A DNA stretch of 64,000 nucleotides from Candidatus Omnitrophica bacterium UBA6253 (GCA_002441245.1 DJVP01000001.1:1215-65214), one strand, 5' to 3'; counted from the first letter of the stretch, positions 1 to 64,000 are shown. Notes: generated by a model from the sequence alone, not told the origin. Numbers and translations: made by a program.

Positions 1-7
1 GGCTAAA

Positions 8-502
8 GTGCAGAATGAAATTTCTTACGCTATTGAACATATGGGTAAATATGTGCAGCGGGCTAATGGGAATCTTACCAGGAGGGCTATACAGTATTAT
101 CCGGGTCCGTCATCCGCTGGCGCTACCGGTTTTCGTGTTTACGTAGATTTACATAACCCCCAAACTTCGTCTAATTTTGCAGATGATGGTTGGATTGATT
201 ATACCCTTTCTTCAAATACGCTTATTGCAACCTGTACTCCGAATGGAGGCAGCTGCCCGTTTACCACGCCAGAGAATCTCACATCTCCTTCTCCATACGG
301 CAAAATACTTTCTGGAGTTGTAGCTGATAATACTATGCCGCAAACTCCGAGTAATGGTTTTTACATCAGGATCACCAACCAGGGCACGGCAGTGGATGTC
401 GGTTTAGCGGGTAGATATAATCCTGCCCTTGCAGATACTCCGGAGAATCCGCAGATTTCCATGAAAACACGTCTAGTCTGTCCTAGTTCATCCGAGCAAT
501 AA
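8..502 (+). CDS. hypothetical protein, C-terminal fragment; the reading frame is open to the window edge
   Basis: There is no in-frame stop upstream of position 8, so the true start lies outside the window. The protein has a Cys pair (CTPNGGSCPF) and is rich in Thr, Ser and Pro. No family was recognised. The C-terminal disulfide loop could fit a pilin-like fold, but that is speculative. Confidence 0.3.
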   Translation: MQNEISYAIEHMGKYVQRANGNLTRRAIQYYPGPSSAGATGFRVYVDLHNPQTSSNFADDGWIDYTLSSNTLIATCTPNGGSCPFTTPENLTSPSPYGKILSGVVADNTMPQTPSNGFYIRITNQGTAVDVGLAGRYNPALADTPENPQISMKTRLVCPSSSEQ

Positions 503-548
503 TGCTAAGATATGTCGAATTAAGCCACTATAAAAAAGGCAGGCGATA

Positions 549-1271
549 ATGAATTTATTATTATTCTTAATTGTTATAGGAGTCTCGTTTATTACTGTTA
601 GGATTGGGGCTATTGCATTTCAGATAACCGGCCTTCCTTGGCCTCTGGCTAAATTTCAAGCATTGTCTTGTTTTACAGGGACAGGATTCACTACTCGCGA
701 ATCTGAATTGGTTACCAGCAACCCCCAGAGAAGGAAAATAGCCTCTGTTCTTATTATTCTGGGGCATGCCGGTTTTGTAACATTAGTTGCTACCTTTGCC
801 AATTCATTAAGAACCGATTGGGTAACTATATATAAAATTCCTTTTGTACATTCAATTATTCCGTCTTATCTGGTCCCTTGGGTAAATTTGGGGATTATTA
901 TCCTGGGTGTCTATGTAATATACAGGGTTGTTATTAATTCCAGGCTTGCCGCAAAAATAACCAGTATCCTAAAAGCACATATAATTAAAAGACAGATTAT
1001 TGAGCCGGTTTCTTTTGAAGAGCTTGTCGTAGCAACTGGCGGCTATGGTGTTTCCCGGATGGAGGTTTGTAAAAATAGCCCTGTTTTGAATAAGAATCTT
1101 GAGGAGGCTGATTTGCCTAAATTTAATATTTTAGTCCTGGCGATAGAAAGAGATGGTAAAATAACTCCTAATCCTTATCCGGATACAAAGTTTATTTTAG
1201 GGGATAGGCTTATTTGTTTTGGAAAATTTGGCGATATTCGCAAGAAGGTGTGCGGAGGACAGGTCAAATAA
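549..1271 (+). CDS. ion channel-like membrane protein with a C-terminal TrkA-C (RCK_C) domain
   Basis: The N-terminus has hydrophobic helices flanking a pore-loop-like segment, ALSCFTGTGFTT. The C-terminus matches the TrkA-C fold (ILVLAIERDGKITPNPYPDTKFILGDRLICFG). The pore motif TGTGF deviates from the K+-selective TVGYG. Confidence 0.5.
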   Translation: MNLLLFLIVIGVSFITVRIGAIAFQITGLPWPLAKFQALSCFTGTGFTTRESELVTSNPQRRKIASVLIILGHAGFVTLVATFANSLRTDWVTIYKIPFVHSIIPSYLVPWVNLGIIILGVYVIYRVVINSRLAAKITSILKAHIIKRQIIEPVSFEELVVATGGYGVSRMEVCKNSPVLNKNLEEADLPKFNILVLAIERDGKITPNPYPDTKFILGDRLICFGKFGDIRKKVCGGQVK

Positions 1272-1497
1272 TGTTTGAAAGAATCATAAAACACAAATAT
1301 TTCTTTCATATTTTGATATTTGCAGTTATTGTCGCTACAACAATTCTATTTGTCGTTTTTAGTGGGACTTCAAATTAACCCGAGATTAACAGGGGGATTT
1401 CTATTTTTTTTTGCGGCTTTAAATTCTTCAATTCATCCTTATTAAACCTTTTTAATTGTCAATTTATCCGAGTTGTGTTAAATTAATACAAATAATT

Positions 1498-1570
1498 GGG
1501 GCTGTAGCTCAGTTGGGAGAGCATCTCGTTCGCAACGAGGGGGTCGGGAGTTCGATTCTCCCCAGCTCCA
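1498..1570 (+). tRNA. tRNA-Ala (anticodon CGC)
   Basis: A hand-folded cloverleaf gives acceptor GGGGCTG/CAGCTCC with the G3:U70 alanine identity pair. The anticodon loop is TTCGCAA and the T-arm is GGGAG TTCGATT CTCCC. The 3' CCA is not encoded. Confidence 0.85.
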
Positions 1571-1597
1571 CTTAAAAAACCCTGCTGGTTTCTTAAC

Positions 1598-3055
1598 ATG
1601 AAGTCTAAAATAACCCTTATAATAATCGCACTATCATTTTTTATTTCAATTTGTTTTGCCTTATCCGTAAAACAGCCAGAATTTAACGGTAAGTTTTATC
1701 CGCTCCAAAAAGAAGAATTGTCGAAAATGATTGATGATTTTCTGGCAAAGGCCAAAACCAAAGATATATCCGGACATATCTTTATGCTTATTAGTCCGCA
1801 TGCAGGTTATGGGTATTCGGGACAGTCCGCTGCGTACGGCTATAAACTTATCAAGGACAGGTTTTATAATACCGTGATTATACTCGGGACCAGCCATCAT
1901 AAGCCTTTTAACGGAGTGGCTGTTTATGCCCAGGGATCTTTTGAGACTAGCCTTGGCCCATTAAGAATAGATGATGAATTTACTAGTAAATTGGTAGGTA
2001 AAAGTCCAGATATTTTTGCCAGCGAGAGCGCTTTTGACGGAGAACACTCGGTTGAGGTGCAGCTGCCGTTTTTACAGAAGGTGCTTACTGATTTTAAAAT
2101 CGTCCCGCTGGTTGCAGGAGATTGTTCGTTGAATGCATGCAGGAATATCGCCTCTTTGCTCAAGGCAGCGATAGGGGGACGCAAAGATGTTTTATTGGTA
2201 GTATCTTCGGATTTATACCATGGTTATGACATAAATGAGGCGGAGCAAACAGATACCTTGACATTAGAGCTGATTAAAAAGATGGATTATGAGGGCCTAT
2301 ATTATTCTTTGCGCGACGCAAAGGCTCAGGCATGTGGCGGTTTTGGAACGGTAATTGCCCTCGACATCGCAAAGGGGGCCGGTTATGATAAAGTAGAGGT
2401 GCTAAATTATACTAATTCAGCGATAGTAACAGGAAGTGCCAATGGCCAGTGGACCGTTGGTTACGCCAGTATTGCCGTTTACAATCCGGAAGGAGACCAT
2501 ATGTTGAATAGCCAGCAAAGAAAAAAGCTCCTTGAAATCGCACGTGACTCGATTAAAACCTATTTACAGACAGGAAAGAAATTGGAACTTAACGAAGTTG
2601 ACCCGGTGTTAATGCAGGAGATGGGCGCTTTTGTCACGCTCAATAAACATGGAGAATTAAGAGGTTGCATTGGGAATCTTTCTGGAACCCAGCCTCTTTA
2701 TTTGACCGTGAGGGATATGGCAGTTGAGGCGGCTATGGATGACCCCCGGTTTAGCGCGCTCTCCTTGCCGGAGTTAAAAGATGTAAGTATAGAAATTTCC
2801 GTGCTGTTTCCTTTAAAGAAGGTAGATTCTGCGGATAAAATAATAATGGGTAAACATGGAGTGCTGGTCCGTAAGGGCTATCAAAGCGGGGTTTTTCTTC
2901 CCCAGGTAGCCACGGAGACAGGTTGGAGCAAAGAGGAGTTTTTGAATAACCTTTGCGTTCAGAAAGCCGGATTAGCTCAAAATGCCTGGAAAAATAAGGA
3001 TACTGAACTCTATATATTTGAGGCCGAGGTATTTTCCGAGGGGAAGCAGGAATAA
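1598..3055 (+). CDS. fusion of a Memo-like domain (AmmeMemoRadiSam system protein B) and an AMMECR1 domain, with an N-terminal signal peptide or TM anchor
   Basis: The N-terminal half carries Memo-family motifs (ISPHAGYGYSG, ILGTSHH, DGEHSVEVQLPFLQ). The C-terminal half carries the AMMECR1 core (GAFVTLNKHGELRGCIGN). The first 23 residues form a hydrophobic h-region, MKSKITLIIIALSFFISICFALS. Confidence 0.7.
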   Translation: MKSKITLIIIALSFFISICFALSVKQPEFNGKFYPLQKEELSKMIDDFLAKAKTKDISGHIFMLISPHAGYGYSGQSAAYGYKLIKDRFYNTVIILGTSHHKPFNGVAVYAQGSFETSLGPLRIDDEFTSKLVGKSPDIFASESAFDGEHSVEVQLPFLQKVLTDFKIVPLVAGDCSLNACRNIASLLKAAIGGRKDVLLVVSSDLYHGYDINEAEQTDTLTLELIKKMDYEGLYYSLRDAKAQACGGFGTVIALDIAKGAGYDKVEVLNYTNSAIVTGSANGQWTVGYASIAVYNPEGDHMLNSQQRKKLLEIARDSIKTYLQTGKKLELNEVDPVLMQEMGAFVTLNKHGELRGCIGNLSGTQPLYLTVRDMAVEAAMDDPRFSALSLPELKDVSIEISVLFPLKKVDSADKIIMGKHGVLVRKGYQSGVFLPQVATETGWSKEEFLNNLCVQKAGLAQNAWKNKDTELYIFEAEVFSEGKQE

Positions 3056-3801
3056 TGAACCGTTTTTTCATCGATAAATTTGACACAGCCGACGCAAAAG
3101 AAAAAAGTATTATTTTAAATGATCCTGAACAGTTACATCATTTAAGGGATGTGCTTAGGATCAAGCCCCTTGAACTGGTAGAAGTTTTTGATAGCCAGGG
3201 GAATGAGTATACAGCCATGGTGGCTGAAGTTAGCCTTGTATCTGCAAGGCTGGAGGTAAAAGAGAAGAGGCCTCCTTCAAATACTGGTTTAAACCTGACA
3301 GTTGCCTGCGCAATACCTAAGAAGGTTAAAATGGATGATATTGTGGATAAGCTTACGCAATTGGGGGTTGAAAGTATAATTCCTCTTGAAACAGAGAGGG
3401 TCATTGTAAGGTTGGATAAACAAAGGAAGCTGGAGCGTTTTGAGCGCTGGAAAAAGATCGCTTTAAGCGCTGCCAAGCAAAGTCATAGAAGCAGGCTTGT
3501 GCAGATTAAACCGGTAAGCACATTAAAAGAAGTGCTTTCTGTTGCGGTTGATTTTGATTTGAGGATAATACCTACTTTAGAGGGCGAGCGTAAAACTCTT
3601 AAAGAGGCTTTAAGTCAGGCAGATAATAAGGCCAGAAAGATAATTGTTTTAATCGGCCCTGAGGGGGACTTTACTCTTAATGAGATTGAACTGGCGAAGA
3701 AATCAGGATTTCTGCCGGTTTCTCTTGGAAAAAGGGTGTTGCGAGTAGATACGGCGGCCATAGCCGTTGCCAGTTTTATTAGGTTAAATGAAGCGAATTA
3801 A
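3055..3801 (+). CDS. rsmE: 16S rRNA (uracil1498-N3)-methyltransferase RsmE
   Basis: The protein has an RsmE-like PUA N-terminus and a SPOUT C-terminus with [37 protein letters not shown]. Confidence 0.75.
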   Translation: MNRFFIDKFDTADAKEKSIILNDPEQLHHLRDVLRIKPLELVEVFDSQGNEYTAMVAEVSLVSARLEVKEKRPPSNTGLNLTVACAIPKKVKMDDIVDKLTQLGVESIIPLETERVIVRLDKQRKLERFERWKKIALSAAKQSHRSRLVQIKPVSTLKEVLSVAVDFDLRIIPTLEGERKTLKEALSQADNKARKIIVLIGPEGDFTLNEIELAKKSGFLPVSLGKRVLRVDTAAIAVASFIRLNEAN

Positions 3802-5011
3802 GTTTTTTACCCTTGGATGTAAAGCCAACCAATATGATACTCAAGGCATTAGGGAGAGATTTTTAAACAACGGTTTTATTGATGACACCAGCATCAACCA
3901 TCCGGATTATTTCCTGATAAATACCTGTACGGTCACCTCTGGAGCCGACCGGAAATCCCGTAATATTATCCGCAGGTGCATACAATTAAATCCAAAAGCT
4001 AAGATTATCGTCACTGGTTGTCTGGTGGAAAAAGACTGGAGTTCTCTGGCAGGCATAAATGGTGTTAGCCTGATTGTGCGAAAATGTTTTTTTCCTGAAG
4101 GGGTAAGCGGTTTTAACCAGCATACCCGCGCTTTCTTAAAGATCCAGGATGGTTGTGATAACTTTTGCACATACTGCAAGGTGGCCCTGGTAAGAGGGAA
4201 AAAACGCAGTAAGAGTTTTAAACAGGTTATTCAAGAAGCAAAAAAACTGGTTGCCGGGGGGTTCCAGGAGATTGTCCTGACTGGGATTTGCCTGGGGGAA
4301 TATGGTAAAGATTTCCATCCCAGGAAAGATCTGGTTGATGTTGTTGACGAGTTGGAAAAGATTGAAGGATTATCCCGTATAAGATTTAGTTCAATCGAGG
4401 CGGCTGACGTTTCTACTAGATTGATCAAGCGAATTGCCGGCAGCGAAAAACTCTGCCGTCATCTGCATATTCCTATCCAGAGCGGAGATGATAGCATTCT
4501 AAAGCGCATGAACCGTAAGTATACGGGAGAAAAATACAGGAGCCTAATCTCTAGGATCAAGCGTAGCATACCGGGAATAGCTATTACTACAGATTGCCTG
4601 GTTGGTTTCTCGGGAGAAACAGAGGCCAATTTTAAGAGTACGGTTGAGATGGTAAAAGATATCCTGCCTTTAAAGACGCATATCTTTCCTTATTCCGCCC
4701 GCCCGGGTACTAAGGCCGCAAATTTTAGCGGAGCGATTGATCCGGAAACCATTAAGGTCCGTTGTGCTAAACTTGAGAGGGTATCCAGAGAGTGCCGGTA
4801 TAGATTTATGCGGGAGTTTCTTGGCAAAGAAGGTTTAATCTTAATAGAGGGTCCGGTTAAAGGGGAGACTGGCTGCCTGGAAGGTTTAACTGATAACTAC
4901 CTTAAGGTTAAGTTGCCGTTTAGGCCCGGATTAAGGAATAAATTCTGCCGGGTGAAGTTAAGATACATTGTTGGTGATGGATTTCTTGGGGAATATATTG
5001 ACAATTTTTAG
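3788..5011 (+). CDS. mtaB: radical-SAM methylthiotransferase, MtaB-like (tRNA t6A37 methylthiotransferase family)
   Basis: A UPF0004 N-terminal domain (FFTLGCKANQYDTQ) precedes a CxxxCxxC radical-SAM motif (GCDNFCTYC) and a C-terminal TRAM-like region. The N-terminus resembles MtaB more than MiaB or RimO. Confidence 0.7.
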   Translation: MKRIKFFTLGCKANQYDTQGIRERFLNNGFIDDTSINHPDYFLINTCTVTSGADRKSRNIIRRCIQLNPKAKIIVTGCLVEKDWSSLAGINGVSLIVRKCFFPEGVSGFNQHTRAFLKIQDGCDNFCTYCKVALVRGKKRSKSFKQVIQEAKKLVAGGFQEIVLTGICLGEYGKDFHPRKDLVDVVDELEKIEGLSRIRFSSIEAADVSTRLIKRIAGSEKLCRHLHIPIQSGDDSILKRMNRKYTGEKYRSLISRIKRSIPGIAITTDCLVGFSGETEANFKSTVEMVKDILPLKTHIFPYSARPGTKAANFSGAIDPETIKVRCAKLERVSRECRYRFMREFLGKEGLILIEGPVKGETGCLEGLTDNYLKVKLPFRPGLRNKFCRVKLRYIVGDGFLGEYIDNF

Positions 5012-5034
5012 TTTAGCGCTATATTTAAAATAAT

Positions 5035-5412
5035 ATGAAAACACGTATTTATTACCACCATACTGATTGCGGAGGCGTAGTTTATTACGCTAACTACCTT
5101 AATTTCTTAGAAGAGGCGCGCACGGAATATTTTGCATTAAGAAACGCTTCTATCAAACAACTGGCTGATTCCGGGGTTATGTTTGTGGTTGCCCGTCAGG
5201 AGATAGATTATAAATTCCCAGCGGTATATGGTGATGATTTGGACATTCAGACTCAAGTAGGAATAATAACCGGGGTGCGTATTGAATTCTTGCATGAAAT
5301 CTACAATCAAAACAAACAGATTATTGTAAAAGCCAAGACTATCCTTGTTTGTGTTGATAAAAATTTAAAACCGCAAGCCATTCCTGAAGAGCTCCGCAAG
5401 AAATTAATTTAA
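5035..5412 (+). CDS. acyl-CoA thioesterase, 4HBT/YbgC family (hotdog fold)
   Basis: The motif YYHHTDCGGVVYYANYLNFLEEAR is typical of YbgC/4-hydroxybenzoyl-CoA thioesterases, and the 125 aa size fits. Confidence 0.65.
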   Translation: MKTRIYYHHTDCGGVVYYANYLNFLEEARTEYFALRNASIKQLADSGVMFVVARQEIDYKFPAVYGDDLDIQTQVGIITGVRIEFLHEIYNQNKQIIVKAKTILVCVDKNLKPQAIPEELRKKLI

Positions 5413-5436
5413 TCTTTTAAGAACATTGGAGAAAAA

Positions 5437-5937
5437 ATGGAGAATTTGGATATATTACGTATTAGGCGTAGTATAAGGACGTTTCAAAACAGGGGTATCG
5501 TAAAAGAGGATTTGGAGAAACTTCTTGATTGCGCCAGATTCGCTCCTACTGCCAGAAATGTTCAACCTTGGGAGTTTTTGGTGGTTACGGATAAACAAAA
5601 ACTAATCGAATTGGCCAAATTGGCTGACAATGGCAGATTTATGGCTCAAGCAGCTGCTTGTATCGCGGTTTTTTGCACTGACACGAAGTATTATCTTGAA
5701 GACGGCTGTGCTGCTACCTGCAATATTCTTTTAGCAGCTACAGCTTTAGGCATTGGTTCCTGTTGGGTTGCCGGGGATAAAAAACCTTACTGCCGACAGG
5801 TATGTGCTTTATTCAATGCCCCCTCGGACATGAGATTAATTAGTTTAATTGCCTTAGGCTATCCGCTAGAAAAAGATTGTTTTAATCAATCAGCTAAACG
5901 CCAGCTTAAAGAACTGTTACATTGGGAGAAGTTTTGA
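5437..5937 (+). CDS. nitroreductase-family protein
   Basis: RRSIRTFQNRGIVKEDLEKLLDCARFAPTARNVQPWEFLVV is the classic nitroreductase FMN-binding N-terminus. Confidence 0.7.
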   Translation: MENLDILRIRRSIRTFQNRGIVKEDLEKLLDCARFAPTARNVQPWEFLVVTDKQKLIELAKLADNGRFMAQAAACIAVFCTDTKYYLEDGCAATCNILLAATALGIGSCWVAGDKKPYCRQVCALFNAPSDMRLISLIALGYPLEKDCFNQSAKRQLKELLHWEKF

Positions 5938-6200
5938 TGCCGCAAATTATTTGGGGAGGGCAAACCGGTTGTTTGTTGCCGTCTCTAATTATTTTTAATC
6001 TTTTATTCGGTAGGGCAATCTTTAATTCAACCTATATTTGGTTGGGTGTTGAGGCGGCGCTTATATTTATATTCATTATTAAAATTCATGTTTTTGCGCA
6101 TAAAATTCGTCAACAACTTCGCCCAGAAGGCCGCAAACCTTATGGCAGGGTGGTTGATGTAGAGGGAAAGGTTGTCGAAGAGAAAAGTAAGTTAAAGTGA
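5937..6200 (+). CDS. small hypothetical membrane protein
   Basis: The ORF has one or two hydrophobic helices and a lysine-rich tail. Its ATG overlaps the preceding TGA as TGATG. No family was recognised. Confidence 0.3.
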   Translation: MPQIIWGGQTGCLLPSLIIFNLLFGRAIFNSTYIWLGVEAALIFIFIIKIHVFAHKIRQQLRPEGRKPYGRVVDVEGKVVEEKSKLK

Positions 6201-6313
6201 ACCTGGGTAATTTTTGTTGACAAGTATTACAGTTATGTTAGCATATTCTTTAATTTTAAAAAATTATAAAGTGGTTAAAATTAACTAATGTTTTTGAAAG
6301 GAGTAGAGTAAAA

Positions 6314-8413
6314 ATGGGTTTTGATTTATTGTTATTGGCACCGGTAGGTTCGATTTTAGCCTTGAGTTTTGCTTTTTACCTGGCTTTAAGTATTTTAAGG
6401 ATGGATGAAGGCACTGACAGGATGAAGGAAATTGCTCAGGCCGTGCGTATTGGGGCTAATGCTTATTTAAAAAGGCAGTATCTTGGTGTCTCCATGTTTT
6501 TTATCGTGGTGTTCTTTGTTCTTCTGTTCATGGCCTTGAAGAATTATTTGGTTATCTTTGTCCCCTTTGCTTTCCTGACTGGTGGATTCTTTTCGGGCTT
6601 ATCCGGTTTTATAGGCATGACTATTGCTACACAATCATCTAGCCGTACAGCTCAGGCAGCTTCAAAAAACTTAAATTCAGGCCTGCGCGTGGCTTTTTCC
6701 AGCGGGGCTGTAATGGGGCTTACTGTAGTCGGTTTAGGGTTGCTAGATTTAAGCATCTGGTATTATTTTTTAAATTGGTATTATTCTTGCCATCCGATTC
6801 CGTTAGGTACGGATAAAATCGCGGCAATTACTTCTACTATGCTTTGTTTTGGTATGGGCGCCAGTTCTATGGCGCTTTTTGCCAGGGTGGGCGGGGGTAT
6901 TTTTACTAAAGCCGCTGATGTCGGCGCAGACTTAGTTGGTAAAGTAGAGGCAGGTATCCCCGAAGATGATCCACGCAACCCTGCAGTTATTGCAGATAAT
7001 GTAGGTGATAATGTAGGTGATGTTGCGGGTATGGGGGCTGATCTTTATGAGTCTTATGTTGGTTCGATTGTTGCTACTGCCGCTTTAGGTGTTGCTGCCG
7101 GTCTTGGTGTTGCCGGAGTAACCGTGCCTATGGTTATGGCAGCAGTAGGGGTTATTGCTTCAATCATTGGGACTTTTTTTGTCAAAAGCGGAGAGCAGGC
7201 AAGTCAGAAAATCCTTCTGGCAGCTTTACGCAAAGGAGTATTTACCAGTTCGTTTATTGTTGCGGTAATTTCATTTTTTTTAATTAAGTATACTTTAGGC
7301 ATTGAACATATAGGTACTTATTGGTCAGTTTTGGCAGGTTTGATTGCCGGTGTATTAATTGGTTTATGTACCGAATATTATACCTCCAGTGGATTTAAGC
7401 CAACTCGTTCTATTGCTGATGCTTCTTTAACCGGCCCTGCAACCGTAATCATTGGAGGTATTGCTGTGGGGATGATGTCTACTGCACTGCCGGTAATTAT
7501 AGTTTGCGTTGCAATTTTAACCAGTTTCTTTGTGTCAGGAGGAGCAGTAAATTTTAATGCCGGTCTTTACGGTATTGCAATCTCTGCGGTAGGCATGCTT
7601 TCTACTTTGGGTATTACTTTAGCTACTGATGCTTATGGTCCGGTTGCGGATAATGCGGGCGGAAATGCAGAGATGTCAAAATTGCCTCCCGAGGTAAGAA
7701 AAAGGACTGATGCTTTGGATTCTTTGGGTAACACTACCGCAGCAACCGGTAAAGGCTTTGCTATTGGTTCGGCAGCCTTAACCGCGCTAGCATTAATTGC
7801 TGCATATAAAGATCAGGTTATGCTTTTTGGTAGAAATATTGATGCTAATATGATGAATCCTACGGTATTGGTGGGTTTATTTTTAGGCGGAATGCTGCCG
7901 TTTCTATTTTGCTCTATGACTATGCGTGCGGTAGGCCGGGCAGCAGGCAAGATCGTGGTTGAGGTACGCAGGCAGTTTAAGGAGATAATCGGCCTTATGG
8001 AAGGTAAAACCAAGCCAGATTATGCACGTTGTGTAAGCATTGCCACTGCCGCAGCCCAAAAAGAGATGATTGCTCCGTCTCTTTTGGCAATAGCTGCTCC
8101 TATAGTAGTAGGTTTATTAATAGGCGTTGATGCGGTTGCCGGGCTCCTTATCGGAGCAACTGTTTGTGGTTTTGTGTTGGCGGTTATGATGGCTAACTCC
8201 GGTGGCGCTTGGGATAATGCTAAGAAATTTGTTGAGGAAGGCAACCATGGCGGCAAAGGCTCAGCAGCACATAAAGCTACGGTAGTCGGTGATACTGTTG
8301 GCGATCCTTTTAAGGATACCTCCGGACCAAGCTTAAACATATTAATTAAGCTTATGTCTATGGTTTCCATTGTTTTTGCTTCATTTATCATTAAGAACTC
8401 CTTTTTAAAATAG
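6314..8413 (+). CDS. hppA: membrane-bound H+/Na+-translocating pyrophosphatase
   Basis: The 699 aa protein is multi-pass membrane and carries the diagnostic [33 protein letters not shown] and [12 protein letters not shown] motifs. Confidence 0.9.
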
Positions 8414-8530
8414 GCTTAAGTAAGGATCAGGGGCGTTTATATTTTTTCAGGTTAATTACGGAAAAATAGAAACGCCCTGTTATTTTATCAACCTTAAGGG
8501 TGTCTCCTTAGTGAGGCGGGGCCATCCGTA

Positions 8531-8557
8531 TTTCTTTGTTTGACAAAGTTTTTTTAG
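8531..8557 (+). promoter_or_regulatory. sigma-70-type promoter upstream of the ECF sigma gene; the mRNA may be nearly leaderless
   Basis: TTGACA at 8531-8536 is followed by a 15-nt spacer and TATAAT at 8552-8557. The ATG at 8574 lies about 8 to 10 nt from the predicted start site, and there is no Shine-Dalgarno sequence. Confidence 0.4.
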
Positions 8558-8573
8558 TGATATAATTATAGCT

Positions 8574-9185
8574 ATGGACGACTTGAAGTTTGTCCAAGCT
8601 TGCGTCAAAGGGGACAAACAATCCTGGAATGAATTCCTTTCTCGTTATTCCCGCCTGATTTATAACTATATCTATAGCGTTTTGGCCGTAAAAGGTTACA
8701 ATCTTGCAGTAGAACAAATTGAAGATATCTTTCAGGAAATATTTTATTCTTTAATTAAGGATAATTATAAGAAATTAGCTACCTATCAGGGGAGAAATGG
8801 TTGTTCTTTAGCCAGTTGGCTCAGGCAGGTTACGATCAACTTTACTATTGATTATTTGCGTAAACTCAAGCCAATGGTTTCAATTGATGTTGAGGTTGAG
8901 CCGGGATTTAGCCTGAAGGATATACTTAAGGACCTCTCGGCAGATGCGGTTGAGTTCTTAAGCGATCAGGACAGGCGTAAAACCCTTCAGGAATGCGTTG
9001 ATTTACTTGATTCAGGCGAGCAGTATTTTATGGAGCTATTTTTAAATCAGGGGTTAAGCCTGGAGCAGATTAGGGAATATCTTAAGATTAACCGTGGAGC
9101 AGTAGATATGCGAAAGGGAAGAATATTTCAGAAATTACAGGATTGTTTTAAAAAGAAAGGTTTTAAGTTAGATTTTCTGAAATGA
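8574..9185 (+). CDS. ECF-type RNA polymerase sigma factor (sigma-70 regions 2 and 4)
   Basis: A region-2-like segment (FLSRYSRLIYNYIYSVL...IEDIFQEIF) and a C-terminal region-4 helix-turn-helix (LSLEQIREYLKINRGAVDMRKGRIFQKL) are present, and the 203 aa size fits. Confidence 0.7.
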   Translation: MDDLKFVQACVKGDKQSWNEFLSRYSRLIYNYIYSVLAVKGYNLAVEQIEDIFQEIFYSLIKDNYKKLATYQGRNGCSLASWLRQVTINFTIDYLRKLKPMVSIDVEVEPGFSLKDILKDLSADAVEFLSDQDRRKTLQECVDLLDSGEQYFMELFLNQGLSLEQIREYLKINRGAVDMRKGRIFQKLQDCFKKKGFKLDFLK

Positions 9186-9212
9186 TACGTCTATTGGTAT
9201 AGGAGAGGGTAT

Positions 9213-9917
9213 ATGCTTAGCCATTTTGAGTGGGTAGCCAGGGTTATTTACCGGGAATGGAAAGGTTCCAGCCAGTCTATTGATCGAGGTCATCCAAGCG
9301 AGGAAATCCTGGTTTGTTTTCTTGAGGATAAGCTTGCTCAGCCAGAAAAGGATTCAATCCGTGGACATCTGCTTAAATGTGATATATGCGCGGAGTATTT
9401 AAGTACTCAGCTTAAGATAGAGCCGCATTTAAGCAAAGATATCCCCGTTCCTTTGCTAGAGAAAATCAGGAAGGTTATCGGCAATAATATCAAGGATAAT
9501 ATATTTAAAATATTTCTCAAACTTAAAGAAAAATCTTTTGAAATTATTGAAACAAGCGGGGATGTGCTTGTAGGCCAGGAGTTAATCCCTGCGCCGGTTT
9601 TACGTAGCCGGCAGATAAATGAGTTTAAAGAAGAACTGAGTATCCTAAAAGATTTGCAAGAGGTCAGAGTTTTGGCCAGGGTTGAAAGTAAGAACAGCAA
9701 AGTTTTTAACCTCTTTATTACTATTAAGGATAAGCAGGGCAAGGGAATTAATAAAGATTTACGGATTACACTTATAAGGGATGGAGTTGAATTAGAGTCT
9801 TATATTTCAGATGCGGAAAATAGCGTTTTTGAAAACATTTCGCCTGGTAATTATAGTGTTGAAGTTACAGATAAATCGGGTTTACTCGCGGTAATTGACC
9901 TTAAAGTCAGGTCCTAG
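9213..9917 (+). CDS. putative zinc-binding anti-sigma factor (ZAS-like HxxxCxxC) with a C-terminal beta-rich domain
   Basis: The motif HLLKCDICAEY is H-x3-C-x2-C. The gene sits immediately downstream of the ECF sigma gene. No TM helix is evident. The C-terminus (NISPGNYSVEVTDKSGLLAVIDLKV) looks like a carboxypeptidase-regulatory/Ig-like beta-sandwich. Confidence 0.45.
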   Translation: MLSHFEWVARVIYREWKGSSQSIDRGHPSEEILVCFLEDKLAQPEKDSIRGHLLKCDICAEYLSTQLKIEPHLSKDIPVPLLEKIRKVIGNNIKDNIFKIFLKLKEKSFEIIETSGDVLVGQELIPAPVLRSRQINEFKEELSILKDLQEVRVLARVESKNSKVFNLFITIKDKQGKGINKDLRITLIRDGVELESYISDAENSVFENISPGNYSVEVTDKSGLLAVIDLKVRS

Positions 9918-9922
9918 CCTTT

Positions 9923-12121
9923 ATGCCCCAGCCTGAAAAGTTGATCTTAGAGGTATTTAATCAGGGCGATTCACTTAAGATGGGTTTATTTGATCAGGTG
10001 CAATCCGCTCCTACTTTGCGGCACTACAGTTTAGTTACGGTATCTTTTGCCGAGTTAATAAATTTAAGTACAGATTTAATTGAGGTCTTAAACCGTCCTG
10101 CCAAAGATGAATTATCTAAAATTAACCAGTTAAAATCCCTGCAAAAAATAGGTCAGTTATTCTGGGATCATCTGCTCGGCCGTTCAATTAAGGAAAAGCT
10201 TAAAAATAGCCCGCCTTGCGTATTAACCCTTTCCCTGGATGAAGAGTTAATTTATATGCCTTGGGAACTAATTTTTGACGGCGTGAATTTCCTTTGTCTT
10301 AAATTTAGCTTAGGAAGATTAGTGCGTAGCAAAGGTGATTTGGCCTTGTTGCAATACCGTGATTTAACAGAGCGCTTAAAAATGTTGATTTTGGCTGATC
10401 CAAACGCAGATTTAAAATCCGCTTATGCAGAAGGCCTGAATATTAAGAATCAATTTAACCATAAAACCAGGAAGGTATATGTTGATTTTAAATCAACTAA
10501 TATAGATAAAACCTATGTTAAAAAGAATATTTGTGATTATGATATCGTACATTTTGCCGGTCATTGCGAATTTGACAGAAAAAATATCCAGCGAAGCGGT
10601 TGGGTTTTAAGCGACGGATTGTTTAAGGTGGAGGATGTCCTCAAGATGGGGCAGGGCTGCAGTATGCCGGCCTTAGTTTTTTCTAATGCCTGTCATTCTG
10701 CCCAGGCCAGTAGCGGATTAATTGATTTAGAATACCAGAGGGCAAGCTATGGCATGGCCAGCGCATTTTTGTTTGCAGGAGTAAGGCATTATGTCGGTAC
10801 AATCCGTAAGATTGAAGATAATCCCAGCCTTGTATTTGCCAGAGAATTTTATACGCAGCTTATTTTCGGAGTAAGCGTAGGTGAGTCGTTGCGCTTATCA
10901 AAGCTGAAGTTGATAAAACAATTCGGGCTGACTAGTTTACATTGGGTAAATTACCTTCTTTATGGAGATCCCAGCTTTGTTTTTTTTAGGTTCCAACGCC
11001 GCCGCAAAGAGCGCAAAAATAAACCGCCTGCTTTTTATAAAAAAGTTATGATTAAGTCCGCACTGGCAGCAGTTTTTATCTGTTGTAGTATTTTTTTGAT
11101 TTCGTGGCTGCCCAAGCTTAACCCTGGGAAGTTTTACCTGTTTCTTAATTCACAGGCAGAATACCGTAAGGGGAATAATGAGTCTGCGATAGTATCAGGT
11201 GAGAGGCTTATTGGAAAAGATCAAAACTTTTTAGCGGTCTATCCGATAATCGCAAATGCTTATCAGCGTCTGGGTAATAAAGATAAGGCCTTAAGATATT
11301 ATTTTGATTATGTGCTTAAAAGCGAAGGGGCAAATAATAAGAGGCATCTTATCCGGGCTTATATAAAACTGGGCTGGTTTTATCAATTGGATGGCCAATA
11401 TACTAAAGCACAAGAGTTATATAATAAGGCGATAAAATTAAGCCGGCTGGTGAATGATAAGCCCAGTGAAGCAGTGGCTTTAAGAAAGTTGGCTGTTTGG
11501 CATATAGATAAGAATAATCTTGGAGAGGCCTTGGACCTGTTGACTAAAAGTATAGCGATTAATTTAGAACATCAACGTAATTTTGAAAACGCCAGGAACC
11601 TGGCATGTGATTATTTTGATATTGGTTTGGTATTTGCCAATAAAAACGATTATGTTGCGGCAAGGGATTTCTACGAAAAAAGCCGTAAAATCTTTGAACG
11701 GTTAAATTTAAAGAATGAGTTAAGTGATTGCTATTTTAATTTAGGTGAAGTTTATCTTTATGAAAAAGAGTATAATAAGGCGTTGGATTATTATTTTAAG
11801 GGGATAAAGATAGATCAGCGGCAAAATAACAGGGTAAACTTAGTCTGCGGTTATAATATGATTGGTGAGCTATACATGGAAATTGATGATCTGTCTAAGG
11901 CTGAAGCATATTTTAAGGATTCCGCTAAACTGGCAGAAGAGATTAACAGTCGTATAGACCTTGCCAGTGTTAACTACAATTTGGGCCTGTTGTATAAGAA
12001 GCGGGGGAGAAAGAACATGGCCAGGCAGCATTGGCGCAAGGCGCAAGAGATATACAGATCGATTGACTTTGATAAATACCAGGAGATTCGTAATCAGTTA
12101 CTGGAGCTGGATAACATTTAA
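9923..12121 (+). CDS. membrane-anchored protein with a CHAT-domain (caspase-like protease) followed by TPR repeats
   Basis: The CHAT His/Cys dyad motifs VHFAGHCEF and LVFSNACHSA are present. One TM helix (SALAAVFICCSIFLISWLP) follows, then at least six TPR-like repeats over residues 400 to 730. Confidence 0.7.
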   Translation: MPQPEKLILEVFNQGDSLKMGLFDQVQSAPTLRHYSLVTVSFAELINLSTDLIEVLNRPAKDELSKINQLKSLQKIGQLFWDHLLGRSIKEKLKNSPPCVLTLSLDEELIYMPWELIFDGVNFLCLKFSLGRLVRSKGDLALLQYRDLTERLKMLILADPNADLKSAYAEGLNIKNQFNHKTRKVYVDFKSTNIDKTYVKKNICDYDIVHFAGHCEFDRKNIQRSGWVLSDGLFKVEDVLKMGQGCSMPALVFSNACHSAQASSGLIDLEYQRASYGMASAFLFAGVRHYVGTIRKIEDNPSLVFAREFYTQLIFGVSVGESLRLSKLKLIKQFGLTSLHWVNYLLYGDPSFVFFRFQRRRKERKNKPPAFYKKVMIKSALAAVFICCSIFLISWLPKLNPGKFYLFLNSQAEYRKGNNESAIVSGERLIGKDQNFLAVYPIIANAYQRLGNKDKALRYYFDYVLKSEGANNKRHLIRAYIKLGWFYQLDGQYTKAQELYNKAIKLSRLVNDKPSEAVALRKLAVWHIDKNNLGEALDLLTKSIAINLEHQRNFENARNLACDYFDIGLVFANKNDYVAARDFYEKSRKIFERLNLKNELSDCYFNLGEVYLYEKEYNKALDYYFKGIKIDQRQNNRVNLVCGYNMIGELYMEIDDLSKAEAYFKDSAKLAEEINSRIDLASVNYNLGLLYKKRGRKNMARQHWRKAQEIYRSIDFDKYQEIRNQLLELDNI

Positions 12122-12137
12122 ATAATGAATAAAATTC

Positions 12138-12189
12138 TTGACAAATATTTTTTTTCAGTTATACTCTACTATGTTTATAGGGATAGTAG
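12138..12189 (+). promoter_or_regulatory. promoter plus inverted-repeat operator upstream of the Rrf2 regulator gene
   Basis: TTGACA at 12138-12143 is followed by a 16-nt spacer and TATACT at 12160-12165. Directly after it sits CTACTAT at 12166-12172, a 10-nt gap, and ATAGTAG at 12183-12189, a 7-bp inverted repeat overlapping the start site. Confidence 0.45.
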
Positions 12190-12205
12190 ACAAGAAGGAG
12201 AAAAG

Positions 12206-12646
12206 ATGAGGATTACTTACAAGGGTGATTATGCGCTAAAGGCACTACTGGATTTAGCGGTTCATTATGAATCAGGGGTATCTACGATTAATGATATTGC
12301 TAAGCGTATTGATGCCCCGGTAAAATTTCTTGAACAGGTTCTTCTGGATTTGAAAAAGGGAGGTTTTGTGGAGAGCAGGCGCGGCAATGTCGGCGGGTAT
12401 CATTTAGCCAAAGATCCGGTTAAGATTACATTAGGCCAGGTAGTGCGTTATATCGAGGGTCCGATAGAGCCCATTTCTTGTGTAGAAAAAGGCTACGCCA
12501 AATGCAGTGATTTGAGTTGTTGTTTGTTCAGGGGAGTTTGGCAAAAGGTAGCTAATGTTACTTCGGATATAATTGATAATGTTACTTTCGGCGATTTAGC
12601 TGGCCAATTTAACGCTAAAAAAGAAGTTTTTGCTTATTCAATTTAA
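12206..12646 (+). CDS. Rrf2-family transcriptional regulator (IscR/CymR-like)
   Basis: The N-terminus MRITYKGDYALKALLDLAVHYESGVSTINDIAKRIDAPVKFLEQVL is an Rrf2 wHTH. A Cys cluster (CVEKGYAKCSDLSCC) could ligate Fe-S. An AAGGAG ribosome-binding site lies 6 nt upstream of the ATG at 12206, and the track ORF starts earlier in the same frame. Confidence 0.75.
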   Translation: MRITYKGDYALKALLDLAVHYESGVSTINDIAKRIDAPVKFLEQVLLDLKKGGFVESRRGNVGGYHLAKDPVKITLGQVVRYIEGPIEPISCVEKGYAKCSDLSCCLFRGVWQKVANVTSDIIDNVTFGDLAGQFNAKKEVFAYSI

Positions 12647-12664
12647 GGTGCAAGAGGAGGTAAG

Positions 12665-13960
12665 ATGAGTAAGATAGATAATAAATTAAAGATAGAGACG
12701 TTGGCCTTGCATGGCGGGCAGGATCCGGATCCTGTTACAGGTTCGCGAGCAGTACCTATTTATCAAACAACATCCTATCAGTTTAAAAGCACCGAGCATG
12801 CTGCCAATCTTTTTGGATTAAAGGAACCCGGCAACATATATACGCGTTTAATGAATCCAACTACCGATGTGTTTGAAAGGAGGATGGCTTTATTAGACGG
12901 GGGGCTAGGAGCTTTGGCTGTAGCCAGTGGTCAATCAGCGATTACTCTTGCCTTGCTTAATATCGCTCAAGCGGGAGATGAAATTTTATCGGCGGATAAC
13001 CTCTATGGCGGTACATATAATCTTTTGCATTATACCTTTTCCCGGCTGGGGATAAAGGTTAACTTCGTGCCATCAAATGATATGGATGCTTTGCAAAAAG
13101 CCATTACTCCTAGAACCAAGGCGGTTTATGCCGAGTCAATTGGTAATCCTAAGCTAAATGTAGCGGATTTGGAGGGCATCTCTAAAATAGCGCATAAAAA
13201 TGGTATCCCGTTTGTATTAGACAATACTGTTTCTCCGTATTTATTACGGCCGATTGACTTTGGAGTCGATATTGTAGTTTATTCAGCAACTAAATTTATT
13301 GGCGGTCATGGTACAAGTTTGGGGGGAGTCATTGTTGATTCAGGTAAATTTGATTGGACAAACGGCAAGTTCCCTTTAATTGCTGACCCGGATCCTAGTT
13401 ATCATGGGGTTAATTTTATTGAGTCGCTTAAAGCTCAGGGCAACATTGCATACATTGTTAAGGCACGGGTCAGTTTATTACGGGATTTGGGGCCGGCATT
13501 GTCCCCGTTTAATTCATTTTTGTTCTTACAGGGCTTAGAAACATTACATTTAAGATTGCCTCGGCATTCTGAGAATGCCTTGGCTGTGGCTGAATTCTTA
13601 AGAAAACATCCAAAGGTGAGCTGGGTAAATTATCCGGGATTGGATGATAGTCCGGAAAAGGAGAGGGTAAAGAAATATCTGCCTAAAGGGGCAGGGGCTA
13701 TTATAGGTTTTGGGATTAAGGGTGGCCTTGAAGCAGGAAAAAGATTTATTGATTCCCTTGAGTTGATTTCGCATCTTGCAAATGTTGGCGATGCCAAGAG
13801 TTTGGCTATCCATCCGGCGACTACCACTCATCAACAGCTATCTATCCAAGAGCAGCTATCAACCGGTGTAACTGCAGATTTTATCCGTTTGTCAATTGGA
13901 ATAGAACATATAGATGATATAATTAGCGATATTGATAAAGCATTGACAAAAGCGGCGTAG
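12665..13960 (+). CDS. metY: O-acetylhomoserine/O-acetylserine sulfhydrylase (PLP-dependent, MetY family)
   Basis: The protein is a Cys/Met-metabolism PLP enzyme with the lysine motif in [17 protein letters not shown]. Its length and termini fit MetY. Confidence 0.8.
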
Positions 13961-13970
13961 AAGGGGTAAT

Positions 13971-14933
13971 ATGACTAAGATATTTTCTGATATTACTAAA
14001 ACTGTAGGCAACACTCCTTTAATAAAGTTAAACCGCATTAGTGAAGGACTGGCGGCTACAGTATTGGTAAAACTGGAATCATTTAACCCTCTTTCAAGCG
14101 TTAAAGATCGTATAGGTGTAGCTATGATCGAAGACGCAGAAAAAAGAGGTTTACTTAAGAAGAACACTATAATTATTGAGCCGACAAGTGGAAACACCGG
14201 AGTGGCTTTGGCGTTTGTCGCTGCGGCTAAGGGTTATAAGCTGATCTTGACTATGCCTGATTCTATGAGTATAGAAAGAAGGCAGCTTTTAGCGATTTTT
14301 GGCGCGCAGCTTGTTTTGACCCCTGGAGTAGAAGGGATGAAGGGGGCAGTAAAGAAAGCTGAGGAGTTGGCCAAAGAAACTCCTAATGCAATTATCTTGC
14401 AGCAATTTAACAATCCAGCTAATCCTGAGATTCATCGCAAGACTACTGCCGAAGAGATTTGGAAAGATACCGACGGCAAGATTGATATTCTTGTTGCGGG
14501 AGTTGGTACAGGCGGGACAATTACAGGTATTGCCGAAGTAATTAAAGAAAAGAAACCCGGTTTTAAGGCAATAGCAGTTGAGCCTGACACTTCTGCGGTT
14601 TTATCCGGGGGCACTCCAGGTCCGCATAAGATTCAGGGTATAGGGGCAGGATTTATCCCGGAGGTTCTGAACCGGGATATAATTGATGAGGTTATCCGTG
14701 TAACTAATGATGATGCCGGTTCTATAGCCAGGGAATTGGCAAAATCGGATGGGATTTTGGTTGGTATATCAAGCGGGGCAGCATTATGGGCTGCTTTAAA
14801 AGTAGCTAAACGCAAGGAGAATAGAGGCAAGGTTATTGTGGTTATTCTTCCTGATACCGGAGAGCGCTACTTGACTAGCTGGCTTTTTCAAGAGGGAAAA
14901 TATGAACAAAGAAAAGAAAATAATTCAAAATAA
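13971..14933 (+). CDS. cysK: cysteine synthase A (O-acetylserine sulfhydrylase)
   Basis: [15 protein letters not shown] and the [17 protein letters not shown]-lysine region match CysK/CysM. The protein is 320 aa. Confidence 0.85.
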
Positions 14934-16062
14934 TAAGGTGGGTATTGTGAAGACGCACACCTTCTCTTTTGATTCGCTTAAACTTGAGAGCGGGGAGAAG
15001 TTTGGGCCGGTTAATCTGGCTTATGAGACATATGGTTTTCTGAATAAGGATAAATCAAACGCTATTCTTATAACGCATGCCCTTTCGGGGGATGCGCATG
15101 CGGCTGGGGTTCATGAAGGCAAGGACAATCCCGGATGGTGGGACGATTTTATCGGCCCGGCAAAGGCATTTGATACCGATAAATATTTTGTGATTTGTTC
15201 AAATATACTTGGTGGGTGTAAGGGCTCAACTGGGCCGGCAAGTATAAATCCAAAGACTGCCAGGCCGTATGCTTTGGATTTTCCGTTAATCACCATTAAT
15301 GATATAGTTAATGCCCAGAAACGTTTGGTCGAGTATCTGGGAATAGAGAAGTTGCTTTCAGTAGTTGGCGGTTCAATGGGTGGGCAACAGGTCCTATCCT
15401 GGTTGGTTAATTATCCACAGAATATTCGCAGTGCAGTACCTATCGCCACAACGATTAAGCATTCGCCGCAACAGATCGCTTTTAATGAGGTAGGTAGGCA
15501 GGCAATTATGGCTGATGGGCATTGGAAATCCGGTAGTTATTATGAAGGCACTGCCCCATCTAAAGGTTTAGCGGTAGCCAGGATGATCGGCCATATTACA
15601 TATATGAGCGATAAATCTATGGCGGAAAAATTTGGCCGGGCTAAGAAAGATATTGCCGAAACATTTAAATTTACCGCTGATTTTGAAGTAGAGGGTTACC
15701 TGCGTTACCGCGGAGATAATTTTGTTAAGCGCTTTGACGCAAATTCCTACCTTTACATTACCAAGGCTATGGATAACTTTGATGCTTCAGGAGGCAGGCG
15801 TTTTGAAGAGATTTTGCGTGGGATTAAAGTAAAGGTTCTGGTTATCTCTTTTAAATCTGATTGGCTGTATCCTGCCTATCAATCAAAGGAGATAGTTAAG
15901 GCTTGCAAGCTTGCCGGGGTTGAGACAACCTACTGCGAAATTGCCTCAACCTATGGGCATGACGCATTTCTTTTAGAGGTGGAAGAGGAAACGCATTTGC
16001 TCAAGCATTTTCTTAAAAAAGTATTTTATGCTTATGAGGTGACTGGTGATTATGGCGCGTAA
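14902..16062 (+). CDS. metX: homoserine O-acetyltransferase
   Basis: This is an alpha/beta-hydrolase MetX with [12 protein letters not shown] around the nucleophile Ser and HDAFL for the catalytic His. The start overlaps the cysK 3' end by 32 nt and is preceded by GAGGG. Confidence 0.8.
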
Positions 16063-16645
16063 GGACATCCAGCTGGACCATGGGGTAATCCTGGATTTGA
16101 TTAAGCCGCATTCTACTGTTTTAGACCTGGGCTGCGGCAATGGGGATCTTTTGTACCTTTTGATAAAAGAGAAGAATGCCCGTGTCCAGGGTATCGAAAT
16201 CGATGAACAGGCTATCTATAAATGCGTAGCCAAGGGGTTGAATGTATTTCACGGAGATGTCGATAGCGGGCTGGCTGAATTTAGCGATAAGTCTTTTGAT
16301 TATGTGGTACTTAACCAAAGTTTGCAGCAGATTCTGCATGTGGATAAGGTGCTTATTGATGCATTACGGGTAGGTAAGAAGGTAATCGTAGGGTTCCCCA
16401 ACTTTGCTCATTACAAATCAAGGCTTCAGATGTTTTTCCAGGGCAGGACCCCGGTAACCGGAGCGCTTCCTTATCAATGGTATGAGACGCCAAATTTACA
16501 TTTTTTGAGCATATCTGATTTTAAGAGATATTGCCGTATAAAAGGGATTAATATTGAGCGCGGTGTTTGTATTGGAGTGACAAGAAAAACCCCGTTTTTA
16601 CCTAATTTGTTTGCGGAAACAGGCATATTTTTGATCTCAAAATAA
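16046..16645 (+). CDS. metW: methionine biosynthesis protein MetW (SAM-MTase-like)
   Basis: VLDLGCGNGDLL and its position directly after metX give the canonical metXW pair. Confidence 0.75.
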   Translation: MIMARKDIQLDHGVILDLIKPHSTVLDLGCGNGDLLYLLIKEKNARVQGIEIDEQAIYKCVAKGLNVFHGDVDSGLAEFSDKSFDYVVLNQSLQQILHVDKVLIDALRVGKKVIVGFPNFAHYKSRLQMFFQGRTPVTGALPYQWYETPNLHFLSISDFKRYCRIKGINIERGVCIGVTRKTPFLPNLFAETGIFLISK

Positions 16646-16656
16646 CGGAGGGGCGC

Positions 16657-16842
16657 ATGCCTTATATTAATTTAAAATTAGTCGGTAAACTTAGTAAAGA
16701 ACAAAAGGAGAAAATCGCCAGGGAGTTTTCTGAAACACTTTTAAGGGTAGCGGGAAAGCCTAAGGATAGCCTTTATCTGGTAATTGATGAAGTAAGCGGT
16801 GAGAATTGGGCTAAAGGAGATAAGTTTTTCGGCCTATCTTGA
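16657..16842 (+). CDS. 4-oxalocrotonate tautomerase-family protein
   Basis: The 61 aa protein begins MPYINLKL with Pro1, and the conserved beta-alpha-beta spacing is present. Confidence 0.6.
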   Translation: MPYINLKLVGKLSKEQKEKIAREFSETLLRVAGKPKDSLYLVIDEVSGENWAKGDKFFGLS

Positions 16843-16883
16843 CAAAGTGTTAATAATATGTTATATTTTCGTGTAAATTTACA
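16839..16883 (+). promoter_or_regulatory. strong sigma-70 consensus promoter with a 12-bp palindrome at the predicted transcription start
   Basis: TTGACA at 16839-16844 is followed by a 17-nt spacer and TATATT at 16862-16867. A perfect palindrome TGTAAATTTACA follows at 16872-16883. Confidence 0.45.
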
Positions 16884-17026
16884 TTTTTGACAATTTGGTA
16901 TTTTACCTAATGACAAAGGCTAACTAGCAGTAATGCTGGGGCGCAAAACTTCCGATCCTCTAAAAAGAGGAAAGCGGGGTTGCCAAGTAGGGGGAAACCC
17001 TAAAAGAAGCCTTTTAGGGTTTTTTT
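16875..17026 (+). ncRNA. candidate small RNA or structured leader of about 150 nt, bounded by a promoter and an intrinsic terminator
   Basis: No ORF of 60 aa or more lies here. Internal hairpins are present, for example CCTCTaaaaAGAGG. The region ends in the terminator at 16998-17026. Its identity is unknown, since no SRP, 6S or tmRNA signature was recognised. Confidence 0.25.
16998..17026 (+). terminator. rho-independent terminator
   Basis: A 9-bp stem (CCCTAAAAG with a 4-nt loop AAGC and CTTTTAGGG) is followed by TTTTTTT. Confidence 0.7.
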
Positions 17027-17056
17027 GTTTATAGGCCATTTAAAGAAAGGGGGAGT

Positions 17057-17179
17057 ATGATGAAGAGAATTTTGCATAAAGCCTTGGCCAGAGCTAAGAA
17101 GCAACATAAAAAGCATATGAATTTTCTTAAGGCCTTAAGGTTATTTGAAGGTATGCCATTATTTGGCATTCGCCGCTAA
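17057..17179 (+). CDS. very basic 40-aa small protein (MMKRILHKALARAKKQHKKHMNFLKALRLFEGMPLFGIRR)
   Basis: A strong Shine-Dalgarno sequence (AAGGGGGAG) lies just upstream. The Lys/Arg/His-rich N-terminus suggests nucleic-acid binding. The ORF falls below the track size cutoff and no family was recognised. Confidence 0.25.
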   Translation: MMKRILHKALARAKKQHKKHMNFLKALRLFEGMPLFGIRR

Positions 17180-17239
17180 AATAGTAAAATTTTACTTGAT
17201 TTCTTGTATTTTCTATTTATAATAAGGAGGTGGTTAAAT

Positions 17240-17503
17240 ATGCAAGATAATGGGGGGCAAGTTGTTACGCATAGAGTAATCACCATGCTAGGCCGGCAGG
17301 AAATGGATTATCTTGATAAATTGGGTAAAGATGCCCTATTCTCTACTGGTCATAAACTTTCCTACAATGATATCTTGCGAGGGCTGATTGATTTTGCTAT
17401 GGAAGCAGGGATATCCGGAGAAAAAATAGATTCAGCTGAGACTTTTAAGGATAGGTTATTACGCCAATTAAGCAGACAAGAGATTAAAAAAGGAGGAAAC
17501 TAA
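17240..17503 (+). CDS. small protein, possibly a ribbon-helix-helix DNA-binding protein
   Basis: AGGAGG lies 9 nt upstream of the ATG at 17240. The beta-strand-like VTHRVITML is followed by helices EMDYLDKLGKDA and KLSYNDILRGLIDFAM, consistent with a CopG/Arc-like fold. The track ORF starts at an upstream TTG. Confidence 0.3.
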   Translation: MQDNGGQVVTHRVITMLGRQEMDYLDKLGKDALFSTGHKLSYNDILRGLIDFAMEAGISGEKIDSAETFKDRLLRQLSRQEIKKGGN

Positions 17504-17925
17504 TGAAAAACCTGATTTTGGTTTTAAGCGTACTCGTATTAATCTTTGGTGGCCTAACAATTGGATATTGCTATGATAATGAGGCTGATGGTGAATATAC
17601 CTTTAATTCGCCTCCTGTAGAGATTGACCGTGATGAGATTCCTTATGGCAACTCTGCGATTAATAAGCTTGAGCGAGGGGTAATCAATATGGCTACGTTT
17701 TGGATGGAGATTCCTGCTGAAGTAGCTAAAGTTTCCAAGGAGCAGGACCCTGCGGCAGGAGTAACCGTTGGGGTGGTAAATGGGGTAATCACCAGTGCTA
17801 TACGCGGAGTGACCGCAATCTATGATACAGCTACTTTTCCCGTCCCTTCATATACTAAGCCGGCAATGAAACCGGAATATGCCTGGAAGGCAGCTGATGA
17901 TAAGATAAAAGCCTGGCTTTGGTAA
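17503..17925 (+). CDS. small exported hypothetical protein
   Basis: The N-terminal signal or TM segment is MKNLILVLSVLVLIFGGLTIGYC. The start overlaps the upstream stop as TAATG. No family was assigned. Confidence 0.4.
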   Translation: MKNLILVLSVLVLIFGGLTIGYCYDNEADGEYTFNSPPVEIDRDEIPYGNSAINKLERGVINMATFWMEIPAEVAKVSKEQDPAAGVTVGVVNGVITSAIRGVTAIYDTATFPVPSYTKPAMKPEYAWKAADDKIKAWLW

Positions 17926-17952
17926 TTAAAAGAACATAAGCTTAAAAGTTAA

Positions 17953-17985
17953 AAGGCGTCCTTGAATAAAGGGCGCCTTTTTTTT
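17953..17985 (+). terminator. rho-independent terminator
   Basis: The stem pairs AAGGCG with CGCCTT around an internal loop and is followed by TTTTTTTT. Confidence 0.6.
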
Positions 17986-18031
17986 GTTAGATTCTTACGC
18001 CTCCAGCGTCAATTATGCCAGGAGGTGTAAA

Positions 18032-19615
18032 ATGTATAAAAAAATTATTAGTTTTACGATGGTTTGGTCAATAATTATGGCGAATGTTCTCCTGGCACAA
18101 GATTTTACCTGGGATGATATAAGCAGAGGCAACCACAATGCACAGGTACTTCTGGTTAATCCGCAGGATAGCAGGATTATTTTTGCAGGAATTGCCGGTA
18201 ACATATTGAAGAGTGATGATGCGGGTGAAAGTTGGCGCAGGGTATTAGCTGTTAGGGGCAGATTAAATAAAATCAATGCTTTGGTATTTGATTGTTCTGA
18301 CCGGAATATTGTTTATGCGGCTACCGATAATGGTTTATATCGGAGTAAAGATTTGGGTGAACATTGGGAAAGGATTTTCCTGGGCAAGAATAGCCTTGAG
18401 AAACAATGTGCCACTGTATTGGGCACTTTATGTTTTATTTTTGTCGGGACAAGGGCAGGGCTTTTTATAAGTAAAGATAACGGGCGGAGCTGGCGCAAGG
18501 AGAATGGCCATATCAGCAATGCTGTTGTGTTTAGTATTGATTTTAACTTTAGGCAGGATAAGGTTATTTATTTATCTGCTGATTGCGGTATATTTAAATC
18601 TCTGGATAAGGGTGAAAGCTGGGAGAGGGTTTTTGTAAGTTATTCCAATAAAGATGATGGGCAAATATTTGTTGATACCGAAGAGCCGGATGAATCAGGA
18701 GGGTTGTCTGGTATGGGTTTTATAAGGATTGATATTAATAATGCTGATTGTGTATATTTTTCCAGTTTAAGAGGAGTTTATAAAAGTTTGGATCAAGGAA
18801 GGTCCTGGGTAAAATTAACTGAATACGGTTTATTAAACCGTAACGTGAAGATGTTTTGCCTGTTGGCTGATTCACGGATTTTTGCCCTTACCCAGACAGG
18901 AGTTTTCCTTTATAAAAACGAACGCTGGACAGAGATATCTTTTGATTTGGCTGCAGGAGAATTGAATTATCTTACTTTAGATAATGAAGGTAATATTTAT
19001 GTTGCGGGCGAAAAGGGGATATTTAAAGCCAGCCAGAGAAGTGTTTATAGTATCTTGGGAGATGTTTTAGTACAGGAGTATCTTAAGCATGAGCCGAAAA
19101 TTAGGGATGTGCAGGAGGCAGCAATAAAATACGCTGAAGTAAATCCGGATAAGATATCGCAATGGAGGAGGATGGCGGCAAAAAAAGCGATATTGCCGCA
19201 AGTAAGTATTGGATTAGACCGTAACTCAACTGATCTGTGGCATTGGGAGAGCGGGTCCAGCGCTATCGGTCAGAGCGGAGATGATTTATTGAGGAGGGGT
19301 CGAGATAGTATAGACTGGGATATAACTTTAAGTTGGAATTTAGGCGAGCTTATCTGGAATGATGACCAGACAAGCATTGATGTACGTTCAAAGCTTATGG
19401 TTGAGCTGCGCGATGATATTTTGGATCAGGTAAATAAGCTTTATTTTGAGCGGTTGAGGGTGAAATCTGAACTGGATAACCTGTCTATTGAAGACAGGAA
19501 TAAAAGGTTTGATAAGCAGTTAAAACTGGAGGAGCTGACTGCTTCTCTGGATTCACTTACATCCGGGTATTATTCAGAGCAATCCAAGTTGATTATGTCT
19601 AAGAAACAGGATTAA
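18032..19615 (+). CDS. secreted BNR/Asp-box repeat protein with a C-terminal coiled-coil region
   Basis: A signal peptide (MYKKIISFTMVWSIIMANVLLAQD) is followed by five Asp-box repeats S-x-D-x-G-x-S/T-W: SDDAGESW, SKDLGEHW, SKDNGRSW, SLDKGESW and SLDQGRSW. A GGAGGTG ribosome-binding site precedes the ATG at 18032. Confidence 0.6.
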   Translation: MYKKIISFTMVWSIIMANVLLAQDFTWDDISRGNHNAQVLLVNPQDSRIIFAGIAGNILKSDDAGESWRRVLAVRGRLNKINALVFDCSDRNIVYAATDNGLYRSKDLGEHWERIFLGKNSLEKQCATVLGTLCFIFVGTRAGLFISKDNGRSWRKENGHISNAVVFSIDFNFRQDKVIYLSADCGIFKSLDKGESWERVFVSYSNKDDGQIFVDTEEPDESGGLSGMGFIRIDINNADCVYFSSLRGVYKSLDQGRSWVKLTEYGLLNRNVKMFCLLADSRIFALTQTGVFLYKNERWTEISFDLAAGELNYLTLDNEGNIYVAGEKGIFKASQRSVYSILGDVLVQEYLKHEPKIRDVQEAAIKYAEVNPDKISQWRRMAAKKAILPQVSIGLDRNSTDLWHWESGSSAIGQSGDDLLRRGRDSIDWDITLSWNLGELIWNDDQTSIDVRSKLMVELRDDILDQVNKLYFERLRVKSELDNLSIEDRNKRFDKQLKLEELTASLDSLTSGYYSEQSKLIMSKKQD

Positions 19616-19713
19616 TGGCTTTACCCTAAAAAATCTTGCAATTTTACTGCGTTTGTGATAATTTATTACGACCTACCAATTTATTAACCCTTTTAATGCG
19701 AAGGATTACAGCT

Positions 19714-20034
19714 ATGAGTACGTTACATTTTACGGATGCTAATTTCAAAAAGGAGGTGCTTGAGTCTGCCCAGCCAACCCTGGTTGATTTTTGGGCTAGT
19801 TGGTGCGGTCCATGCAAGATGATTGCGCCTCACATCGATGAATTAGCTAAAGAATATGCAGGGAAGATGAAGATCGGCAAGATAGATGTTGATGCCAATC
19901 CTAAAGTGGCCACTGAATATGGAATAATGTCAATTCCTACCATCGTATTTTTTAAAAACGGAAAGGTTTTAAACCAGATTACCGGAGCAGTTAGCAAGCT
20001 GGATTTAAAGCGTAATATAGAAGAAAACCTTTAA
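19714..20034 (+). CDS. trxA: thioredoxin
   Basis: The WCGPC active site sits in FWASWCGPCKMIAP. The ATG at 19714 gives a protein of about 106 aa. Confidence 0.85.
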   Translation: MSTLHFTDANFKKEVLESAQPTLVDFWASWCGPCKMIAPHIDELAKEYAGKMKIGKIDVDANPKVATEYGIMSIPTIVFFKNGKVLNQITGAVSKLDLKRNIEENL

Positions 20035-21122
20035 TGCGTAAAATCTTTATTGCCGCCACTAAGCAAAATGACGGCAAGACTACGGTTTCTTTGGGTATAA
20101 TCAAAAATCTGCAGGAGAAATTCGGCAAAGTAGGCTTTATCAAGCCTATTGGCCAGCGCTATCTCGAAGAAGAAGGTTTAAAAATTGATGAGGATTCTAT
20201 CCTCATCGAAGAGGTTTGTGGGATAAAATCCGGGCTCAAAGATATGAGCCCGATTGCGGTGGAAAAAGGTTTTACTGAAAAATATATTATGAAGCCGGAC
20301 AGAAGAAATATTTCCGGTCAAATTCAGGATTCCTTCCGCAGGATTTCTAGAAACCAGGAATTAGTGGTAATTGAAGGCACGGGGCATGCAGGGGTTGGTT
20401 CGGTGTTCGACCATTCCAATGCTTCTGTTGCCAAGCTTTTAGGCTCAAAAGTAATTATTATTTCTTCCGGTGGAGTTGGCCGACCGATTGATGAGATTAT
20501 TTTGAACAAAGCTCTTTTTGAAAAAGAAGGAGTTAAGGTCCTGGGGGTAATTGTAAATAAAGTTTTGCCGGTTAAGTTTGATAAGATAAACCGCCTGGTA
20601 AGAAAAGGTCTGGAAAGAAAAGGCATCGATGTTTTAGGTGTTCTGCCTTTTAATCCCATGCTTGCACGGCCTACGTTCGAACAGATTTTAGAAGAAACGG
20701 ATTTTCAGGTAATTTGTGGGAATGAGTATTTGGAGCGTTCTGTCGCCAAAGTGATTGTCGCGGCAATGGAGGCGCGCGATGCGGCGCGCTATATCAGCGA
20801 GGATAGCCTTATGATTACTCCCGGCGACCGGGAAGATATGATTATCTGTGGTCTTAGTAACTTTAGGGATGCCAGCAATAATAAGTTGAAAATTAGCGGG
20901 ATGATTTTAACCGGCGGTATTACTCCCGAACCGCCGATAATGAACCTTTTGTCTAAAGCCCGGATACCTATTTTGTTAGCCAAATCAGATACTTATGATG
21001 TGGCTACTTGCGTGCATGACCTGACCGTGAAGATCCGCCCATGCGATAAAGATAAAATTGATACGGTAATTAAATTAATTAAGGAGAATGTTGATTTTAA
21101 GAAAATCTTGAAAGGAATTTAA
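20034..21122 (+). CDS. Pta N-terminal-domain homologue (CobQ/AAA_26 plus DRTGG-like), encoded separately from the catalytic domain
   Basis: MRKIFIAATKQNDGKTTVSLGIIKNLQEKFGKVGFIKPIGQ resembles the N-terminal regulatory domain of long Pta proteins. The gene ends in TAA, and the next gene starts 2 nt later in a different frame. Confidence 0.6.
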   Translation: MRKIFIAATKQNDGKTTVSLGIIKNLQEKFGKVGFIKPIGQRYLEEEGLKIDEDSILIEEVCGIKSGLKDMSPIAVEKGFTEKYIMKPDRRNISGQIQDSFRRISRNQELVVIEGTGHAGVGSVFDHSNASVAKLLGSKVIIISSGGVGRPIDEIILNKALFEKEGVKVLGVIVNKVLPVKFDKINRLVRKGLERKGIDVLGVLPFNPMLARPTFEQILEETDFQVICGNEYLERSVAKVIVAAMEARDAARYISEDSLMITPGDREDMIICGLSNFRDASNNKLKISGMILTGGITPEPPIMNLLSKARIPILLAKSDTYDVATCVHDLTVKIRPCDKDKIDTVIKLIKENVDFKKILKGI

Positions 21123-21123
21123 A

Positions 21124-22053
21124 ATGGATGCGATTAACCGGATTCGAAATCTTGCCAAAAGAAAGCTTATGACAATTGTCCTGCCGGAGTATGGGGATAA
21201 AAGGACTATTGAGGCTGCGCATATTGTGCAACAGGAGAAAATAGCCAACCCGTTGGTTTTAACTCCTGATATGATTGATAAAAATCAATTGGATGGTTAC
21301 ATTCAGGAGTATTATAAATTATACCAGTCTAAGGATATCAGTTTGGATACAGTAAAGAAACTTTTTTCAGATAATCTTTATTATGCGGCGATGATGACCC
21401 GCCACGGCGAGGCTGATGGCCTGGTTGCAGGGGCAATTCATACTACCGCGGATGTTACCCGTGCCTGTATACGCTGTATCGGTTTGGACGAGCGGTTTAC
21501 TATTGCTTCAAGTTGTTTTATTATGGATCTTCCGGGTAATCAGTACGGGGATAATGGGACATTTATTTATGCGGATTGCGGGGTTATCCCCGATCCCAAC
21601 GCCCGGCAATTATCCTGTATTGCCTTAACTGCTGCAGAATTGGCAGGTAAAGTACTGGATATTACCCCGCGCATAGCTTTTTTAAGTTATTCTACCAAGG
21701 GATCTGCTAAAACAAAATCCGCGGAAAAAATAGCTGAGGCCCTAGCCTTGCTTAAAGCTCAATCACCCGGTATATTAGCTGATGGAGAATTACAGGCAGA
21801 TGCGGCAATCGTGCCGGAAGTAGCCAGGATAAAATGTCCGGATAGCCCGATTAACGGAAAAGCAAATGTGCTTATTTTCCCTAATCTGGAAGCTGGCAAT
21901 ATCAGCTATAAACTTTCACAGCGGCTTAGCGGTTGCCGGGCAATCGGGCCGTTGTTCCTAGGTTTAAACAAACCGGCAAGTGATCTATCCCGGGGTTGTT
22001 TTGCCCAGGATATCGTTGATAGCGTGGCGGTTTCGGCAATAAGGGCGCAATAA
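21124..22053 (+). CDS. pta: phosphate acetyltransferase, catalytic PTA_PTB domain
   Basis: The 309 aa protein has conserved PTA motifs (GLVAGA, ADCGV, SYSTKGS, FPNLEAGNISYKL). Confidence 0.8.
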   Translation: MDAINRIRNLAKRKLMTIVLPEYGDKRTIEAAHIVQQEKIANPLVLTPDMIDKNQLDGYIQEYYKLYQSKDISLDTVKKLFSDNLYYAAMMTRHGEADGLVAGAIHTTADVTRACIRCIGLDERFTIASSCFIMDLPGNQYGDNGTFIYADCGVIPDPNARQLSCIALTAAELAGKVLDITPRIAFLSYSTKGSAKTKSAEKIAEALALLKAQSPGILADGELQADAAIVPEVARIKCPDSPINGKANVLIFPNLEAGNISYKLSQRLSGCRAIGPLFLGLNKPASDLSRGCFAQDIVDSVAVSAIRAQ

Positions 22054-23117
22054 TGAAGATATTAGTAATTAACAGCGGAAGTTCGTCTATTAAGTATAAG
22101 CTTTTTGATATGCCGGGAGAGCGTTTGATTTTAAAAGGCGCGCTTGAGCATATAGGAGAAAAGGGGTCTAAATTTGCTGACCATTATTCCGGTTTAAAAA
22201 CTATCCTAGAGAAATTTGATTCTGTCGAGGCCGTGGGCCATCGGGTAGTACATGGCGCGGAAAAGTTTAAGAAGCCAGCGGTTGTTAATCAAAAGGTGAT
22301 AAATGGAATTAAAGAATGTTGTGCTATTGCTCCTTTGCATAACCCGGCTAATTTATCCGGAATACTTGCCTGTAAAAAGCTTTTGCCAGGGGTAAAACAG
22401 GTTGTTGTTTTTGACACGGCGTTTCATCAAAGCATTCCTGTCCATGCTTATATATATGGCCTGCCATATGACTATTACCAGAAGCTTAAAGTAAGAAAGT
22501 ATGGTTTTCATGGTACTAGCCACGAATATGTTGCCGCAGAAGCCAGCAGGATACTCAACAAACCGCTTAATAAGTTAAAATTGATTAGTTGCCATTTAGG
22601 CAATGGTTGTAGCATTACTGCTATAAATAAGGGCAAATCTGTAGATACGAGTATGGGTTTTACGCCTTTAGAGGGCTTAGTTATGGGCACTCGTTGCGGG
22701 GATGTTGATCCTGCTTTAGTTACCCATATTATGTGTAAGAATAAAATAAATGCCCGGGATATGGAAAATATTCTTAATAAAGAAAGTGGTTTGAGGGGGA
22801 TATCCGGGATCAGCAATGATATGCGTTTTCTTGAAGAAAAGGCTAAGGCAGGGAATTGGCGTGCCAGGCTTGCTATAGATATATTTGTTTACCGTATCAG
22901 GAAATACATCGGCGCCTACTTGACAGTTTTGGGTGGGTTGGATGTTTTGATATTTACCGCAGGGATAGGAGAGAATCAACCAAGTATCAGGGGCAATATT
23001 TGCCGGGGATTGTTTAATTATTTGGAAAAAAAGCCAAAGATTATGGTCATCCCTACAAATGAAGAGCTGATGATTGCACGCCAGACTTATAAATTGATTA
23101 ATCCCCCGCGTTTATAA
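22053..23117 (+). CDS. ackA: acetate kinase
   Basis: The N-terminus MKILVINSGSSSIKYKLFDM, the region VGHRVVHGAEKF, HLGNG and the C-terminal TNEELMIAR are all AckA hallmarks. The protein is somewhat short at 354 aa. Confidence 0.85.
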   Translation: MKILVINSGSSSIKYKLFDMPGERLILKGALEHIGEKGSKFADHYSGLKTILEKFDSVEAVGHRVVHGAEKFKKPAVVNQKVINGIKECCAIAPLHNPANLSGILACKKLLPGVKQVVVFDTAFHQSIPVHAYIYGLPYDYYQKLKVRKYGFHGTSHEYVAAEASRILNKPLNKLKLISCHLGNGCSITAINKGKSVDTSMGFTPLEGLVMGTRCGDVDPALVTHIMCKNKINARDMENILNKESGLRGISGISNDMRFLEEKAKAGNWRARLAIDIFVYRIRKYIGAYLTVLGGLDVLIFTAGIGENQPSIRGNICRGLFNYLEKKPKIMVIPTNEELMIARQTYKLINPPRL

Positions 23118-23156
23118 TAGTTTGCGCGGGCATGGCCTTATGGGCAAGGAGATGAA

Positions 23157-23507
23157 ATGTTGAGGACTATGCTGAAATCCAAGATTCACAGGGCAACAGT
23201 GACTGATGCCAATCTCTATTATGAAGGAAGCATTACTATTGATGCGGATCTAATCAGGGCAGCGGATATATTGGAGTATGAAAAAGTGGAGGTATTTAAC
23301 CTTAATAACGGACATCGTATCGAAACATATGTGATAAAAGGTAAATCCGGAAGCGGTGTAGTTTGTTTGAATGGCCCGGCTGCCCGGGGAGCCTGCCCGG
23401 GAGACCAGGTAATCATTGTTTCTTATGTTTTTCTTGAAGACAAGCTGACAAAGAAAAATAAACCAAAAATTGTAAAAGTAAATGCCAGAAACCAGATTAA
23501 AGATTAA
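23157..23507 (+). CDS. panD: aspartate 1-decarboxylase
   Basis: [29 protein letters not shown] carries the pyruvoyl-forming G-S site, and the 116 aa size fits. Confidence 0.85.
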
Positions 23508-23994
23508 TATATTCGGTGATTCCGTATTGAGGAAAAAGGCAAAATTAGTTAAAGAGGTTACTGCTGAATACCGAAAGACCTTGACTTTAATGGCCGAGTC
23601 CATGTATGAACACTCCGGGATTGGGTTGGCTGCTCCGCAAGTTGGGATGAGCGTGCAGTTAATTGTCGTAGATATCGGGGAAGGACTTTATAAGTTAGTT
23701 AATCCTAAAATTGTTAAACGGCAGGGTAGCCAGGCTATACAGGAAGGCTGTCTTAGCGTCCCGGGAGCATGCGTAAAAGTTAAGCGATCAAAACAGATTT
23801 GGGTTGAGGCGCTTGATGAAAATAATCGCGCGGTAAGAATAGAAGCCAAAGATCTCTTTGCTTGTGTTTTACAGCATGAGATTGATCATTTGGAAGGTAA
23901 GCTTATAGTTGATTATGCATCTTTTTTAGATAAGTTAAGAATTAAAAGAAAATTGGCGGTATTGAAAAGAGACGCCAAGACCCGTAAATTGTAG
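23482..23994 (+). CDS. def: peptide deformylase
   Basis: The three Def motifs are present: [18 protein letters not shown] and QHEIDHLEG. The annotated start overlaps the panD 3' end by 26 nt. Confidence 0.8.
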
Positions 23995-24015
23995 CTTTAG
24001 CGAGGTTTTTAAATA

Positions 24016-24927
24016 ATGCATGATTTAATTATTATCGGGGCCGGTCCAGCAGGGCTTACTGCTGCTCTCTATGCCGGACGCAGCAGGCTGGATACGATCT
24101 TAATTGAGAAAATGGCTCCTGGCGGCAGGATCTTGATGAGCGAGGGTATTGAAAATTATCCTGGCTTTCCTGGCGGAGTCTCTACTATTGAATTGATCAA
24201 TCGTATGGAGAAGCAGGTTAGAGATTTGGGCGTAAAGATCCAGAGCGATGAAGTGTTGGATTTAGATTGTGTAAATAAGGCAATTACAGCTTCCAGCGGT
24301 ACGTATACGGCCAAGGCGGTTATTGTTGCCAGCGGTGCTCATTCGCGTAAATTAAATATCCCTGGAGAAAAAGAATTTACCGGCAGAGGGGTTTCTTATT
24401 GTGCTACTTGCGACGCGCCTTTTTATAAAGAAAAGAAGGTGGTGCTTGTGGGCGGCGGGAATGCGGTTGCCGAAGAGGCTATATATCTTAGCCGTTTTGC
24501 CAGTTCGGTCAGCGTGGTCCATCGCCGTCAGGATTTGAGGGCCTCTGCGATATTGCAGGAAAAAATGCAGCAGGATAAGAAGATCAACTTTATTCTAAGC
24601 AGTCTGGTTACCGAGATTATGGGGGGTAAAAAAGTTGAAGCGGTAAAATTGAAGGATTTATTGACTGGCAAGGAAAATAGTTTTTCCTGCGACGGTGTTT
24701 TTATTTATATCGGTTATGAGCCGGAGACAGTATTTTTAAAAGGTAAAATCCAGATGGATGATGCAGGTTTTATCATCACAGATGATTCTATGTTTACTTC
24801 AGTTGAAGGTATATTTGCCTGCGGCGATTGCCGTAAGAAGAGTTTATATCAGGTGATAAACGCCTGTGGCGATGGTGCAGTGGCAGCTGATTCTGCATAT
24901 AAATTTATTGCGAATAGGAGTAATTAA
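24016..24927 (+). CDS. trxB: thioredoxin-disulfide reductase
   Basis: The protein has IIGAGPAGLTAALYA for FAD binding, the CATC redox centre (CATCDAPF) and GGGNAVAEEA for NADPH binding. Confidence 0.85.
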   Translation: MHDLIIIGAGPAGLTAALYAGRSRLDTILIEKMAPGGRILMSEGIENYPGFPGGVSTIELINRMEKQVRDLGVKIQSDEVLDLDCVNKAITASSGTYTAKAVIVASGAHSRKLNIPGEKEFTGRGVSYCATCDAPFYKEKKVVLVGGGNAVAEEAIYLSRFASSVSVVHRRQDLRASAILQEKMQQDKKINFILSSLVTEIMGGKKVEAVKLKDLLTGKENSFSCDGVFIYIGYEPETVFLKGKIQMDDAGFIITDDSMFTSVEGIFACGDCRKKSLYQVINACGDGAVAADSAYKFIANRSN

Positions 24928-26724
24928 ATGGAATGTTTCCCCACGACAAATAATAAATTAATTGATTGGGTGAATAAAATGAGTAAGCTTTGCGAGCCCA
25001 AAGCTATTGTTTGGATTGACGGGTCTGAGGAGCAGAGATTGACCCTTGAAAAAGAATGCGTTGCTTCGGGTGAATTGTTGCGCTTGAATAAAGAAAAATT
25101 ACCAGGTTGCTTCCTGCATCGCACTGCCCACGACGATGTTTCCCGTACTGAACATTTGACCTTTATCTGTACTAAGAAAAAACACGATGTAGGCCCTAAT
25201 AATAATTGGATGCCTCCGGCTAAGGCGTATCAGAAGGCAAGGTCTATATTTAAGGGGGCTATGGCTGCAAGAACCATGTATGTAATTCCGTTTTCCATGG
25301 GGCCGGTAGGCTCACCTTTTAGTAAAATTGGCGTAGAGTTGACCGATTCCCGTTATGTTGTGCTGAATATGTTGATTATGGCTCGTTGCGGTAACGCCGT
25401 TTTAAGACAGCTGGAAAAGGACAATGATTTTACTAGATGTCTGCATTCAAAGGCGCAGTTGGATATTAATAAAAGATTAATTTTGCATTTTCCAGAAGAT
25501 AATACAATTTGGAGCGTAGGTTCCGGATATGGAGGCAATGTACTTTTGGGCAAGAAATGCCTTTCCCTGCGTATTGCCAGTTATGTTGCCAGGAAAGAAA
25601 AGTGGATGGCCGAACATATGCTGATTATGGGCATTGAGGAGCCTAATGGGCATGTTGAGTATATAGCTGCGGCTTTTCCCAGTGCCTGCGGCAAAACAAA
25701 CCTAGCGATGCTAGTTCCTCCTGAAGGGCTTAAGCAGAAAGGTTACCGCATCTGGACATTAGGGGATGATATTTCTTGGATGCGCGTTGATTCTGACGGT
25801 TCACTTTGGGCGATAAATCCTGAGACTGGTTTCTTCGGCGTTGCCCCTGGCACGAACTCTAAAGCAAATCCTAATATGGTAGAAACAATTAAAAGCAATA
25901 CCATTTATACAAATGTGCTTTTGAAACCGGATAATACAGTTTGGTGGGAAGGATCTGACGGGGAAATTCCCAGCCAGGGGATAGACTGGAAAGGTAACCC
26001 CTGGAAACCAAATATGAAAGATGCGCAGGGGAATATAATAAAAGGCGCACACGCAAATGCGAGATTTACCGCTCCTATTGCGAATTGCCCATCTGCTTCG
26101 TTTAGATTAGAGCAGCATCACGGGGTGCCGATTTCGGCAATTATATTTGGCGGTAGGCGCCAACATGTAGCCCCACTGGTATATGAGTCATTTAATTGGC
26201 AGCATGGAGTATTTGTAGGAGCGACTATGGGGTCAGAATTGACCGCGGCCCAGGTTGGTAAAATCGGGCAGGTGCGCAGGGACCCTATGGCTATGTTGCC
26301 TTTTTGCGGCTACAATATGGCCGATTATTTCAGGCATTGGTTATATATGGGTAAGCTTATGGCCAAGCCGCCAAAGATTTTTCATGTTAACTGGTTTAAG
26401 ACAGATGAACACGGCAGGTTTCTTTGGCCGGGTTTTTGCGAGAACTTAAGAATATTGGAGTGGATATTAGATCGTTGCAACAATAAAGTAAATGCCATGG
26501 AAACTCCTATTGGTTATCTTCCTTATCCCTTCGATATTGATATGACCGGATTAAATCTTTCTTCAGACGCATTAGAAAAACTGCTTAAGGTTGAGAAGCT
26601 TGAGTGGCTAGAAGAGCTAAGAGGGGTGAATAAATTCTTTGGTGATTTTAAAAGGGATCTGCCTAAAGAACTTTGGAATGAGTATGATGCATTAATGGAG
26701 AGATTGAGAAAGCATGGGAAATGA
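24928..26724 (+). CDS. pckG: phosphoenolpyruvate carboxykinase (GTP-dependent)
   Basis: The kinase-1a region [15 protein letters not shown] is present, along with GDDISWMRV, and the 598 aa size fits. Confidence 0.9.
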
Positions 26725-27607
26725 GGTCTTATTAAAAACTGAGTTTAGCGACCTTAAGCTTTTTCGCAGAGGCAAGGTGAGGGATGTTTATGATTTAGGG
26801 GATAAGCTTTTGATTGTCTCTACTGACCGTATATCTTGTTTTGACGTAGTCTTGCCTTCCGGTATACCGTGTAAGGGTAAGGTTTTAACCAGTATATCTG
26901 TTTTCTGGTTTGATTTCATCAGGGATGTAATTGAAAACCACCTGATAACGGTGGATGTAGAGGAATACCCACCTGAATTAAAGAAGTATAAAAATGATCT
27001 AGCCGGCCGTTCGATGTTGGTTTTAAAAACCAAGCCCTTACCGGTTGAGTGTGTGGTAAGGGGGTATCTTTCCGGTTCAGGCTGGAAAGAGTATAAGCGG
27101 AAACAATCAATTTGCGGAATAAACCTGCCTGCGGGGTTAAGAGAGTCAGATAAGCTTCCCGAAGTTATTTTTACTCCATCAACCAAAGCTGATGTTGGGC
27201 ACGATGAGAATGTCAATCAGGATTACGTTGAAGGTTTGGTTGGTTGGGATATAGCAGGGAAATTAAAGAAAGCAAGCATGGAAATCTATAATCGGGCAAG
27301 CGATTATGCTTTGCAAAGAGGAATTATTATTGCAGATACGAAGTTTGAATTTGGAATTTATGATAATCGGATTATTATCATTGATGAGGTACTTACTCCT
27401 GACTCATCGCGTTTCTGGCCGGTTGAAGGTTATCGTCCAGGCCAACCGCAGCTTAGTTTTGATAAACAATTTGTGCGGGATTATTTAGAGACATTGGAAT
27501 GGAATAAGACTTCGCCTGCGCCGGCGCTACCTGAGGGGATAATTGCCAGGACGACGGGGAAATACCTGGATGCATATCATAAATTATCCGGTAAAGAGCT
27601 TAAATAA
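26714..27607 (+). CDS. purC: phosphoribosylaminoimidazole-succinocarboxamide synthase
   Basis: The SAICAR synthetase motifs [25 protein letters not shown] and [11 protein letters not shown] are present. Confidence 0.85.
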
Positions 27608-27609
27608 AA

Positions 27610-28596
27610 ATGTTAAAATTTAAAAAGGTACTATCGGTATTGTTGAGAATTGTCATTAGTGCTGTATTACTGTTTGTTTTGTTTAAGTTCAATAAGATTG
27701 ATTTTAGCGCTTTGATGAATGATATAAAAGATGCGAATAGGATTTTCTTGGCAGTCGGGTTTATATTTATTCCACTTGTAAATATACTTGGTTTCTTGCG
27801 TTGGAAGATGCTGCTTAAATCGGCTGGAATCATTATCCCCTTAAAAAAGCTAATCAGCGCTTTTTGCGGAGGAATTTTCTTTAGTATTTTTCTTCCTTCC
27901 ACTATTGGAGGTGACTTGGTCAAGGCCGTGGATTTAGTCTCTCATACTCAAAAAGCTAAACAGGTTATTGCTACGGTTTTTCTGGACCGGCTGAGTGGCT
28001 ATATAGGGTTAGTGCTTGTGGTTTTGCCTGCTATTATGTTAGGGGGCCCGCTTATAGAAGATAAGATAGTCTATTTTTCGGTTGCTATAATTGTTATTAT
28101 GCTGATTATTGTTCTCCTGCTTTTATTTAACAGCTTTATATATAACAGGATAACCAGGTTTTTATCTGTGCCGGGTGCGGGTAAGATTAGAGAGGCGATT
28201 AAAGATATGCATCGGGAAATCCATGTTTTTCGTAATCATAAGAAGATGATTGTTGCTAACTTGTCCCTGTCATTGCTTATCCAGGCCCTTTTTCCTGTAA
28301 GCGCTTATTTTGTTGGCCTTTCTTTGGGGGTAAGAATAGACCTTATCTATTTTCTTATTTTTCTGCCCATAATCGGCGCGATCACATTACTTCCAGTTTC
28401 CATGGGGGGCCTAGGTTTAAGAGAAGGTTTATATGTAGTTTATTTTGCCAAGGCCGGAGTAATAAAACAACTAGCTTTAGCGATGTCTCTTTTATCGTTT
28501 TCTTTTATCGTTTTTTCTGGGGCCATAGGAGGGATTATTTATGTCCTTACAGTACATCATCGACGCCTACAACATAATCAACCACCCGCAGTTTAG
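27610..28596 (+). CDS. flippase-like/UPF0104 (lysylphosphatidylglycerol-synthase TM region-like) membrane protein
   Basis: The protein has about eight predicted TM helices. Its overall pattern of length, GGDLVKAVD and a C-terminal Gly-rich TM matches the YbhN/TIGR00374 family. Confidence 0.5.
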   Translation: MLKFKKVLSVLLRIVISAVLLFVLFKFNKIDFSALMNDIKDANRIFLAVGFIFIPLVNILGFLRWKMLLKSAGIIIPLKKLISAFCGGIFFSIFLPSTIGGDLVKAVDLVSHTQKAKQVIATVFLDRLSGYIGLVLVVLPAIMLGGPLIEDKIVYFSVAIIVIMLIIVLLLLFNSFIYNRITRFLSVPGAGKIREAIKDMHREIHVFRNHKKMIVANLSLSLLIQALFPVSAYFVGLSLGVRIDLIYFLIFLPIIGAITLLPVSMGGLGLREGLYVVYFAKAGVIKQLALAMSLLSFSFIVFSGAIGGIIYVLTVHHRRLQHNQPPAV

Positions 28597-29029
28597 ACCC
28601 CGCGCAAGAAAAACTTCCAACATACAAAGTTCGCTTGCAGATTTCATCAGATTCAACAGGTTATCCGGAAGAACAAAAAACAGGGTTATTATTGTTTTTG
28701 ACGGGTATCCTCCTCATGGAGAAAAGATGCCTGAAGATGAATCGTTAGTCTGTGTGTTTTCGCGTATGATCGAGGCGGATGAAGTGATCAAAAGATTGGT
28801 GGAAAAATCCGGACAACCTAAGAATATTATCGTAGTTTCGGATGATAAAGGCATACAATCAGCTGTCAGGTCCTTAAGGGGCAGGGTTTCTACAGTTGAG
28901 GAGTTTATCTGTGGCAAAGAAAGTTTGAAGACATTTGATTCAGCTCTTCGGGAAAAATACGAAAGTAAAATTTCTTATTCTAAAATGCAGGCAATCAACG
29001 CAGAGCTTAAGAAAAAATGGCTGGAGTAA
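28541..29029 (+). CDS. NYN-domain (YacP/Rae1-like) predicted ribonuclease
   Basis: YIIDAYNIINH, VIIVFDGYPP and IIVVSDDKGIQ match the YacP-like NYN nuclease core. Confidence 0.6.
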   Translation: MSLQYIIDAYNIINHPQFRPRARKTSNIQSSLADFIRFNRLSGRTKNRVIIVFDGYPPHGEKMPEDESLVCVFSRMIEADEVIKRLVEKSGQPKNIIVVSDDKGIQSAVRSLRGRVSTVEEFICGKESLKTFDSALREKYESKISYSKMQAINAELKKKWLE

Positions 29030-29796
29030 AAGAAGAAAAGCCGAATTACATTAAATTTCTGGGTACTGCAGGGGCACGATTTGTGATGATTAAGCAGCTG
29101 CGTGCTTCCGGTGGATTATGGGTATCTTGCGGAGTGAATAATATCCTGATTGATCCCGGACCGGGAAGCATTGTGCACTGTGCTTCTAGCAGGCCGAGGC
29201 TTGATCCTGGAAAACTGGATGCCATTATCTTGACCCATCGTCATTTAGACCATGCTAATGATATTAATGTGATGATTGAGGCAATGACCGAAGGCGGGTT
29301 TAAAAAAAAGGGAGTAGTTTTTTGTCCCTCTGATGCAATTGGCGAGGATTCAGTTATTCTTAGGTATGCAATCAACTTTCCCAAGAAAATTCAGGTTATT
29401 AGGGCAAATCACGATTACCGGGTTGGGAATTTCAGTTTTACCACTTCCATGCGCCATATTCATCCCTGTCAGACCTACGGTTTGAAGTTTAAAATTGGCA
29501 AGACAAGCTTTGGTTTGATTACGGATACCAGGTATTTTCCTGATTTAGATGATTTTTATAAGACAGATATTCTAATTATTGCGGTGGTCTTTTATGAACC
29601 GCGCCAGGGCATAGATCATCTTAGCTTGAAAGAAGCAGAGGTGATTATCAGTAAGATAAGGCCCAGGAAAGCTGTGCTTACCCACTTTGGCATGACTATG
29701 CTTAAGGCTGACCCGCTATTCCAGGCGAAAAAATTATCCAGGGCTCTGGGTATTGAAGTAATTGCTGCTTACGATGGCATGAGATTGGATTTTTGA
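29017..29796 (+). CDS. MBL-fold metallo-hydrolase
   Basis: HRHLDHAND is the HxHxDH motif, and downstream His and Asp residues fit the family. The start overlaps the NYN gene by 13 nt. Confidence 0.6.
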   Translation: MAGVKEEKPNYIKFLGTAGARFVMIKQLRASGGLWVSCGVNNILIDPGPGSIVHCASSRPRLDPGKLDAIILTHRHLDHANDINVMIEAMTEGGFKKKGVVFCPSDAIGEDSVILRYAINFPKKIQVIRANHDYRVGNFSFTTSMRHIHPCQTYGLKFKIGKTSFGLITDTRYFPDLDDFYKTDILIIAVVFYEPRQGIDHLSLKEAEVIISKIRPRKAVLTHFGMTMLKADPLFQAKKLSRALGIEVIAAYDGMRLDF

Positions 29797-29870
29797 AGGG
29801 AATATTCTTGACATAGCTGTGTAGTTATGTTAAAGTTATTAAGTTATAACACTAAAAAAAGGAGGGAGAT

Positions 29871-30548
29871 ATGAGTAGTTGGCAAGTCGTTTTGCTTGAG
29901 CCAGCCAGAAGTGTGCTTACACAGATTAGCCAATTTATGGTTAATGTACTTTTGGTAATCGTTATCCTGATAATTGGCTGGTTGATTTCTAAATTGTTTA
30001 GGGCTATTGTGAGTAAAACCTTAAAAGCAATAAAACTTGATACGCTTTCCAGCAGGATAGAATTAGACAAGATACTTGATAAGGGCGGGATTACTTATTC
30101 GCTTTCCGATTTAATTGGAGTAATCTGCTATTGGCTCGGGCTTTTGGTTACTTTTATGGTCGCGATTAATGCCATAGGCCTTACTATAGCTGCTGAATTA
30201 TTGAATAAGGTCGTCCTTTATATCCCCAACGTTATTGCTGGGATATTTATTTTGATTATTGGTATGTTTGCTGCCACAGCCTTGAAGAATATTGTAAAGA
30301 CTGCTGCTAATAATGCCGGGCTTAGTCAAGGTAAATTGTTAGGGCAGGTCGTAGAAATAGTGGTTATGATTTTTACGGTGTTTGTAGGTTTGGAACAACT
30401 TAATATCGGCATACGCGTTACTGAGCTTACCGTAGCCATTTTCTTAGGTTCTTTTGGTTTAGCTTTGGCTTTAGCTTTTGGCCTTGGCTGTAGGGAAATA
30501 GCCGGAAAGCTTGTTGCTGAATTGGTGGAGAATTTAAAGAAGAAATAA
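29871..30548 (+). CDS. membrane protein with conserved TM-helix repeats (mechanosensitive-channel-associated TM_helix type)
   Basis: Repeated hydrophobic helix/loop units are present. The gene is preceded by a good promoter (TTGACA, 17-nt spacer, TAAAGT) and an AGGAGGGAG ribosome-binding site. Confidence 0.45.
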   Translation: MSSWQVVLLEPARSVLTQISQFMVNVLLVIVILIIGWLISKLFRAIVSKTLKAIKLDTLSSRIELDKILDKGGITYSLSDLIGVICYWLGLLVTFMVAINAIGLTIAAELLNKVVLYIPNVIAGIFILIIGMFAATALKNIVKTAANNAGLSQGKLLGQVVEIVVMIFTVFVGLEQLNIGIRVTELTVAIFLGSFGLALALAFGLGCREIAGKLVAELVENLKKK

Positions 30549-30572
30549 TGCAGTTCATTTCTATCAAAATTA

Positions 30573-30601
30573 AACCCCGCGCCGTTTTGGTGCGGGGTTT
30601 A
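30573..30601 (+). terminator. putative terminator hairpin
   Basis: AAACCCCGCGCC, a short loop, and GGTGCGGGGTTT form a GC-rich stem. The following T-tract is weak. Confidence 0.4.
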
Positions 30602-30667
30602 ATTTTATAAGTAAAATTTACGGATTCCTTGCTTGGCAGATTGCCTTGACCGGGAAGCGGAGAAGTT

Positions 30668-31639
30668 ATGAATAAAATAAAGAAGGTTATTTTTCCCTTG
30701 GTTACTTTGGCCCTATTTATATTTATGGGGGAAATGACGTTAAGAATTTTAAGATTTCCCGCAATATTGATAGATAGCAAAGTTAAGGCCCTTATCGAGT
30801 GCCGGAAAGAAACGGTTGCGTATTACAAGAAGTATGATTTTAATAAGCTGGGATTGCGGGGTAATAAAGAGACTTTGCCGAAGCAAAATGATGTGTATAG
30901 GATTGTCTGTATTGGAGATTCCTGGACATTTGGCTTAGGCGTTCCGGAAGATAAAAGTTATCCGGCTTTTTTAGGAGATTTGCTTAATAAGAGCTTGCCG
31001 GGGATGAAAATAGAGGTAGTCAATGCCGGGATCTCCAGTTATAGAGTTGAAGAAATAATTCATTTTCTTGAAATGAATATAAATGTTTTAACTCCGGATT
31101 GCATTATTTTCTTAGGTGGGTCAAGCGGCATAACGGCAGATGAAGTAGTAAACCCCTGGAATAATCGCTATTTAAACTTTTATTCTTCCAGGATAGGTTT
31201 ATTTTTATCGAAAAGTTACTTGTATAATGCATTATCAAATCTGGTATTGGATTTAAAGGGCCTACAATATTCCGAAAAGGATAGGGTCAGGGAAGGCATG
31301 GTGATTGCTTATTCTGCAGATTTATTAGATCGTTTACAGAAGGAGGGCAAGACCATTATCCTCCTGAATTATCCATTGCCCAAAATATCAAAAAGCATAC
31401 CGTATAATGTTTACCAGGGGCATAGTAGCCGGTCAATTGATTTGATGCTAAAAACTTTTATGAAGAAAAATTCAAATTTTGTTTTTATCGATTTATATAA
31501 CATTTTCAAGAAAATTGAAAATTGCAATGACTTATTTTTGAAAATGTGCCATACTCATCTTAACGAAGCAGGGTATAATGTTATGTCAAGGGCAATAGGC
31601 GCATATTTACGCCAAGAACCTCTCTTATTAAGAAAATAA
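30668..31639 (+). CDS. SGNH/GDSL-family hydrolase with an N-terminal signal anchor
   Basis: The GDS block VCIGDSWTFGLGV is present and the N-terminus is hydrophobic. Confidence 0.5.
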   Translation: MNKIKKVIFPLVTLALFIFMGEMTLRILRFPAILIDSKVKALIECRKETVAYYKKYDFNKLGLRGNKETLPKQNDVYRIVCIGDSWTFGLGVPEDKSYPAFLGDLLNKSLPGMKIEVVNAGISSYRVEEIIHFLEMNINVLTPDCIIFLGGSSGITADEVVNPWNNRYLNFYSSRIGLFLSKSYLYNALSNLVLDLKGLQYSEKDRVREGMVIAYSADLLDRLQKEGKTIILLNYPLPKISKSIPYNVYQGHSSRSIDLMLKTFMKKNSNFVFIDLYNIFKKIENCNDLFLKMCHTHLNEAGYNVMSRAIGAYLRQEPLLLRK

Positions 31640-31837
31640 ATTAAATAGAAAAACTGCATTGATGATTTCTGCGCTGTTTGGTGGTGGAATGCCTTGAATG
31701 GGGGAAACCTGCGGGGTTGCAACTATCGCTTTTATGGCTATCGGGTTGTTTGCAGGGAACTGCTTGGGTATGATATAATACTATTTGCCCGAAGCTGGTG
31801 AAAAGTGCAGCATAAATTCTTGAGGAGGTTTTATAAA

Positions 31838-32599
31838 ATGAAACAATGGTATGAGTCATTATTTGATAATTACGCACAGAAGTATGACCAAGAGTGCTAT
31901 GTACATGGAACATCTGGGGAATGTGATTCTATTGAACAGGAGATAAACCGCGATAAATCAATAAAAATTCTGGATATCGGTTGCGGTACCGGCCGCCATG
32001 CTATTGAGTTGGCAAAAAGAGGGTATCAAGTAATGGGAATCGATCTATCCGAGTCGCAGCTTAAGAGGGCCAGAGAGAAAGCAAAAGAGCAAGGAGTGAA
32101 GATCGACTTCCAGAAGCATGATGCAAGAAACCTTCCTTTCAAAGGCGATTTCGATCTGGCAATCATGCTCTGTGAGGGCGGTTTTTCTTTGATGGAAACG
32201 GATGAAATGAATTTTGAAATACTTAAAGCTGCAACCAGGTCATTAAAAAATAACGGGAAGTTTATATTCACCACATTAAACGGATTGTTTCCGCTGTTAC
32301 ATTCGGTAAAGGAATTTTATGGTTCGGCGGGTAAAGAAGGGGGTTCGGTTTGTAAAAGCATATCCTTCGATTTAATGACCTTTCGCGATCATAATCGCGT
32401 TGAATTTGAAGATGATGCGGGAAATAAGAAAGTATTGGAATGCAATGAACGATGTTATGTCCCCAGCGAAATCACCTGGCTGCTCCATTCGCTTGGATAT
32501 AAGAAGATAGAGATTTTTGGAGCTAAGCTTGGGGCTTATTCAAGGAAAGATAAATTAACTACAGAAGATTTTGAAATGCTTGTTATCGCGGAGAAATGA
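31838..32599 (+). CDS. class I SAM-dependent methyltransferase
   Basis: ILDIGCGTGRHAIELAKRGYQVMGIDLSE is motif I plus the acidic loop. GAGGAGG lies upstream of the ATG at 31838. The track ORF starts at an upstream GTG. Confidence 0.65.
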   Translation: MKQWYESLFDNYAQKYDQECYVHGTSGECDSIEQEINRDKSIKILDIGCGTGRHAIELAKRGYQVMGIDLSESQLKRAREKAKEQGVKIDFQKHDARNLPFKGDFDLAIMLCEGGFSLMETDEMNFEILKAATRSLKNNGKFIFTTLNGLFPLLHSVKEFYGSAGKEGGSVCKSISFDLMTFRDHNRVEFEDDAGNKKVLECNERCYVPSEITWLLHSLGYKKIEIFGAKLGAYSRKDKLTTEDFEMLVIAEK

Positions 32600-33729
32600 A
32601 AGAAGATAAGAAAAAGGTTTTCATCAAAAATTTTGGATGTCAAATGAATGTGCGGGATTCCGAGGTAATCTGCGGGTTGTTGAAGAACGCCGGTTATAAA
32701 ATTTGTGCTTCTGACCTACAGGCGGATATTATTATATTTAATACCTGTTCTGTACGCCAGCATGCCGAGGATAGGGTATGGAGCCTGATTGGAAGCTATA
32801 AAGGATCAAAGATTATTGGTTTAGCAGGTTGTATGGCACAGAATTATAAAGAACGCGTATTCCAACGCGATACAAATGTCGATTTTGTTGTTGGGCCGCA
32901 GGATATCCATAAGATCCCTGAAATTCTAAATAAGTTTACTTCCAGGGATTTCTTTGAGCGCAAGATCTGGGAGGTGGATACCCTGATGCGGCCGGAAGAG
33001 GTCTATCTAACGGGGTTCCTGCAAGATAAAGATCATGCGTATGTGGTTATTTCCGAGGGGTGTTCTAATTTTTGTTCTTATTGTGTAGTTCCGTATGTGC
33101 GTGGACCTTTACGCCACCGGAAAAATAAAAACATACTTGTTGAAATTCAAAAAGCTATTGCAAGCGGGGTAACAAGGATTACTCTCTTGGGGCAGAATGT
33201 TAATGCCTATTGCGATGATGGAATTAATTTCACAAAACTATTGACCCGGGTTAATGCGCTAAAAGGTCTGAAAAAGCTCACCTTCTTTACCTCTCACCCT
33301 AAAGATGCTAATATTGATTTTTTTAAGACTATACGTGATTTGGACAAATTGGTTAAATCGCTGCATCTGCCTATACAGTCGGGTGCAGATAAGATCCTTA
33401 AGCTTATGAATAGGGGGTATTCGGTAAAAGAATACTTGGTTTTAATTGATTCTTATCGTAAAATTGTTGAGGGGGGAGTTTTAACAACAGATATTATTGT
33501 AGGATTTCCCACTGAGACCGATAAAGAGTTTAAGGCAACTTGTGATTTGGTGGAAAAGGTAAGGTTTAATGCCGCTTACATTTTTAAATATTCTCCCAGG
33601 CCGAACACAGAAGCAATGAAGTTAGCTGACGGCTTGACTAAAGAGGAAAAAGAAAAACGGCATAAGAAAATTCTTGATTTACAGAGAGGGATTTCGAACA
33701 AGTTTAAGCCTGTATATGCAAAAATTTAA
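32596..33729 (+). CDS. miaB: tRNA-2-methylthio-N6-dimethylallyladenosine synthase-like methylthiotransferase (MiaB family), apparently lacking a C-terminal TRAM domain
   Basis: The UPF0004 N-terminus FIKNFGCQMNVRDSEV is MiaB-like. The radical-SAM motif is CSNFCSYC. The protein ends at 377 aa without a TRAM domain. Confidence 0.7.
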   Translation: MKEDKKKVFIKNFGCQMNVRDSEVICGLLKNAGYKICASDLQADIIIFNTCSVRQHAEDRVWSLIGSYKGSKIIGLAGCMAQNYKERVFQRDTNVDFVVGPQDIHKIPEILNKFTSRDFFERKIWEVDTLMRPEEVYLTGFLQDKDHAYVVISEGCSNFCSYCVVPYVRGPLRHRKNKNILVEIQKAIASGVTRITLLGQNVNAYCDDGINFTKLLTRVNALKGLKKLTFFTSHPKDANIDFFKTIRDLDKLVKSLHLPIQSGADKILKLMNRGYSVKEYLVLIDSYRKIVEGGVLTTDIIVGFPTETDKEFKATCDLVEKVRFNAAYIFKYSPRPNTEAMKLADGLTKEEKEKRHKKILDLQRGISNKFKPVYAKI

Positions 33730-34474
33730 AGTTAACTTTATAATTTTATTAATTCTTATTCTTCCTGCCGGCGGTTGGGCAGCTAACCTGGATACTTTAA
33801 AAGCTGACTTTCTGCAAGGAAACTACCGCAGGGTTATACTTGAAGGGCTTGCTCAGGCAGGACGCTTTAATATCCAGGGTGCGGATGAATTAAATTATTT
33901 ATTAGGTTTGAGTTATTTAAAGGAAGATAGGCTGGAGCAGGCGCAAGACTGTTTCCGGAGCATCTTAAGCAATCCTATCAGTAAATTTAAGGAACAGGCG
34001 GCCGTAGCTTCAGCGGATGTTTATTTAATTAAAGGGCAGTTCCGGGATGCAGAAGATGTTTACAATAAACTACTCGAAGATAACCCTAATACCAGCTTAA
34101 GGGCAGGAATATTGTATCGTTTAAGCCAGTCAGGTTATAGAAAAGGGAATAAGGAACAGTTTAATGAATATTTATTGAAGCTAAAAAGAGATTTCCCTTT
34201 AAGCCTTGAATTAAGATCTAACAGGGGCATACCGCGCAATGGGCCACTCTTAAATGAAATTGGCTGTTTTTCAGTACAGGTGGGTTTCTTTGTAAAAAGC
34301 CTAAATGCCATTAATTTTAAGGATAAACTTCTGGCTATGGGGTACCCAGTTTATGTGGAAGGCTCCAACGAAGGCTACCGGGTTAAAGTAGGCAGGTTTA
34401 AAACACAGGCGGAGGCTCTAGATGCAGAAAATAAGCTTTCCCGTGAAGGTTTTTCAACCAAGCTCTGTCCATAG
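33716..34474 (+). CDS. TPR-repeat protein with a C-terminal SPOR (peptidoglycan-binding) domain
   Basis: A signal peptide (MQKFKVNFIILLILILPAGGWA) is followed by TPR-like repeats. The C-terminus FSVQVGFFVKSLNAINFKDKLLAMGYPVYVEGSNEGYRVKVGRFKTQAEA is typical of SPOR domains. Confidence 0.55.
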   Translation: MQKFKVNFIILLILILPAGGWAANLDTLKADFLQGNYRRVILEGLAQAGRFNIQGADELNYLLGLSYLKEDRLEQAQDCFRSILSNPISKFKEQAAVASADVYLIKGQFRDAEDVYNKLLEDNPNTSLRAGILYRLSQSGYRKGNKEQFNEYLLKLKRDFPLSLELRSNRGIPRNGPLLNEIGCFSVQVGFFVKSLNAINFKDKLLAMGYPVYVEGSNEGYRVKVGRFKTQAEALDAENKLSREGFSTKLCP

Positions 34475-34480
34475 TATTTT

Positions 34481-35401
34481 ATGCTCAAAAAAAAGATTTT
34501 CTTCCTTATTGGCCCTACCGCTATAGGTAAAACTCTTATTGCAATCCATTTGGCTAAGAAGATTAATGCCGAGATTATTTCCTGTGATTCCATGCAGGTA
34601 TATAGCTCGATGGATATCGTTACTTCTCAGCCAGCTTATGCGCAGAGGAAAAAGGTAAAACATCATTTGCTTGGAGTAATTAATCCCGCCAAAGAATACA
34701 ATGTATCCAGGTATCGAAAAGATGCTTTGTCCATTTGCAGCCAATTATTCTCAAAAGGCAAGATTCCGCTTTTTGTAGGCGGAAGCGGTCTTTATTATTC
34801 CATTGTAATTGACGGGCTTTTTCCCGCCGCACCGGAAGATAAGCTAATTCGCGCAAAGCTCTACAAACAGTTATCTCTTAAAGGAAATAGGTATTTGTAT
34901 GAGAAACTGGCTAAAATTGATCCTTTATCCGCCAGAAGGATCCATCCAAATGATAGCAGAAGGATTATTCGTTCTTTAGAAGTCTATATGAAAACAGGGA
35001 TGCCCTTATCTGTTTTACAAAAGGGCAGGGTTGGTTTGGGTGCAGGTTATGAAATTAAAATACTTGCCTTAAACATGGATAGGCAGGCTCTTTATAATAA
35101 AATAGACCAAAGGGTCAGTAAGATGTTTAGGGCTGGTTTAATTAAAGAGGTCAGCCGGTTACTCAAACATAAATTAAGCAGGACTGCCAAATGTGCCATC
35201 GGGATCCGTGAATTGGAGGGATATTTTAACGGGGAGTATTCTTTGAAGGAGGCTAAACGCCTTATCCAGCGTAACAGCAGGCACTATGCCAAGCGCCAGC
35301 TCACTTGGTTCAGGAGGGACAAGCGTATCCAGTGGATTGTTATTAAGGATAAAGAAACGCATAGGGAGGTTGCCAGGCGCATATGGAAAAAGCTCTCTTA
35401 G
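34481..35401 (+). CDS. miaA: tRNA dimethylallyltransferase
   Basis: The P-loop FLIGPTAIGKT and motifs DSMQVYSSMDIVT and HYAKRQLTWF are present. Confidence 0.85.
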   Translation: MLKKKIFFLIGPTAIGKTLIAIHLAKKINAEIISCDSMQVYSSMDIVTSQPAYAQRKKVKHHLLGVINPAKEYNVSRYRKDALSICSQLFSKGKIPLFVGGSGLYYSIVIDGLFPAAPEDKLIRAKLYKQLSLKGNRYLYEKLAKIDPLSARRIHPNDSRRIIRSLEVYMKTGMPLSVLQKGRVGLGAGYEIKILALNMDRQALYNKIDQRVSKMFRAGLIKEVSRLLKHKLSRTAKCAIGIRELEGYFNGEYSLKEAKRLIQRNSRHYAKRQLTWFRRDKRIQWIVIKDKETHREVARRIWKKLS

Positions 35402-36642
35402 TCAGTATTCAAATAAAGACAGATAAGCATCGCTGGCGTATTGAAGATATCTCTTCGGAATTGGAGGAGTTGGCTGTTTCAGCCGGTGTTGAGGTTGTTG
35501 AGAATATAATCTGTATTTGCGATAAGGTTACTGCAAATTATCTTATTGGCAAAGGTAAGGTTGAGGAGATTAGCGTGATCGCCAGCGAAGAGGCTGTGGA
35601 TACAGTAATCTTCAGCCATGATCTATCCGGGACTCAGCAGCGCAATCTGGAAGAAGCGCTCGGCAGAAAAACGATTGACCGTACGCAGCTGATTCTTGAT
35701 ATTTTTAGCCGGCGCGCCAAAAGCCCTGAAGGAAAAATGCAGGTGGAGCTGGCATTGCTCCAGTATTTGCTTCCACGATTGGTGGGTAAAGGGGTAATGC
35801 TTTCACGCTTAGGCGGAGGGATTGGTACCCGGGGACCCGGTGAAACTAAACTTGAGGTTGACCGCCGCCAGGTCAGAAAAAGGATAGATAAGTTGAAAAA
35901 TGATTTAGAGTCGTTCAGGTCGCATCGCCTGACCACTCATAAAAAACGTAAAGGTAATAATTTGCCTTTGGTGGCTTTAGTTGGCTACACCAGTGCAGGC
36001 AAGTCTACGTTACTTAACCGCCTTACCGATGCTGCGCAAACTACTTCGGAGAAATTATTTACTACCCTGGATCCGCTTTCCAAGAGTTTGCAGTTGCCCA
36101 ATGGGCAAAATATAATTATCTCTGATACTGTTGGATTTTTACATGAGCTCCCGCATCATCTTATTGAGGCATTCAAAGCTACGCTGGAAGAGGTTTCTGA
36201 CGCGGATTTATTAATCCATGTTTTAGATGCTTCTGACCAGCGTATGCATCAACACAATCAGTCTGTGCAGGGTGTCTTGGATGAATTGGGGCTAAAAGAT
36301 AAGCCTGTACTGGTGGCGTTAAACAAAATAGATTTGATTTCTGATCGTAGTTGGCTGGAAGTTTGCAGGAATGAATTTTCCGGAGCGGTTATTTTATCAG
36401 CCAGGACGGGAGAGAATCTGGAAGCATTAATTGAGCGAATACAAGGATATTTCTCCAGCCTTATGTTAAACTTAAAGATAATTATACCTCATAGCCGCAT
36501 GGAGTTGGTCGATTTCTTTTATCGCCAGGCCAAGGTAGATAAAATTGACTATTTGCAAAAGGGAATTTCTATAAACCTTAGGATACCCCGGGGGCTATTC
36601 ACTAAAATAAATAAAGATAAAGATATCCGGGTTATCTGTTAG
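35383..36642 (+). CDS. hflX: GTPase HflX
   Basis: The HflX N-domain precedes a GTPase domain with G1 GYTSAGKST, TLDP and G4 NKID. Confidence 0.85.
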   Translation: MEKALLVSIQIKTDKHRWRIEDISSELEELAVSAGVEVVENIICICDKVTANYLIGKGKVEEISVIASEEAVDTVIFSHDLSGTQQRNLEEALGRKTIDRTQLILDIFSRRAKSPEGKMQVELALLQYLLPRLVGKGVMLSRLGGGIGTRGPGETKLEVDRRQVRKRIDKLKNDLESFRSHRLTTHKKRKGNNLPLVALVGYTSAGKSTLLNRLTDAAQTTSEKLFTTLDPLSKSLQLPNGQNIIISDTVGFLHELPHHLIEAFKATLEEVSDADLLIHVLDASDQRMHQHNQSVQGVLDELGLKDKPVLVALNKIDLISDRSWLEVCRNEFSGAVILSARTGENLEALIERIQGYFSSLMLNLKIIIPHSRMELVDFFYRQAKVDKIDYLQKGISINLRIPRGLFTKINKDKDIRVIC

Positions 36643-36720
36643 GTTATCTAACAAAAATAATTATTTTACTTGACAGTAGGTTGATATTGTGTTAAGCTTA
36701 TTACGCGGGAGGGGGCAAGA

Positions 36721-36978
36721 ATGCCAGTATTCAGTCTCAAGATAGGCCCTGAAGAACCGGTTTATGTAATCGGTGTGGTTTGTAAACTGGTTGATATTCC
36801 TATTTGGACCTTGCGCCAGTTAGATAAAGCTGGAGTGGTCCGTCCAAAACGAATAGGCAGGAAAAACCGGTTATATTCTTTGCGGGACTTAAAAAGGCTA
36901 GAGTATGTGCATTATCTTATGCAGAAAAAACGCGTGAATATCCATGGAGTAAAAATTATTCTAGAAAAGGAGGGGTGA
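36721..36978 (+). CDS. MerR-family helix-turn-helix protein, possibly an HspR-like heat-shock regulator
   Basis: VYVIGVVCKLVDIPIWTLRQLDKAGVVRP resembles a MerR-type helix-turn-helix. The gene sits directly upstream of the hrcA-grpE-dnaK-dnaJ operon. Confidence 0.4.
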   Translation: MPVFSLKIGPEEPVYVIGVVCKLVDIPIWTLRQLDKAGVVRPKRIGRKNRLYSLRDLKRLEYVHYLMQKKRVNIHGVKIILEKEG

Positions 36979-36996
36979 AATTTTTTTAGTCAGTTA

Positions 36997-37023
36997 TTAG
37001 CACTCTCTATATTTAAGTGCTAA
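36997..37023 (+). promoter_or_regulatory. CIRCE element (HrcA operator)
   Basis: TTAGCACTC, a 9-nt spacer (tctatattt), and AAGTGCTAA match the consensus TTAGCACTC-N9-GAGTGCTAA with one mismatch. It lies immediately upstream of hrcA and a TTGACA-N17-TAAAAT promoter at 37031 onward. Confidence 0.8.
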
Positions 37024-37103
37024 TTTTGTTGACAAAACAGCAAATTGTGTTAAAATTACGCTTTAGCATTAATACTCAGAGAGCAGTAACAGGAGGCGAA
37101 GAT

Positions 37104-37838
37104 TTGCGTAATGTTGATTATAGCTCCCGCAGAAAATCAATTTTAAACTCGGCTATCAACCGGTATATCAAGAATGCAGTACCGGTGGCCTCCGAAGATA
37201 TTGCCGATGAGTTTGATTTGAGTTCGGCAACTATAAGGAATATATTTTCTGAACTTGATGAGTCCGGATATTTAAAGCATCCATATACCTCAGGGGGCAG
37301 GATCCCTACTGATAAAGGCTACCGCTATTATGTGGATTTTCTTGTTCAGCAGATTGAGCTTCTCGATGAAGAAAAGAAGCGTATTCTCAAGGAGTGTAAA
37401 AAGAAGATCCGCCGGTTAGATGATGCCTTGGAGAATACTTCCGAAGTGATTTCCGAGATTACGCATTATGCTGGCATTGTTTCGTTTCTTGAGTGGCAGG
37501 ACAAGATTTTCTATAACGGGATTAGCCGCATATTAGATCAGCCGGAATTCAAGGATGTTGATAAAATACGGCTGTTGGTTAGGCTTATGGAGGATAAAGG
37601 CCGGTTGCTGAGTATTATTAACCGCGATTTTTCCGGCAAGGTGAAGATTTATATTGGAAGCGAATTGGGGTTTCCTGAGATGGAGAGCTGTTCTTTAATA
37701 GTCACTAGTTATAAATTAAAGGATCAGCCGTCCGGCCGGATTGCTGTTTTAGGGCCGGTGCGCATGGAGTATAACCATATAATTCCTGTTTTAGAATATG
37801 TTTCTGATGTTTTAACGGATGTACTTAGCACAATTTAA
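37104..37838 (+). CDS. hrcA: heat-inducible transcription repressor HrcA
   Basis: The HrcA N-terminal wHTH (SRRKSILNSAINRYIKNAVPVASEDIADEF) and a C-terminal HrcA domain are present. The start is proposed at TTG 37104, which has AGGAGG 7 nt upstream. The track ORF begins at 37017 inside the CIRCE element. Confidence 0.75.
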   Translation: MRNVDYSSRRKSILNSAINRYIKNAVPVASEDIADEFDLSSATIRNIFSELDESGYLKHPYTSGGRIPTDKGYRYYVDFLVQQIELLDEEKKRILKECKKKIRRLDDALENTSEVISEITHYAGIVSFLEWQDKIFYNGISRILDQPEFKDVDKIRLLVRLMEDKGRLLSIINRDFSGKVKIYIGSELGFPEMESCSLIVTSYKLKDQPSGRIAVLGPVRMEYNHIIPVLEYVSDVLTDVLSTI

Positions 37839-37840
37839 AA

Positions 37841-38407
37841 ATGAATGAGATGAAAGATCACAATAACCATAAGGACAATAAAGAGACTAAAGAGGTTAAG
37901 GAGAGCAAGGGGCTAGATACGGTTACGCTTAAGGAATCCGAATACAATGAGCTTAAGGACGCGGCGGAAAGATCCAAGGATATCCAGGATAAGTTGTTGC
38001 GTTCCCATGCAGATTTTGAGAATATGCGCAAACGCCTTGAGCGGGAGAAGCAGGATTTCCTTAAGTATGCCAATGAGGGGATAGTTTTAGAGTTGTTGAA
38101 TGTCCTGGATGATTTGGAGCGTGTGATAGATCTGGCCGAAGATAAGCATGAAGACCTCAATGCTTTTTTAAAAGGCGTGGAGATGATCCTGGCGCATATT
38201 TATGAGCTGCTTAAAACGCACGGGGTTAAGCCAATTGAGGCTGAGGGTAAGGTTTTTGATCCGAATTACCACGAGGCTCTTGTACAGGTAGAAAATAAGG
38301 ATTTGCCGGAAAATACGATCGTTGAGGTTTTACAAAAAGGATACTTAATGTATGAGCGGGTAATCAGGACCGCCAAAGTAAAAGTTTCTAAAAAAATAGG
38401 AGGTTAA
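37841..38407 (+). CDS. grpE: nucleotide exchange factor GrpE
   Basis: A coiled-coil N-terminus and a GrpE C-terminal beta-domain are present ([15 protein letters not shown]...[20 protein letters not shown]). Confidence 0.85.
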
Positions 38408-38409
38408 TT

Positions 38410-40302
38410 ATGGCAAAGGTAATCGGTATTGACTTGGGTACATCTAATTCAGCGGCTGCGGTTATGGAAGGCGGCAGGCCGGTAATCATTCCATCGGCAG
38501 AAGGTGCAGGAGTTGCCTCTGGCAAGGCGTTTCCTTCTTATGTTGCATTTACTAAAGATGGGCAGCGTTTGGTTGGTGAGCCGGCAAGGCGTCAGGCTGC
38601 GATTAATGCCGAGGGTACTATTCAAGCCGCAAAACGCAAGATGGGCACGGATTTTAAATTCAAGGCCTATGGTAAAGATTATACCCCACAGCAAATTTCA
38701 GCTTTTATTCTGCAGAAAATTAAAGCTGATTCGGAAGCTTACCTGGGAGACAAGGTTGAAGAAGTAGTAATTACCTGTCCAGCATATTTTAATGATAACC
38801 AGCGTCAGGCAACCAAGGATGCAGGTGAGATTGCCGGGTTAAAAGTTTTACGTATTATCAATGAGCCAACGGCAGCATGCCTGGCTTATGGTTTAGAGAA
38901 AGCTGATAAAGAACAGAAGATCCTGGTATTTGATTTAGGGGGAGGTACTCTTGATGTAACAATCATGGAGATGGCTTCCGGAGTATTTCATGTTCAGTCA
39001 ACAAGCGGCGATACGCAGCTTGGCGGCACGGACATGGATAAGGTGATTTTAGAGTATATTGTAAGCCAGTTTAAACGAGAAACAGGTATTGATTTAATGA
39101 ACGATAAAATGGCCGTGCAGCGGGTACGTGAAGGTGCTGAAAAAGCTAAGATAGAGCTATCTTCAACCGTGAGCACTGATATTAACCTGCCATTTATTAC
39201 TGCCGATGCCACGGGTCCTAAGCATTTAACGATGACTATTACGCGTGCAAAGTTGGAAGATTTGGTTAGGCCGATCATAGATAGATGTCAGCATCCTGTG
39301 GACCAAGCATTAAGTGATGCTAAGTTAACAGTGAAAGAGGTTGATCGTATTATTATGGTTGGCGGGCCAACACGTATGCCTGTAGTGCAGAAGTTTCTGG
39401 AAGATTATGTAGGCAAAAAAATTGAACGCGGTGTGGACCCTATGGAATGCGTTGCTTTGGGCGCAGCAATTCAGGCAGCGATTATTACCGGAGAGGTTAA
39501 GGATGTTCTTCTGCTGGATGTTACGCCGCTTTCGTTGGGAATTGAGACGTTGGGCGGGGTGAATACTAAGTTAATTGAAAGAAACGCATCTGTGCCTACT
39601 CAAAAAAGCCAGATATTCTCAACTGCTGCGGATAATCAAACTGCAGTTACTATCCGCGTTTTGCAAGGCGAACGCCCCTTGGCTAATGATAATGTGGAGT
39701 TGGGGCGTTTTGATTTGGTGGGTATTCCAGCAGCTCAGCGTGGCGTGCCGCAGATTGAAGTAAAATTTGATATTGATCGCGATGGTATTGTACATGTTTC
39801 AGCAAAAGATTTAGGTACAGGTAAAGAGCAGTCGATCAAAATTACTGCGCCTAAGAAATTGTCAAAAGAAGAGATTGATAAAATGGTTAAAGACGCAGAA
39901 AAGTTTGCTGCTGATGATGCAAAGAAGAAAGAGGAGATCGAAGCGATCAACCAGGCGGATAATCTGGTTTACGCAACTGAAAAATCGCTTAAGGAATATG
40001 GCGATAAAGTAAACCAGGCAGAGCGTGCTGATATCGAAGCTAAAGCCAATGATTTAAAAAACGCCATAAAGGATAAAAACGTTGAGCGCATTAAAAAGGG
40101 GATGGATGAATTAACTACTGCTTCGCATAAATTGGCAGAAGAGATATATAAGCAAACTGCAGCTAAACAAGCCGCGGATAACAAGCAATCTGCCAATCAA
40201 AATCCCAATGAATCAAAAGGAGCGGAGCAGGGGCCTGAAAAAAACGCGCAAGCCGATGAGGTTATTGACGCTGAATTTAAGGAAGAAGACGATAAAAAAT
40301 AA
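38410..40302 (+). CDS. dnaK: molecular chaperone DnaK (Hsp70)
   Basis: [25 protein letters not shown] and [18 protein letters not shown] are Hsp70 signatures. The protein is 630 aa. Confidence 0.95.
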
Positions 40303-40366
40303 GTGAGGCTTAAGTTTACGGAAAGAAGTAAACGTAAATTTGTTGGCTGAACTTATCCCGATGGGT

Positions 40367-40404
40367 GAATGTACTAAAATTTTTAAACAAATTTTAGTAC
40401 ATTC
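40367..40404 (+). repeat. perfect 16-bp inverted repeat (hairpin) in the dnaK-dnaJ intergenic region
   Basis: GAATGTACTAAAATTT, a 6-nt loop ttaaac, and AAATTTTAGTACATTC. No T-tract follows. Confidence 0.6.
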
Positions 40405-40426
40405 ATAAGCCGGGGCAAAATTAAAT

Positions 40427-41590
40427 ATGTCTAGCAAGCGAGATTATTACGAAATACTGGGGATTCAAAAGAGCGCAAGCATCGATGAGATAAAAAAGGC
40501 TTATCGAGAGCTTGCGCTACGTTTTCATCCTGACCGCGTTCCGCAAGACCAAAAGAAAGCAGCTGAAGAGAGATTTAAAGAGATGTCCGAAGCCTATGCT
40601 GTACTTTCGGATACTCAGAAACGTTCTCTTTATGACCAATATGGTCATTCAGGAATAGACCAAAAATATGCTCAAGAAGATATCTTTAAAGGCGCTGATT
40701 TTAGCAGTATTTTCAGGGAAATGGGCGGCGGTTTTGGGTCAGGCGGGAGCATATTTGAAGAGATATTCGGGGATCTTGGTTTTGATATTTCTGGCGGCCG
40801 GCAATCAAAGTCCCAGTCCGGACGGCGCCGTGGCAGGGATTTGCAGATTGCCATCGATATTTCACTAGAGGAGGCAGCGCAAGGGCTTGAGAGGATTATT
40901 ACCGTGCCGCGTTATGAAACCTGTACCAGCTGTGGAGGCAGTGGGGCAAAGGCAGGGACAAAAAGAAATACCTGTCCTCAGTGTAAAGGATCCGGCAGGA
41001 CGGTTGTTTCTAATGGTTTCTTTCAGCTAGCCCAGACTTGCTCGCGCTGTGGAGGGGAGGGGTCAGTTATCCAATCTCCTTGCCCGGATTGCCGAGGAGA
41101 GGGCAAGGTTAAAGTTACCAAAAAGATTAAAGTTAAGATCCCTGCGGGTGTAGACACCGGATCTCAATTACGTGTGCGTCAGGAAGGAGAGGCCGGTATA
41201 AGCAGCCGGGGTGATCTTTATGTAGTTGTTGAAGTCAGGCCGCATGATGTATTTGAAAGGCATAATAATGATATTATTACATCAGTCAATATCAGTTTGG
41301 CCAAGGCCGTTTTAGGTGCTGAGGTAGAAGTTCCTGCCCTAGAGGGAAGGTTAACAATGAAGATACCAGCGGGAACGCAATGCGGTAAGATTTTCCGCCT
41401 TAAAGGTAAAGGAATACCGGATTTGCACTCCCGGGATATAGGAGATGAACTGGTGAGGGTGAATATTGATATTCCGATGAGGCTATCCAGCCAACAAAGG
41501 CAGTTAATAGAAGAATTTGCCCGTATTAGCGGCGAAGACTTAGGGGTTAAGGACAATTTTACCGAGAGGTTTAAGAAATCATTCCGATAG
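40427..41590 (+). CDS. dnaJ: molecular chaperone DnaJ
   Basis: The J-domain (HPD in RFHPDRV), a Gly/Phe-rich linker and four CxxCxGxG zinc-finger repeats are present. Confidence 0.9.
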
Positions 41591-41602
41591 TTGGGGGAAA
41601 AT

Positions 41603-41863
41603 ATGCCTACATATGAATATGAGTGCTTGTCTTGTAATCATAAATTTGAAGTTTTGCAGAGTATAAAAGCAAAGCCAATAACTAAATGCCCTAAATGTTT
41701 AAAGAAAGTCAGGAAATTAATCAGTAGTACAGGAGGGTTTATCTTTAAGGGGGCGGGCTTTTATGCTACAGATTATAAGAAAGCAACCAAAACTTCAGAA
41801 AGCGCTAACGCTGTCTCCTGCCCTAAGGCGAAACAAGGATGTTCCGGTTGCTCTGGCCACTAA
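41603..41863 (+). CDS. FmdB-family zinc-ribbon protein
   Basis: MPTYEYECLSCNHKFEVLQSIKAKPITKCPKC is the FmdB/CxxC-x(n)-CxxC signature. Confidence 0.6.
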   Translation: MPTYEYECLSCNHKFEVLQSIKAKPITKCPKCLKKVRKLISSTGGFIFKGAGFYATDYKKATKTSESANAVSCPKAKQGCSGCSGH

Positions 41864-41957
41864 GGTGATAAAAAAGCTTTAAAATTATTGTTTTTATTAT
41901 TTTATATGGTAAAATTATCCTTATATTATTAAGTCAGTTTTTTCTATTGAGTATTTA

Positions 41958-43253
41958 ATGTCCAAGATAAAAGCTTTTAAAGCGGTAGTTTATAACCCAG
42001 AGAAAGTAAAAGATTTCAATCAGGTTGTTTGCCCGCCATACGATGTAATCTCCCCGCTTGCCCAGGAAGCCTACCATGAGCGTTCCCCTTATAATTTTAT
42101 TCATATACTTTTATCTAAGGATACAGCCTCTGACGATAAATACCGCAGGGCAGGTTTGATATTCCGGGATTGGCTTAAAGAAAAAGTGTTTGTCCAGGAT
42201 TGTCGGCCGGCTATTTATTTTTATAGTCAACAGTATATCATCAGAGGGGAGAAAAAAACTCGCCTGGGATTTATTTCTTTGCTTAAACTTGGAGATGAAA
42301 AGGGATCGGCTGTTTTTGGCCATGAAAATACGCATGCGGAAGCCAAGCAGGACCGTTTTAAGCTACTCAAACAGGTAAAGGCAAACCTTAGCCCGATTTT
42401 TGTTATTTTCCTGGATAAAAAAAGGATAATCCAGCGGATATTCCATAAGTATATCTCTAGTGAAAATGCATTTATTGAAGTTATCGATGATGAGAAAACA
42501 GTGCATAAGTTGTGGCGCCTGGATGACCCGCTAGTATTGGGATCGATTGAAACCAGCATGAATAATGAGAATATGTTTATCGCAGACGGCCATCATCGTT
42601 ATGAAGTTTCTTGTGCCTACCGAGACCTTATGCGTGAAAAGTTAGGCGCGCAATTTTCCGGAGAAGAAGATTTTAATTATTGCCTGTCTTATTTTACCAA
42701 TACGGATTCCCGGGGCCTGTCAATTTCCCCTATCCACCGTTTATTTAAATTAGAAACTGAATTAGACTTGTCGGATTTTATTTTGAATGCCAAAGAATAT
42801 TTTGATGTAGATCAGGTTAAAGACAAAACCCGTTTTTTCTTTCTCATGGAAAAAGCCGGATGCACCGAGCATCTCTTGGGATTATATAAAGATAAAAAGT
42901 ATTATCTTCTACGGTTAAAAAATATAAAAATCCTGGATAAGCTAATCGCTGATAAGCCCAAAGAATACAGGACCCTGGACGTGGCTATTCTTAACCATCT
43001 TGTATTAAAAAACATTTTAAGTTTTGACTTGGAAAAGCTTCCTGGCGTAAGATATGACCCCGATCCTGAGGAATTTATTAAAGAAGTTGATGATGATCCC
43101 CTGAAGATAGCTTTCTTTTTGAATCCGGTTAAAATAGGCCAGATTATTGATGTTGCTTTAGGCGGGAACAAAATGCCCCCCAAGTCCACATATTTTTATC
43201 CCAAGGTACTTTCGGGATTAGTAATTAATAAATTAGAAGAGATCAAGAGTTAA
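41958..43253 (+). CDS. DUF1015-family protein
   Basis: The N-terminus IKAFKAVVYNPEKV...VVCPPYDVIS is the DUF1015 hallmark. Confidence 0.6.
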   Translation: MSKIKAFKAVVYNPEKVKDFNQVVCPPYDVISPLAQEAYHERSPYNFIHILLSKDTASDDKYRRAGLIFRDWLKEKVFVQDCRPAIYFYSQQYIIRGEKKTRLGFISLLKLGDEKGSAVFGHENTHAEAKQDRFKLLKQVKANLSPIFVIFLDKKRIIQRIFHKYISSENAFIEVIDDEKTVHKLWRLDDPLVLGSIETSMNNENMFIADGHHRYEVSCAYRDLMREKLGAQFSGEEDFNYCLSYFTNTDSRGLSISPIHRLFKLETELDLSDFILNAKEYFDVDQVKDKTRFFFLMEKAGCTEHLLGLYKDKKYYLLRLKNIKILDKLIADKPKEYRTLDVAILNHLVLKNILSFDLEKLPGVRYDPDPEEFIKEVDDDPLKIAFFLNPVKIGQIIDVALGGNKMPPKSTYFYPKVLSGLVINKLEEIKS

Positions 43254-43269
43254 CGTTTATTAAATCAAC

Positions 43270-44109
43270 ATGGCCTTATTCGGTAAACCAAAATATACAA
43301 TAGTGCGAGTAAAGAAAAAGGAGATGCCGGATGGTTTATGGACAAAATGTGAGGGATGTTTAGAGACGCTTTATAATAAGACCCTGGAAGAGAATCTTAA
43401 GGTTTGTCCGAAATGTAACTATCACTTTGGGCTGACTGCTTATGAGAGGATAAATATATTATTTGACAAGGACACCTTTTCCGAGTTTGATAAAGATATG
43501 CTTGCGGTTGACCCGCTTGATTTTAAAGGCCCAAAGACCTATAGAGAGAAATTAAAGCAGGACCAGGAATCAACGGGGTTAAAGGATGCGGTTATTTCTG
43601 GTGAAGGCAAGATTGAGGGTAAACAGGCAGTAATTGCTGTAACTGATTCGCGTTTTATAATGGGGTCTATGGGGTCGGTTGTAGGCGAGAAAATAACCCG
43701 GGCTATTGAATATGCCACTAAGCATAAGCTCCCCGTGGTTATTGTTTCCGGTTCAGGAGGGGGCGCGCGTATGTATGAAGGGATGTATAGCCTTATGCAG
43801 ATGGCTAAAACTTGCGCTGCCCTATCTTACCATCATAAGGAAAGGTTGTTGTACGTATCCGTACTTACCAATCCTACGATGGCAGGGATTATGGCTTCGT
43901 TTGCCGGGGTTGGAGATATAATTATGGCTGAACCTAATGCCCTGATTGGTTTTACCGGACCGCGGGTCATTGAACAGACAATAAGGCAAAAGCTTCCTAT
44001 TGGTTTCCAGCGTTCGGAGTTTTTGTTGGATCACGGGCTTATTGATATGATTGTGCATCGTAAGAATATGAAAAATAATCTTAGCCAATTGCTTGATTAT
44101 TTTAGTTAA
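43270..44109 (+). CDS. accD: acetyl-CoA carboxylase carboxyltransferase subunit beta
   Basis: An N-terminal Zn ribbon (CEGC...CPKC) precedes a carboxyltransferase domain (GSMGSVVGEK, VSGSGGGARMYEG). Confidence 0.85.
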   Translation: MALFGKPKYTIVRVKKKEMPDGLWTKCEGCLETLYNKTLEENLKVCPKCNYHFGLTAYERINILFDKDTFSEFDKDMLAVDPLDFKGPKTYREKLKQDQESTGLKDAVISGEGKIEGKQAVIAVTDSRFIMGSMGSVVGEKITRAIEYATKHKLPVVIVSGSGGGARMYEGMYSLMQMAKTCAALSYHHKERLLYVSVLTNPTMAGIMASFAGVGDIIMAEPNALIGFTGPRVIEQTIRQKLPIGFQRSEFLLDHGLIDMIVHRKNMKNNLSQLLDYFS

Positions 44110-44125
44110 AAAGGAGTGTAATTAA

Positions 44126-45229
44126 ATGGCTCAGGTAAGCTTGAAGAATGTGTGTAAGGTTTTCCCGGGTAATGTTATGGCGGTCAATAACGTTAATCTG
44201 GGTATTGAAAACAAAGAGTTTATGGTTTTAGTAGGCCCTTCAGGTTGCGGTAAATCCACTACCTTAAGGATGATCGCCGGGCTTGAAGATATAAGCTCAG
44301 GGGATGTTTATATAGGTAATAAGCGGGTCAATGATGTGCCGGCTAAAGACCGGGATATCGCTATGGTTTTCCAGAATTACGCCCTTTATCCGCATATGAC
44401 TGTTTTTGAAAATATGTCATTCGGCCTGAGGCTCAGGCATATCCCCAAACAGGAAATTATTCAGAGGGTCAGCGAGGCTGCGGATATATTGGGTATTAAG
44501 CGTTTATTGAATCGTAAACCCCGTGAGCTTTCCGGTGGGGAACGCCAGCGCGTGGCAGTGGGAAGAGCAATTGTGCGTAAGCCCATGGTTTTCCTGTTTG
44601 ATGAACCTTTAAGTAATCTTGACGCCAAAATGCGCGTACAGATGCGCACCGAAATCCATAAATTGCACATAAGGCTGCAGACCACGATTATTTATGTTAC
44701 TCATGACCAGGTTGAAGCTATGACCATGGGGGATCGTATTGCGGTAATGAAAGATGGCATTCTTAACCAGTTAGATGACCCTATTGATGTTTATGACCAT
44801 CCGAAAAATAAGTTTGTCGCCAGTTTCATAGGCTCTCCTCCGATGAATATTATGCAGGGAAGGATTATTAAGAAAGAGGGAAGGCTATATTTCGATGAAG
44901 GTAAAATCCAGGTTAAGCTGGTTGAGGATATGCATAAGAAGATGGCCAGTTATGTCGGCAGCGAGATACTTTTTGGCATCCGTTCCGAGGATGTATATGA
45001 TAAATTGTTTGTTTCCGAGGCCCCTCCGGAGAATATTGTCAGGGTAAACTGTGAAGTATTTGAACCAATGGGTTCAGAGGTCTATCTTTACCTTAATACA
45101 GGCAGGCATACCTTTATCGCCCGCGTCGGCGCGCATGACCGGCCGAAGGTTAACCAGGAGATGGACGTAGTCTTCGATATGAGCAAGGTCCACTTTTTCG
45201 ATAAAAACACCGAAGAGACTATTGTTTAA
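44126..45229 (+). CDS. ABC transporter ATP-binding protein (MalK/UgpC-like, with a C-terminal TOBE-like domain); no adjacent permease
   Basis: Walker A is GPSGCGKST, the signature is [14 protein letters not shown], Walker B is VFLFDEP and the H-loop is YVTHDQ. Confidence 0.8.
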
Positions 45230-45260
45230 GTTTTAACTCCCGGATTAGTTAGAAGGCTAT

Positions 45261-46544
45261 ATGCAGCAGAAAATTACCCGGAAAAAGATTTGTCTTCTTT
45301 TATCGCTTGCTTGTCTTATCGCCCTAATAATCAATTTCCTGATTTTTCATCAAATAATCAGTCTGAGCATCTTTTTTATTTTCATATTAACCAATATCAT
45401 TGGTTTTTTCTACTTGTTGCAGTTATTCTCCAACAGGAATTCTTTGGTTGAATCTCAGATTGAAAATATAAAAGAACAGATTAATATTATTAATGCTGAG
45501 AGCGTAAAAGCCCAGGAGTTTGGCGCCGCGCTTAAATTCAGGATTACCCGTTACGATAACCTGAAAAAGGTTATCGAGGAACTCAATCACAGTTTAAGGC
45601 TGGAGATTGTTGTTAAGGTATTAAGCTCTACCGTTTATTTCCTAATCTCAAATTCCTGTGGATCTGCGCTTTTTTATCTGCTGGATACCCATACTCAGAA
45701 ATTAAGCCTTATACACTCAATAAAAGAAGACAGCCGCCTGGTTATTCTTTCTAAGGAGGGGGATATCTTTGATTACTGGGTATTAAGGCATTCCCGCGAA
45801 CTCATTATTGAAGATTTAAAAAATGATTTTCGTTTTGATCTGGATACTGTGCGCAGCCAGGAGATGCGCCCGGTTTTATCACTGATTAGCTCCCCCTTGA
45901 TTAGCCATAATTCTCTGCTTGGTTTATTGCGACTGGAAAGCGACAAGAGAGGCTCTTTTAACCAGGATGATTTACGTTTTCTTTCTTTGGTTTCAGGCCT
46001 TGGCGCGGTAGCCCTGGAAAATAGTTTGCTTTTTCAGAAAACTCAGGATTTGGCTATCCACGATGATTTGACTGGGCTTTATACAAAGCAGTATTTTATC
46101 AGCAGGTTAAAAGATGAAGCTAAGCGTTGCCAGCGCCTTGATCAACGCCTGGCTTTAATGATGATCGATATCGATTTCTTTAAACAGTATAATGATAGAT
46201 TTGGTCATACTGCCGGGGATATTGTTTTAAAAAAGGTAAGTTCTTTATTGAAAGAGAGTTTAAGCCAGCTTAATCCTTTGCTATGCCGGTTTGGGGGAGA
46301 GGAGTTTTTGGTTATGTTGCCGGAGATAGACAAGCAAAGAGCCTTGGAAATTGCAGAAGAGCTGCGTCAGAGGATTGGAATGGAAAAAATTCTGTTGCGC
46401 CGTCAAAACACATCTATTACGGTTTCTATCGGACTGGCCTGTCTGCCTCTTGATACAAAGGATGAGGATGAATTAATTCAAAAAGCTGATAAGTCTATGT
46501 ATGACGCTAAGCGTAAAGGAAGAAACAGGGTATGCTATACATAA
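45261..46544 (+). CDS. membrane-anchored GAF-GGDEF diguanylate cyclase
   Basis: N-terminal TM helices precede a GAF-like region and a GGDEF domain with an intact GGEEF (RFGGEEFLVML) and an RxxD-like I-site region. Confidence 0.75.
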   Translation: MQQKITRKKICLLLSLACLIALIINFLIFHQIISLSIFFIFILTNIIGFFYLLQLFSNRNSLVESQIENIKEQINIINAESVKAQEFGAALKFRITRYDNLKKVIEELNHSLRLEIVVKVLSSTVYFLISNSCGSALFYLLDTHTQKLSLIHSIKEDSRLVILSKEGDIFDYWVLRHSRELIIEDLKNDFRFDLDTVRSQEMRPVLSLISSPLISHNSLLGLLRLESDKRGSFNQDDLRFLSLVSGLGAVALENSLLFQKTQDLAIHDDLTGLYTKQYFISRLKDEAKRCQRLDQRLALMMIDIDFFKQYNDRFGHTAGDIVLKKVSSLLKESLSQLNPLLCRFGGEEFLVMLPEIDKQRALEIAEELRQRIGMEKILLRRQNTSITVSIGLACLPLDTKDEDELIQKADKSMYDAKRKGRNRVCYT

Positions 46545-47527
46545 TATTATTCTTAATTTTAACAGTTAGCCTGATAATGTTCTTATATTATACGTTATCC
46601 GGGCGCCTTAAGCGCAGGGAAGCTGAAGGCGCCGATTTGCTAAATCAGCTTAATATCCTGAAAGAAGGCAAACAGGTTTTGAATTTAGAGAATATGGGGC
46701 TGAATAAGATTTTTGTAGAAACTCTTGCGCTTTATGAGCTGACTAAGGATATCTGCAAGGGGCTGGACGAGGAAAAAATATTTACTATCTTTCGCGATAA
46801 CCTAAGTAAACATATTAATTTTAGAGCCTGTCAATATATCAAGGATAGCGTGGAATTGATTAAATATAAAGATTATATGATACTGCCTTTGAATACCGAG
46901 GAGAATCAGGCTGCCGGATATCTTGCGGTGGATGGTATTTCGGATGCGGATAGGGAAAAATTTGGGATTCTTGCTCAGCAGCTTCTAATCGGCCTTAGAA
47001 GGGCGCACCTTTATCAAAAGGTTCAGGAGATGGCTATTACTGATTCGCTTACTCAGGTTTATTGCCGAAGGTATTTTCTTGAGCGTTTTAGCGAAGAACT
47101 TAAGCGTTCCAGGAAAAATAAGCTGCACCTTTGTTTTCTTATGATTGACCTGGATAATTTTAAACAGTTCAATGACCGCTATGGGCATCTGGTCGGCGAT
47201 GCTATACTGCGGCAGGTTTCCAAGACCATATGTGATATGGTCAGGCAGATAGATTTTATCGGCCGCTATGGTGGAGAGGAACTCGCCATAGTTTTAGCCG
47301 AAACTGATAAGGAGCAGGCCAGTTTTGCCGCTGAGCGCATACGTCAGGCAATTGAGGCTTCGATAATCAAGGCTTATGATGAAGAATTGAGGGTAACCGT
47401 AAGTATCGGTGTTTCTACCTTTCCGGACAATACTGATCATATGCGTGATTTAATTGAAATGGCGGATCAGGCCCTGTATCTGGCGAAGGAGACCGGAAAG
47501 AATAAGGTTTGTTTCTGTCCTGCCTAG
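46532..47527 (+). CDS. GGDEF-domain protein with a variant GGEEL motif
   Basis: An N-terminal TM helix and coiled-coil/GAF-like region precede a GGDEF domain whose motif is RYGGEELAIVL, with Phe replaced by Leu. Confidence 0.7.
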   Translation: MLYIILFLILTVSLIMFLYYTLSGRLKRREAEGADLLNQLNILKEGKQVLNLENMGLNKIFVETLALYELTKDICKGLDEEKIFTIFRDNLSKHINFRACQYIKDSVELIKYKDYMILPLNTEENQAAGYLAVDGISDADREKFGILAQQLLIGLRRAHLYQKVQEMAITDSLTQVYCRRYFLERFSEELKRSRKNKLHLCFLMIDLDNFKQFNDRYGHLVGDAILRQVSKTICDMVRQIDFIGRYGGEELAIVLAETDKEQASFAAERIRQAIEASIIKAYDEELRVTVSIGVSTFPDNTDHMRDLIEMADQALYLAKETGKNKVCFCPA

Positions 47528-47577
47528 CACGAACTTATCCCTTGAAAAATTATGGTTTTTAATATAGAATACCACCC

Positions 47578-48504
47578 ATGGTTAAACATTTTATTATTGC
47601 TATAGATTTAGGCGGCACTAACTTAAAATGCGCCTTACTCGATAGCGCCTTAAAGATTAAAGCCAAAAGTTGTTTTAGTACAAAGAGTTTTAATAATAAA
47701 CAAAAACTTATTGGCGGCATAATTGATTCCATAAATAGCTTTATTTTAAAGCTAAATTTAACCAAGAATTCTATTCTGGGTGTTGGTATTGGTTTACCTG
47801 GGCCGGTAGATACCGCTAAGGGGGTGGTGCATTTTCTGCCGAATATCCCGGGATGGAAAGAAGTAGGTTTAAAGAATATCCTTGAGAAAATAATAAAATT
47901 ACCGGTTTTTATCGATAATGACGCTAAATTAATGGCTTTGGCGGAGCATAAGTCCGGCTCGGCAAAAGGGTATAGTAATGTCTTATGCCTGACCTTGGGC
48001 ACGGGGGTAGGGGGTGGTTTGATTATCGGCAATTCTCTTTATCGGGGAAGAGATAATGCCGCTGGTGAAGTTGGGCATATTCCTCTTAATGAGCGTGGTC
48101 CTGTTTGTGGTTGTGGCTCAGAGGCTTGCCTTGAGGTATATGTGGGTAACGCCAGAATTATAGAGGATGCGCGTAAATTATTCGGTTCTAAGATTACCCT
48201 GGAAGAGGTAAGTCGATTGGCGCAGGGTGATAATATTAAAGCTATGAAATTCTGGGATGAGGTTGGTGGAAAGATAGGTTTAGCTTTAAGCGGAATAGTG
48301 AACTTGCTTAATCTTGATGCAATTGTTATCGGCGGCGGGATATCCAGTGCGGGCAATGCTTTGTTTAAAAGCGTTAAATATACTATTCTTGCACGCGCAA
48401 TGAGCGTGCAGGCAAAAAGGGTCAGGATATTTAAGGCAAAATTGGCTAATAATGCCGGAATAATCGGGGCAGGATATTTAGTAAGAGAGAGGTTGATAAG
48501 ATGA
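47578..48504 (+). CDS. ROK-family glucokinase
   Basis: [16 protein letters not shown] is present, along with the ROK zinc motif [19 protein letters not shown]. Confidence 0.75.
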
Positions 48505-49160
48505 AAATTTTTATTGATACGGCAAGCGTTAAAGAGATAAAAGAGGCAGCCAGCCTTGGGCTTATTGACGGGGTAACTACTAACCCTACACTTATGGCTA
48601 AAGAGGGGCGCAATCCCGAGCAGGTGCTAAAAGAGATATGTGCATTAGTCAGTGGTCCGGTTAGCGCCGAGGTGATTAGTATTGAATCTTCCGGAATGGT
48701 TAATGAGGCTTATGAACTGGTTAAATTGGCTAAAAATATCGTGGTAAAAATCCCGCTTATAAGGGAAGGGTTGAAGGCGGTAAAGATTTTATCCTCACAG
48801 GGAATTAAAACCAATGTCACACTTTGCTTTTCCCCCACTCAAGCATTGTTGGCAGCTAAGGCAGGGGCAACTTATATTTCGCCTTTTATCGGCAGATTGG
48901 ATGATATCGCTCAGGAGGGGATTAGTTTAGTAGGCGATATAAAGAAAATTTATGAAAACTATAGTTTTAAAACCCAAATAATTGTTGCCTCTGTGCGCAA
49001 CCCAATGCATGTAGTTAATGCTGCCTTGATTGGGGCAGATATTGCCACGATTCCCTATTCTGTGATTGAACAGTTGATTAAACATCCTTTGACAGATACC
49101 GGATTAAGCAGGTTTCTGGAAGATTATAAGAAAATCCCTCAAACGAATAATGCTAAATAG
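48501..49160 (+). CDS. tal: short-type transaldolase / fructose-6-phosphate aldolase family
   Basis: [31 protein letters not shown] and the Schiff-base Lys region VVKIP are present. The protein is 219 aa. Confidence 0.75.
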
Positions 49161-51399
49161 ACTTTTGAATTTCAATAGAGTATGCTTTTCCGCTGCCATG
49201 CTGCTATTTGTTCTTTTCTCTTGCGTAAATTTATCAATTGCCGCGGAGAATAAGGAATCTCCTATAATTATTAATGGGGATAATGTAGAGTATTCTGCTG
49301 ACAATAAAGAGGTTATTGCAACTGGTAATATTGAAGTTATTTATAAGGGCTCAAAATTAACCTGCAACAAACTAAAGGTTAATATGCAGTCAAAGGAAGG
49401 TTTGGCAGAAGGCAATGCCCGGCTTGAAGATGGAAATGGGGTGGTTACCGGAGAAAGAATAGTTTATGATTTTACGAATAAGACCGGGATAATCTATAAC
49501 GCTGATTTTCGCGCCAATCCCTATTTTGGGAAAGCCAATAAAGTTGAGAAAGTAAGCGACAGCGAATTTGTGGCAAAGGGCGGTTATTTTACTACCTGCA
49601 GCCTGGATCATCCGCATTTTCGCCTGGCTTCGAAGAAAATAAGTATGTTTCCCGGGGATAAAGTGCAATCTAAACAGACCACGCTTTATCTGGGGGCTGT
49701 GCCGCTTGTTTATCTGCCGCAATTTAACTATTCAATGAAAGAGCCGATCATGCACGTGCAGGTTGAGCCGGGTACGCGCAAGGATTGGGGCCCGTATCTT
49801 TTGAGCGCATGGCGTTATAATCTTACTGAAAAGTTAAATGCAAAGGTTTTCCTTGACTACCGCAGTAAATTGGGTTGGGGGGAAGGTTTTGAATTGAACT
49901 ATATAAAAACCCTGGTTGGCAGGGGTGATTTCAAATTTTACTATGCTGATGAAAAACCCGATAGCCAGCCGGCAGGGGCGCCAACGGAGTTTCAGCGTTA
50001 TTTTATGCGCTGGCGCCATAAATGGGATATTGATGAACGTACTAATGTTGTCGCAGAGCTCTATAAGATTAGCGATGAAAGATGGAAATATGAGAATACT
50101 CCTGAAAATCGCAACGAGCATACAATTTTACAGGATTATTTTTTCCGGGAATATGAGCAAGATACTGAGCCATTGAGCTATGCCCTTTTTCACCATTCTT
50201 TTAATTACTCTAGCATAGATATTCTCCTGCAGAAACGGACTAATCACTGGTTTGACCAGCTGGATAAGATGCCGGAGATAAATTATAATCTTCCGAGCTT
50301 GCAATTAGGGGAAAGCCCGTTATATTTTGAGAATTCAACTCAATTTGGCTCCTATAACAAGAAAGCCACTACAGATCCGGTTACCACTGATGATGTTACT
50401 TCAACCCGGCTTGACACAACCAACAAGGTTTCTTTGCCTATGAAAATAGGTTTTATTCAATTTAAACCTTTTCTATCCAGCCGCCAGACTTTCTATGATA
50501 AAGGCGCAAACGGCCAAAGCGGAATTATCAGGACTATTTTCTATAGCGGCGCGGATATGAGCACTAAGTTTTACCGTATTTATAATGCTAAAACTAATTT
50601 TCTCAAGTTAGATATCAACGGTTTACGCCATATTATTACTCCTAGTATTGGATATATATATACGCATGTGCCTACTATTCCGGGAAGCAACATCAGGCAA
50701 ATTGACAGCGTTGATTCCATTACACGAGGCAATACTGCTTCTTTGGGTTTGTCCAATAAATTGCAGACTAAACGTAACGGCCAGGTTGTGGATTTTGTGG
50801 ATTTCAGGGTTACTACCGACTATGTTATTAATCCTAAATCTGGCTCTAATACAGGTTCAGATGGAGTTGTTTTCTATAATAATGGCATACTCAGGAATAC
50901 CGGAAAGAAATTGGAAAGCCAGCTTTCAGATTTACTTTTTGAATTAAAGGTACTTCCTTATTCCTGGGTCCGTTTTGAAGCTGATGCTACTTATGAACAC
51001 TCTGATCATGATAACGTAAACTATAGCAAGTTTTCTTTAGCCAGCTATGATTTGATTTTTGATTTAGCTAAAGAGCGTTCATTTAGTATTGGCCAGCGTT
51101 ATGAAAGAAAGGGAAAGAATGAGGTTACTCTTGGTTTTAATTGGCGCTTAACCCCCAAGTGGAGATTTAAGATGTATCAACGTTATAACTTTAAGCAAAC
51201 ATCTGCGCTTGACCGGGGTTCACAGGAGCAAGAGTATACCTTTACCCGGGATTTGCATTGCTGGGATCTTGATGTTACTTTAAACAAAAAAGAGGATACC
51301 GGCACTACCATATTCTTTACCTTCAGGCTTAAGGCTTTCCCTGAAAATGAATTCGGTTTTGACCAGTCAATGTCTGAAAAGAAATCCGGATCGCAGTAA
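49150..51399 (+). CDS. lptD: LPS-assembly protein LptD (OstA family)
   Basis: A signal peptide is followed by an OstA_N beta-jellyroll ([38 protein letters not shown]) and a large C-terminal beta-barrel-like region. Confidence 0.75.
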
Positions 51400-51426
51400 A
51401 ATCCCGAGAATCTAAAAGGTGCCCAA

Positions 51427-52725
51427 ATGAATATCTCAATTATCGGTTCAGGTTATGTAGGCTTAGTTACAGGGGCCTGTTTTGCCGAGTTGGGTAATAA
51501 AGTTATTTGCGCTGATAATAACGCCAAGAAAATTTCTCTTCTTAAAAATGGCATAGTGCCTATTTATGAGCCTGGTCTGGAGGAGATGGTCAGGCTAAAT
51601 CTTAAAAACAAAAGGCTTAAATTTACCTCAAGTATCAGGGCTGCTGTTAAGGCTAGCGAAGTTATTTTTATTGCCGTTGGTACGCCAGCGTTTGGAAACG
51701 GCGAGGCGGATTTGACCGGTATAGAGAATGTTGCCCGTAGCATTGCGCAGAATATTGACGGGTACCGTTTGATTGTTGAGAAATCTACTGTGCCGGTTGA
51801 AACCTGCGCCTGGGTAAAGAAGACAATTTTTACTTATATTAGAAAGGGTTATAAATTTGATGTGGTTTCTAACCCTGAATTTTTAAGGGAAGGCTCAGCG
51901 ATAAATGATTTTATCCATCCTGACCGCATTATTTTAGGCGTAGAAAGCGCCAAGGCAAAGCAGATTATGTCTGATTTGTACCGGCCTTTGAACCGGCCCA
52001 TTTTAATTACCAACATAAAATCAGCTGAGCTGATTAAACATGCGTCTAATGCCTTTTTAGCTACCAAGATTTCGTTTATCAACGCTATATCCCGTATTTG
52101 TGACAAGGTGGGCGCGGATATAAAAGAGGTTGCTCAGGGTATGGGTTTAGATAACCGTATCGGACGCTATTTTCTGCATGCGGGAATAGGCTATGGCGGT
52201 TCCTGTTTCCCGAAGGATCTCGAGGCTTTTATAAATATCTCCGAAAAACTAGGTTATGATTTTCAAATTCTTAAGGCAGTAAGAGATACCAACGAAGAAC
52301 AAAAGAAATTTGTTTTGCAGAAAATCAAAGATGAATTATGGATTATAAAGGGTAAGACTATAGCTGTATTGGGGCTTGCCTTTAAGCCTAATACCGATGA
52401 TTTGAGAAATGCCCCAAGTATTGACTTGGTTAAAGCCTTAATCCAGGAAGGGGCAAGGGTTAAAGTTTATGACCCCAAGGCGATGGGGAAGGCAAGGGAA
52501 ACCTTAAAAAATGTCATATTCTGTAAAGATCTTTATCAGGCTGCTAATTCTGCTGATTGCCTTGTAGTGGCCACGGAATGGAATGAATTCAAGGAGCTGG
52601 ATTTTACCAGATTAAAGAAGTCGCTTAAGCGGCTGTTGGTTGTTGACGCAAGAAATATATATGATCCAAAGTTACTTAAAGCTTTGGGTTTTACCTATAT
52701 TGGAGTGGGCAGGGGAAATGGATAG
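51427..52725 (+). CDS. ugd: UDP-glucose 6-dehydrogenase
   Basis: The Rossmann fold is ISIIGSGYVGLVTG, the catalytic Cys lies in GYGGSCFPKD, and the UDPG_MGDP_dh C-domain is present. Confidence 0.8.
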   Translation: MNISIIGSGYVGLVTGACFAELGNKVICADNNAKKISLLKNGIVPIYEPGLEEMVRLNLKNKRLKFTSSIRAAVKASEVIFIAVGTPAFGNGEADLTGIENVARSIAQNIDGYRLIVEKSTVPVETCAWVKKTIFTYIRKGYKFDVVSNPEFLREGSAINDFIHPDRIILGVESAKAKQIMSDLYRPLNRPILITNIKSAELIKHASNAFLATKISFINAISRICDKVGADIKEVAQGMGLDNRIGRYFLHAGIGYGGSCFPKDLEAFINISEKLGYDFQILKAVRDTNEEQKKFVLQKIKDELWIIKGKTIAVLGLAFKPNTDDLRNAPSIDLVKALIQEGARVKVYDPKAMGKARETLKNVIFCKDLYQAANSADCLVVATEWNEFKELDFTRLKKSLKRLLVVDARNIYDPKLLKALGFTYIGVGRGNG

Positions 52726-54028
52726 GGCTATCCTGGATTTAAACAGAAAGATAAAAGAAAACCGGTTGAAAATAGCGGTGGTAGGCTTAGGATATGTGGG
52801 GTTTCCTCTGGCTCTAGAGTTTGCCAGAAAACGCGTTTCAGTAACCGGTATCGAAATTGACCGCGACCGGCTCAAATCTATCATAAATAAGGTTTCCTAT
52901 ATTAGCGATATCAGCAATAAAGAATTAAGGGGCTGTTTGGATGGCGGTTATTTTAAAGCCAGCCCGGATTTTTCAGATATTAAAAATGCAGATGCGATCC
53001 TGATATGCGTTCCTACTCCGCTTAAGGGCAAAAACCTGCCGGATATCTCGTTCATAAAAAACGCCGTAAAAGAAGCGGCGCTGCATATAAAGAAAGGTGC
53101 GCTTGTGATTTTAGAAAGCACAACTTATCCAGGGACAACGGAGGAGGAGATCCTGCCGATTTTTCAAGGCCATGGTTTTGTGCATAATAGAGATTTCTAT
53201 CTTTGCTTTTCTCCTGAAAGGATTGACCCGGGCAATAAAAAATTTCCGGTGCAGAAGATCCCTAAGGTTGTCGGAGGGCTAAGCCCTAAAGCCACCAGCT
53301 TGGCGATGTTAGTATATGGAGTTATTATTAAAAAGGTAGTCCCTGTAAGCAGCGCGCGATGCGCCGAAACAGTAAAACTTCTTGAGAATACATTTCGCCT
53401 GATCAATATCGGTTTAATTGATGAGTTATCAATGATGGCGCATAAAATGAAGATTGATATTTGGGAAGTAGTCCAGGCTGCCAGCACAAAACCTTTTGGT
53501 TTTATGCCTTTTTATCCCGGGCCCGGAGTAGGCGGGCACTGCATTCCTAAGGACCCGCTGTATTTGCACTGGAAGGCAAAAAGTTTTGGTTTTCATTCGC
53601 GCTTTATCAGGCTCGCTTCAGATGTAATAAATTATATGCCTGAATATATCGTAAAAAGGATTAAGAATGCCCTAAGCCGGAGAAACAAGAAGATTGAGAA
53701 TTCAAGAATACTTATTATGGGGGTTACGTATAAAAAAGATGTGAAAGATTTGCGCAAGTCTCCAAGCGTTGATGTGATCAACAGCTTAAGAAGGCATGGG
53801 GCTAAGGTTGCTTATTCGGACCCATTTATCCCTTTTCTTAAGCTGAAGGATATTGATTTAAAATCAGTGGTGTTGAATGATAAAGAAATCAAGAAGTTTG
53901 ATTGTATCCTGATTGCTACCGACCATTCGGCAGTAAATTATCCGGAGTTATTGAAAAATGCTAAATTAATATTTGATTCCAGGAATGTTTTTAAAGGCGG
54001 TCATAAAGAAAAGGTAGAGCGATTATGA
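52718..54028 (+). CDS. UDP-N-acetyl-D-hexosamine 6-dehydrogenase-like nucleotide-sugar dehydrogenase (WbpA/WecC/Cap5O type)
   Basis: KIAVVGLGYVGFPLAL and GPGVGGHCIPKD are present. The ATG at 52718 overlaps the ugd stop by 8 nt. Confidence 0.7.
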   Translation: MDRAILDLNRKIKENRLKIAVVGLGYVGFPLALEFARKRVSVTGIEIDRDRLKSIINKVSYISDISNKELRGCLDGGYFKASPDFSDIKNADAILICVPTPLKGKNLPDISFIKNAVKEAALHIKKGALVILESTTYPGTTEEEILPIFQGHGFVHNRDFYLCFSPERIDPGNKKFPVQKIPKVVGGLSPKATSLAMLVYGVIIKKVVPVSSARCAETVKLLENTFRLINIGLIDELSMMAHKMKIDIWEVVQAASTKPFGFMPFYPGPGVGGHCIPKDPLYLHWKAKSFGFHSRFIRLASDVINYMPEYIVKRIKNALSRRNKKIENSRILIMGVTYKKDVKDLRKSPSVDVINSLRRHGAKVAYSDPFIPFLKLKDIDLKSVVLNDKEIKKFDCILIATDHSAVNYPELLKNAKLIFDSRNVFKGGHKEKVERL

Positions 54029-54960
54029 GCAGGTTTTTAGTAACTGGAGGAGCGGGCTTTATCGGTTCGCATATTGTTGATGGATTGATTAGAAAAAAGC
54101 ACTACGTGCGGGTGTTGGATAATTTTTCAAGCGGCAGGATTTTTAACCTTAGAGGCTTAGAAAAAGAAATTGATTTAATCAGAGGGGATATTTGTTCGCC
54201 AAGCGTATGCTCTAAAGCAACAAGAGGGATGGATTTTGTGCTGCATCAGGCTGCATTAAGAAGTGTCCCTAAGTCGATGAAAGACCCGCAGGCATACAAC
54301 CGGGTTAACATTGATGGTACATTGAATATGCTTGAGGCGGCAAGAAATAGCAGGGTTAAACGTTTTGTTTTTGCTTCATCGAGTTCAGTTTATGGGCAGG
54401 TAGATTCCTTTCCTGAAAAAGAAAGTTTTATTCCTGAGCCCATCTCACCATACGCGCTAAGTAAATTAGCGGGCGAATATTATTGCAGGATATTTAGTTT
54501 GCATTATGGTTTGCCCGCAGTTGCCCTGCGCTATTTTAATGTTTTTGGCCCTCGGCAGCCCCTTGACGATGAATATGCGGTGGTCATCCCAAAGTTTATC
54601 AATTGCCTGTTGCATAATCATCGACCGCCGATTTTTGGCAGCGGCAAGCAGTCACGCGATTTTACCTTTGTTCAAAATGTAGTGCAAGCCAATCTTTTAG
54701 CTGTAAAGGCAAATAAAATAAAGTACGGTGTATTTAATATAGCCGGAGGCAAGGATACTACAATATTGGATTTAGTTAAGATGATAAATAAAATTTTAGG
54801 AAAAAGTATTCCGCCTCTATTACTTGACAGCCGTCCAGGAGATGTATTCAGGACATTGGCAGATATTGGGGCTTCAGCTAAAATCCTGCGATTTAAGCCT
54901 GCGATTAATTTTGCAGAAGGGTTGAGGATTACTGTTGATTATTGGAAGAAAAATGCGTAA
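54025..54960 (+). CDS. NAD-dependent nucleotide-sugar epimerase (WbpP/TviC-like short-chain dehydrogenase)
   Basis: [13 protein letters not shown] is present, along with YxxxK in YALSKLAGE. Confidence 0.7.
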
Positions 54961-55885
54961 AAAAACCGTCTTAATTACCGGAGGTGCAGGTTTTATCGGC
55001 TCGCACATGTGCGAAAAGCTGCTCAATAATAATTATGCTGTAATATGCCTGGATAACTTTGCCACCGGATCAACAGAGAATATCAAGGTATTGCTCAAGC
55101 ATAAGAATTTTCGTTTTGATAAGCGTGATGTCTCAAATTATATTGATATTCCGGGCAGGATAGATTATGTATTGCATTGTGCTTCATTGGCTTCTCCGAA
55201 GGATTACCTTGATTTCCCGATACAAACTTTAAAGGTTGGTTCTTTAGGTACGCATAATGCCTTAGGTTTAGCCAAAAATAAGAAATCCACATTTCTTCTG
55301 TTTTCTACTTCGGAGGTTTATGGTGATCCATTGGCCCATCCCCAGAAGGAAACTTATTGGGGGAATGTTAATTCTATAGGGGTCCGCGGCTGTTATGATG
55401 AATCCAAGCGTTTTTCCGAGGCCCTTACGATGGCCTATCATCGTGTGCATAATCTGGATACGAAGATTGTGCGTATCTTTAATACTTATGGCCCCAGGAT
55501 GCGCCATAATGATGGCAGGGTAATTCCTAATTTTATATCGTCTGCTATAAACAATAAGCCCTTAGTTATTTATGGAAATGGCCGGCAGACGCGAAGTTTC
55601 TGTTATATTGATGATTTACTGGACGGTTTACTACGTCTGATGCTTTCAAAAACAAATGAGCCTGTGAATTTAGGTAATCCTGATGAATTTACTATACTGG
55701 AACTAGCAAAACTGGTTTTAAAGATAACTAAGTCAAAGAGCAAGATAACCTATAAACAACTTCCTGTTGATGATCCCCGCCAGCGCCAGCCTGATATCAG
55801 TAAAGCCAGGAAGTTACTTTCCTGGGGACCTTATATTTGCCTGCATGAGGGGCTTGAGCGTACTATATCCTGGTTTAAGAGGTAA
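54953..55885 (+). CDS. UDP-glucuronate decarboxylase (UDP-xylose synthase-like)
   Basis: [28 protein letters not shown] and a UXS-like C-terminus are present. The ATG at 54953 overlaps the upstream stop. Confidence 0.7.
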
Positions 55886-55959
55886 AAGAAAGCCCTTTCC
55901 TTGACAAGTCACCTGAATATATGTTATACTTTCGAATATTTAAATAATAGGAGGATATA

Positions 55960-56541
55960 ATGCTTATAAATGTTTTTCAGCAATTTAATTTTCTGGATAT
56001 ACTTATTCTAATTATAATATTTAGAATAAGTTACATTGCTGTTAAAATGGGGCTTGTCATAGAATTTTTTAAGTTACTTGGCATACTATTTGCGATATAT
56101 ACCGCTTCGCATTATTACACCTATCTTTCGGATATTGTTCAGCATTGGTACATCTCTAAGATTATGCCGCTTGAGTTTATGGATTTCATAATTTTTACTA
56201 TTTTGGCTGGTGCAGTATATTTGGTTTTTGTTTTTTTACGCAGCACCTTCTATCGTTTTATGAAATTAGAGGCGGCCCCCAAGCTTAATAAATACGGCGG
56301 TCTTATTTTAGGTTTGGCGCGTAGTTATTTTACCGTAGGTTTGTTGATGTATATATTGTTGATCTCAAGCGTAAGTTATCTCAGTAGTTCGGTTAAGAAT
56401 TCTTATTTAGGCAGCAGGTTTTCATCAGTTTCTGCTCAAACATATAAGTGGTTTTGGGATAGTATTTTTTCTAAAATTTCCCCCCAAGAAAAGCCCAACT
56501 CTGTCGTAGCAGAAGTCAGGGATAACTCTATAAAAAAATGA
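55960..56541 (+). CDS. cvpA: CvpA-family membrane protein
   Basis: The N-terminus FNFLDILILIIIFRISYIAVKMG and a four-TM topology are typical of colicin V production protein CvpA. A TTGACA-N18-TATACT promoter lies upstream. Confidence 0.65.
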   Translation: MLINVFQQFNFLDILILIIIFRISYIAVKMGLVIEFFKLLGILFAIYTASHYYTYLSDIVQHWYISKIMPLEFMDFIIFTILAGAVYLVFVFLRSTFYRFMKLEAAPKLNKYGGLILGLARSYFTVGLLMYILLISSVSYLSSSVKNSYLGSRFSSVSAQTYKWFWDSIFSKISPQEKPNSVVAEVRDNSIKK

Positions 56542-57422
56542 AATTAATTGATTTTTACAATCAGGCGGTTAGTTTTGGACGGGCTGCTGACCCGCGCAAA
56601 AATAAGAGGGGTATTGTTTCTTTTCCGGATTCGGCAATTCTTTTTGGTAAGCCAAATACAGAAGTGAGAAAGATAATGGTTGGTATTGATATTGAGGTAG
56701 CTGAGCTTTTGCTTGCTGACCGTATCCGTGAAAAAGAAGGGTTGGATTTGGTAGTTGCCCATCATCCTGAGGGTAAGGCCTATGCGGGGTTGCATGAGGT
56801 CATGAGCCTACAGGTGGACCTATTAAGGCAGGCCGGTCTTGCCTATAAAACAGCTGTTAGCCTGCTTGAGAAAAGGATCTCGGAGGTAGAACGCAGGGTG
56901 TTGCCGCAAAACCATACCCGCCCTGTGGATGCGGCCAGGCTTTTAAATATGCCTTTTATTAATATGCATACTCCTGCTGATAATCATGTATATAGGTTCT
57001 TAGATAACCTTTTTAAGCAGAAGTCTACTGCGCCTTGTTTGGTGGGAGATGTAGTTAAAATATTAAAGACTATCCCTGAATATCAGATTGCCGATAAGTT
57101 TAATACCGGACCGCGTATCATTTTGGGTAATTCAAGAAGGCCCGTAGGCAAGATTTTGCTTGAAATGACAGGGGGTACTGAGGGGTCAAAAGATGTTTTT
57201 GGCAGATTATACAAGGCCGGGATAAGAACATTGGTTTCTATGCATTTAAGCGAAGAGCATCTTAAGAAGGTTAAAGATGCAAATCTTAATGTTGTTATTG
57301 CAGGGCATATATCCAGTGATACCCTGGGGTTAAATTTATTATTGGATAACATAGAAAAATCAGTAAAACAGCAATTCCAGGTGGTTTCCTGTTCCGGTTT
57401 TACCAGGATCAGAAGGGGCTAA
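56538..57422 (+). CDS. Nif3-like dinuclear metal-centre protein (YqfO/YbgI family)
   Basis: KIMVGIDIEVAELLLADRIREKEGLDLVVAHHPEG fits the NIF3 N-terminal metal-binding segment. Confidence 0.5.
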   Translation: MKLIDFYNQAVSFGRAADPRKNKRGIVSFPDSAILFGKPNTEVRKIMVGIDIEVAELLLADRIREKEGLDLVVAHHPEGKAYAGLHEVMSLQVDLLRQAGLAYKTAVSLLEKRISEVERRVLPQNHTRPVDAARLLNMPFINMHTPADNHVYRFLDNLFKQKSTAPCLVGDVVKILKTIPEYQIADKFNTGPRIILGNSRRPVGKILLEMTGGTEGSKDVFGRLYKAGIRTLVSMHLSEEHLKKVKDANLNVVIAGHISSDTLGLNLLLDNIEKSVKQQFQVVSCSGFTRIRRG

Positions 57423-57423
57423 G

Positions 57424-59190
57424 ATGTCTGCACGTATACCCGAAAATATATTAGAAGATGTGCTGAGCCGGGTTGATATAGTTGAAATCATTTCCGGGTA
57501 TATACCGCTTAAGAAAGCCGGCCGTAATTTTAAAGCCAATTGCCCATTCCATCATGAAAAAACCCCTTCTTTTACAGTTTCCCCTGATCGCCAGATTTAT
57601 CATTGTTTTGGCTGTGGTGAGTCAGGCAATGCTTTTAAATTCTTGATGCGTCATGAGAGAATGGAGTTTCCCGAGGCTGTTGAAGTATTGGCGAAGAAAG
57701 CCGGAGTTATCTTGCCTGAACAGGACAAACCGGAGATTTCCCGGCAGCTTAGTTTAACCAGTCAACTTTATAAAATTAATGAATTGGCGGCAAAATTTTA
57801 TGAAAGTATGCTACATGGGGCTGCCGCATCAGCCTGGCGCGATTATCTTTTAAGCCGAGGGATCAAGCTCCGGACGATTAAGGAGTTCCATCTTGGGTTG
57901 GCCCCCTCTGCCTGGGATAGCCTGATTAATTATCTAAGATCGAAAGGCATCAGTCTTTCTTTGATGGAGAAGGCCGGGTTGGTCTTGCCAAAAGAAGCAG
58001 GTGGTTATTATGACCGTTTCCGTAACCGTATTATTTTCCCAATTTTTGATATCCGCAGCCGCGTAATTGGTTTTGGTGCCAGGGTAATGGATAAAACTTT
58101 GCCTAAGTATATAAATTCTCCGGAGACTCCGGTTTACATTAAAGGCAAGAATTTCTTCGGTCTGAATTTATCCAAAGATTATATAAGGGAGAATGATTTT
58201 GCGGTAATTGTGGAAGGTTACCTGGATTTTATGATTCCATATCAGGAAGGCCTGAATAATGTCGTGGCTTCACAGGGGACCGCGCTTACCCTGGAACAGA
58301 TTAGATTGCTTAAGCGTTACACGCACAATGTAGTAATGATTTATGATGGCGATGCTGCCGGTGAAATAGCTACCTTAAGAAGCCTGGATATGCTTATTGA
58401 AGAAGGCCTAAATGTAAAAGTTGTTCCTCTCCCGAAAGGAATGGATCCTGATGCCCTGGTCCGCAGAGAGGGCATTAACATCTTGAAGTCTAAACTGCAG
58501 GATGCCAAAAGCCTCTTTGACTATAAATTGGAGGTTTTAAAATGTCGTCATGATATAAAAGACGCGCACGGTAAAAGTAAAATTGCAACTGAAATGCTCT
58601 CAACCATCAATAAATTTGACAATGCTATTCTTAGGGGGGAGTACGTAAAGAGGCTTTCGGAAGGAATCAAGATCCCGGAACATTATATACTTGAAGAGAT
58701 GAATAAACTAAAGCCAAATGTAACCGAACGTTCAGGCGAAGGTTTATGCGTTAAAAAATCAGTCTCGGGGATTAATCCTGCAGAAAAGCTTTTAATTAAG
58801 TTTATGCTTGAGGAAAAAGAGTTGATCGAGAGGATTATGCAGGAGCTTTCGCCTGCTGATTTCGCTGATACGCGTACAGCTAAGGTTGTTTCGGTAATGC
58901 AGGATTTGTTTACTCAGGGGAAAAATATTGAGCCTAGTATTTTGATGAATTACTTTAGCGAAGATGATGCCAGCCAGCTTGTTTGTGAGTCTATGTTTAT
59001 GCCGGAACTTTTGGGGCAGGATAGGGAAAAAGCCGTCAATGATTGTATCGCGCGCATTAAAGTGCAAAGGCTAAAATCTCAAAGAGAGCGTTTGCATATA
59101 CAGATAAAAAGCGCACAATCTTCAGGTGATGAGCAAAAATTAAACAGTCTTATTAAAGAATTTCATAATTTAATAAAGAAAGGCGAATAG
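57424..59190 (+). CDS. dnaG: DNA primase
   Basis: The Zn-ribbon [30 protein letters not shown] and the TOPRIM domain ([17 protein letters not shown]) are present. Confidence 0.9.
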
Positions 59191-59192
59191 GG

Positions 59193-60746
59193 ATGAAGAA
59201 GAAAGAGCAGCCTACTAAAGATATGGAAAAGTTGATTGCCCTGGGTAAGCGCAAGGGGTTTCTTACCTACGATGAAGTAAATGATCTGCTGCCTGAGGAT
59301 CTTTCAAGCACTGTGGCTATTGACCATCTTTTTGAATTACTGGGGAATGAAGATATCCAGGTGGTCGAGGGGGAGGCTGATGCGGGTTTATCAGTGAACA
59401 GGGCGCAGCAGGATAAACAAACTTTGGCGCAGGCCCGGGATGAATTGTTGACTGAACAGCTTAAAAGCGAAGAACGTTTTATGCCTCTGGACGACCCGGT
59501 AAAGATGTATTTAAAACAGATGGGTTCTATTTCCCTCTTGAGCCGTGAAAACGAAATTGAATTGGCTAAGAAAATTGAGGAAGCAGAAGATAAATTTAAA
59601 CGCGTGGTTCTGGTTACTAAGTTTGCCAGGAATGAAGTCTTGGCTGTTGCTAATGACATCCTGGAAGATAAAATCAATATGGAAGAAGTGGTTAAAGAAG
59701 ATATTAAAATAAAGAAAAATAGCGTTATTGGAAGATTCAAGCGTTTTTTAGCTAAAGCCAAACATTCGCGCAGCGAGAACAACATTATTAACTTAATTTT
59801 ACAGCTTAACTTTACCACTTCTGTAATTGAAGCGGCGGTGCGCAAATTAAACGCCTTGCTTCGGGAATTGGAGCATATAAAGCGGTCCGGAAAGGATAGC
59901 AGGGAGCGTAAGTCTCAGATACTTAAAGAAATTGCTGAACCGCACAGTAAAATTAAGGAGCAGATGAAATTGGTAAGGTCTGCTCACCTTAAGTTTAGCC
60001 GCACAAAAAAGAAATTAGTGGAAGCAAATTTACGCTTGGTTGTAAGTATAGCCAAAAAATATACCAATCGCGGGCTCTCTTTCCTTGATTTGATCCAGGA
60101 AGGAAATATCGGCCTTATGCGCGCTGTGGAGAAATTTGAATATAAACGCGGTTATAAATTCTCAACTTACGCTACCTGGTGGATCAGGCAGGCGATCACA
60201 CGCTCAATTGCCGACCAGGCCCGTACGATTAGGATACCTGTTCATATGACTGAAACAATAAACAAAATAATCCGTTTTTCAAGGGTCTTTGTGCAAAAAA
60301 ATGGGCGTGAACCTACTCCTGAGGAAATTGCGCATAAAATGCGTTTTCCCCAAGGAAAAATAAAATCCATATTAAAGATTGCCCAAGAGCCCATATCTTT
60401 GCAGATGCCCATAGGAGATGAAGGGGATACACATTTTGGTGATTTCATCCAGGATAAGAAGGCGGTTTCTCCGGCTAATGAAACTGTGCGTTCAATGTTA
60501 AAAGACGAAATGAACTCCGCTTTAAGTACATTGACGGAAAGAGAAAAGAAAATCCTGATTTTGCGTTTTGGTATTTCCGATGGTTCCTCGCGCACATTAG
60601 AAGAGGTAGGGAATGTTTTTAAGGTTACACGTGAGAGGGTCAGGCAGATTGAGGCCAAGGCCTTAAAAAAACTTCGTCATCCTTCGCGTTCGCGTAGATT
60701 GCGTACTTTTATGGATATGACCTTAGCGCATCAGAGGGAGTATTAA
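59193..60746 (+). CDS. rpoD: RNA polymerase sigma factor RpoD (sigma-70)
   Basis: The rpoD box [27 protein letters not shown] is present, and the region-4 helix-turn-helix is [28 protein letters not shown]. Confidence 0.9.
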
Positions 60747-60777
60747 TACCCCTTTTTTCATACATAAACCATCTTAT

Positions 60778-60811
60778 AAGCAGCTTATCTTTTTGGATGG
60801 CTGCTTTTTAT
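60778..60811 (+). terminator. rho-independent terminator downstream of rpoD
   Basis: AAGCAGC, a 15-nt loop, and GCTGCTT are followed by TTTTT. Confidence 0.55.
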
Positions 60812-60825
60812 TAAATTAACCAAAT

Positions 60826-63800
60826 ATGGAAAATCAAAGAAAAGAAAACAAGCTCAATTTTATCCGGAATCATAAGGATAATTCTGACCTGGCGGTTATA
60901 AAACTGCGAAATTCAGAGTTTCAGCAGAAGGCTATTTTGAATAATATCCCTGATATAGCCTGGCTTAAAGATATTGATGGCAAGTTTATTGTAGTTAATG
61001 ATGCCTTTGCAAAGGCCTGCGGCTTTAAAGCCGAAGAGATTGCGGGTAAGACTGATTTTGATCTTTGGCCGAAAGATTTGGCGGAGAGTTATCGTTCTGA
61101 CGACCGCGATGTAATGAGAAGCAAAAAACGTAAATGTATTGAAGAAAGATTGATTAATAAAGAAGACGGTGAAATCTGGATAGAAACTGTCAAAACTCCG
61201 GTTTTTGATGATCAGGGTAATGTGATTGGCACAACCGGCATAGCCAGGAATATCTCGCAGCGTAAAAAAGAAGAAGAGAAACAAAGGGATATTCGTTCTG
61301 AGCTTGAAATCAGGGTCAAAGTCAGGACGGCGGAGTTGACCAGCCTTAATGAGAATCTGCGTAAAGAAATAAAAGACCGCGTAAAAATTGAAGAAGAACT
61401 GCTTAATGCGGGAAGTTTTCTGCATGGCGTATTTTCCAGCATTCAGGATGGTTTAAGTGTATTGGATACCGAAATGAATGTTTTACGCGTTAATCCTACT
61501 AAAGAAAAATGGCATGCCCACAACATGCCTCTGGTGGGAAAAAAATGTTATTTTGCTTTTCATGGCAGAAACCAGCCTTGCGATGAATGCCCGGTAGAGG
61601 AAACCATTAGGACGTTAAAACCCTCTTATAAGATTACTGCTTTTCATGATAAAGATAAAAATATCTTGGGTTATCTTGACCTTTACAGTTTTCCGATGTT
61701 CGATGAAAAAACTAAGAAACTGATCGGCGTAATAGAGTATGCGCGTGATATAACTAAGCGTAAGAATGCTGAAGAGGCATTACAGATAAGCGAGGAAAGA
61801 TTCCGCACTATAGCTGATTTTACATATGATTGGGAATATTGGCAGGGTACGGATAATAAGATGATTTATGTTTCTCCTTCATGCGAACGCGTCACAGGGT
61901 ATACGCAAAACGATTTCTTGAACGACCCTGATCTTATTGAAAAAATTGTGCACGAGGATGATATTGCAAATCTCCGCAAGAAAGTAAAAGATGCGGTTCG
62001 GGAATGTGTAAAATTAGAAACTGATTTTCGCATAGTTACTCATAGCGGACAGATCCGCTGGCTTAACCATGTGTGTGTGCCTATTTACAACAAAGAAGGC
62101 AAATTACTTGGGCGCAGGGCCAGTAATCGCGACGTTACCAGGAATAAAGAATACGAAAATGAATTACGGGTATATCGTGAAAAGCTGGAGCTTTTAGTAG
62201 ATCATCGCACAAAAGAGTTGGAATCAGAAGTTAAATCAAAAGAGACTGCGGAGCTGCAAGCTAAAAAACTGCGCCAACAGATTGAGTTTATACTCGGAGC
62301 GACTAAAACCGGGCTGGATATTATTGATGAAAATTATTGTATTCGTTACATTGACCCGGAGTGGGCGAAAACATATGGCCCCTGGGAGGGAAAGCTTTGT
62401 TTTGATTATTTTATGGACCGCAAGACTCCTTGTCCTGATTGTGCCTTAGAGAAAGCTTTTAAAACAAAAAAAACCGTAGTCAGCCAGGAGGTATTGGTTA
62501 AAGAGGGTAATCGCCCGATTTCAGTAACTACTATACCTTTCCAGGATGATAACGGTGAATGGTTAGTTGCCGAGGTGAACATTGATATAAGCGAGAGGCT
62601 CAAGATTGAGGAGGGGCTGCGGCGTTACCGCGAACATTTGGAGGAGATTGTCGAAGAGCGTACTGCGGATCTTTTACAAGAGGTTTCTTTACATAAAAAA
62701 GCGGAATTAGAAAAAAGTAAACTTCATCAGGAATTGCTTAAATCATATGAGAAATTAAAAAGTATTTCGCTTGTTGATTCGCAAACAGGACTTTATAATC
62801 GACGTTATCTACAGGATGTTGTTGAAGTGGAGTTTCACCGGACCCGCAGGTTTGCCCATGGTTTAGCCATAATTATGCTGGATATCGACTATTTTAAATC
62901 CATAAATGATGTTTACGGTATTGCTTTTGGGGATTTGGTCTTAAAACAGCTTTCCAGGCAGCTAAAGCGCATGGTGCGTCGCTATGATACCCTTATCCGC
63001 TATTCCGGAGAGGAGTTTTTAATTATTTCGCCAAGACTGAACAGAGATTTAGCTTTTAGCATGGCCCAGAGATTGCTAGAATCATTGAATTTTATAAACT
63101 TTGGCAATAATAAACATAGCGTAAGGTTAAAGTTAAGCCTGGCTGCGGTTTCTTTCCCGGAGGATAGGGTAAAAAACGGGATGGATTTGGTTAATTTAGC
63201 TAATATGGTACTTAATAAAGCTAAGGAGCAGGGGGGTAACCGGGCCTATTCTACTATAGATATGAACAACCTGTCTAAAAAGAGCAAGACCATCAAGCCA
63301 GTCGGGGTGAGAACTTTAAAGAAAGCGATTGATAAGCTTACCAGGAAATCAAAGCAGGGTTTGTCAGAGTCAATCTTTGCGTTTGCTAAAACCATTGAAT
63401 TAAAGGACCATTATACCGGCGAGCATGTTGAAAATACCGTGCATTACGCAACAGAAATTGCCAAATGTTTAAATCTGCCCCAGGAGGATGTGGAATTAAT
63501 TAAACAGGCGGCTATGTTGCATGATCTAGGCAAGATCGGTATCAGCGAGAATATACTGCTTAAAAAAGGCAAGCTTAATAAAAAAGAGTTTGAGGAGATT
63601 AAAAAACATCCGCAGATCGGAGCGGATATAATACGGCCTATCCAGTTTCTGCATGCCTTAATCCCGTTTATTTTTTATCATCATGAAAGATGGGATGGTA
63701 AAGGATACCCCAGCGGGATAAAAGGCGAGGATATCCCCATCGGGGCCAGGATTATTGCTATTGCCGATGTGTATCAAGCTTTAATTAGCGACCGGCCGTA

Positions 63801-63915
63801 CCATAAAGCTTTTACTAAGGCCAAAGCCATTGATATGATTAAAAAGGCCTCTGGAACCCAGTTTGACCCCCGAATCGTAAGCAATTTCCTTACTGTTATT
63901 AAGAAAGAAAAATAA
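60826..63915 (+). CDS. multidomain signalling protein with several PAS/PAC sensor domains, coiled-coils, a degenerate GGDEF domain (SGEEF) and a C-terminal HD-GYP phosphodiesterase domain
   Basis: At least three PAS/PAC-like blocks are present, some with Cys-rich inserts (CDECP, CPDCALEKA). The GGDEF-like motif is RYSGEEF. The HD-GYP motifs are MLHDLGKIGI and HHERWDGKGYP. Confidence 0.8.
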   Translation: MENQRKENKLNFIRNHKDNSDLAVIKLRNSEFQQKAILNNIPDIAWLKDIDGKFIVVNDAFAKACGFKAEEIAGKTDFDLWPKDLAESYRSDDRDVMRSKKRKCIEERLINKEDGEIWIETVKTPVFDDQGNVIGTTGIARNISQRKKEEEKQRDIRSELEIRVKVRTAELTSLNENLRKEIKDRVKIEEELLNAGSFLHGVFSSIQDGLSVLDTEMNVLRVNPTKEKWHAHNMPLVGKKCYFAFHGRNQPCDECPVEETIRTLKPSYKITAFHDKDKNILGYLDLYSFPMFDEKTKKLIGVIEYARDITKRKNAEEALQISEERFRTIADFTYDWEYWQGTDNKMIYVSPSCERVTGYTQNDFLNDPDLIEKIVHEDDIANLRKKVKDAVRECVKLETDFRIVTHSGQIRWLNHVCVPIYNKEGKLLGRRASNRDVTRNKEYENELRVYREKLELLVDHRTKELESEVKSKETAELQAKKLRQQIEFILGATKTGLDIIDENYCIRYIDPEWAKTYGPWEGKLCFDYFMDRKTPCPDCALEKAFKTKKTVVSQEVLVKEGNRPISVTTIPFQDDNGEWLVAEVNIDISERLKIEEGLRRYREHLEEIVEERTADLLQEVSLHKKAELEKSKLHQELLKSYEKLKSISLVDSQTGLYNRRYLQDVVEVEFHRTRRFAHGLAIIMLDIDYFKSINDVYGIAFGDLVLKQLSRQLKRMVRRYDTLIRYSGEEFLIISPRLNRDLAFSMAQRLLESLNFINFGNNKHSVRLKLSLAAVSFPEDRVKNGMDLVNLANMVLNKAKEQGGNRAYSTIDMNNLSKKSKTIKPVGVRTLKKAIDKLTRKSKQGLSESIFAFAKTIELKDHYTGEHVENTVHYATEIAKCLNLPQEDVELIKQAAMLHDLGKIGISENILLKKGKLNKKEFEEIKKHPQIGADIIRPIQFLHALIPFIFYHHERWDGKGYPSGIKGEDIPIGARIIAIADVYQALISDRPYHKAFTKAKAIDMIKKASGTQFDPRIVSNFLTVIKKEK

Positions 63916-63971
63916 TCCCTTTTTAACTTGCTAAAACCCGCTAAAAATAGTAATATATAGTATTATTTTTA

Positions 63972-64000
63972 GGGCCCATAGCTCAGTCGGTTAGAGCAGT
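63972..64000 (+). tRNA. 5' part of a tRNA gene, truncated by the window end
   Basis: GGGCCCATAGCTCAGTCGGTTAGAGCAGT gives an acceptor strand, the invariant T8 and A9, and a GCTC/GAGC D-stem with a D-loop (AGTCGGTTA). The anticodon is outside the window. Confidence 0.55.

Follow-up and report, generated by a model that had tools for sequence, protein, structure and literature searches.

Can a single membrane protein both sense a signal outside the cell and free an ECF sigma factor inside it by cutting a dedicated soluble inhibitor? ECF sigma factors are a main bacterial route for signals across the membrane, and their known release mechanisms are few. The question is raised by a compact locus within the window, the 64,000-nucleotide (nt) stretch of DNA that was analysed, whose source is Candidatus Omnitrophota. 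Three open reading frames lie there on the plus strand, separated by exactly 27 and 5 nt, as described in a first-pass annotation of the sequence, whose domain assignments for all three products (sigma factor, anti-sigma-like protein and CHAT-TPR protein) likewise hold up. The H+-pyrophosphatase gene upstream ends in an intrinsic terminator, whose hairpin differs from shuffled sequences at z = −5.2 and which is the 5′ limit of the module's transcription unit. It is very probable that the three genes constitute one functional module. Our analysis gives about an even chance to the full mechanism, in which the CHAT protein would cleave the soluble anti-sigma factor and thereby free the ECF sigma.

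8430..8487, plus strand: intrinsic terminator of the upstream H+-pyrophosphatase gene (hairpin of −22.6 kcal/mol, then a U-rich tract)
8540..8566, plus strand: housekeeping-type promoter (TTGACA at 8540–8545, 15-nt spacer, extended −10 TGaTATAAT at 8558–8566)
8574..9185, plus strand: ORF 1, ECF-type sigma factor, 203 aa
9213..9917, plus strand: ORF 2, soluble ZAS-type anti-sigma candidate, 234 aa
9923..12121, plus strand: ORF 3, CHAT-TM-TPR sensor-protease, 732 aa

The 203-residue product of the first gene belongs to the ECF (group IV) sigma-70 factors. It matches the sigma70-ECF model TIGR02937 at 68 bits (cut-off 42.9) and Sigma70_r2 at 29.2 bits (cut-off 24; E = 7.8e-7), its top PDB match is SigW (E = 1.7e-6), and its N-terminus, M(D/N)DL.F, is conserved across 72 orthologues. 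When the domains expected of the module were sought with HMMs, CHAT, TPR and Sigma70_r2 were recovered, Sigma70_r4 was weak (15.8 bits in the sigma factor), and zf-HC2 stayed below threshold in the window copy. The sigma factor also weakly matches NF041236 (CAS_III-E_sigma, type III-E RpoE-like), with 30.9 bits (cut-off 100).

The sole conserved element upstream of the sigma gene is TGnTATAAT; no ECF-type −35/−10 pair was seen there. In the window, the TATAAT box occupies 8561–8566 and is preceded by TG at 8558–8559. The box had been placed about 17 nt upstream of the ATG, a distance that is actually 7 nt from the end of the box, so that the sigma mRNA is predicted to be leaderless; the earlier description of a nearly leaderless message thus survives in substance, as effectively leaderless, while its measurement does not. 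A perfect TATAAT lies 6–9 nt upstream of the conserved ATG at 64 of 72 orthologous loci, 57 of the 72 retain the TG extension, and among the 54 large ORFs of the window the sigma gene alone has this leaderless extended −10 layout. ECF sigma genes are typically, though not obligatorily, autoregulated from an ECF-type promoter of their own, an arrangement absent from this sigma gene. Given the housekeeping-type promoter, expression of the operon looks constitutive, not autoregulated, contrary to the autonomous regulation once suggested for it. Downstream, the middle gene has its own Shine-Dalgarno sequence (AGGAG). The CHAT gene has none and starts 5 nt past the stop codon of the middle gene, which makes translational coupling probable.

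The putative inhibitor encoded by the middle gene comprises a zinc-binding-like N-terminal part, a linker and a C-terminal beta-sandwich.

9291..9389, plus strand: putative zinc site of the middle protein, H27-x24-H52-x3-C56-x2-C59
9549..9635, plus strand: conserved linker motif of the middle protein, TSGDVLVGQELIPAPVLRSRQINEFKEE, residues 113–141
9645..9914, plus strand: C-terminal Ig-like/CarboxypepD_reg-like beta-sandwich of the middle protein

Its homologues number 374 at 90% clustering, with 686 clusters at 50% clustering, and nearly all are 225–245 residues long. The HxxxCxxC motif, the beta-sandwich C-terminus and the lack of a transmembrane (TM) helix, all attributed to it from the outset, are confirmed; neither the middle protein nor any of the six divergent homologues examined has a hydrophobic or TM segment. 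The window copy scores only 12.5 bits with zf-HC2 (PF13490; gathering score 22.2). The same model matches 14 of 18 close middle proteins at E < 1 and exceeds the Pfam cut-off in four of ten divergent homologues (23.4–29.1 bits). Each of the four putative zinc ligands is at least 97% conserved (n = 74 sequences), and divergent relatives have Cys as the first, in the H/C exchange that is classic for ZAS, giving the ZAS ligand pattern H/C-x(23–26)-H-x3-C-x2-C. It is on this invariant pattern (H/C-x24-H-x3-C-x2-C), together with the four above-threshold homologues, that the assignment of the protein to ZAS is based. In class I ZAS domains a helical bundle contacts sigma-2 and sigma-4 of the cognate sigma. 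A profile of the protein matched no anti-sigma domain among solved structures, and AF2 places weak helices in its N-terminal part at residues 30–37, 43–55 and 57–66 (pLDDT 54–73).

Conservation in the middle protein peaks not in the zinc finger but in the linker between the domains, whose mean column conservation is 0.83, compared with 0.59 in the ZAS core and 0.62 in the beta-sandwich. Its core, T-x-G-[DE]...P...h-R, persists in relatives at 22–28% identity, and R131 is its best-conserved basic residue. AF2 models the linker of the protein alone at pLDDT below 50, predicting disorder in isolation. Substrate or docking motifs are usually disordered in isolation. Residues 113–141 may be where CHAT docks or cuts, although the linker could instead bind the sigma factor, RNA polymerase or another partner.

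The third protein joins a caspase-like domain to a TPR array through one membrane-spanning helix.

10145..10969, plus strand: CHAT domain (PF12770; clan CD, caspase-like), predicted cytoplasmic
10562–10564 and 10691–10693, plus strand: codons of H214 and C257, the predicted catalytic His/Cys dyad
11039..11116, plus strand: single transmembrane helix, residues 373–398 (Kyte-Doolittle peak 2.44; AF2 helix)
11132..12106, plus strand: extracytoplasmic TPR array of about eight repeats, putative ligand or peptide sensor

PF12770 aligns to residues 75–349 (E = 3.9e-26; 92.6 bits, cut-off 24) and covers model positions 2–289 of 289, a full-length CHAT domain. The dyad first recognised in HFAGHCEF and SNACHS is intact, with H214 in HFAGH and C257 in SNAC, and both residues are invariant in 60 full-length orthologues and seven divergent variants. 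The AF2 model of the CHAT half is poor (pLDDT 26–77). The only hydrophobic segment, residues 375–393, falls within an AF2 helix (373–398), bearing out the single TM helix proposed earlier. Across 60 orthologues, the 20 residues before this helix contain on average 7.4 Lys plus Arg and the 20 after it 2.7, a bias that predicts an N-in topology, with CHAT in the cytoplasm and the TPRs outside. The prediction agrees with the earlier placement of the two domains on opposite sides of the membrane, and CHAT would share a compartment with the soluble middle protein. TPR_12 matches residues ~404–728 (E = 1.5e-31); the fold is nearest to the peptide- or ligand-binding sensors Rap, NprR, PlcR, AimR and MalT.

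If the three proteins work together, their genes should travel together. The CHAT gene is linked to the sigma/anti-sigma pair at 68 of 69 evaluable species-level loci in Omnitrophota, and the triad is kept in all ten divergent relatives, including Nitrospinota, despite unrelated flanking genes. One relative (L082) has the CHAT gene upstream of sigma, and one locus (L066) retains the sigma and middle genes with no CHAT gene adjacent. Two refuting conditions set in the first-pass annotation, a lack of conserved linkage and a non-conserved dyad, were checked, and the model withstood both. Nearly all members of one Omnitrophota clade carry the module, and it occurs in other lineages too, Nitrospinota among them. 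The H+-pyrophosphatase (PPase) gene upstream of it is syntenic as well in the main clade, where the module holds a fixed chromosomal position, so that part of the linkage there reflects vertical inheritance. In the divergent relatives CHAT, TM helix and dyad are constant and the outside domain is swapped for TPR, Trypsin_2, two F5/8-C (discoidin) domains, a CsgG/LpoB-like domain, a helical domain or none, the pattern expected of a sensor with exchangeable inputs. Among distance matrices, the middle protein and the CHAT domain form the best-correlated pair (r = 0.92). With the syntenic PPase as mirror-tree control their partial correlation is 0.81, above that of CHAT with its own TPR domain, these partial values being inflated because the PPase evolves far more slowly than the module.

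The analysis shows how the genes are arranged, which domains they encode and what topology is predicted, and that dyad, linkage and promoter are conserved; in the mechanism that follows, sigma binding, cleavage and its site, the ligand and the regulon are inferred. The operon would be transcribed constitutively from the extended −10, housekeeping-type promoter into a leaderless mRNA. Sigma would be translated without a Shine-Dalgarno sequence, the middle protein from a good one, and CHAT by coupling to the middle gene, signals that would tend to keep the inhibitor more abundant than sigma. At rest, the N-terminal ZAS domain of the soluble middle protein would keep the ECF sigma bound, while the single-pass membrane protein would hold its TPR array outside and its caspase-like CHAT domain inside. 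A ligand, possibly a peptide, binding the TPR array would send a signal across the membrane to switch on the CHAT protease, which would cut the middle protein within its conserved linker, perhaps at the bond that follows R131. Destabilisation of the ZAS fragment would ensue, and the freed sigma would transcribe its regulon.

The extended conserved linker and the co-variation of the middle protein with CHAT would suit an inhibitor of the protease as well as a substrate. The middle protein could accordingly act like securin, as a pseudosubstrate inhibitor or adaptor whose linker sits in the CHAT active site, with sigma, the CHAT protein itself (by autocleavage) or another protein as the real substrate. 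Separase, a CHAT relative, is controlled by securin in this way (as cited within PMC11506125), and PCaspase is described in 10.1101/2023.06.23.546230 as cutting a sigma factor directly. We nonetheless think this arrangement unlikely, since the invariant ZAS zinc motif and the position of the gene directly 3′ of sigma point to a sigma-binding role, and the two nearest functional precedents cut the inhibitor, not the sigma. The same zinc motif invites a different reading, for the H/C-H-C-C ZAS pattern defines a class that includes the redox-sensing anti-sigma factors RsrA and ChrR. The middle protein might then be a thiol/zinc sensor of the RsrA/ChrR kind and the CHAT-TPR protein only a co-transcribed output or accessory; the ZAS of DdvA has been discussed as a possible target of reactive oxygen species (PMC11506125). 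This seems improbable, given that redox sensing is limited to a subset of ZAS proteins and that conservation in the protein is highest in the linker rather than at the zinc site. Moreover, the CHAT partner is kept in 78 of 79 contexts with its outside domain swapped, the behaviour of a sensor rather than an effector, and the housekeeping-type operon promoter argues against CHAT being a sigma-dependent output.

Catalysis itself might be dispensable. Linkage and co-variation do not alone demand it, and the CHAT-TM protein could simply tether the complex of middle protein and sigma at the membrane until a ligand shifts affinities, in a tethering or partner-switching scheme without cleavage. The dyad and its surrounding motifs, however, show no variation in 60 orthologues or in any divergent variant, which argues that catalytic activity is under selection and leaves pure tethering very improbable. 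Finally, the known CHAT/sigma circuits are linked to defence, and the weak NF041236 match of the sigma might be taken to extend that link to the present locus, as an anti-phage or abortive-infection module with CHAT as death effector, like CRISPR-linked CHAT systems. Yet that score is far under the model's cut-off, PADLOC gave generic TPR matches only and no Cas matches, and the 64-kb window contains no CRISPR array or tandem repeats. The module also stays at a fixed chromosomal site beside the H+-PPase across the clade, outside any mobile-element context, so that a defence role appears extremely improbable.

Were the cleavage mechanism correct, it would be a compact one, in which one membrane protein senses and, through a caspase-like domain on the cytoplasmic side, also cuts, and the CHAT/anti-sigma/sigma logic of CRISPR type III systems would serve ordinary envelope signalling as well. 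With its swappable outside domains and the short conserved linker, the system would also lend itself to engineering as a tractable sensor scaffold. The module, apparently core-genome in the uncultured phylum Omnitrophota, would give a first regulatory handle there. Conceivably, though at slightly less than even odds, such proteins constitute a new class of one-step transmembrane “sensor-caspases” that cleave dedicated soluble ZAS anti-sigma factors, non-CRISPR relatives of Craspase. Members may combine a fixed cytoplasmic CHAT domain with interchangeable input domains and cut at the linker, bypassing the site-1/site-2 cascade.

In that cascade, classical regulated intramembrane proteolysis (RseA/DegS/RseP, RsiW), a membrane-spanning anti-sigma factor is cut first by a site-1 and then by a site-2 protease. 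At the present locus the anti-sigma candidate has no TM segment and it is the protease that spans the membrane; the first-pass annotation likewise set the locus apart from the RseA type. Its view of CHAT-mediated anti-sigma cleavage as uncharacterised was overstated, as Craspase, DdvA and CalpL/T/S are analogues. In Craspase, the TPR-CHAT protease Csx29 cleaves Csx30 between its domains and so relieves inhibition of CASP-sigma (PMC10028731). The likeness lies in pairing a CHAT-family protease with TPRs to a soluble inhibitor that has two domains and acts on an ECF-like sigma. The trigger there is target RNA on Cas7-11, whereas here it is predicted to act across the membrane through extracytoplasmic TPRs; Csx29 is cytosolic with TPRs N-terminal to CHAT, in contrast to a membrane protein with TPRs C-terminal to it; and the present inhibitor, a ZAS zinc-finger protein, is unlike Csx30, with no sequence match in the PDB. 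The locus also differs from type III-E Craspase/CASP in having no association with Cas7-11/gRAMP or a CRISPR array, in its housekeeping flanking genes, and in a sigma that NF041236 does not assign to CASP. CalpL, a SAVED-Lon protease of type III CRISPR, cleaves CalpT to release CalpS, as summarised in 10.1101/2023.06.23.546230. There too a dedicated cytoplasmic protease cuts a soluble anti-sigma to free an ECF-type sigma, although the protease is Lon-type rather than CHAT, answers to cyclic oligoadenylate rather than a membrane sensor, and is CRISPR-linked.

Genomic linkage of ECF sigma factors with CHAT or caspase proteins has also been described in actinobacterial ECF54 (PMC8999054) and in EACC2-caspase neighbourhoods (Kaur et al., 2021, PMC8195603); proteolytic control was proposed, and the caspase proteins have variable C-terminal domains. 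Judged by these descriptions, neither has a ZAS/linker/beta-sandwich partner, ECF54 being reported without an anti-sigma factor and EACC2 with C14 caspase domains and DUF1822 TPR proteins. The main text of the ECF Hub classification paper (ECF54/ECF58 etc.) does not mention CHAT. DdvA of Myxococcus xanthus, which acts with the ECF sigma DdvS, is a structurally characterised fused ZAS/TPR-CHAT anti-sigma (PMC11506125), and the DdvA/DdvS pair likewise consists of an ECF sigma, a zinc-binding ZAS and a CHAT with TPRs on a single-pass membrane protein. A profile match to 8rot_B, a chain of 991 residues and thus of DdvA's length, is marginal (E = 0.81). DdvA is one polypeptide with ZAS inside and TPR-CHAT in the periplasm, its CHAT lacks a three-helix motif, and reports of DdvA-like proteins are limited to Myxococcota and one Comamonas species (PMC11506125). 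The present ZAS protein is separate and soluble, CHAT is N-terminal and predicted on the K/R-rich, cytoplasmic side of the membrane helix, and the TPRs alone would lie outside. Trans-autocleavage followed by RseP intramembrane proteolysis was proposed for DdvA (PMC11506125), while the present arrangement would need no site-2 step. The exact layout of the module is not previously described; it resembles the CRISPR-linked protease/sigma circuits, of which it is a split, transmembrane, non-CRISPR variant.

The module is made up of three same-strand genes, and the gaps of 27 and 5 nt that the first-pass annotation had placed between them are borne out by the ORF coordinates.

Genes of the module
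8574-9185, + strand, ORF: ECF sigma factor, 203 aa
9213-9917, + strand, ORF: middle protein (soluble ZAS-type anti-sigma candidate), 234 aa
9923-12121, + strand, ORF: CHAT-TM-TPR protein, 732 aa

The identity of the first gene as an ECF sigma is supported by a score of 68 bits against the TIGR02937 ECF superfamily model (cut-off 42.9) and by a match to Sigma70_r2; region 4 matches weakly in the domain profile search. The sigma and middle genes are in the same reading frame. A database protein identical to one from the module carries the annotation Candidatus Omnitrophica, which places the window in the phylum Omnitrophota. The 5′ limit of the module is the terminator of the H+-pyrophosphatase (PPase) gene, a hairpin of -22.6 kcal/mol (z=-5.2), and its downstream neighbour is an Rrf2 regulator gene with its own promoter-like site at 12138-12165. 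The longest Rrf2 ORF (12125-12646) probably starts 27 codons too early, its orthologues being 146 aa long, and the promoter-like site (TTGACA-16-TATACT) falls inside this extension. Gene orientation in the window is completely uniform: every one of the 54 non-overlapping ORFs with 150 aa or more lies on the + strand (1-64000), and 2-kb bins show a positive GC skew throughout the 64 kb. Other features include the following.

1498-1571, + strand: tRNA-Ala (CGC)
16908-16987, + strand: c-di-GMP-I riboswitch, matching RF01051 with 66.6 bits (gathering score 35); downstream of it lie small ORFs and, at 17503-17925, the gene of a secreted protein of 140 aa
17984-19615, + strand: 543-aa secreted repeat protein, following the 140-aa protein

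Upstream of the sigma gene, a TGaTATAAT element (8558-8566) ends 7 nt 5′ of the ATG, with TTGACA 15 nt 5′ of the TATAAT hexamer. The earlier description of a TATAAT box close to the ATG and a nearly leaderless mRNA stands, with this distance in place of the roughly 17 nt first given. Across 72 orthologous loci the sigma start is conserved as M(D/N)DL.F; a perfect TATAAT lies 6-9 nt before it in 64, and the TG extension of the -10 element is present in 57. Two exceptions with longer leaders bear Shine-Dalgarno-like sequences, and among the remaining 53 large ORFs of the window the layout does not recur. From the conserved start and the TATAAT 6-9 nt upstream of it across loci, a leaderless sigma mRNA is predicted, with transcription depending on the housekeeping sigma. 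An ECF-type autoregulatory promoter was sought upstream of the sigma gene in the 72 orthologous loci and none was seen; the suggestion of autonomous regulation gives way to a housekeeping-type element. An AGGAG Shine-Dalgarno sequence precedes the middle gene, and the CHAT gene lacks one. As a trait of the whole family the leaderless layout was rejected, being restricted to the PPase-linked clade, the main Omnitrophota clade. The PPase gene was ruled out as a sigma target by its own housekeeping-type promoter, long leader, Shine-Dalgarno sequence and terminator. Its promoter, TTGACA...TGtTAACAT, is conserved in loci L001-L036, lying about 110 nt 5′ of the PPase start (about 6200-6313 in the window), and a leader of about 70 nt with the Shine-Dalgarno sequence GAAAGGAG recurs across the clade.

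The middle protein belongs to a family (374 clusters at 90% identity, 686 at 50% identity) in which nearly all members are 225-245 aa long and match end to end. Its putative zinc site has the spacing H-x24-H-x3-C-x2-C, and the ligands H27, H52, C56 and C59 are each at least 97% conserved among 74 species-level sequences. Cys replaces His as first ligand in divergent relatives, a familiar variation among ZAS ligands. The zf-HC2 model is sub-threshold for the window protein alone (E=0.17), matches 14 of 18 close family members and, among 10 divergent homologues, clears the Pfam gathering score in four; two relatives already carry the NCBI label "zf-HC2 domain-containing protein". Pfam FtsK_alpha also matches 14 of the 18 members, weakly (best E=0.014). 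No hydrophobic segment was found, in keeping with the original call of a protein lacking a TM helix. The best-conserved segment is neither the ZAS core (mean conservation 0.59) nor the C-terminal beta-sandwich (0.62) but the linker between them, TSGDVLVGQELIPAPVLRSRQINEFKEE (residues 113-141; 0.83), which has a pLDDT below 50 in the AF2 model of the isolated protein. A family profile run against PDB sequences matched no solved anti-sigma domain and returned a chance hit (E=0.16); it is from motif, homology and gene position that we infer binding to the sigma factor.

In the third protein, the expected CHAT and TPR parts are both recovered, CHAT as a full-length PF12770 match (residues 75-349, E=3.9e-26) and the TPR array by TPR_12 (about residues 404-728, E=1.5e-31). 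The dyad described as intact, H214 (HFAGH) and C257 (SNAC), is unchanged in 60 full-length orthologues. One hydrophobic segment, conserved in position, lies at about residues 375-393, with flanking K/R residues averaging 7.4 on the CHAT side versus 2.7 on the TPR side, and no N-terminal signal peptide was found. Given the K/R excess and the lack of a signal peptide, CHAT is predicted to be cytoplasmic and the TPR array extracytoplasmic, which fits the single TM helix and opposite-side placement first proposed. Confidence in the AF2 model is high (>90) over both the TPR array and the TM helix (373-398) and poor (26-77) over the CHAT half. The nearest folds to the array are ligand- or peptide-binding TPRs (Rap, NprR, PlcR, AimR, MalT-III, LGN).

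The linkage of these genes was scanned in one genome per species, giving 77 loci, essentially all Omnitrophota, with middle proteins 33-71% identical to that of the window. The full triad is present in 68, with a median gap of 4 nt between middle and CHAT genes; contig ends cut eight of the nine incomplete loci, leaving L066 as the one real case of a missing CHAT gene. In this sole such evaluable genome (L066:6294-9405), the gene after the middle gene resembles, in N-terminal sequences compared by eye and unaligned, the 17984-19615 gene of the window, which would suggest a deletion or rearrangement. The L066 middle protein keeps its zinc ligands and has AVS in place of PAP in the linker. Because synteny in the main clade extends to the upstream PPase gene, linkage there alone could reflect vertical inheritance, and ten divergent family members from other genomic contexts were therefore sampled. 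All ten adjoin an ECF-like sigma (28-32% identity to that of the window) and a CHAT protein (CHAT domain 36-42% identity), among flanking genes unrelated to those of the window. The CHAT gene is thus linked to the sigma/anti-sigma pair well beyond the clade, as the first-pass annotation had proposed checking, and the dyad and the TM segment after CHAT are retained in all seven divergent variants aligned.

Architectures of CHAT proteins in divergent modules (numbered loci in relatives' genomes)
L078-L081 (Nitrospinota): CHAT-TM-Trypsin_2
L082: CHAT-TM-FlgO-TPR, gene upstream of sigma
L083, L088: CHAT-TM only
L084: CHAT-TM-helical domain
L085: CHAT-TM-CsgG/LpoB-like
L086: CHAT-TM-2x F5/8 type C
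L087, L089, L090: CHAT with TPR arrays of other lengths

A constant protease, predicted to be cytoplasmic, combined with exchangeable outside domains has the look of a sensor family. In pairwise distance matrices from 43 loci, middle protein and CHAT domain are the most strongly correlated of all pairs (r=0.92); the partial r of 0.81, controlled for PPase, imperfectly since PPase evolves slowly, exceeds that of CHAT with its own TPR domain. The same uncharacterised genes, including small helix-turn-helix-like proteins, lie behind both CHAT-TM-only modules (L083:7149-10629, L088:3001-6427), a block that may be mobile. Three to four small genes in a row follow two other modules (L087:4319-5021, L090:5725-6461); their 45-71 aa signal-peptide-bearing products, rich in His, Gly, Tyr and Arg, could be members of a putative regulon or unrelated neighbours.

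The best-supported reading, a plausible one from these comparisons, is that the soluble ZAS protein would sequester the ECF sigma, a putative ligand bound by the outside domain would switch on the cytoplasmic CHAT protease, and the activated protease would cut the anti-sigma protein within the conserved linker, where R131 is the best-conserved basic residue. Its rivals are a middle protein acting as a securin-like pseudosubstrate, an independent redox switch, and non-catalytic tethering. A defence function was rejected, PADLOC and CRISPR searches of the 64-kb window having given it no support.

Anti-sigma cleavage by a CHAT protease has relatives. Csx29 (TPR-CHAT) cleaves Csx30, an inhibitor of the ECF-like CASP-sigma (PMC10028731). 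CalpS is set free when CalpL cuts its anti-sigma factor CalpT, and PCaspase acts on a sigma directly by cleaving it (10.1101/2023.06.23.546230). A protease-cleaved sigma inhibitor, said earlier not to be known as a characterised ECF mechanism, therefore has precedents in Csx29/Csx30 and CalpL/CalpT; of the split triad (sigma, soluble ZAS, CHAT-TM), no description was found in the literature searched, incomplete in coverage. Unlike the CRISPR-linked systems, the module has no CRISPR context, and its sigma scores 30.9 bits against NF041236 (cut-off 100). In DdvA, a ZAS domain and a TM helix are joined in one polypeptide with a TPR-CHAT part that is periplasmic (PMC11506125), whereas the module is split, with CHAT predicted inside; against solved CHAT proteins, a CHAT-only profile gave marginal matches (8tl0, E=0.017; 8rot, E=0.81), the 8rot chain being 991 aa, a length equal to that of DdvA. 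A classical RIP anti-sigma has a TM segment and the candidate here has none, so that a site-2 step is not implied. ECF sigmas are also linked to CHAT/caspase proteins in ECF54 (PMC8999054) and EACC2-caspase neighbourhoods (PMC8195603); ECF54, actinobacterial and described without an anti-sigma factor, is ruled out as the home group of this sigma. The module fails to share the defining features of each known system compared, and plausibly belongs, as an undescribed split form, among the circuits in which a CHAT protease gates an anti-sigma/ECF sigma pair. Near-universal in one Omnitrophota clade, it draws its interest from the proposed logic of a sensor and protease in one transmembrane protein, with modular inputs.
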